Part shown: positions 1 through 34,220 of the stretch, piece by piece | Layout of the letters: the number at the start of each line of letters is the position of its first letter | How positions within the stretch are numbered: the first letter of the stretch is position 1 | Source: Piptocephalis cylindrospora | Lineage: Eukaryota | DNA length: 34,220 nucleotides | Direction: 5' to 3' | Assembly (NCBI GenBank): GCA_003614145.1 | Contig: KZ987740.1 | Location: forward strand, 1 to 34,220 | Program-made: the position numbers and the translations under genes | Notes under the pieces: model-generated | Databases searched by the model: none | The model's input: only the letters and a program-made list of their open reading frames with translations | What the model was told of the DNA's origin: nothing

Positions 1-184
1 GACTCCACGAGTGATCCTAGTCACCATTCGGTCATTCCTCCCCCTCCTCCCTCCTTCTTTACGTGACCACCCAGCCACATCATAGGCATCTCCCTCCCCT
101 CTCTCTCTCTCTCTTTGCGGAGAATCGAGCCATAGATCCTCCTTTATTTACCAAACACTCTATCTTATACAGTGATGGGGTATC

Positions 185-399
185 TATCTTTCTTAATTAT
201 CTTAGAGCCACCAGTCAATACGCTTTTACAATAGTTTATCTTTCTTAATTATCTTAGAGCCACCAGTCAATACGCTTTTACAATAGTTTATCTTTCTTAA
301 TTATCTTAGAGCCACCAGTCAATACGCTTTTACAATAGTTTATCTTTCTTAATTATCTTAGAGCCACCAGTCAATACGCTTTTACAATAGTTTATCTTT
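185..399. repeat. Perfect 52-bp tandem repeat, 4 copies plus 7 bp
   Basis: The unit TATCTTTCTTAATTATCTTAGAGCCACCAGTCAATACGCTTTTACAATAGTT starts at 185, 237, 289 and 341, with a partial copy at 393-399. There are no spacers. Confidence 0.97.
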
Positions 400-557
400 G
401 CTCGAGAAGGATCCAACTTGGAAAAGGCAAAGAGGGATGCATTAACCAAAAAAGAGGAGCAACTATATCATTTGGACTACCTCATCATACTAGGATATGA
501 CGTTGGAGAGATGGACCATGCAAGTTCTACCTGGGAGTCATTTCTGTCAGCGACACA

Positions 558-1298
558 TCACCCCCTAAATGTGCGGTATTGATCTTGATATCCTTGGAAG
601 GCGAATGGATTGAAAAAGTCTTCGGCCCCGAAATTTTGTTTTTCTCCATAGGTAGGTGGTGGATTGCGCAGATAATTCGCTTGGTCATTCATCCGTGTTC
701 CAAAGGTAGGCTGACCGGGAGGATCATTACCCTGACCGCCATGTCCCGCTCCAAAGGTGGATGAACTAGGGGCATAATTACTCTGACCGTTCGTCCCTGC
801 CCCAGGTAAAGGCTGACTAGAATAAACAGTCCTAGTATCAGAGCTACTCGTGTGGCTTCTGGGTGGAGAATTGGCTGGGACAACGTAGCCATTTCTAATG
901 ACCCATGGCGTATTGTCGTCAGTGGCCCCATCACCGATCCCACCATATCCTCCCCGATAGGCTCCAGGCTCATCCAAGTAGTCATACGATTTACCATGAC
1001 TGTCCCCGGAATTCAGTATCTCATTGGTGGCATAGAGACCAGTACCCACTGCCACACCTGTGCCGGCCCATTTGAGGGCCTTTTTGTTGTTTTGGATCGT
1101 GGTTCCCCAAGCTCCATGCATAGGTAAAGCGCTCTCTGGGGTCTGTGATACGGCCTTTTGGCTACCCTTCCCCAGGAGGCCTTTGAAGCCAGAGGAAAAC
1201 TTGGATCCTAGCTGATCGGCAAATCCACCTTTGGTCGCTGGAGTCAAGGCCATCAAGGCAATTGACAATGGGAAGAGGAAGGAGGGAAGGGTGTGCAT
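558..1298 (-). CDS. Secreted orphan protein, 246 aa, Gly/Ser/Pro-rich (candidate effector)
   Basis: Intronless ATG-to-stop ORF. It has a signal-peptide-like N-terminus (MHTLPSFLFPLSIALMALTPATKG), is preceded by a CT-rich tract, and contains no recognisable domain. Confidence 0.7.
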   Translation of the reverse strand: MHTLPSFLFPLSIALMALTPATKGGFADQLGSKFSSGFKGLLGKGSQKAVSQTPESALPMHGAWGTTIQNNKKALKWAGTGVAVGTGLYATNEILNSGDSHGKSYDYLDEPGAYRGGYGGIGDGATDDNTPWVIRNGYVVPANSPPRSHTSSSDTRTVYSSQPLPGAGTNGQSNYAPSSSTFGAGHGGQGNDPPGQPTFGTRMNDQANYLRNPPPTYGEKQNFGAEDFFNPFAFQGYQDQYRTFRG

Positions 1299-1331
1299 GA
1301 CGGGGGAAAGTGTCGGGAGCTAGAGGAAAAA

Positions 1332-1425
1332 GGAGGAGGAGGAGGAGGAGGAGGAGGAGGAGGAGGAGGAGAAGGAGGAGGACGAGGAGGACGAGGAGGA
1401 CGAAGAAGAGGAGGGAGGAGGGGGA
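1332..1425. repeat. (GAG)n trinucleotide microsatellite / purine tract
   Basis: About 12 consecutive GAG units are followed by degenerate GAC/GAG units. On the - strand this is a pyrimidine tract just upstream of the ATG at 1298. Confidence 0.9.
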
Positions 1426-1934
1426 GGAATGACCGAATGGTGACTAGGATCACTCGTGGAGTCTAGAAAGAAAGGAGAGGAAAGGACGAAGGCGACGGCT
1501 GAAGGGGAGAGAGAGGGAGGGTCGGGAGGAAGCAGAGGAGGGGGGAGGGAAAGGGATAAAGAACGGAAAGGGAGCATATGCAAAATCACAGTGGACTCTG
1601 ATATTTCTTATAGCAATGGACCTAATAGTCCTACTTAGCCATTCAATTTCAAGGTCAGATGTCAAACTCCGATATCGAATGCTAATATCCAGGAGTTATT
1701 CTTATTTGGTCGCCTATCAAATGACAGGCAGCAAGGAGCGGTGAATAAAGTGCCCTAGATTCAACTACTGTGGAAATTTATGTCAAATTTCTGAGTCGGC
1801 TCTGCCCGGTCACTTGGGGAGAGACTTCCACATATGCCCTCCTACGGAACCTGTGGCCGGCATGCCCGATCTGGTATAGAGCGGGTCGTTCTCTCTGCTA
1901 TCGCTCTTTCCTTTATCCTCCTTTGCTCCGTGAA

Positions 1935-2668
1935 ATGCTGTTCAGTGGACGGGTATACACTTCGATTAGACATCCTCTTCCTTCATGGTCTGGGATAGGT
2001 AGGGTCCTCAGTGTCCCTGCACAGACTAGGGCGCACGGAAATGTGTCGCGTAGCCGACCAAGAAGTAAGCCCTGAGGATATCAAAACGCGCACCTGTCCT
2101 CGCCCTAACCTCCTCATCCTCTATAGTCCAGGCCCATTCCCCCACCTCTACAGGCCCTTCCCGTACCCTTTTAGGGCCCCCCAGGCCCGTCTCCAAAGTT
2201 AGACCCGTGGTCCTTCCAGCCCCACTGGATGAAACTCCCTCTGTAGGTGACTTGGCAAGGCTCCTGCTGTAGTATATTCACTTAACTATCTCTTCTAGGA
2301 GCGCGCTTATCGCATTCGATGTCGCAAGGCCAATGAAAGGCACGAGGAATTTTGGCATGGAAATAACGCTCTCTTTGCCTCTCAGTTAACTAATGCCAAG
2401 GCCTTGGGTAAGTTGGAGCGCGTTTAAGCATACCATTTCTATTCACTCATGCTCCTCTCGGCTTTTAGAAGATCCAGAGGCATTAACGACATTTTATCAA
2501 AGATTCGCCATGAATCAGCAGACTTCGCATCGGGAGTATACTTTGTGGTGGTGGAAGGAGAACTTCATCCTCCTTGGTCTCGCGATCCGTGCTCGGTTAT
2601 CCCGATGGTCCGTGGGGTCCAAGGCCACCCCCACTGAAACTTACTTTGACGGGAGAGATACTTTATGA
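1935..2668 (+). CDS. COA8: Cytochrome c oxidase assembly factor 8 (COA8/APOPT1 family), 4 exons, 184 aa
   Basis: join(1935..2064,2127..2242,2299..2407,2469..2668), 555 nt and in frame. Donors are GTAAGC, GTAGGT and GTAAGT, all acceptors are TAG, and CTAAC lies at 2105. The spliced product has an Arg/Ser-rich presequence, then LLGPPRPVSKVRPV..DETPSERAYR..EEFWHGNNALF..FYQRF..HREYTLWWWKENF, the motif order of the COA8 family. Confidence 0.8.
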
Positions 2669-2869
2669 ATTTCTGTCTACCTTGGCCTTGCTGTGTTGTC
2701 TTTATCTGTATACCCCTTTTCTACAATTCTTATCATTTGTGAACGATGATTTGGCTAGGAGAATGGGGATGAGCGGAGCATGACTGATATATCACGCGGC
2801 TAGAGGGGCTATTTACATGTGCACACCCTATCTTCCTTTATCTCCTTCGCCCCATCCCAACCAGTCAAC

Positions 2870-3990
2870 ATGTCCTCCTTGCCCCCAGTCCCTCAACCCC
2901 CGTATACTCAGCATACTCAGCACAACAACTGGAGGTTCTCCCAGGAGCAGCTACTCAAGAGACGACAGGACAACCTGAGGGCATCCCTTGCACGACTTGC
3001 TTCCACCCCGGAGCAGGAAGTCACCCTAGAGGACCAGCTCGACCTATGCTCCTTCTACGAGGGCAGGCTGGTTACCCTGGCCCGCGCCCTCAAGTACTCA
3101 GATGCCGTGCTGGGCACGGCGATTGCCTTTTTCCGTCGTTTCTACCTTAAGCACTCCATCCTCGACCATTCCCCCGCCACTCTCATCTTTCCATGTCTGT
3201 ATCTGTCCCTCAAGGCCGAAGACAACTTTATCCCCATGGACCAGTTTGTCACCAAGGTCAAAAAGTCCCTTAGTGATGGGGAAGCCATCCTGGCCATGGA
3301 ATTTTGCCTATCTTCTTCCTTGGGCTTCCAATTTGCCATTCGGCATCCCTATCGACCGCTCTATGGTTTTTTCCTAAATGCTCAGGTAAGTGCCTAAACT
3401 CAGGTCTGTATTAGGATTGTACTCCAGAATGATTAAGCCTTCCTCCTCTCCCTTGCCCTCAGCGCCATTGCAAGGATCGGCCCATTCTTCGTCGGATCCA
3501 TAAGGAGGCTAAAGCCCGGGTCCGTACCGCTCTCCTTACTGATGCCCCCCTCATCTACTCTCCTTCTCAGATCGCCCTGGCCGTCCTCTCCCACACCATT
3601 TATCAGCAAGGCACACCAGATCTCAAGTCCAAGTACTTGGCTCCCCTGATCAAGTCTCATCCCCTAGAGAATGTTCCAGGCGGTCTTGCCGGAGTCTTGG
3701 ACTCTATCAATGCCCTCATTGATGCTTACTCCCCCACTCCCAGGGAAAGGGCTACCCAATGTGACGCAAAACGAAAAGCGCTTACCTCTCTCATGTCTCC
3801 CTCTGTCAAGTCTATCGATTTACGGGATCTTTCCACTTCAATTTCTCCTGCTCCTGAAAGTGGCGCAGGGAAGAAGCGGCCCCCCTCAGAGGATCCTGAA
3901 GCAAAAAAGGGCCCACAAAATGATGATGACAATCCCTTTGCCCCTAGCCCCCGAAAGAGAATTTCCTCTGGTCCATCCGACGCTTCATAA
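2870..3990 (+). CDS. CCL1: Cyclin H (TFIIH kinase cyclin, Ccl1/Mcs2)
   Basis: join(2870..3385,3463..3990) with a GTAAGT...CAG intron. Motifs: TQxxNWRFS, TAIAFFRRFYLKHS, CLYLSLKAED, HPYRPLYGF, LLTDAPLIYSPSQIALA. Confidence 0.92.
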
Positions 3991-4110
3991 TGCATAGATA
4001 TTCCCTTGATAGTCCCCTCTTTGCCTGATTGCACCTCATGAGTAATACAACCCTGCCTCTGTTTAGTAAGCTGTTGGTTCATTGCACTTTCTCTCGGCTC
4101 GTCGCCGACA

Positions 4111-7100
4111 TTAATTCTTCGCCTTTAAAGGCACAATGACTTCTCCTTCCTCCACGGCCGTCATGGAAGGCTGTGTGGGGATGGACAAGGTAGAATCCTC
4201 CGGCTTTACCCGTCCCTCCTCCCTGCCTGAACTGGTCATACCAGATAGGTAGGACCTCCAGCCACCCTCGGTTTCGATCTTTTCAAGACGAGCAGACAGG
4301 GTTCCGAGGAACCGGGGGACCCAGGGCTCGATTTGGCACCTTCCCTTTTCTTGAATCACCTGAGTATCCGACGGCTGGAAAGTCCTTCGCGTACTATAGG
4401 ATGGGGGATTGAGCGCGATGAGAGACACCAAAAGATTCAAAGACCTCCCAAGCCACTCTCGCATTAACTTACTACTTGAGAACATAATCAGGTAAGAGGC
4501 AGATGGCTAAGGCAAGGGCAAGAGTAAAGTAGTAGGGGCCTGATTGATTCAGGGATCCGTACACATCATGCTCTACGAGGCCAATGACCTCGAGCATATA
4601 CATGATTAGGAGGTAGAGGATAACCGTAGCCCCAAAGGCCAAGTAGGATGGCCAGGTCCAATGGTGGTGCAGAAGGATGGATTTCCCCATCACCACTAGC
4701 CACACCATTGTTCCTACCCAAAGTCCCTGGGAAAGATCTCCAAGGGACATTCCATGTTCATACATCACCCCATCCATCTCGGCCAGGACAAAGATCCCGA
4801 AAATGACTGATTTAAGTGCAGGGATATGAAGTGAGATCAAGGTAATGAGGGGACGAGAAAATAAAGAAAATATACGCTTACCCGCTGAATGGTACATAGA
4901 GGCCAGGCCCCATCCAGCCTCAACCCACCAATTCCAGTAGAGACCATCCTTGACCTCTCGGTAGAGCCGGGGATTCGCTGCAATTCTTTCCTCATCCACA
5001 TCTTTATCCAGACAGGCCATGGCCACGGGTGGGGCCGAGGTGAAAACGACGTTCCATAGGGTGAGGAATTGATCGATGTAGAGCTCCTGGGCGCACCATG
5101 CACTCTCGAATCCGAACCAGAACTGGACGGCAATAAAGACAATGGATTTGTAGAAGGAGAAGAGGAGGAAGGATGTCATTCGGAGGTAGGAATATCGACC
5201 ATGCACACTGAGGAGTCGACGAAGGGCTCGGAATTCGACAAAAGAGTAGTCACTGGCCCGGACGGCCTGAGCCCCTTCCATCCCCTCGATTCCTACGCCT
5301 ACATGAGCCTCTTGAATCATGCTCACGTCGTTAGCTCCGTCTCCGATGGAGAGAGTGACTTTTCCCAGGCGTTTCTTTACCATTCGGACCACCAGAGCCT
5401 TCTGCAAGGGCGTGACACGACAACAGATAACCGACCTACATCGTGTCCCAACCCACAAAAACTTCTCGGTAATCTCTGGCATGAGCAAGACGTAGATGAG
5501 AGATTCCCCATTGACCACCAACGCCGTCTCTTCCACAGACCCATCGGCCTCTTCCTCGCGCATCTCCTCTATGAATTCATCCAGGGCCACAGAACAATCT
5601 GGGGCCGATTTGGCGTTGAGGGTCATGAGCCGCATATGACGAGAAATGAGAGAGGAGGATTTGCCAATTTTAATGGCGGTTTCCTGCTTGTCTCCGGTCA
5701 AAAGCCAGACGCGAATATCCATCTCGAGAAGGTAGGAGATGGTTTCGGGTACATCCTCCTGCAACTTATCCTCAATGGCCGAGGCCCCCAGGAGGGTGAG
5801 GTTCTTCTCGATAAGCTCGGCCGCCTTGGCCATCCGGTCCTCTCGGCGGCGCAGGGCCCGCTCAGCCTTTTCATAATGCCGGGAAAATTTCGCCCATTCC
5901 CGCTCAGAGAGCCGGCGATACGCCATGACTAGAGTTCGTAAGCCTCCTTCTGAGAGACGAGTTAGGTCCCGTTCCAAGGTTGCGCTTTCTCCTCCAGGGC
6001 CCAGGGGATCCTCAGAAAGACGGGGAAGCACGACATTATCTGCGCCCTTACAGTATAGGAAGATGCCTCGTTCATTTCGAACCACCACGGACATCCTCTT
6101 TCGATCGGAGGAAAACTCAAAGACCTTGAGCAGCTCCCATATCTCCTCCCGCTCCTCCATACGAATCCTCAATTGATCCTTACTTCGACTCACCAGCCAT
6201 ATACCACTAGATCGAAGGCCATTGAGCAGGGCCGTCTCATCGGGAGAGGGGCTTTCATATGTAGGTTCTGGAAGAGAGGGCATATGATCCTTGAGCGTCT
6301 TTTTTTCATCAGCCATCTCTTGATCCTTACTTCTTTCCCCCTTCTCCTCCTCTTCCTCCCCATCCTCGTAGACTGGAAGGGTACCGTGGCAAAGGGCGAC
6401 ACACCGACAAAATTCTCGAAGTAGTTCTCCCGGATCCAAGGCCTTGTCTTCTCCCTCCTCCTCACCCTCAGCCTTGCTCATCTCCACCTCTCGAGCATGG
6501 ATTAGGGCCTTGCCCAGACCCCCAGGGTCCCCGGCCTCATCGTACTCCACACCTTGGACCCACCATCGACTCAGGGTCATGATGTTTTGAGTTAGAGTGC
6601 CAGTCTTATCACTGAATATGTACTCGACGGATCCAAGGTCCTCATTGAGGTTGGAATTGTGAACACGCATCCTCTTGCCACCTCGGCTAGTCATACCCTC
6701 ATCCCAGACCATGAAGGCAGCCTGGAGAAGACGGATGATCTCACAGCTTACAAAAACGGAAATGGGGATGAGGAAGGTGTAGAGGACAAAAAAGGTCATG
6801 AGGACGCCGACCACGTCCCTAGCGGACTTGCTGGCGGCTTCTCCTAGATACCAGGCACTCTGTGCTCCATCATGCGCCTGGGTAGGCTGTGAGAAGGGAA
6901 AGAGAAGATGGATGTAAACATAGTGAATGCTACTCTTGTTCCCGTACAAAAAAAGCATACCGAATTGATGTAGGCCAAGCACATGCTCACAATAAGCAGA
7001 ATGGCATTGAGGACGAAAATGTAGATAATCATCCGATTCAACTTTCTCTCTAGGGTAGAGAACTTGAGACCTGTTTGTTTCAGGTTTCTAAATAGGGATT

Positions 7101-9384
7101 AAAAGGGGAAGAGTGAGTTAGGGATGAAAGGAACGAGGTCAAGGAGAGAAGGATAATGCAGAACTGACTTGAAGATCTTGGTGTCACTCCCAGCATACAC
7201 GACCACGCCATAGATAAGACGGGTATTGCGTAGGAATGTTCCACGCAAAAGAAGACTATCCAAGCCCAAAGGATGGATATCCCCCTTGGGCCCCGAGGAT
7301 TTCGTTTGCTCTTCATGCTCGCCTTGAGACTCGGTTATGATCGTCGTCTCCTTGGGTATATCCCCTTCGTTCATCGAATCCCTAGATAAAGCATCATCTC
7401 TATCTGACCGGGCATAAAGAGTGACAATGCCCTCAAAGGCGTTAAGCCGCTCGTTCGGCAATTCACACTCAATGTGTCCATAAATCCTAGAGATTACTTT
7501 GGGATCCACACAACTTTCAGCTACAGCAGCTTCCTCTTCTACATCCATCGCCTCTTCTTCCCCTTCCTTCGTCACCCTCTCTCCCTCCACGGCTTTTGAT
7601 AAGTCTAGACTCCTCTTTATCCCCTCACCAAGTGGGACGGCCATGCGGCGCTTGAGACTGGTCTCCCCATCTAGCTCGACCGTATCCACATAGCATACCC
7701 CGTCCTCCCCCGAGGACCCGAGGATCATGAGGTCGGCCGGAATGCGCTCTCCTTTACGGATGACCATGATGTCCCCAGCAGCGATATGACGGGAGGTAAT
7801 GTCCTCTACATCGCCTGCCGGAGTTAAGCGACGAAACACCTCCTGATTAGCCACCTTATCGGACCGATATCTCTTGTAATCTTCATGACCATCTTTGATG
7901 GCGGTGATAAGCAGAACGATACAAAGGGGCATGATCTCAGAGGTGGGGTCGAGACCGGGTTCAACCAAGACAAAGATGGCGGCGAGGAGAAAGTAAATGT
8001 TGTAGAAGCGACGGAACTGATTAAAGAGATTAACGGGGAGGAAGGACCAAAGCGTGTACTTGGTAGTACGGATATAATTGGAGGGATATGTGCGTGTAGT
8101 GACCATCTCGGTGGGTCGATCTTCGGGCCACTGAAACTCAACCTCGTAGATCTCCTCGGGTCTCCGCCCCTCAGTGGATGCCCGGGAGGTAGAGTAAAGG
8201 GTGGAGATGCGGGAGAGGGAAGCCCTGCCGGACTTTGCAGATTTATGCCTCTCCAGCCGGGCACCCACTATGTCATCCATGGATTGACGCATGGGGCGAG
8301 AAGGGGTGGTGGGAGAGGAGGGATGGAAAGGGGCGTGTAAAGATTTTGGCCGTGTCCTTCGACGCCTTCCACTGGATTTGAGCGCCTCCCCGTAGTCCCG
8401 GGTGGCAAGGAAAGGGGAAGTATGGGTCCTCCCGACAGAGGGTCTCTTACTTACGCCTTCCCAGGCAGGTGCTGATGCAGGCTGTTTTTCCGCTTCGGTC
8501 TCAACACCACCCCAGTAGTTTCCCTGGGTGTCGAGAGGGGGGAGGGCAGGCCTGGAGTGTCGGCGCTTACCTGGTCTAGTGGAGGAAGTGGAGTGTGCGT
8601 GTTCTCTCGAAGACACACTTCCCCTAGCTTTCTGACCAGAGGTGATACCCTCGGTGGAATGACGGGTCCTGGTTGTATCTTCCAATGAGCTTTGACTTGT
8701 CCCTCCGTGGCCACTCTGCTTCCTCGGGGAGTAGTCGGACTCTAAGAGAGGATAAATGAGATGAGGCATTGAAAAGGGAAAAAGGGTGAAACATTTACCA
8801 AGAGTCGCTCTAGAAGGCTGGTACCCCGGTAGAGAACGTCGGGATGGAAGAGATCGAGAGAGGAGCTCCCTTGCTATCACCGGGATTTCCACATTACCTT
8901 CCTCATCTAGACCCCCATTATCCTCCTCCTCCGTAGGAAGTTCCGAAAGATCTGCTGGCCCAGTGTCGGATTCTACATCATCTTCCTGCTCCGAGAAGGG
9001 ACGTATATCGGAGATAAACGATCCAAGATCGGAATCATCCTCATCCTCGTCATTCCCTCTACCCTTTCCCTTAGATTCTTTCGTATCTTGATCATCATGA
9101 TCCATGGGTAAAGCGTATTGGGAGTGAGTGGCATAGTAAGAATCTCTAGGGGGGGGGCGGGAGGCATGACCAAAGTGGCCTTGTACAGGGGGTTCGTTGA
9201 AGGACGGATCCGCGGGATCATCACTCCGGGTGGTATGAATGGAATCAACACCTGTAGTGGAATGAATGGATTCGGAGTACCGGAGTAACTGGGCAGCTGG
9301 ATGGGACAAAGGTACGGGATGTGATGATGAGTGGACTGACGAGGGTGAGGGGGGGGGAGGGGCTGGGGAGGGTAACAGCCGCAT
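4111..9384 (-). CDS. P4-type ATPase (phospholipid flippase)
   Basis: complement(join(4111..4393,4473..4806,4882..6886,6961..7087,7169..8741,8799..9384)). Motifs: NYIRTTKYT, LDGETSLK, IPISVFVS, FSDKTGTLT, FSSDRKRMSVVV, LTGDKQETA, CCRVTPLQKA, GDGANDVSMIQEAHVGVGI. The start codon is uncertain (9384 or 9442). Confidence 0.95.
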
Positions 9385-10790
9385 TGATGGGCTCTTCTAT
9401 AGAAGCCTTGCTAGCACGACTGGAAGGGCGTGAAGGGGTCATGGTTTCAAAGACAGGGTTACCAACCCAAGATGGAGAGGGGAGATCGGATGGGTGGTGG
9501 AGAGGAAAAATAACTCTACTTCACGTCAGAAATATCTGGGCGATGGTAAGGGAGGGAGAGAGAGAGGGGGGGAGGGGGAGGGAATGGGTGCCTCTGTTAC
9601 TCCTAAGGAGGTAAAAGTCAATACTAGGGAATGAGGAATAAGTAAGGTAGAGAGAATACTAGGGGAGGAGTAAGAACAAGGAAAAGGATGAATAAGCCAA
9701 GGATAGGAGAGGTAGAGAAAAGAGAGGTAGGAAGTCAAGGTAAAGGGACAGCCGCGAGAGCGAGGCGTGCAGGCTTGGAGCATATAAGTGGACGCCCGCA
9801 GGCCGATGATGGTCTAAAAGGTACACATACGACCGATGAGAGTGAGCGTGGGTGCTGAGAATGATCGTAGGAGTGGGGAGAAGCCCAAGGACTTGTGGTT
9901 CTGATTGTCGTCTGGGTTGGGTTACGATGAGGAATTTGCTCTACTGCCCAGAGTAGCCGAGGGGCGCTGGCAGGGGTGGCGGTGTTTTTAGTATGGCGGT
10001 GTACTCACTGCACAATTTGAGAGAAAGGGGGAGGGGAGCGGAGCGGAGTTGACCCAAAAATTGCTTGTGAAGATCACCGCCCGTCTATTGCCACCCCAAG
10101 ACTAAAGAGACATGGGATAGAGACGGGCAATGGCCTCGCCCACCAAGGTCATAGGGAGAAGCAGGAAGATATCAGGAGAGCAGCTGCTTTTTAGCCTTAC
10201 CCGCTCCCCCCTGAGGAAGGGTACTGTTCAGGGGGAAAGGATGGATAATGACAGACCAGGAGGGTGGGGGGAATATGCACGTGTATCCAGAAAGTCCTGA
10301 CGCAACTGGATCCAAGGTTTGAAGAGCGGGTGAAGAGCTATGCCCAGAGAAAGATAGGGGAGGGGGGAGACGACGGCATAAAGATGAGATTCCCCTGCCA
10401 TTAATCCCGCAAAAATTGGCTCGGTAATAAATACTTGTTTGGGTTACAAAAAGGTCATCGGAGTTGAGCTCCTTCTCAACGAGGGAAGGCATCGTGTTTT
10501 CCATGAGGCTATGACGAACCAGAGTGGCGAATGGAGACCACATGTGTTCTAGAAGCCCTTTTGGGGATACTTTTTTGGAAAGCACGTTATTGATGGTCGT
10601 ACAGGGCAGCATGTAGCCAAGGCACTTCCCGGATAAATGAGGGTATAAATGCGCCCGGGATATCATTCAATTTAACCTCGCACCCTCTCCAACCTGACCC
10701 CCAAACTCTCTTCCCTTTTTTCACGACGTTTTCCAACTTCCCAACGAACCTTTCCTATCTGCCCTTTCTTAAACGACCTAACGTCTCTTT

Positions 10791-10876
10791 CTTGCTACAC
10801 TCAATCTCACATTTTTCACCCCCCTTCCCTTGCTACACGTTCTCACTTTTCCCACTCCGCCTTCCTCTTGCTACAC
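10791..10876 (+). repeat. Degenerate 38-bp tandem repeat abutting the start codon
   Basis: CTTGCTACAC recurs at 10791, 10829 and 10867 (exact 38-bp period), with similar TCTCAC..TTT..CC spacers. The ATG is at 10880. Confidence 0.8.
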
Positions 10877-10879
10877 GAA

Positions 10880-12070
10880 ATGCACTTGACGACTCTTTTA
10901 ACAGCCGGACTTTTCCTGGCTAACACGGCTACTTCCTCCTTCCACTATAAAAACCTCCATTATGTAGAGAAGAAAGATTTGAAGACCTTTAAGGAGGGAA
11001 GGTACTACAGTACCTTCACCATCCCTCTTTTACGTTCATCCACTCTATCTAAGCCTCAAGGGGCCCTGGATAGAGGTGATGCGTCGGAAAACACTTTGCT
11101 TCCATTTATCAAGAATGGCCTCTCTTCGTTTGTCCAGTCATCCAATTATCTCTTGGATCAGGTCTATCATTGCTCCACAGTCCATGTCCCTGGCCAAATG
11201 GCCGAGTGCTACCGACGCATCCTACGAGAATCCCTCCACAACGATTCTGTCAAGTCTACTAATTTCCAGGCCCCATTCCAACATTATATTAACTCTCACG
11301 ACCCATCCACCCCCCTTGGACATAGAAAGCTCTACGGCTCAAGCGACTCTTTTTTCCCTAGGCCCGTACAGGGTGGGCGCAAGGGGATTATCAGACATCC
11401 GTCCTACACCACGGGGCACTCATTACCCTCCTCGCCCGGTGTCAATTCGTTAAACCTTGAGCAACTCAAGAAAAAAGATGCCCTGTTCAAGGCCTATACC
11501 CTCTTGATTTCCCACGTCCAAATTGCCGCCCGCGAGATGGCCGACTTTGAGATCAAGCTCTGTGTGAAAAACATTCCCAAGATAATCGCCATAAAATATC
11601 GGTCTATCAAAGAATGTCCGAGGCCAGTCGATTCAATGATCGACGTCATTAACTCCACCACCAGTTTCACCAACAAGCTTTTCCTGGCCATTATGGAGGT
11701 CTTAGAGGAAACTATCCAAGAAGTCTCCTCTCGTCCGCATAGCCACCCCGATCCCAAACATAATCAGAATATCCTAACAACCTACAAGGATTATACCGCT
11801 TGCGTAGAGGAACTTATCCGTGACTGGCGCGAACATGCTCTGGACGGACTGGAAAAATCCTTGACTCGTACTCGTTCCGACACATTAGCAATCAGCAAGG
11901 ATGAATCGGAAGGCATAATCTCAGGGTCACGTCTCGGCCCGGGCGGAAAGAATGCGGCTCAGAGCAAGGAAGAGGCTACCGCATCTGACCGACGCATCCG
12001 GTTCAGCCCTAAGAACTCCTACCAAAATGCCCCAACTTTCCCGGATTCCACTGTCGGCAAGAACCATTAG
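10880..12070 (+). CDS. Secreted orphan protein, ~396 aa (candidate effector)
   Basis: Intronless ORF from the ATG at 10880. It has a signal-peptide-like N-terminus (MHLTTLLTAGLFLANTATSS), and a homologous decayed copy lies immediately downstream. Confidence 0.8.
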   Translation: MHLTTLLTAGLFLANTATSSFHYKNLHYVEKKDLKTFKEGRYYSTFTIPLLRSSTLSKPQGALDRGDASENTLLPFIKNGLSSFVQSSNYLLDQVYHCSTVHVPGQMAECYRRILRESLHNDSVKSTNFQAPFQHYINSHDPSTPLGHRKLYGSSDSFFPRPVQGGRKGIIRHPSYTTGHSLPSSPGVNSLNLEQLKKKDALFKAYTLLISHVQIAAREMADFEIKLCVKNIPKIIAIKYRSIKECPRPVDSMIDVINSTTSFTNKLFLAIMEVLEETIQEVSSRPHSHPDPKHNQNILTTYKDYTACVEELIRDWREHALDGLEKSLTRTRSDTLAISKDESEGIISGSRLGPGGKNAAQSKEEATASDRRIRFSPKNSYQNAPTFPDSTVGKNH

Positions 12071-12408
12071 GAACTTTTGAGTTGCCGCTTATTTGCTATA
12101 CCTTTAGCAATGAGATGGAAGAGGAATGAACATTTCCGACCAAATGAAGGGAATACAAATGAGATGAAACATAAACTTATCGTATGTCCCATGGGTAGAA
12201 TACATGGATTAATCCTGAAGGGAAAGATACCACTACTGTGGCATACCTGTTCATTTTTTGCGCTATATAACGACACTTGCCATGGATCTCATGAAAACCC
12301 TCAATCATTAGCCATGTGACCTGGACCCATCTTATTTGAGCTATCCCTAACGTTTCGCTCCTCGGATTCTTCTTTTTCCTGTTACCTCCCTCCTCCACAT
12401 ACCCGATT

Positions 12409-13480
12409 ATGCATTTGATGATCTTTTTGGTAGTCGGATTCATCCTAGCCCGTCCAACTTTCTCCAGTAAAATGGGCATTATTTATGTCAAGGAAGAGGA
12501 ACTGAACGCCCTCAAGGGATCTAAGGACCGTGGCACCATCATCCTTCCAATCTTGAAATCCTCAATTTCCGTTCATCGCTTCAGTCTCATCACGAGATGG
12601 GGCATGCTAAGAACAGCCCTTCATTCCTTCATCGAACGTGGCCTTTCTCTTTTTGTTCAATCGGCCAATTCTCTCATGTCTCGTGTTCATTATTGCCCTT
12701 TGGCCCCCGTGGAGAGCTAGCTGCCTCAATGATACGCGCTATTCTTATCCGGAACCTCCATCATGATCCTTTAGTCGAGTACCCTAAAATGCAAAAGTCC
12801 TTTCAACAACTCATCTCCCATAATGCTCCGCCCCCCAAGAGGTAGGTTTCTCCCAAACCGGATGACCCTTTATCTACCACTTAGCGCTCCGCTAATACTG
12901 AGTCAAAAGCCCATTCTAAGCGTCTCTCCAAGCATGGTGCTCCCCGGCCCGATGACTCCCTCAAACATAGGCCTCTAGACCTTGTTCGGCTCCTCCAGGC
13001 TAAATGTCTCTTGGCTCCTTACCTCACGTTAGTGTCCATAATAGTGGACTCTTCTCTCTTTGATCTAAAGAATGCTATGAAAATCATTGAGGCGACTACT
13101 CGCTTTCTTCAAAGCCTTTTCACATCCCTTCTGACCGCCATCAATGATCTCGCCAAGGCCGAGCTCAGAAAACTGCACGCAAATCAACGCTTTCATTAGT
13201 GTCCACATTTCAAATTACTAGATGTACACCTGTTGCGTCCTGACTATCATATGGAATTGGAATGATTGGTAATTGAAAGGCACGAAGCTGCGTCTCTCGA
13301 TATCCCCTTCGGGTATCTAGCGGAAGCATAAGCAACACGAAGCCTATAGCCATAAACCCACCAAGCGTGGACCATCTAAAAAAATACACTATGAAATCTA
13401 ACCACCGTGTCTCATTCAACCTAGAGCCCGCCGTTAGAGAATACGATGCGGACGTCAGTCCCATCAGGGAAAAAGCGTGA
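12409..13480 (+). pseudogene. Decayed tandem paralog of the 10880..12070 secreted protein
   Basis: Collinear similarity across frames: SFIERGLSLFVQSANSLMSRVHYC vs PFIKNGLSSFVQSSNYLLDQVYHC; FQQLIS vs FQHYIN; IIEATTRFLQSLF vs VINSTTSFTNKLF; HRVSF vs RRIRF. There is a frameshift near 12700 and stops at 12718, 12843 and 13197. Confidence 0.85.
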
Positions 13481-13769
13481 CGCTCAACTTCCCATAGAGA
13501 TCCAGAAAATGAAGGGAGTTTTCATGGCTTAATGGAAGCAATAGAATGATATCCCTGAACCATGTTATAAACAGCTATTAATGATAATTAAGAATTTTCT
13601 ATTATATACCGTCCAACTCTTATCACCATCTGATTATCTAGATAGAAAGAGACAGATCAGCACAGATCAGTGTTTCTAGTTCATCTCTCGTGGTGGGGTA
13701 TTGAACGACAAAAGTATAAAAATACACCTACTAGAAACGATGGCAAAGATAATAGTAGCGCATTCAAGC

Positions 13770-15762
13770 CTAATCATGTATATGTTGCTTTTTCCTCGTT
13801 TGTTTCTCCTTCTTACGCCTTTCAGCATCTGCAACTGCAGCCTCCTTTGCCTTTTGGCCGGCCTTTTCCGCATACGCCTTGATTTCCTCTTGCTTCTCCA
13901 TAATCCACTTCATACACAGAGGACCCAAATTGTCCCGCTCAGTATCCTGGATCAAGGGGCCTCTGGCCAATTGCCAGGGGATGACGTAATTTTCCAGAAT
14001 ATCCCGGATCCAAAATCCAAGAGGGATACCCAAGGCTTTGGCCATGGCCTTCCCATCAATGGCATATTTGAGTTCGTAGGTATGGCTGAGATCCTGCTCC
14101 TCAATTTCCTTGAGGAGGTCGAGATAAGGCTCGAGGGATATCTCGGAGGAGCCTTGGGCCATCCTACCTGCAAGGTGCAGGGGAAGTGCTAGTCTCCAAG
14201 CAGGGCCCACGTGTGGATGCCTCCCCATTTCCCGAATGGCCAGGCCCAATTTGACACGATCATGTCCTGTGGTCTGTATGAGCTCTTCAACATGAGTTTG
14301 AGCTAGAAAGAGACCCGTGATGCAATCAGCCTGAGCATTTGACAGCTGCGTAAAGGGAATGAAGGGATGAGTATGGCCAAGATGAGCAGGACAGAGAGTA
14401 ATGCAGCAATGGCTTAATTACCTTTAAGCTTTCTTTGATAACAACAGAAGCGGCAGAAATTTCCTTTTTCCCGCGGGACACGTCTTGACCACGAAGGTGC
14501 CATAAAGCAGCGGCCAAATAAATGGTCTCCTCCCATGATCCTGCCCCTTCGGCATCTCCTGATCCCACCATACCCAAAAGTACTTTTGCATCCTCTGGGG
14601 AACCTTGGATGATCTTGTACAAGGCTGTGGCAGTATCCAGGGACACCTTTGGGTCAATGATGGGGACCCCTGCAGCCTCAAAGACAATAGGAAATAGCCC
14701 AGCACGATGGAGAAGTTTTAATGCCTCAGTCGGGCCTGGTCCGCGTAGCATCTTCGTGACCTCAACGCCAATGCGTTCCCGACTGATCTTGCGCGCAAGG
14801 GCCTCCTGAACCTGGGGAAGACACATGGCCTCGTAGGTCGCTGGATCCAGGGCAAAGTGAAAGCGGCAGGTGAACCGGATACACCGAAGAATCCTCAGGG
14901 GATCATCCATGAATGTTTCGATGGGGGGCAGCGGCGTCCTCACCCGATGATCCCGCAAGTCCTTCAGACCCGTCCCCACAAAATCCTCTACTTGACGCGA
15001 GTGAATATTGTAGAAAAGGGCATTGATAGTGATGTCCCGTCGATACGCATCCTGCTCTGGGGTTCCAAATGCCTTACGAAGGGGAGATGCAAAGGAGAAG
15101 GAGTGAGTTAGGGATCATTGTATACTCATTAGTGATCCTTCCCTAATGACTCGACTTACCACGGTGGTAGGGATACGGCTATCCTCGCCGTATGTCTCAT
15201 TTCTTAGATGAACAAAATCAATAGGCAGACCAGCAACCCAAGTGGTGGCGGTTTCAAGATGCTTACTACGCTCTGGATTCACCGAGATCTTCCCGACGGA
15301 CCGAGTCTCCTTTCCCTGTGCCTCCAACCACTGTACCACTGCCTCGGCCAGTTCAGCTCCGGTCATGGAGGAGGCAGCGATATCCAAATCATGACATGCC
15401 AGGCCTAGTAACTTATCCCGAACCCAACCTCCAGCGATGCGGATGACCAAGGGTGGGTTCATCCGGTCGGATTTTTGGGTCATGGACAGGGTATGAACTA
15501 CCTGTCGTAGTACCTCACATACTTCCTCCTCCTGAGGGGTAAGGTTAAGCTGAGGACCCTGGGGGCTCGACATAACGGTGCGACAAAAAGATTTTGTGCA
15601 AGGTGGAGGGGAAAGAGGGGTGGGAGAAGGGCTTCGTTTTTGTCGAGGCTGGGTCATGGACCACTGAACTAGGGCGCGTCTCGAGAAGGGCCCAGGAGCA
15701 GACGAAAAGGGGCAAACTGAGAATGGAATGGGAACGCGAAGGGGGAGAAGGCGCAGGAGCAT
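13770..15762 (-). CDS. CCA1: CCA tRNA nucleotidyltransferase
   Basis: complement(join(13770..14345,14422..15072,15160..15762)). Motifs: RIAGGWVRDKLLG..DLDIA, NPERSKHLETAT, DFVHLRNETY, FGTPEQDAYRRDITINALFYN, TFMDDPLRILRCIRF, ISRERIGVE. Confidence 0.95.
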
Positions 15763-16019
15763 CCAAGAGCATGGAAGACACTGGTGGCTGTTGTTAAGGA
15801 AGTAAACAACCCCTTTATTTTGGCTATAAGGGTTTCTACAAGGGACACCACACCTCTGTTTGGATTTGCTGGTGGCATTGCACAAGCCTATCTCCCATAC
15901 TAAGGATGCATACCATCTTATCCCACAATTCCTTCTTAAGAAACCTCGAGCATTATACTAACTACCGAGAATGCGCTCATCACCGCCCCACAAGCCCCCT
16001 TTTCTCCCTATTATCTGTG

Positions 16020-17460
16020 GTGCTATGATCGGCGGATCAAGCCCACACTGGACTCTAAATCCCCACCATCCTCCTCGGGAGAGGAGGGCGGAGGGGAAAG
16101 GCCCTAAACCCAGGGAAATCTGGAGAAGGCCGTAGCTGTCTGGCGGAGCTGAGTAGAGGGCGAGTGAGTAGAGTGCCAGCCAGGTGTGGGCAAGGCAGGT
16201 GGGGGAAGCATGTTGTTGAGGACGAGAGAGGATACTATGGAGGGGGAGGAGATGAGTGAGGCTGGCTTGGTTGTTGTGTCCGCGCGCACGCTCTGCCATG
16301 AAGGAAAATGGGATGGAGACATGAGGCCTATTTTCATGCCCCTGGGGCATGTATCGGATAGTGCGTATGCGAGACTGGCTTGGTAAAGGTGTGCGGTTAT
16401 GGGATGAATGGCGAAGCGATTGTGGGTTGATCAACTAGTGCTATTGCGATAGTGGTTCCTCGGTGTGTGGCGTGTACTGTTGTGTCCAGAAAGTCAGCTT
16501 GCTTGGCAGAAAGAGCATTTTGTCGCTGCTTCGCTTCACCAAAGCTATTCTTGTCCCTTGTTCTTCCATCTCTTGTCTCTTTTATGCTTGCGCCGTATGA
16601 CGCACACGCTGGATATGGAGTGGTGGTGTGGCGAGCAGGAATCCCATCGGGTCCATATGCGTCTCTCGTAAACCGCGTATACGGTCGACTTGGGGAAGAG
16701 GTCTTCTTTTCCCTCCGACTGACTCGATGGCCCTGCTTTCTCTACTCCTCCGTTCCTGTACAGTGTGCTGTGTATTGTGCACGCATTTGAGGAGAAGAGA
16801 GGGAGGGACAAGGGTGAGAGGAGTGGTGAGGCTAAGGTGGATAAGATAGGATACTGTTTCGCCACACTAGCTGATTTTCTGCACAGCAGCTGCATGTCTG
16901 GAGGGTGGCTTCACTCTGGCCTCGCCCTCCCATCGACACATGTCTATGTAGTCCTGATTCCCCCTATTCGCTTCTTTTTCACCCCTTCCCACCCTTCTTT
17001 GTCCAGCTTTCGCTGGTACCACGCCCTAGTTGTGCATGCGCTGTGTACGATACACCCCTTGAGGCTGGACTCGTCTACATCCTTCCTTTATGGTGTGCAG
17101 GTCGCTATAACCAATCCCCACACTTATTGCCCGCCCTGTCTTCTTTGTGCTCTAGCTCTATGCCCCTCTTTCAATTCATGTTTCCCTCAGTCTCCGAGTT
17201 CTTTTGGAGACAGCCGCGTCTTGCTCTCTTGGCGCGAAAGCCTCGCTTCCCCTTAAATCACTTTGCCTCGTAGCCCTGCCCTCCCTCCTTTTCCTAGGGG
17301 TAAGGGCTCTGTCCAGTGTGTATGCTTACTGTATCTGATGCTGAAGCGCCAACTATATGAATATGCGATGTTCCATAGTACGTCGATGGTCTGGGGACTT
17401 TCACGAGCCTCCTGATTCTTCAACCCGTCTGGCGCCTCCAAAAACATGCACATTTCCTTT
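16020..17460 (+). ncRNA. Large structured non-coding RNA, candidate telomerase RNA (TR/TER); boundaries approximate
   Basis: No credible ORF. Many helices need G-U pairs on the + strand. CCCTAAACCC (16102-16111) is preceded by a GGGA-tetraloop hairpin (16061-16096), and an enclosing helix pairs 16035-16047 with 16421-16432. Crossing helices 16168-16175/16289-16296 and 16280-16287/16389-16396 form a pseudoknot topology. Confidence 0.55.
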
Positions 17461-17806
17461 TTTTCCTGTATCTAATAGAAAATGCCATTGCAATAGGCCT
17501 TAATGATAAAACAATTGTATGCTGTCTTGGAGATAAGTGTTTATCTGGCCAAGGGTTCATCCTTAAATGTTCAACTGTCGAATACAAATGCCATTCCATA
17601 GTCTAGCTTTAGATTTATCCAATGACGACGTCAAGTAGCCTTTCTGTATAAGTCTAATTTTTGATGGCAGAGCAATAAGATGGTGTTGTTATGACCAAGG
17701 ACCAGAGAAAGAGGACTAAGAGGGGAAAAGGTGATATATACCGACACGTGCCCTAGACGTGGCCATGCTTCCGTAATGTCAATGAGAGCGATGGGCCAGG
17801 AAGCAC

Positions 17807-19186
17807 TTACACCGTCATTTCCCGAGGCTCGTCCGTCGATCGTTGGATGGGAGGAGGGAATTGGGGCTCAGGGAAAGGGGTGCGAGGAGGATAGGGTCTC
17901 GTGGGTGTCCCGGGCCCTGACCCTGAAGGGGTCCCGGTCATCCGGGGAATAGGAGGAGGAGGAGGAGGGGGAGGGTAAGGACCAGATCTATGGCTGCCTA
18001 CAGGAGGATGACCTGGAGGAGAGGTGGGAGTAGAAGGAGCATAGGATGGCCTATTTGGGGCCGGGGAAGGCCTGGTCGCCCCGGAATGATGGTTAGGGTA
18101 AGGGGAGGACATGGATGGACCAGTTATAGGTGGACGGGGCGTAGGAGGTGGAACATATTGCTGATGATGAGGATGATTGTATCCTGATTGGCCTGAGGCT
18201 TCGGAACCATTCCTTCTCGGCCCCAACTGTAGGGGCGGGGGTGGAGGAGGATGGTATACCGAAGTAGATCCTACTTGGCCACCCATTGATCCCCCACTAC
18301 CCCCCGAGCCCATTCTCGAATGTTGAACCCTAGGGGGAGTGGGGGTATAGCTCGAGCCCATGGAACCTCCATGAGAGGATACTACACGCATTGGCGGAGG
18401 AGGGGGAGGAAGGGGAGTGGAATACCCTCCCGGGGGGGCTGCCCCGGCTTGACGGCCAGATTGTGCCTTTAAGTAGGGTAACATGTCGAATTTCTCCAAG
18501 GAAATGGGTGCGCATAGAACAAGACCAAAAATACCCCAAAGCACCACACACATATTAGGATGAGCCAGGGGGAAGAGGACGGGCATGGGCCAGAAGAGGG
18601 TGAGTGCGGTGAGGAGATAGAGTTGCCGCTTTTTCTGGATCAGATATGGCGTATCCTCAACCTCACGTAAAAAAAGAATGGTGGCTCCCAGCTGGAGAAA
18701 GGAGATAATGTTGACAAGGACATGAAGAATCTCAAAGGCGAGGAAGGTATAGGGAGAGTACCCAGTGGCGTACTCAATCCCAAGGATGCACATGCAGCAG
18801 GCCGTGGTAATCCCCAGAGTAGGGGCGTACACCTGAGGAGTCCATTGAAATCGTTGGATGAATTGACGGGCCTCTACATCATCCACCTCTCGCATACTCC
18901 TCATCCAGATGGAATAGAGTTGGGTGGTGGTTACAATGGTCCCAAGGACAACTAGGGCATCTAGGAGTTTGGACACCAATTCGGCCGTCTCCTGCGCTCT
19001 CCACCGTGTCAGTTGATACAGCAGGAGAGATGCTGTGAATCCAGCAAGGTCCATAGCCTGAAGTATACCGAGTTGCAAGTACCACTTGCAATAGGTTCGA
19101 AAATAGCGAGACCATACCACAAGAGCTACAAAAATGTGGACGGCCAGATGCGGGATGGCCGGGATGGACCAATCGAATCGAGACAT
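17807..19186 (-). CDS. Orphan ~7-TM membrane protein with a long proline-rich C-terminal tail (GPCR-like topology)
   Basis: 459-aa intronless ORF. About seven hydrophobic segments lie in residues ~9-230, followed by ~230 aa of Pro/Gly/Ser-rich low-complexity sequence with several P6-P8 runs. Confidence 0.75.
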   Translation of the reverse strand: MSRFDWSIPAIPHLAVHIFVALVVWSRYFRTYCKWYLQLGILQAMDLAGFTASLLLYQLTRWRAQETAELVSKLLDALVVLGTIVTTTQLYSIWMRSMREVDDVEARQFIQRFQWTPQVYAPTLGITTACCMCILGIEYATGYSPYTFLAFEILHVLVNIISFLQLGATILFLREVEDTPYLIQKKRQLYLLTALTLFWPMPVLFPLAHPNMCVVLWGIFGLVLCAPISLEKFDMLPYLKAQSGRQAGAAPPGGYSTPLPPPPPPMRVVSSHGGSMGSSYTPTPPRVQHSRMGSGGSGGSMGGQVGSTSVYHPPPPPPLQLGPRRNGSEASGQSGYNHPHHQQYVPPPTPRPPITGPSMSSPYPNHHSGATRPSPAPNRPSYAPSTPTSPPGHPPVGSHRSGPYPPPPPPPPIPRMTGTPSGSGPGTPTRPYPPRTPFPEPQFPPPIQRSTDEPREMTV

Positions 19187-20246
19187 TGTGTTAATTAGCC
19201 TTAGCTAGGTTTTGTCTGGTAGACAATGCGTTGGTTGAGAGAAGGAAAGGAGAGGGAAAGGCGTTGAGAAGAAAAGTGAAGGTCGTAAGATCAGAAGAAA
19301 AAACTGCAGAACCCGCCAGCAAGGAATGGCGACAACGTGTTGCAGAAAGCTGGGCGGGCGCTTGAATCAAAAGGAAGGAGAGTCCAGGAGAGGAGGATGG
19401 GGGATAGAGGAAGAGCGTTAATGCGGGTACAAAAGAGAAAGAACCGTGTCGTGCATAGAGAGAGAGGATGGAAGGAAAGGAGGAAGGAAAGAAGGAAGAA
19501 AGGAAAAGGGAAATAGTCCAAAGCACAGAACGCATTTTAAGAAAAAAGGACTCGGGCATAGACAGAATCGGAGGTCTAAAACCCGTGCGTGGTGCGGAGT
19601 TGGTACTAGTTGGCTGAGGGCACTGGAGCATGGACTGGTCATACAATGAGCGAAATATATGTGTGGGATGGTGGGCTGGGCTCAAGTCCTAGACCACCAC
19701 ATCCATTAGAGTATGCTGTTGAAAGGTATCAAACTTGTAGCTGAAAAATATATGGCTATTTCATCCATAAGTAGAAATATATGAAGGTTCATATCAATAA
19801 GTAATTCATAGTAGTAAGAGCCAACCATTCATTAAAAATACAATGATTTAGTGGAGAGCATCCTCATTGATGGCACAACCTTTGGATTTGACATTGCCCT
19901 GGTTCTTCCATCAACTACCCTTCGAGTGCTATTCTTATCGGGTGTTGACCAACCCAACACCAAAGACCCCATCATTCTACCCAAATTACTTTTCTGATGC
20001 TAAGGCGTCATGAAGCAGGCCCTACCTACGTCCGTATATCACTTTACATTCTTCCGCACCTCCCCCCTCCATCACACGGCATAAGCGCCCAGAGGATGAC
20101 CACCATTTCATACACTACACTAGAATAGAATAGAATATAAGGGATCACAACTACATTGTATTTATTGCTCCCACCAGGAGAGAAATAGGATCATACGACA
20201 TGAAAAGCAGAGAAAGGGGGAGCTTCAGCCGGTTCCTGGCTAGCCC

Positions 20247-21074
20247 CTACTCATCGTTAGTGTCCTGGGTATCCTCAGAACTTCCATTGGAGGAAGCTTT
20301 AGAGACCTTATCGGCAGGGAGAACACCAGTAGCCTTAGAGTTGGCAGCCTCACCAGCATAAATGGAATCAAGATCAGGAACCGCAGTGGTGGCAGGAGCA
20401 GGATTGGTTGAGCCCCAAGAGACCGAGTACCATTCGGAAGGAAGCTTCTCCGGGTTGTCTCCGGGGAGTAGAACGGCCCTTTGACTATCCTTCTCGGTGG
20501 CGGTGGCACCTTGTAGGATCCGCGCCTCAACTGAGCCATCGGGATGTAAGGCAGTAACGGAGAAGTTGGACGTTTTCATGATCTTTTGCGCACCCTGAAT
20601 ATCAGGAAGGCTGGCCTCTGCCAATCCTGATAGCCACCAAGCCCCAGATGCGTTTTTCATACCGAGACCAATGGTCGTGAAATCAGTAGAAAGGATAGAC
20701 TCGGGAGAGGGCTTGAAGTAGTCCATACCATTGGTATCTTTAAGGTAAAGGGTATTCGATAACGACAACGACTTTACAGTTGTGCTTACGTTTTCAGTGT
20801 CCTTTACCCCCGCGTTCTCTGTTCTTGTATCCACCTGGTAGACACAACCTGGTTCGGGCGCCCCAGTCCGACGAAGGACGGCAATCGGACTGCCTCCGCC
20901 ACCAGCACAGAGGAAGTAGAGAGTAGTTTTGTTCTGCTGATCGACATACTGAGTGACAAAGGAACGGTAATCGCCCCACTCCAAGATCGTTCTCGAAGGA
21001 CCATCCGAGAATGGAAGGGAGAGGCAGGCGGGAAGGGCCAGCAAGAGGGCTGCAAGGGAGATGGAAAGCTGCAT
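20247..21074 (-). CDS. Secreted orphan protein, 275 aa
   Basis: Clear signal peptide (MQLSISLAALLLALPACLS), intronless, beta-rich looking body and an acidic Ser/Thr tail. No recognised domain. Confidence 0.8.
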   Translation of the reverse strand: MQLSISLAALLLALPACLSLPFSDGPSRTILEWGDYRSFVTQYVDQQNKTTLYFLCAGGGGSPIAVLRRTGAPEPGCVYQVDTRTENAGVKDTENVSTTVKSLSLSNTLYLKDTNGMDYFKPSPESILSTDFTTIGLGMKNASGAWWLSGLAEASLPDIQGAQKIMKTSNFSVTALHPDGSVEARILQGATATEKDSQRAVLLPGDNPEKLPSEWYSVSWGSTNPAPATTAVPDLDSIYAGEAANSKATGVLPADKVSKASSNGSSEDTQDTNDE

Positions 21075-21189
21075 TGTATGAGAGTAGGTGGGAAGATGGG
21101 AAAGTGGAGTGGTGGTTGGGAAAGGGCAACGAAGTCCGGCAACGTTGGATCAGGGAGGGAAAGGCGGGAGGAAGACGGGAAGGAGGAGT

Positions 21190-21259
21190 GGAGAATGGAG
21201 AGTGGAGAGTGGGGAATGGGGAATGGGGAATGGGGAGTGGGGAATGGGGATGAGGGAAT
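21190..21259. repeat. Heptamer repeat GGRGART (GGGGAAT/GGAGAGT), ~9-10 units
   Basis: The sequence reads ggagaat ggagagt ggagagt ggggaat ggggaat ggggaat ggggagt ggggaat ggggat. It lies ~115 bp upstream of the ATG at 21074. Confidence 0.9.
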
Positions 21260-21665
21260 ATGAACGTAAAGTGTAAAAAGGGAAACTGCATCCCCTCCTA
21301 TTTATCTCTTCCTGCAGGAGGCTGCTTGGGCACGAGATCTCCCGGCTCTCCAAGACAACCATAGCGGAGCCTTAATTGCATCCAAGGCATTTGCACCACT
21401 AAGAATCCTCCCATCCCCAGTGTCGTAGAGCCTATCTTAATCACAGCATCTATCGCTGTTGTCTGCTTCTAGCGGAGATAGTAGTAAAATGTATTCAGTT
21501 TAGGGCACCATTCACCTCATTCACCCCCGACAGCGTATGAAAAACTCAGCAAACTCCGCTCCACCATTCTTCTCGCATAGAATTAAGCAATGTACAGCAT
21601 AGTCCCCTCCACAGTGCATGGTCTCGGAGTGGCAATACCTACTCAGCGAATAGTCCGTATCATCC

Positions 21666-21734
21666 CTCTCGCTCTCTATCTCTACCTCTCTACCTCTACT
21701 CTCTTTCTCTCTCTCTACCTCTCTCTCTCTCTAC
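21666..21734. repeat. CT / CTCTAC microsatellite
   Basis: Runs of ctctct interleaved with ctctac/ctacct units. Confidence 0.8.
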
Positions 21735-23128
21735 AGTGCAAGGATGGTCCAAATACACTCTTCTGCAGATACTGATAAGTCGTGAGGAGTATCGTCAATG
21801 CAGCTATGAAAGCAGCGCTACACAATTGAGAGTCACACACGTATCAAACGTCTGGTATCACCACCAGTCGCCTTGAGCCTTTCTCCTAGTGTAACAGCAT
21901 GACCACGGCGGTCTACTTGATAAAGGTCATTTTTCTTTGATATCTGGCAGCATCTTCGAAATGGGGAGTAATCTAGGAGACGGATCAAGCGAGTTTCATA
22001 CGTTAGGAGCATGACTTGTAGCATTTGAATATCTGCCTTTAATCTGATACAACATCGTCCAGCATAGTATAGAATTGAATCATGATCCGACCGATTCCAA
22101 GCTCCTCTCGACCTCATTCAACTAGTGGCATGGGAAACGACGTGGAATGGGCGGAGGCACAGGTTGGATGCCCTGGTCTGATCTGGTCAATAAGGTAGAA
22201 AGAGCCGAGTGGAGTAAATGCATCAGCTGGAGTCTCATGCCAGGCCATCTTTTCCTTCCTTAGTGGACGCGTATTGACGACCTTAGCCATGGACACATCG
22301 TGCTTTCCCGTCAGTAGATGATGGATATGCTTCAATGTCTTTTTACTCATGCCACCAGACGCACCGGATGAGGACCCTTAGCCAAATAGATCAGCGCTCC
22401 TTTCCCTCTTTCTTTATAGTAATACCCATACAATTTTCAACTTTCCGATACTGTCCTAGAAAGATAGAGAGATGCGCGAAATAGAAAGAGGAACGAGTCT
22501 AGGATTGAGAGGTCATAGAGATCCGGGGATACACACACAATATTGTATTCCCCAGTTGAATTGCGCATCCTGCAACTCATTAGAATCACGAAAAGCAATT
22601 CCATCAAGGCATGCACACATTTGGCATCCTATTGTAATCCGTAAAATGCATGTGGTCACCTATTTACAGGTAATGCGGGCTTGTAAGTAGCGCCTGTCCT
22701 CCACGACATAATGGTACGGAGAAGGGTTTAATCCCTAGGGCAATCTCATTTAATCCCCCATAGACAGGCCACGATCTGGTGTGGGTCATTGAATGTCCAC
22801 CATATCCGCACCAGACACGTATCCACAAGAGGATGTACACATACTCGCCCTTTTCATACTTCCCTCCATCAACCATCGGTCGGAGCTGTCTCCCCCCTCC
22901 CCCCTTTCTTCCCTGAAATCTCTCATCCCTCCCTCCCAAACCACCCATATTATCAGTAACACATCGCCACTTGACACTTCCCCCCTCGCTACCGCACAAC
23001 CTCCAATACCCCTTTTTATCCCATGTTGCTTGCCTGCCGCTATCTCAAACATCCCTTTCTTTCCCTCTTTCTCTCTTCTTCTAAAAAATAACCTGCTCAA
23101 CTCGACCTTTTCTACCCACTCTCCTACC

Positions 23129-23823
23129 ATGCTACCAGAATTCTCCAACGAACACTCGGGATCGGTGGACACCGCCTCCTCCGAAGATATCCAACCTTTG
23201 GCTCCTCCCACCCCAACGGGCTCCTCCCGTCCTCCCCTTCCCACACCACCTTCCACGTCCACCTCTTCCTCCTCTCGTCCCCCCGCTCCGCCTTCCTCCT
23301 CAGCTCGTCCGCCTCCCCCCCCCCTACCAATGCCCCTCCCTTGCCCCCGGCCCCAAGGACCCGACCTAGCCGGGCTTACTCGGACTTTCGTGGAGCTGGT
23401 CATGCCGAAGACGGTCATTGGAATGACCCCCCCAAGGAGGCGGATGGGACAGAGGGCCTCCAGGACCCCTTGGGAACCCAGGAACAGAGACAGGCCGTCA
23501 GTGATAATGTCACAGCTCTGCTCACCACTTTGACTTCAGCCCCTTCCTCTAACTCGGATATGCCCCCGAAGCGTGCCATCGATGACATGACCAAGCGGCT
23601 TGGCATCCTCAAGGACCGAATCTTATCTCATCAACTCACTCCCCGTACCGCCACTGACCTTACTTCTCTCATCACTGCCGTCGAGAATAAGGAATGGGAT
23701 GAGGCTGGGAAAGTGTACGCCCGCATGATCCAAGAGGTGTATGAGCAGGAGGGCAAGTGGCTACCCGGGATGAAACGGCTGATTGAATGTTTGAAGAAGC
23801 TGGACAGCGATACGACAGAGTAA
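23129..23823 (+). CDS. SRA1/Sec31 C-terminal domain protein (SRAP-like), with an apparent frameshift near 23320
   Basis: The GHWNDPP motif and a C-terminal helical domain ending KWLPGMKRLI are typical of SRA1/Sec31-C. The ATG at 23129 is out of frame with the domain, and the two frames overlap across C10 at 23315-23324. Confidence 0.7.
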
Positions 23824-24800
23824 GGAAGAGAGATGGAGAAGGAACTCGTGAACCTTGCTGCTAGAGTGGTCAATATTTATAAGACATGGGGACGGGGTGT
23901 GTGGGGACGTACATAGACTCTTTTCTTTCTGGACGGATCCCGCTGATTATGTCGCCAATGTACGTGATGATTGGTGGGACAGGCCCCGAACAATGGATGT
24001 TCGCGTACTGCACAACGACGCGTCCCGCGCATAAACAGTGTTAACGTGAGTATTTATTGAGCTAGTAATCAACAAATCAACCGGGCGTCTCTCCCATCTC
24101 CTATGATCCTATAGGATTCTACCAAATGCTCCATTTCCTCAGGTACCTATTTTTTTTAGTTTTTTGAGCCATTTTTAAGGGGTACTTTTCCTGGTTATTG
24201 CTTTTATTTTCTAGGTGCGTACAATGGATAATTTATCTCATCATCTACCGTTCGTATCTCTTCAATTGCTTTATTTTATCGGGTTTATATAAATACTACC
24301 AATTCATACAAAAGATAAATGTCCCATTGACAAGCCCATTCGATATCCATTCATAAAAAAAGGCATCTATTTCTTTAGGGGCGATGGTCTTTTTCTTTAC
24401 CAGGATCACCTGGTATACTACCCAAGACAATGACCAAGTAGAAGGGGCATTCGTCATGCGGTCAGATCCTGTGGTGGTCCTACAGAGTGGGATGGGAAGA
24501 GAGGATCCGCTTCTCCCCCGCTCTGGGAGTAGTAGTCACCCAAGTGTGTGTATTGTTCAGTGATCTCCACCTCACGACTTGCATCTCACTTCGAACCCCT
24601 CCCTTCCTACTCCGCAGTGCCTCGTCCTGAAAGCTTTAGTGCCCGTGAGAGAGGGAGTCAAAGAGGGAGGGAAGAGTGAGGAGGCCAGATATACTCGGTC
24701 AGCTCCTTCTCTCTCTTTCTCCCTCTCTCTCCTCTCCATCTCACCTTGTTTCATTTCCATCTTTCTTTCCTCGGATCTCACCCCGTCCAAGCACTTTGCT

Positions 24801-26490
24801 ATGCAGGATCTCTCCTCACCCCTTCGACTACCACAGTCACCTTGGTCACTCGATCCGGACACAACCACCCCCAACCCCCCCAGACTCCCCTCCAGCCTCT
24901 TCATCCCCGAATCCCTCGTCCTCTTACAATGCCCTCCCAAGTTATTTGGAAGGCCTAGCCCTACCCCCCGATCTGACCCTACCCACCCGCTGGTCCTCTA
25001 CCGACAAGTCTGCTCACATTGCCCTCGTTTCCCCAAAGCCTCCACTACTACATGCAGCATACACGGGCCAGGGGAAGAAGGATACAGATGCTGCGTCCAT
25101 TCGTGCTGATAAGTCTGTCCCTGTGGGGTGCCCCTTCTTCTATTACGAGGTCAATATACTTTCCAAGGGCCGAGATGGGTATATTGGCGTGGGATGGAGT
25201 GCCGAGGGCCTCAACTTGAACCGACTCCCCGGATGGGACAAGATGAGCTGGGGTTGGCACGGTGATGATGGCCATCTTTTCACAGGTTCTGGTACAGGGA
25301 CTATTTTTGGTCCTCGCTTCACCACTGGTGATGTCGTCGGATGTGGACTGGACGCCGTGCAGGGTTGCTTCTTCTTCACCAAGAATGGCCTCATGCTCGA
25401 TCGAGCTTTTCGGGAATCCCCATTCCCTCATCAGGTCCCCCTTTACCCCTTTCTTGGGTTTCGTACCCCAAGGGAGGAGGCTCTGGCCAACTTTGGGCAG
25501 GATCCGTTTAAATTTGACATTACTGCCTATGTTCAGGCCAGAGTGGCTCAGCAATGGCGGAGGATTCAAGGCCCTTTAGCAACCGGTCATAGAAGCCCAC
25601 AGGATGAGTCAGGAGGGGATGAAGAGGAGGGTGGGGGGAACGCGGATACAAAGAGCTCCGGGGGTGCTCTAGTGGATTCGGACACTCGGTGGCGTCAGCG
25701 AGTCATTAAGGAGGGAAGGGAGGAGGATAGTATGGTTGAGTACGTCCTTGGTTACCTGATCTATCATGCCCATGCCCAAGCTGTCTCCTCTTTTGCCCAG
25801 CAAGTCTCCCTGGATTCTAGAATTCTTCATCACCTTTTGCGCAAGTACGGGGGTAACGGTGGGGATAAGGATGCGGGTATTGAGGGCCTCAAGGGGGACC
25901 TAGAGGTTCGGGAACGCATCCGCACTGCCCTTTCCCTCGGCGATGTGGATGAAGCTGTGCGCCTCACAAAGGAATGGTACCCGCATGTTCTGGAGGGTCA
26001 ACCCGGCCCTCGGGTTCTTTTTTCTCTAGAGGCGCGTAAATTCATCGAGCTGATGCGTTTGGTGTATGATGATGAGGAGAATGAGAGAAAAGACGGCGAG
26101 ACCAAGACCTCCAAGGGAAAGTCTAGTCAATGGACGGGGCCAGGGGGCGAAGAGGAAGAATCTCAGGAAAAGAGAATGGATCAAGTCATGGAGTATGGCC
26201 AGTACCTTCAAGAGCAGTGGGGTCATACCCAGGACCAGGATATTCTCCAAGCCCTTTCGGATACCTTTGCCCTCGTTGCCTACAAAGATGCCCGGAAGAG
26301 CCCCGTGGCCCATCTCCTTCGGAAACAGGGCAGACTTGATGTGGCCAAAGAACTCAATGCTGCCATTGTCGGGTGCGAAGAGGACATATTGGGCCGTACT
26401 ATCCGGGCTTGTGGGGCCCTAGGAGAGGTGGGACGTCGTCTTCGTGTGGCTCCACTCTCCCTAGTGGACCTCTCTCGGTCGTGTCTTTGA
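24801..26490 (+). CDS. RanBP9/10 (GID1/Vid30-like) SPRY-LisH-CTLH-CRA subunit of the GID/CTLH E3 ligase; 5' end unresolved
   Basis: SPRY motifs LPTRWS, AASIRAD, FYYEVNILSKGRDGYIGVG, LPGWDKMSWGWHGDDG, FGPRFTTGDVVGCG and ANFGQDPFKFDI. LisH-like VLGYLIYHAH, CTLH RERIRTALSLGDVDEA and CRA FALVAYKD..VAKELNAAI follow. There is no in-frame ATG before the SPRY domain. Confidence 0.9.
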
Positions 26491-26785
26491 GTCTTTGGTC
26501 TTGAGGTATAAGGAAATGAGACGTGTCGGGATATAGCCATGATGTAACGGGGATGGGCATGATTCATATGGATGATCTCTGTTCTATTTTTTGGCATAGA
26601 CTTTGATCTCAGGGAAGGAGGTCTGCGAGGGGACATGGTCTCACATACTCCTTTTAATTAGTTGCATCGCCCCTACGCCTGATCATATATGCTCCCGATA
26701 ACCAAGAGTATCATTCAACCACTCATACGGATCATGTCCATTGTATACGATCAGGCATTCCCCTCTCCCACCGTTCCCCATTCTA

Positions 26786-27637
26786 TCATAAAAATGCCCC
26801 CATCCCTGCCCCTTGCCCGTCCAGAGCTGAGCCTGCCGTGATGCACTTATCCGAAAGGACACGCATGGCTGAGAGGAAGATCTCCTCGGGAGGCACATTG
26901 CCCACGGACTCGACGTCAAAGTAAAACGTATGCGGCTCATTGTCTAGCGGACCCTGGCCCGCCATCCCATTCGGCCCATCCGTCATTTCTGCGCTCTGCC
27001 CGCCCTCCTGTTCCTCGTTGGCGTTCTGGGACTTGGGCCATTCGTCCTCGGTCTCCTCCATCCAGTACTCTAGATGCTTGAGTCGGTTGTTCGGATCATA
27101 CTCAAAGCCCACCGCCGCCACAGGCGACCATTTGGCATGCTCCTTTCCCGTACCCTTCATGGCAATGGCCTTGAGCTTGATGTGCTGTCCCTTGCGCAGC
27201 TTTACCAGCAAGATCCCGTCGTCGAAATCCGCCGACTGTACCGACTGCGCCAAATTAGTTCGTGGGATCAGTTGTCGGGACGTCACGTTAACCGTGTCCC
27301 CCGCCGTATCGCATCGTACGTCCAAGTCAAAGACCACTGCGCACTGGTCGCAGTACTCGTCGCACGTACAATCCTGGTTGTAGTTCATGCCCGCCACCCC
27401 CGCACACACAATCGGGATCAGACCTAGTCGATGGGCCAGGAACTCATCGGCCAGCACCGTCGTGTTCTCCTCAAATTCCACCTTGTCAATCGCCAGGGTC
27501 GGCACCTCGCTGATCATGCTCCGTCGCAGTGCATTGGCCACACCCAGGTCCGTGTTCCCAAGCACAAAATCCACCGTTTCTGCCGTCAGCTTTCTGATTT
27601 GAATCGTCGGTGGGCCTGTCAGGGGAGTTGGAGGCAT
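26786..27637 (-). CDS. RPB3: RNA polymerase II subunit RPB3
   Basis: Intronless, 283 aa. Motifs: ANALRRSMISEVPTLAID, NTTVLADEFLAHRLGLIP, the zinc site CTCDEYCDQC, LLVKLRKGQ, KEHAKWSP, FEYDPNNRLKH. Confidence 0.98.
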   Translation of the reverse strand: MPPTPLTGPPTIQIRKLTAETVDFVLGNTDLGVANALRRSMISEVPTLAIDKVEFEENTTVLADEFLAHRLGLIPIVCAGVAGMNYNQDCTCDEYCDQCAVVFDLDVRCDTAGDTVNVTSRQLIPRTNLAQSVQSADFDDGILLVKLRKGQHIKLKAIAMKGTGKEHAKWSPVAAVGFEYDPNNRLKHLEYWMEETEDEWPKSQNANEEQEGGQSAEMTDGPNGMAGQGPLDNEPHTFYFDVESVGNVPPEEIFLSAMRVLSDKCITAGSALDGQGAGMGAFL

Positions 27638-27976
27638 GGTCGGGGGAGGAGAGGGAGGGAGAATGGGGGAGGGGGGATGGGGGAGGGCTGGTGAAGAGCC
27701 TGACTGTTGTGGGATTGGCCTTTCTTCAAGATGGCTTCTCTAAACTCGCTCTCACCAATTCTAGCACTGGAATCCCCGCGTAAAAAGTACTTCAAAACGC
27801 GCACATGAAAAATGAATTCATCATTGAAATATCACTCAATTTTAAAAGGCCGATCTCTTGGAAATTACCCACCACCACCACCATCCTTCATCCTTCTTCC
27901 CGATTCTTCCTGGATTCCCTTCACCCCCACACGCCCTCTTTCTCTTCTAGATCCCTCATCCAGCCTCCTTTCCTCG

Positions 27977-30018
27977 ATGACCGACCCATACCAACATCTT
28001 CAGTTCCCCGACGGACCCACCTCTGTCCAATACAATGAAAAGGAAAATCATGAAGATGGGGATGATTTTGATGACACCCTGCTGGATAGTACCGCCTGGG
28101 TCCCCCCTTCCAAGGTTCGCACTGACAACGACGCCTCCCAGGACGACCTGTACGCGGTTTTAGGAGTGTCGAAAAAGGCAAATACCGCAGAGATCCACGA
28201 TGCCTACCGACACCTCTCTCGCACCTTCCACCCAGATAAGCATCCCAATATGACGGAGGCAGCCTCACGTCATTTTAAACAGATCCAGCACGCCGCTGAT
28301 ATCCTTTTGGACGAAAAATCCAGAGAAGTTTACGATACCTATGGTGAAGGTGGATTAGCCGCTGGGGTCTCTCTATCCAAATGGACGACCGCCGAGGCCT
28401 TTCGACGGGAGTTTGAACGCATGGCCCGGGAACGTCTGGAGGAGGATGTGGACAACCTGGTCAGATCCCGGGGTGAGGTGGAAATCCAGGTGGATACCTC
28501 CCTCCTCCTCGACCCTTACTCCTATGAACTCATCGAGGAGGAAGAGATGGAGGATGATATGCCTCCCAAGGGCGTCCTGAGACGGATGGCTCGTCGGGGG
28601 CATATGACCCTGGAAAGAGTGTATAATGGGGCAGAAGTATTGCAAATGGCCTTAAAGCACTCCTATGATATCCCGCTGGATGAGTCTTCCATCAATACAC
28701 TTACCCTTGCTGGTCACTCCACCTCCAGGAATGGCATGGGTGATGCTAATGTCGAGGTGACCTGGCGTCGTTCCGTCATACCCTTTCTCCCCTCTGCCAC
28801 AGGTGAGCTGACTATGGCATGCATGACACCACGTTTCCTGCAAGGAAGACTGCAGTACTCTATCTCTGCCAATGCCTTTGCCAATGCCCACGTCAAGTGG
28901 GCTTCCCCATCCGCTCCCCCACCCTTGGCCGTCACCACAGGTCGTAGGCTAGGAAAGTACTCTATGGGCCACATCTCCTACCGCACTGGATCCTACTCCC
29001 TGGGTCCGTGGGGTCGTGGGTCCCCACCCCGTCACTACTCGGCCCTGGGCATGGGCCTTCACTATGGACCTCCGGGAAAGCAGAACAAGTACGCTGCTAA
29101 TGTCCAAGTTTCCCCCGGGGAGTCCTTCCTCCATTCCGAGGTCACTCGTCCCCTTTCCCATGGTGTCACTGCCCGTGCTGATCTTCGCTTCTCCAGCCAT
29201 TCTCGTCTCACCACTTCCATTGGCACTGAGACTAAGCTAACAAAGCACTGGACTCTTTCATGGAATGGGCAGTTGGCCATGGCCGGTGGAACCACTTTTA
29301 CTCTTGGGTAATACTCTCATTTGTCTTTTTTTTCCTTTTCCATCAATGCGCTTACTTTTCCCCCCCTCACTTAATTAGGATCCAGAGACTGGGACAGGGT
29401 TTATCAATTCCTATCATCCTCTCTCCCGAGTTCTCCCCCCAACTCTTTCTTAAGGCCCTGATGATTCCGTCTTTGCTCATGGAGGGTCTGGAACGATGGA
29501 TTCTTGGGCCCCAAAGGAGGGAACGGAGGAGAATCCGAAGGGAAGAGAGACGGGAGGCGATGAAGGAGAAGAGGCAAAAGGATCAGCAGGAGGCCCTCGA
29601 AGCTAGGGAGCTCCTCACGGGTATGGTCGAGAGGAAGCGCGTCCAAGAGAGCGAGCGACACGGACTCGTTGTCCTTATGGCCGCTTATGGCCCTAAGCAC
29701 ACCCTGGAATCTTTCTTGGAATCCACCAAACGGGATGAATCTAAGACCAGAGAGCAACTCCCGACACTCTTTTCCCTCCCCGAGGATCTTACAGCCTCTG
29801 TCATCGATGCTACCCTTTCCCTTCAAGCCATGGTTCAAGAGAGCCGCCTCCTCCTTCCTGTCGGCCCCTCAAAGTCATCACTCCCAGGCCTCTACGACCC
29901 TTGTTACGGCGAGGCCAAGTCACTCCTTATCCTCTATGTTTTCCGCGGCCAATCCCACCTCATTCTCTCCCCTGACCGATCTTCTCTGATGTTGCCTCAG
30001 CGATCCCATCAGATCTAA
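27977..30018 (+). CDS. DNAJC11: DnaJ homolog subfamily C member 11 (mitochondrial J-protein)
   Basis: join(27977..29307,29379..30018); an alternative upstream ATG is at 27812. J domain: LYAVLGV..FHPDKH..YDTYGEGG. C-terminal motifs: RLGQGLSIPIILS, GLVVLMAAYG, SKSSLPGLYDPCYGEAKSLLILYVF. Confidence 0.93.
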
Positions 30019-30496
30019 AACCAAGTAATGTCGAACTGAAATGCACAATGATATTTAGATGGTAGTTGGATTGGATGAGTGTTAATGCGGGAGACTGTCT
30101 CTTTGGGGATGGGTGATATTGAATAAGTGGTGGTGACTAGTATGCCTTTTACTGATGAAGGGTTGATGGGAGGCCTATATTAGCTTTGGAAAAATAGGAT
30201 TTAGGGTATGAGATGAGATGCCTGTACCTGACTTCAGTTGCCCCCTCATCCTGCCTGGTGCTCACACATGAACTCAGGCGACCTGACGCGTCGTGGCCTT
30301 TCTGGTCTCATTCCAGGCCCCGACCAATTATGCCCCCACACTTGACTGAACAAGTCAACACCGCCTCTACTCGTGGCGTAGTGTATGACGCCTTCTTCCT
30401 CACCATCCTTCTTCCTTGCCTTCCCCCTTCTTGAGCTGCCCTTCTTCTTCCATCCCCTCTCCATTTCTTCCTTGATCTAAAGCATCTGTGACTGAT

Positions 30497-33400
30497 ATGT
30501 ACTACCAACCCAACTTCATACAGGTCATGGTGGAGCGCGTAAGTTCTCCCTTCATCTAGCACATCATCTACCACCTTCCCACACGTCACTTAACCCTCCC
30601 TCCTCCCCTCCTCTTCCCCTAACAGTTATCAAGCCCGGATCCGGACGTGCGATTTATGGCAGCTACAGATCTGACAGGAGCGCTCAAGGACACCAAGGAT
30701 TTTATCCTCCCCCCGACCGCTCATGGTATTGGCAACATTATTGAGCCTTTGGTTCTTCTTTTGGGTGACTCCAATGGGGATGTGCAATCCTTGGCCGTAC
30801 GTTCTTTTGGCCCCCTAGCCTCCAGGAGCAACCAGACGCAGCGAAACGCCATTTTACAAGCTCTGTATGATGTTCTGGCCTCTCCTGTTGCCAATGGTCG
30901 CGACAATGCCATCCTCGCTCTAAAGGGCATTCTCAGTGCTCTTACCAAGGCCATTTCTACCACCTCCACTCATACCACTTCTCTCCCAGCTCCCGCATCC
31001 GCCTTTACCTCGATGGATGCGAAGCAGGTGGTGGAGAAGCTGCTACCGCTGCTTATGACTGAAGTGGATAAGGCTGGCCAAGGCCACCAAGAGGTATGTC
31101 AGATTGGGCGGGGCAAGCGAGTTTTATAATACCACTCATTACTTCTACCCCCTACCTGCATCTATTTCCTGTATTCCTAGGAAATGACTCCAGAAATGCT
31201 TGGAGGAATCCTGGACCTTACCTTTCACCTCCTCTCACCTCCCTTTACTCTTCCTTCCTCCACCCTCCCCATCTCTTCCACCGCCATTTACCCTATACTT
31301 CTCCCTCTCTTGACTCATTCCAGGCAATTGATTAGGAAAAAAACTGTCCTTGTTATGGGTAAGCTATTTTTGAACTTCTTACCCACATCCCCCGCCTCCA
31401 TCCATAATCTTGATGCGGATGATAATCTTTCCCCATCATGTCACATCTTGTTACATTGCATCTCATAACTCATTCACATCGAATATTAAATCTCTATAGG
31501 CGCCACCTCCTCTCTTCTTCCTTCCAAGGAATTCCTCCATCTTGTTGGTGTTACCCTGGAAAACATTGGTCAAGGAAAAGAAATCCCCACTAAGCCTGAA
31601 GATACTCGTACATGGGTTCAGCTCTCTGGGAACATGCTGTAAGTCGTATAGGAATGCGTTACGTAGACGAAAAGCTAATCATTTTCCCAATACTCAATAT
31701 GGCATGGGGGTGTAGGCCCCGGTGGCTACTCCTGATCAAGGCCAAGGCAAGCTCCAGTGGAACCACCGAGGCGCACCATTTCTTAGAGCAGTATACTCAG
31801 GCTCTTGAAGGACTAGTGGGTAGGATGATGCATCAAGGTGAACCTGAGGAGGATACGGAAAGATGGGACCAATTAAACGATCTTTCCGAGGCATGCCTAC
31901 GTGTAAGTAGTAGACTAAGAAATTGAATTTCTTGGCAAACATCATCTCATTACCTCCTACTCTCCAGGCAATGGAAGGATTGGCCCTGTCAGGATTGTAC
32001 GAGCCCCCCATTGATTTACTCAGTACCACTCTTTCTTATGACCCTGGCTACCTTGGGGACGAGGATGATGATGCTATGGGAACTGCGGGAGATGGCGACA
32101 GCTCAATGGACGGCGATGAAGAGGATGGGGAGGAGGATGACTGGGATGCGTAAGTGCTATGTGTCGGGATGTACTTATTTGATGATCATATCTCCCTTCC
32201 TCCCTCAATTCTTTCTACTCACATATCTTCTCTCTCTTCTCTATTTAGTGAATATGATGCTCCAGAAGAAGAAGACGATACCTCTTGGAAAGTTCGTCGT
32301 ATCTCCTTGGATGTCATTCGGGCTCTAGGGATTAAGAAGGCTGCAAGCGTTCCATCCCTTTTGAAGCTTCTACGGTGCCGTGTAGTTCGGGAGCGAGAAG
32401 AGACAGTGAAGGTTGGGGTCCTTGAGGTTATTTCATCCTTGCTTGAAACGTGCACAATCAAAGGGTTCACTGGCGAGGAGGGGATCGATCTGTCTTTACC
32501 CCCATCCTCTTCTATCCCTACTTCGATTACCACTGCAAGTCATGGTGGGGAGATAGGGGGAGGGGGGATTGATTCCACCGGTATGGACGGTCCATGGAAG
32601 AGACGGCGTCTCACTGCAGAAGATAAGGGGATAGAAATGGATGGAGGAGAAGGGGATGAAGGGATTTCCTCTCCTGATTCCCGACCACTTGGGATCCCAC
32701 TCCTCTTGGATCTGTCCAAGCCCCTTTTAGTCCTTCTCAAGGTTACTACTAGATCAGATGACCTTATGCGCGCGTCCCTCCTGGCCCTACGCAGCCTTTG
32801 CCTTTGCCTCTCTAGAGAGCAGGGGGAGAGTGATGAAAAGTTTGCCGTAGAGGGAATGGAGGGTATGAAGAAGACCTGCTCCTCTCTCCCATCCCTTTTC
32901 CTCCCCCTCCTTTCCTCCTCCTCCTCCTCCTCCTCCTCTACTTCAGGATCCATGAGTGAAAAAGGGGATACACATCGTCGTCTAGGCTATCTTACTACCT
33001 TAAAGGCTGTTCTGGACCTTCCTTCCTCCTTCTTGCCCTCCTCCTCCATTCCTACTGACCTTGTGAATGCGGTTTGCCATGCCACTAAAGATACATTTGA
33101 CTGGGTGTCTGTCGAGGCCTTTCGTATTCTCTGTCGAGTGTTAGATCGATTTAACGAAGACTCAGCAGGCAAAGGTGAAAGGGACGTGGAAAGGGAGCGC
33201 ATGGCTGAAGTAGCCTTGGATGGGCTGGAGGGCGGGGGTGGAAGGGAACAAGAGAGGCTACGCTGGTCTCTCCGCCTCCTTGGATCCCTCTCTAACGATC
33301 TTTCTTCCAGTCCGATACTGAGGACGCAAGTCATCCAAGGAATTGTCCAGATTGTGGAAGGATCTAAAGGAGAAGATGGAGTCGCCCTAGAAGGTATGCA

Positions 33401-34150
33401 AGCCCTTGACCGTGCTCTTTCCCCCCTGGATCCTTCCAGCACAACTGGGGCTGAAGAGACCGATATGAGAATGAGGGCTGCCCATGCCATTCTTGGCAGG
33501 ATTCAACGAGGACCTAGGGCTGTAAGGATTGGTGGCATGCAGGTGCTCCTTCATTCCTCTTCCACTTTCCTTCCCACCTTGCTAAGGGGGAGGCAGGCCA
33601 ATGAGGTGGACGCTTGCTTGGTTCGGGCGATGGATCAGGGCAAGATCTCGGCCAAATCCACCCGTGGTGGGGAATGGATGGATGTGGAGGAATCCATTCT
33701 GATCATCCGTATGTCCAAGCGGCTTGCTGATTTGGAGGATCCCACAGCCTCTGGGGGGCAAGACCTTACCGAGAATCAGAGAAGACTCCTTACCTCCTGC
33801 CGATCTCTGGAGGGACCAGGGGTCCTATCTGAGCTGGGTGAGCTGACAGGTCGACTTGCGGCTCATGGCAAGGGTCCATCTATCCTTCGGATCCTCTGGG
33901 ATGATTTGGACTCCATGGATGAGTCCACTGAAGTTCTTGGAGCTTCTAGACTGGTATGTTTTTTATATATGGATAAACTCATTCTAGGGGGGTCTTTGTG
34001 TTTCGGATTTACCTGAATCATGTACCATTATCCTTTTCTGCTATTTAGGGATGCCAAGGAGTGGCTCTGTGTCTGGCCCATGCCCTTGTCCACGATCAAG
34101 GAAACGGGGGATGGAAATTTGTGCAAGAGAAGCTTCTTCCCTGCATTCAG
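30497..34150 (+). CDS. CAND1: Cullin-associated NEDD8-dissociated protein 1 (CAND1/TIP120), divergent, continues beyond the window
   Basis: Exons 30497..30538, 30626..31093, 31181..31358, 31500..31638, 31716..31902, 31968..32149, 32249..33953 and 34049..34150, all GT-AG and phase-consistent. Motifs: DPDVRFMAATDL, LLGDSNGDVQSLAVR, LSYDPGY, DDTSWKVRR, EREETVK. Confidence 0.9.
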
Positions 34151-34220
34151 GTGCGATTCTCTTTCTCTCGTTTCGATAGAAAAGAAGAGGTTAAGGGATG
34201 AGATGATTTTATTTGCTAAC

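Follow-up and report, generated by a model that had tools for sequence, protein, structure and literature searches.

The window analysed here is a stretch of 34,220 nucleotides of an intron-containing fungal contig, KZ987740.1 of Piptocephalis cylindrospora. Its Rpb3-type protein showed 86% identity to that of Piptocephalis tieghemiana and 53% to that of the next relative, Syncephalis, as expected of a Piptocephalis-like fungus in the Zoopagomycota. The gap that separates the gene for a CCA-adding enzyme (CCA1) from a convergent gene for a 459-amino-acid protein holds a real and previously unrecognised gene for a giant structured RNA (Table 1). When the first 240 residues of the 459-amino-acid protein were used as a query, one relative only was found, in P. 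tieghemiana (83%), and the protein had no Pfam match. Its N-terminal half is hydrophobic and its tail is proline-rich.

Table 1. Coordinates of the giant RNA gene, its predicted parts and its two neighbours in the window.
Feature	Position	Strand	Remarks
CCA-adding enzyme family gene, first exon	15115..15576	-	Flanking, outside the RNA; divergent; first and second exons match Pfam PolyA_pol and PolyA_pol_RNAbd
Whole non-coding RNA gene, ~1,440 nt	16018..17455	+	Ends predicted (fold and ACA rule); RNA-library contigs
Giant 5' hairpin (quasi-rod)	16018..17351	+	75% paired, longest helix 13 bp; base helix 16018-24/17345-51
Inner closing helix, 10-bp Watson-Crick	16044..16053 / 17311..17320	+	P1/core-enclosing-like; pair probability 0.99-1.0
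Side hairpin with GGGA tetraloop	16060..16097	+	Candidate template boundary element; z -3.9
Candidate template CCCUAAACCC	16102..16111	+	Would specify TTTAGGG; predicted paired except AAA
Long near-unbranched arm	16135..17274	+	Three short side hairpins on 3' strand: 16900-30, 17003-16, 17190-211
Three-way junction at the rod tip	16644..16730	+	Without P6.1-type loop
36-nt strand facing the template	17275..17310	+	Pairs with template in predicted fold; alternatively only a small non-canonical pseudoknot
H box (ANANNA = AUAUGA)	17355..17360	+	Hinge, 3 nt past rod closure
3' hairpin	17365..17449	+	7-bp lower stem, 8x8 pocket (17373-80 / 17435-42), upper stem
ACA box	17450..17452	+	Directly after hairpin, 15 nt below pocket top; predicted mature end 17455
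T7 run	17458..17464	+	Just past predicted 3' end; may act in termination or trimming
459-aa protein gene	17807..19186	-	Flanking, outside the RNA; convergent

Transcript cover and coding potential of the RNA gene

A reading of the sequence alone had proposed a structured non-coding RNA on the + strand adjoining CCA1, and the strand-specific rod predicted for this region agrees with that proposal. The boundaries drawn at the time, 416 bases at 16020..16435, were too narrow: the unit extends over approximately 16018-17455, and the RNA is 3.5 times longer.

RNA cover was taken from four metatranscriptome runs (of nine listed; two samples, one study), which were compared with 15000-17800. These data consist of contigs, which cannot give strand, ends or level. 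The contigs ran without joints from 16023 or 16030 to 17362-17511, about 16023-17451 overall, and a single unspliced contig of 1,481 nt corresponded to 16030-17511. None of the four runs covered 15000-15939, which includes CCA1 exons; this would fit a separate transcript better than carry-over of DNA, but was not counted as evidence because the runs had been found with the RNA stretch and contigs cannot rank genes. The contigs of the two samples both stopped at 17451, inside the ACA box (17450-52), an agreement that stays below the level of a hint as contigs of a single study cannot map an RNA end. Three strain differences agreed with the predicted fold, two lying at unpaired positions and one changing a G-C to a G-U pair, which is weak at n = 3. 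Runs X6 and X7 had adapter-bearing loose ends and left the giant RNA uncovered, and in X1 and X8 nothing aligned. X6 and X7 also contained a contig that jumped back 185 bases at the start of CCA1 (15413-15597), probably a library artefact.

For the internal + strand open reading frame (ORF) of 120 amino acids, no protein relative was found; its frame would be shifted in the RNA-library strain, where one nucleotide is deleted at 17144. The three internal ORFs were absent from the protein collection, which is uninformative because the CCA1 exon used as a control was absent too. In the RNA region no Pol III A box was found, and the B box had one weak match only. Rfam searches with the whole window and three sub-regions gave nothing at the gathering score; the check for another family such as RNase P or MRP, suggested together with the original proposal, accordingly produced no match. 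A homologue search in metagenome contigs, made via the neighbouring protein of P. tieghemiana, gave 109 pattern matches, none of which was confirmed. Of the 22 loci returned for a 17-nt template pattern, none had similarity beyond the pattern itself.

Predicted giant 5' hairpin and 3' H/ACA module

The + strand of 16040-17325 folded at -603 kcal/mol, the - strand at -460 kcal/mol. Shuffled rod sequences averaged about -470 kcal/mol, with z = -22 for 12 global shuffles and z = -16 and -13 for shuffles within 100- and 50-nt blocks (14 each); none of the 12 global and 28 block shuffles fell below -487 kcal/mol. Thirteen control tiles, folded on both strands, ranged from -328 to -517 kcal/mol, the lowest of them overlapping the giant RNA, and nesting depth reached 436 in the rod versus at most 246 in the tiles. 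The rod contains 80 G-U pairs and just 4 single A-C mismatches, a bias indicative of selection on RNA from the + strand and not of a decayed DNA palindrome. When blocks of the rod were compared with their partners, 11 of 17 had z at or below -2.5, values that are inflated because the partners were taken from the fold itself.

The block at 16209-16245 was the only one to pair no better than chance (z = +1.1); it holds a 12-bp match to the strands of the 3' pocket. Located at 16228-41 of the RNA itself, this match was no better than chance, the window having seven matches of at least 11 bp. A terminal helix, 16020-27/17445-51, was rejected with a probability of 0.03-0.04. The rod helix 16487-16499/16869-16881 (13 bp, one of the two longest) resembles, with the strand order reversed, what we take to be the P3 duplex of human telomerase RNA, and was treated as a chance likeness.

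At the 3' end the elements follow in the order rod, H box, hairpin, ACA, UUU and T7 run. According to excerpts of PMC2664660, H/ACA RNAs are defined by a hairpin-hinge-hairpin-tail layout and a pocket-to-box spacing of 14-15 nt, and the ACA lies three nucleotides from the 3' end. The predicted fold has this layout with an ANANNA box in its hinge, and the pocket of the 3' hairpin has the spacing (15 nt); the 5' hairpin has no such pocket. A test for the module, written after the candidate had been seen, was passed by none of 300 shuffles and by two of 6202 tiles from both strands of the window, one of which was the present site. The other tile (5952-6060, +) is antisense to a P4-ATPase exon and was taken as background. 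The 3' hairpin by itself had z = -1.0, and keeping both boxes open cost 1.7 kcal/mol. Its tip loop contains CGAG (17404-07), which is presumably CAB-box-like. A search for targets of the pocket, confined to the window, gave matches at chance level. The giant RNA probably belongs to the box H/ACA class, and this class-level claim is firmer than that of a telomerase function.

Candidate template and possible telomerase function

The motif strings quoted in the sequence-only reading were all present where it had placed them. The string CCCTAAACCC occurred once on the + strand of the window. The decamer taken as a telomerase template amounts to 1.43 copies of the complement of TTTAGGG, a telomere repeat documented in Phanerochaete and some Aspergillus species. 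A TTTAGGG-type match of at least 10 nt was found in 1 of 200 block shuffles, and when TTAGGG templates of at least 9 nt were also allowed, 3 of 200 block shuffles of the RNA had one. With a broad set of 19 repeat units, a match is not rare: some template was present in 409 of 2000 shuffles (20%), and in 87 of 2000 within the first 200 nt.

The boundary hairpin proposed upstream of the candidate template was upheld as a predicted structure: its predicted stability of -27.5 kcal/mol was reached by none of 500 shuffles, and it was retained in the full-length fold. It lies 5' of the template, as is asked of a boundary hairpin, and may act as one. The decamer starts 4 nt past this hairpin. This is a P1.1-type boundary layout and was counted in favour of telomerase; in excerpts of PMC8480181, a P1.1-type boundary element is called conserved in animal, fungal, plant and ciliate telomerase RNAs (TRs). 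Decamer and side hairpin together make a fair telomerase lead.

From the established parts, namely the motifs, the strand-specific rod and the unspliced RNA-library cover, we infer the following mode of action. An unspliced non-coding gene would give a + strand RNA whose fold starts with the giant 5' hairpin, continues through the H box to the 3' hairpin and ends in an ACA tail. Through the H and ACA boxes this RNA would bind Cbf5-Nop10-Nhp2-Gar1, and these proteins would set its 3' end near 17455, in the manner of animal telomerase RNA. TERT would take its place within the 10-bp closing helix and melt the base of the rod where pairing is weakest. The 3' CCC of CCCUAAACCC would align on telomeric GGG, and TTTAGGG would be copied until hairpin 16060-97 halts TERT. 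The 1.1-kb arm may be an accessory scaffold comparable to the arm of Neurospora telomerase RNA (TER) that separates template from pseudoknot and is dispensable: in N. crassa, nt 463-1288, an 825-nt arm after the template, can be deleted (excerpts of PMC3592445).

Several results were counted against telomerase. The template is predicted to be paired, and opening it would cost 11.5 kcal/mol in a protein-free fold prediction. In favour of telomerase, the template block is a weak block of the rod: 22 of 300 shuffles paired equally well with the rod partner, while 11 of the 17 blocks had z at or below -2.5. Also counted against telomerase were the 20% of shuffles with some template under the broad repeat family, and the exact modification-guide spacing of the pocket, which a snoRNA explains directly.

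A single-sequence search found no canonical pseudoknot with U-A.U triple potential by the closing helix; pseudoknot stems of only 4-5 bp are possible beside it. The search for a U-rich loop and an A-rich strand returned four rows, all of one vertebrate-like motif at 16513-36, which was set aside since both strands already belong to well-supported helices of the rod. Nor was a CR4/5 with P6.1 (4 bp and a NUNGN loop) found, the three NUNGN hairpins all lying inside the rod. A P6.1 candidate at the 3' end had a 4-nt loop, cost 4.5 kcal/mol and overlapped the H/ACA hairpin. A CR4/5 model at 17358-17403 was rejected, as it lay 4.5-9.4 kcal/mol above the free fold and overlapped the same hairpin. 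With what we take to be the Sm-site and 5' splice-site patterns, no Dikarya-type 3' end was found: there was no RAU4-6GR, the only AU4-6G being at 16517 inside the rod, and no 5' splice-site match past 17316. Because two defining features were looked for and not found, we do not file the giant RNA as a member of the telomerase RNA family, although it may work alike. Echinoderm and protostome TRs are likewise without P6.1 in the excerpts of PMC8480181.

Compared with animal telomerase RNA as described in the same excerpts (PMC8480181), the giant RNA has in common a P1.1-type hairpin before the template inside the closing helix, and a 3' H box, hairpin and ACA with a CAB-like tetramer in the tip loop. 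Animal TERs are 239-609 nt long against about 1,440 nt here. Their core lies upstream of the H/ACA 5' hairpin, whereas here the template core is nested within it, and the giant RNA has no identified pseudoknot or CR4/5. With the TERs of Neurospora crassa and other Dikarya (excerpts of PMC3592445, PMC9564094 and PMC12506658) it shares the size range and the order of closing helix, boundary hairpin, template and long arm; the 900-2425 nt given for fungal TRs in excerpts of PMC8480181 include its length. Unlike the Dikarya TERs, it shows neither a PK1/PK2 pseudoknot nor, beyond the core, a P6.1 of 4 bp with a NUNGN loop, and its end is H/ACA-like with no canonical Sm site or 5' splice site there, the characterised fungal TERs in the passages compared having snRNA-like ends. 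A template core nested in an H/ACA 5' hairpin matches no TR architecture in the passages compared, which speaks against the telomerase reading.

Of the telomerase identity originally proposed, the lead from template and hairpin is alive; the core drawn with it is unsupported, and the 3' end is H/ACA-like, not Dikarya-type. Taking these results together, the giant RNA may be an H/ACA-type telomerase RNA of this fungus, to which we give a probability of about 0.45. The weighing is a judgement and was not computed; a guide-type snoRNA received a smaller share, an snR30-like RNA a small one, and the readings that remain divided the rest. A telomerase RNA and a giant snoRNA are about equally likely.

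Still more tentatively, this would be the first telomerase RNA of the Zoopagomycota, one that matures through an animal-like H/ACA end, carries its template core at the foot of a 1.3-kb hairpin and does without a canonical pseudoknot. Neither a Zoopagomycota telomerase RNA nor a Piptocephalis telomere repeat was found in the literature searched, whose scope left out most subscription papers, and the TeloBase supplement (one file) contained no Zoopagomycota names. In earlier work, H/ACA ends have been assigned to animals and snRNA-like ends to fungi (excerpts, PMC8480181 among the sources). If the telomerase reading is true, H/ACA biogenesis of telomerase RNA extends outside animals; it may therefore be ancestral to animals and fungi, the Sm/spliceosomal route being a later invention of the Dikarya. 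Telomerase RNA of the H/ACA type in a fungus that diverged early would change this history and provide a starting sequence with which to search other early lineages.

Other readings of the giant RNA

A giant snoRNA, taken overall, is a possible identity that falls short of an even chance. In its general form, which is rather unlikely by itself, a giant nucleolar box H/ACA snoRNA would guide pseudouridylation or dock pre-rRNA with its 3' pocket, the 1.3-kb 5' hairpin would be an expansion and the decamer would be due to chance. Yeast has large H/ACA pseudouridylation guides such as snR86. The hairpin-hinge-hairpin-tail layout is exact from the 5' end onward, and the top of the pocket lies 15 nt from ACA as in canonical guides, in agreement with the 14-15-nt guide rule. 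Pseudoknot and P6.1 are unnecessary for such an RNA, and the decamer is predicted to be paired in register with the rod. There is also a precedent for an extended 5' hairpin in snR30 (excerpts of PMC12095548). Against this, a TTTAGGG-type decamer (1 of 200 shuffles) right behind the most stable side hairpin must be a coincidence, there was no Rfam snoRNA match, and canonical guides differ from the giant RNA, which has a 1.33-kb 5' hairpin without a guide pocket. If the gene does encode a snoRNA, a 1.44-kb H/ACA RNA of more than twice the size of yeast snR30 would still be an unusual, uncatalogued gene.

A divergent orthologue of snR30/U17, docking 18S ES6 via m1 and m2 in pre-rRNA cleavage, is improbable. 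AAAACAU at 17441-47 is one base off what we take to be the m2 motif of snR30. The spacing of m2 to ACA is invariantly 7 nt, and a shortening by 2 nt nearly abolishes function (excerpts of PMC2664660); here only 2 nt separate the m2-like bases from ACA. GUUCC at 17370-74 is complementary to the rm1 motif GGAAU given in the same excerpts; these m1-like bases lie partly in the lower stem. Like yeast snR30/U17 (excerpts of PMC2664660 and PMC12095548), the giant RNA is an H/ACA RNA in its own right, whose 5' hairpin is greatly extended and which has a 3' pocket and m1-like bases. In contrast to snR30, the giant RNA has its 3' hairpin following the H box with no internal hairpin in between, and it is 2.4 times as long as the 609-nt yeast RNA. 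No SNORA73 or snR30 match was obtained from Rfam.

It is very unlikely that the locus is a decayed DNA inverted repeat, a hairpin precursor of small RNAs or another structured long non-coding RNA with H/ACA boxes that arose by chance. Such a reading would suit a long self-complementary transcript with no family match. The strong strand asymmetry and the excess of G-U pairs speak against a neutral DNA repeat, no helix exceeds 13 bp, and background tiles seldom contain an H/ACA module. At the gathering score, Rfam gave no ribozyme or other motif.

That the gene encodes RNase MRP or RNase P RNA, its P10-P12 arm enormously enlarged, is largely refuted. GGAAAGGCCCU (16095-105) and AGGGCUC (17303-09) can form a P4-like pairing (16100-05/17303-08) beside the closing helix, with a G at the position where the bulged U of P4 is presumably expected. 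A GAAA loop is locally possible, GARA being a listed P8 variant, and the S-domain of human MRP RNA is one long stem (excerpts of PMC13184271 and PMC1796607). The P8-like hairpin, for its part, had a probability of 0.00 in the full fold. In the same excerpts (PMC13184271, PMC1796607), the CR-IV motif AnAGUnA lies 0-3 nt before the 3' strand of P2. No such motif was found ahead of a P2 strand here: 17275-95 contains one purine only, followed by the run at 17296. Neither P2 nor the CR-V linker would fit and linker nucleotides are missing, the RNA continues for 135 nt beyond the closing helix into the H/ACA module, and Rfam gave no MRP or RNase P match. The supplements of the MRP paper (eight files) contained no Zoopagomycota names.

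The compact core of 416 nt that had been drawn first, a Dikarya-type telomerase core to which rod and H/ACA features would be secondary, is highly improbable. The 12-bp complementarity of its enclosing helix (16035-47/16421-32) appeared in just 1 of 120 shuffles, and the helix might form transiently during transcription. In the fold of the full RNA this helix had a probability of 0.00 and did not close the RNA. The pseudoknot proposed within it failed on both counts: crossing helices of at least 8 bp were present in 120 of 120 shuffles, and both of its helices likewise had a probability of 0.00. All three helices are unsupported because they are outcompeted by the long rod; their strands sit in rod blocks most of which have z of -3 to -5. 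The 421-nt stretch folded alone had z = -0.5, and 31 of 100 shuffles were equally stable. An SRP RNA was rejected on inspection, as the rod tip is without what we take to be the helix-8 motif.

Elsewhere in the window, a perfect tandem repeat near the contig start (185-399; unit of 52 bp, 4.1 copies) is not telomeric. A hairpin with a purine-rich and a pyrimidine-rich strand at 24633-24747 gave many sub-threshold matches to Rfam microRNA families, probably owing to low complexity. The ORFs at 10880-12070 (396 aa), 20247-21074 (275 aa) and 32169-34016 (615 aa) had no Pfam match; the first two begin with N-terminal stretches that resemble signal peptides.

What the first reader, a model, noticed from the sequence alone, without database searches (positions are those of the whole stretch)
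16102..16111. Template predicts plant-type (TTTAGGG)n telomeres in a fungus
If the 10-mer is a template, it encodes GGGTTTAGGG. That is the 7-nt repeat known from Arabidopsis, not TTAGGG, which is regarded as ancestral in fungi. This is a sharp prediction and would mark a telomere-repeat change in this lineage.
Basis: inference. Interest (0 to 1): 0.7.

Follow-up and report, generated by a model that had tools for sequence, protein, structure and literature searches.

The report
Possible telomerase template in rod-shaped RNA
A ten-letter word that could template plant-type TTTAGGG chromosome ends lies near the start of a likely 1.5-kb non-coding RNA of a parasitic fungus, but it is predicted to be base-paired shut, the fungus's telomeres were not seen, and this repeat is already reported in other fungi.

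Summary
CCCTAAACCC is at 16102-16111 and is the only such word in this 34-kb contig of Piptocephalis cylindrospora (Zoopagomycota). Alone it is weak: a TTTAGGG-type 10-mer appears in 21% of simulated windows.

Context helps. RNA-library contigs cover 16023-17511 without a splice joint. The + strand folds into one 1.3-kb rod (z -10.5), and the word lies 72-79 nt from the covered 5' edge, 4 nt after a stable hairpin, inside a closing helix. That is the layout of a fungal telomerase RNA.

Three results go against it. The word is predicted paired in register with 17281-17310 (z -4.8, about 12 kcal/mol to open, like any rod segment). No U-A.U pseudoknot beat shuffles. No free P6.1 hairpin lies inside the RNA.

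No homologous locus and no telomere reads were reachable, so the repeat is untested. TTTAGGG is already reported in Phanerochaete and Penicillium polonicum, and T-number variants in early-diverging fungi, so the switch would be minor. The real interest is a candidate telomerase RNA in a phylum where my searches found none. Probability about 0.4.

The parts
16102..16111 (+). Candidate telomerase template, 7-nt unit plus 3-nt alignment repeat; predicted paired (16101-16105 with 17303-17307, p 0.98; 16109-16111 with 17297-17299, p 0.62)
16023..17511 (+). Likely non-coding RNA of about 1.5 kb; strand inferred from folding, not from reads; longest + strand ATG ORF 120 aa, frameshifted in the second strain
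   Evidence: RNA-library contigs; ORFs; strand
16060..16097 (+). Stable hairpin ending 4 nt before the word; template-boundary-like
   Evidence: pair probabilities 0.97-1.0
16044..16053 (+). 5' strand of a 10-bp closing helix (pairs with 17311-17320); core-enclosing-helix-like
   Evidence: p 0.94
16128..17280 (+). Long imperfect rod arm with small side hairpins and a forked apex (16644-16730)
17281..17310 (+). Strand complementary in register to 16098-16127, covering the word; refolds into a weak hairpin with a U-rich loop (17278-17307) when the word is forced open
17311..17320 (+). 3' strand of the closing helix
17327..17511 (+). 3' tail with no folding signal (z +0.4), holding a U-rich run at 17453-17466; two RNA runs stop at 17511
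15163..15573 (-). First coding stretch of the divergent neighbour, CCA-adding tRNA nucleotidyltransferase (context)
   Evidence: Pfam PF01743; 100% match to P0121
17807..19186 (-). Convergent neighbour, 459-aa ORF with a hydrophobic N-part and proline-rich tail, no Pfam family above cut-off (context)

Best explanation
The 10-mer lies near the 5' end of a likely 1.5-kb non-coding RNA that may be the telomerase RNA of Piptocephalis cylindrospora, in which case it would template TTTAGGG repeats. Proposed working: TERT would anneal the telomere's terminal GGG to the 3' CCC (16109-16111), copy AAA-T-CCC as TTTAGGG, stop at the hairpin 16060-16097 and realign. In the free RNA the word is predicted shut by the G-rich strand 17296-17307, which resembles the telomeric product, so an open/closed switch driven by protein binding would be needed. 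Shown: the word, its place, RNA-library cover, the computed fold. Inferred: strand, RNA identity, template use, switch, telomere repeat.
For: One contig of run X2 covers 16030-17511 with no joint; X3, X4 and X5 hold pieces between 16023 and 17511 (3 samples of 1 study). The + strand folds at -643.6 kcal/mol, z -10.5 (25 shuffles), against z -4.1 for the - strand; G-U outnumber A-C appositions 16 to 5 (p 0.027). The rod beats all 13 other 1300-nt windows sampled on both strands (-607; next -517, which overlaps it, then -480). The word is on the inferred RNA strand, 72-79 nt from the covered 5' edge; any TnAGm unit+3 word occurs in the first 300 nt in 2.4% of shuffles. The order closing helix, hairpin, word, long arm, closing helix matches the N. 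crassa core described in PMC3592445 (passages), and a short boundary hairpin is described for Aspergillus (PMC3603654). No Rfam family at gathering score, and only sub-threshold chance-level rows in 5 e-value scans. All 3 strain differences fit the fold (bulge, G-C to G-U, loop deletion). A closed majority conformation is reported for moss telomerase RNA (reviews PMC12133305 and PMC11206666, passages).
Against: 16098-16127 pairs with 17281-17310 at -29.4 kcal/mol, z -4.8, stronger in z than 17 of 18 rod segments tested. Opening the 10-mer costs 11.5 kcal/mol, equal to the median of 20 rod positions (11.4). So it behaves as an ordinary helix. The strict pseudoknot scan gave 2 rows, both needing a partner at 17708 outside the RNA. 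The relaxed scan gave 5 rows against 7.5 in shuffles, and 92.5% of 40 shuffles scored as well. P6.1-type hairpins occur at 16770 (buried in the rod) and 17523 (past the RNA end), with 22 such hairpins on the + strand of the window. No Sm consensus. The 3' tail is unstructured. Low divergence is not specific: 2/1482 against 41/3485 (p 7e-5), but against 13/2459 (p 0.06) and 1/2015 in the adjacent 2.2 kb (p 0.58). An RNase MRP-like word of similar rarity lies on the other strand, showing that such words arise by chance. No homologue was found.
Confidence: 0.4

Rival explanations
1. The RNA is a real rod-shaped non-coding RNA that is not telomerase RNA. It would be a protein scaffold (an expanded sno/snRNA-like species) or a long hairpin cut by Dicer into small RNAs. 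The 10-mer is simply two C-runs that pair with two G-runs at the base of the rod, and predicts nothing about telomeres.
For: In-register pairing z -4.8 and a median opening cost; unpaired fraction 0.26 against 0.29 overall; no pseudoknot, P6.1 or Sm site; chance of any TnAGm word somewhere in the RNA is 32%.
Against: The word's position, strand and place behind a hairpin would be coincidence (2.4% for position and strand). No Rfam family fits. No mechanism is supported by a test; small RNAs were not examined.
Confidence: 0.42
2. The RNA is telomerase RNA but copies a different or shorter template, with helix 16099-16105/17303-17310 acting as a long-range boundary, so the repeat is not TTTAGGG.
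For: The 5' half of the word is paired at p 0.98. The word also fits TTTAGG and TTTAGGGG with 2-nt overlaps. Catenaria has TTTAGG.
Against: No other TnAGm template-like word lies on the + strand of the RNA. The pseudoknot and P6.1 failures apply equally.
Confidence: 0.08
3. A minus-strand RNase MRP RNA with a 1.3-kb insertion: an MRP CR-I-like word at 17402-17393 and a loose CR-V-like word near 15998 would form P4, and the 10-mer would be irrelevant antisense sequence.
For: The CR-I-like word is unique in the window and lies about 110 nt from the contig edge at 17511 (motif recalled, not from a call).
Against: Folding favours the + strand. The strict CR-V pattern is absent. cmscan of 17330-17520 and 17200-17810 gave no MRP hit at E 10. 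The minus-strand 17327-17516 segment folds no better than shuffles (z +0.4).
Confidence: 0.05
4. The cover is a long 3' UTR or antisense read-through of the convergent gene, or DNA carried in the RNA libraries, and the word is chance.
For: Contigs give no strand or level, and all RNA runs are from one study. The word alone has a 21% chance per window.
Against: A z of -10.5 on the strand opposite to the convergent gene, with G-U asymmetry, is not expected of a UTR of that gene.
Confidence: 0.05

Closest known systems
Neurospora crassa and Aspergillus telomerase RNAs (PMC3592445, passages; PMC3603654, parts 2-4 of 6)
   Same: Intergenic, 1.5-2 kb; order of closing helix, boundary hairpin, template of one unit plus 3 nt, long arm after the template.
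   Different: They have a U-A.U pseudoknot and a 4-bp P6.1 hairpin with an NUNGN loop, and the A. oryzae template is predicted nearly all single-stranded. None of these was found here. Their repeat core is TTAGGG.
Ustilago maydis and Malassezia telomerase RNAs (PMC9564094, PMC10035886, PMC12506658; passages)
   Same: Similar size class in U. maydis (about 1.3 kb); template point changes track repeat changes in Malassezia.
   Different: Pseudoknot and P6.1 are present there; the U. maydis RNA is cut from an mRNA precursor, whereas no joint or coding frame is seen here.
Physcomitrium patens telomerase RNA, OPEN/CLOSED states (seen only through reviews PMC12133305 and PMC11206666; primary paper not held)
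   Same: Precedent for a telomerase RNA whose template region is mostly in a closed state in vivo.
   Different: A plant RNA of the Pol III, type-3-promoter class, shown by probing and knockout. I could not read which strand closes its template, so structural equivalence is untested.
Fungi with TTTAGGG telomeres: Phanerochaete chrysosporium (PMC7857110, PMC3622300 supplement), Penicillium polonicum (PMC10100673), some Aspergillus as potential motif (PMC10767889)
   Same: The same predicted repeat, a one-T gain on TTAGGG.
   Different: These are Dikarya with the repeat read from genome data; here it is only predicted, in Zoopagomycota.

Membership tests
Fungal telomerase RNA | Template of more than one repeat with terminal direct repeats | tested here: met
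   7+3 nt, unique in the window
Fungal telomerase RNA | Template complementary to the organism's telomere repeat | not testable with these tools
   No genome held; no telomere array on the contig; no paper with Piptocephalis and telomer
Fungal telomerase RNA | Template single-stranded | tested here: not met
   Predicted paired; 11.5-12.2 kcal/mol to open; thermodynamic model only, no protein
Fungal telomerase RNA | Template boundary helix just 5' of the template | tested here: met
   Hairpin 16060-16097, 4 nt away; no covariation data
Fungal telomerase RNA | Core-enclosing helix | tested here: met
   16044-16053 with 17311-17320, p 0.94; also expected of any rod
Fungal telomerase RNA | Pseudoknot with U-A.U triples inside the core | tested here: not met
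   Two single-sequence pattern scans, nothing above shuffles; a crude test without homologues
Fungal telomerase RNA | CR4/5 three-way junction with 4-bp P6.1 and NUNGN loop | tested here: not met
   Only 16770 (in the rod) and 17523 (past the RNA end); 22 such hairpins on the + strand of the window. Budding yeasts lack it too.
Fungal telomerase RNA | Intergenic, non-coding, transcribed | tested here: inconclusive
   Gap between two genes, ORFs of at most 120 aa on the + strand; RNA-library contigs cover it, but from one study and without strand
Fungal telomerase RNA | Sm site or spliceosomal 3' end signals | tested here: inconclusive
   No Sm consensus; U-rich run at 17453-17466; not universal in filamentous fungi
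Fungal telomerase RNA | Conserved template and covarying helices in relatives; activity with TERT | not testable with these tools
   No homologous locus
RNase MRP / RNase P RNA | CR-I and CR-V forming P4, covariance-model match | tested here: not met
   CR-I-like word on the - strand only, strict CR-V absent; no hit

The most novel reading that the evidence does not exclude
The first telomerase RNA of Zoopagomycota: a single 1.3-kb rod that templates TTTAGGG, lacks the usual pseudoknot and P6.1, and locks its own template with an internal strand that mimics the telomeric product until TERT opens it.
Probability: 0.25. Interest if true: 0.72.

Novelty: new member of a known kind. Interest (0 to 1): 0.4.

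Why it matters
The repeat change itself would add one more fungal case of a known one-T gain, here in a phylum for which my searches found no telomere data. The RNA matters more. Nine paper searches listed no telomerase RNA from Zoopagomycota. A confirmed one would bear on the ancestral fungal telomerase RNA fold and 3' processing, and a self-closed template would extend the open/closed idea beyond plants. The claim is cheap to test, because one k-mer count on raw reads decides the repeat. If it fails, an unannotated 1.3-kb rod RNA remains to be named.

Tried and rejected
Whole genome: none held, so contig ends, a TERT gene and competing template loci could not be examined.

Homologues: an exact 24-nt pattern gave 0 in metagenome contigs, a 22-nt pattern gave 0 in viral contigs, and the CCA1 exon query gave 166 pattern matches with 0 confirmed. 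Earlier notes held nothing on this genome or sequence.

Rfam: 0 at gathering score; only sub-threshold, chance-level rows in 5 e-value scans.

The shared stop of X2 and X4 at 17511 is one study only; the 3 unaligned letters in X4 are not taken as a poly(A) tail, because other contigs are clipped by 1-3 letters too. Depth figures were not used to rank genes.

Purifying selection: one search left out three zero-difference pieces (948 nt). With them the contrast weakens and the adjacent 2.2 kb is just as conserved, so it is not counted as support. The non-coding labels were mine, two differences were unplaced, and 207 contig rows were hidden.

A CR4/5-like fold at about 17476-17547 was rejected because it straddles the RNA end. 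H/ACA and SRP readings were rejected by eye and by Rfam. A coding reading was rejected: no Pfam family above cut-off, and the 120-aa ORF carries a 1-nt deletion in the second strain. Telobox enrichment is absent: CCCTAAA 8 times and TTAGGG 18 times on both strands.

Full report
Observation. The word CCCTAAACCC is at 16102-16111 and would be copied as GGGTTTAGGG. It is the only 10-mer of the TTTAGGG phase set in the window, but 21% of 200 simulated windows hold one and 8% hold this exact word. The contig carries no telomere array.

Organism and place. The CCA1 coding stretch matches 137 of 137 residues of a Piptocephalis cylindrospora protein recorded on a 34,220-base contig, and Rpb3 is 86% identical to P. 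tieghemiana. The next-best Rpb3 hits are Syncephalis and Thamnocephalis; placing these genera in Zoopagomycota is from my own knowledge. The word lies in a 2.2-kb gap between the CCA1 start (15573, - strand) and the stop of a 459-aa ORF (17807, - strand). No whole genome was held.

An RNA is likely made here. Of 9 runs listed, 6 were laid. One contig of RNA run X2 spans 16030-17511 with 2 substitutions, 1 gap and no joint; X3, X4 and X5 give pieces between 16023 and 17511. These are 3 samples of one study, found with this stretch, and contigs give neither strand nor level, so transcription is likely rather than shown. The longest + strand ATG ORF is 120 aa and is hit by the 1-nt deletion of the second strain.

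Fold and strand. The + strand of 16030-17511 folds at -643.6 kcal/mol, z -10.5 on 25 shuffles; the - strand gives -503.7, z -4.1. In a Watson-Crick-only skeleton G-U appositions outnumber A-C 16 to 5 (p 0.027). The structure is a single rod: closing helix 16044-53/17311-20, hairpin 16060-97, then a 1.15-kb arm with a forked apex. The tail 17327-17516 folds no better than shuffles. The three strain differences fall in a bulge, a G-C to G-U change and an internal loop. Low divergence is shared with the next 2.2 kb and is not counted (which corrects).

For a template. The word is on the inferred RNA strand, 72-79 nt from the covered 5' edge and 4 nt behind the hairpin. Any of 112 TnAGm unit+3 words occurs in the first 300 nt in 2.4% of 2000 shuffles. 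The order of elements matches the N. crassa core (PMC3592445, passages), and short boundary hairpins close to the template are described for Aspergillus (PMC3603654, parts 2-4 of 6). Rfam offers no other identity.

Against a template. The 30 nt holding the word pair in register with 17281-17310 at -29.4 kcal/mol, z -4.8, and opening the word costs 11.5 kcal/mol, the median for 20 rod positions. Two pseudoknot scans found nothing above chance inside the RNA. The only P6.1-type hairpins are buried in the rod or lie past the RNA end, and there is no Sm consensus. A closed majority state is reported for moss telomerase RNA (reviews PMC12133305 and PMC11206666, passages; the primary paper was not held). 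Here the partner strand can refold into a hairpin with a U-rich loop, but that hairpin is not significant (z -0.4). An MRP-like word of similar rarity on the other strand (motif recalled) is a reminder that such 10-mers arise by chance.

Mechanism. The most likely single named identity is telomerase RNA copying TTTAGGG after a protein-driven opening (0.4). A non-telomerase rod RNA in which the word is only a helix strand has about the same total weight (0.42) but is a bundle of untested mechanisms. It is not filed as a member of the family: three defining features were tested on the single sequence and not met, and the decisive one, a match to the telomere, could not be tested. No homologue was found.

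What is known. TTAGGG is called ancestral in fungi, and TTTAGGG is said to have arisen independently in fungi among other groups (PMC3622300, passages). Its supplement file 2 lists Phanerochaete TTTAGGG, Mortierella TTTTTTAGGG, Catenaria TTTAGG, Allomyces T(2-6)AGG and Mucor TTAGGG (file 1 not searched). PMC7857110 (passages) also gives Phanerochaete, PMC10100673 (passages and supplement search) adds Penicillium polonicum, and PMC10767889 (passages and supplement search) notes potential TTTAGGG in several Aspergillus. Rhizophagus has TTAGGG (PMC10234402, passages). Passages were also read in PMC9564094, PMC12506658, PMC10035886, PMC11093817, PMC8287931 and PMC9119445. Searches for Piptocephalis with telomer and TTTAGGG with Mucorales and telomer gave 0 papers. 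Those for Zoopagomycota with telomerase or telomeric repeat listed 3 and 6 papers, none on a telomerase RNA by title or abstract start. The library omits most subscription journals.

Verdict. The predicted repeat change is untested, about 40% likely, and not new in kind. The candidate RNA around the word is the more valuable object. Interest 0.4.

Noticed in passing
window 17393-17402 (- strand) and about 15992-15998 (- strand): RNase MRP CR-I-like word, unique in the window, with a loose CR-V-like word 1.4 kb downstream on the same strand; treated as a weak rival.
   Followed up: partly
window 185-399: Perfect 52-bp tandem repeat, 4.1 copies, AT-rich, near the contig start.
   Followed up: no
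window 21177-21259: GGGAATG 7-mer array, about 12 copies at 81% match; G-rich but not complementary to the candidate template.
   Followed up: no
window 20254-21600: Stretch with a high density of strain differences, a 111-nt skip (20721-20833) and loose ends in several runs, suggesting a diverged or repeated element.
   Followed up: no
window 17493-17699: A separate RNA contig overlaps the candidate RNA's end by 19 nt, possibly the 3' UTR of the convergent gene.
   Followed up: partly
window 17807-19186 (- strand): 459-aa ORF with a hydrophobic N-terminal part and a proline-rich tail, no Pfam family above cut-off.
   Followed up: no
window 23092-23823 (+): Frame with an SRA1 domain hit; a 2-nt deletion at 23315 is seen in RNA runs and in part of the DNA run.
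   Followed up: no
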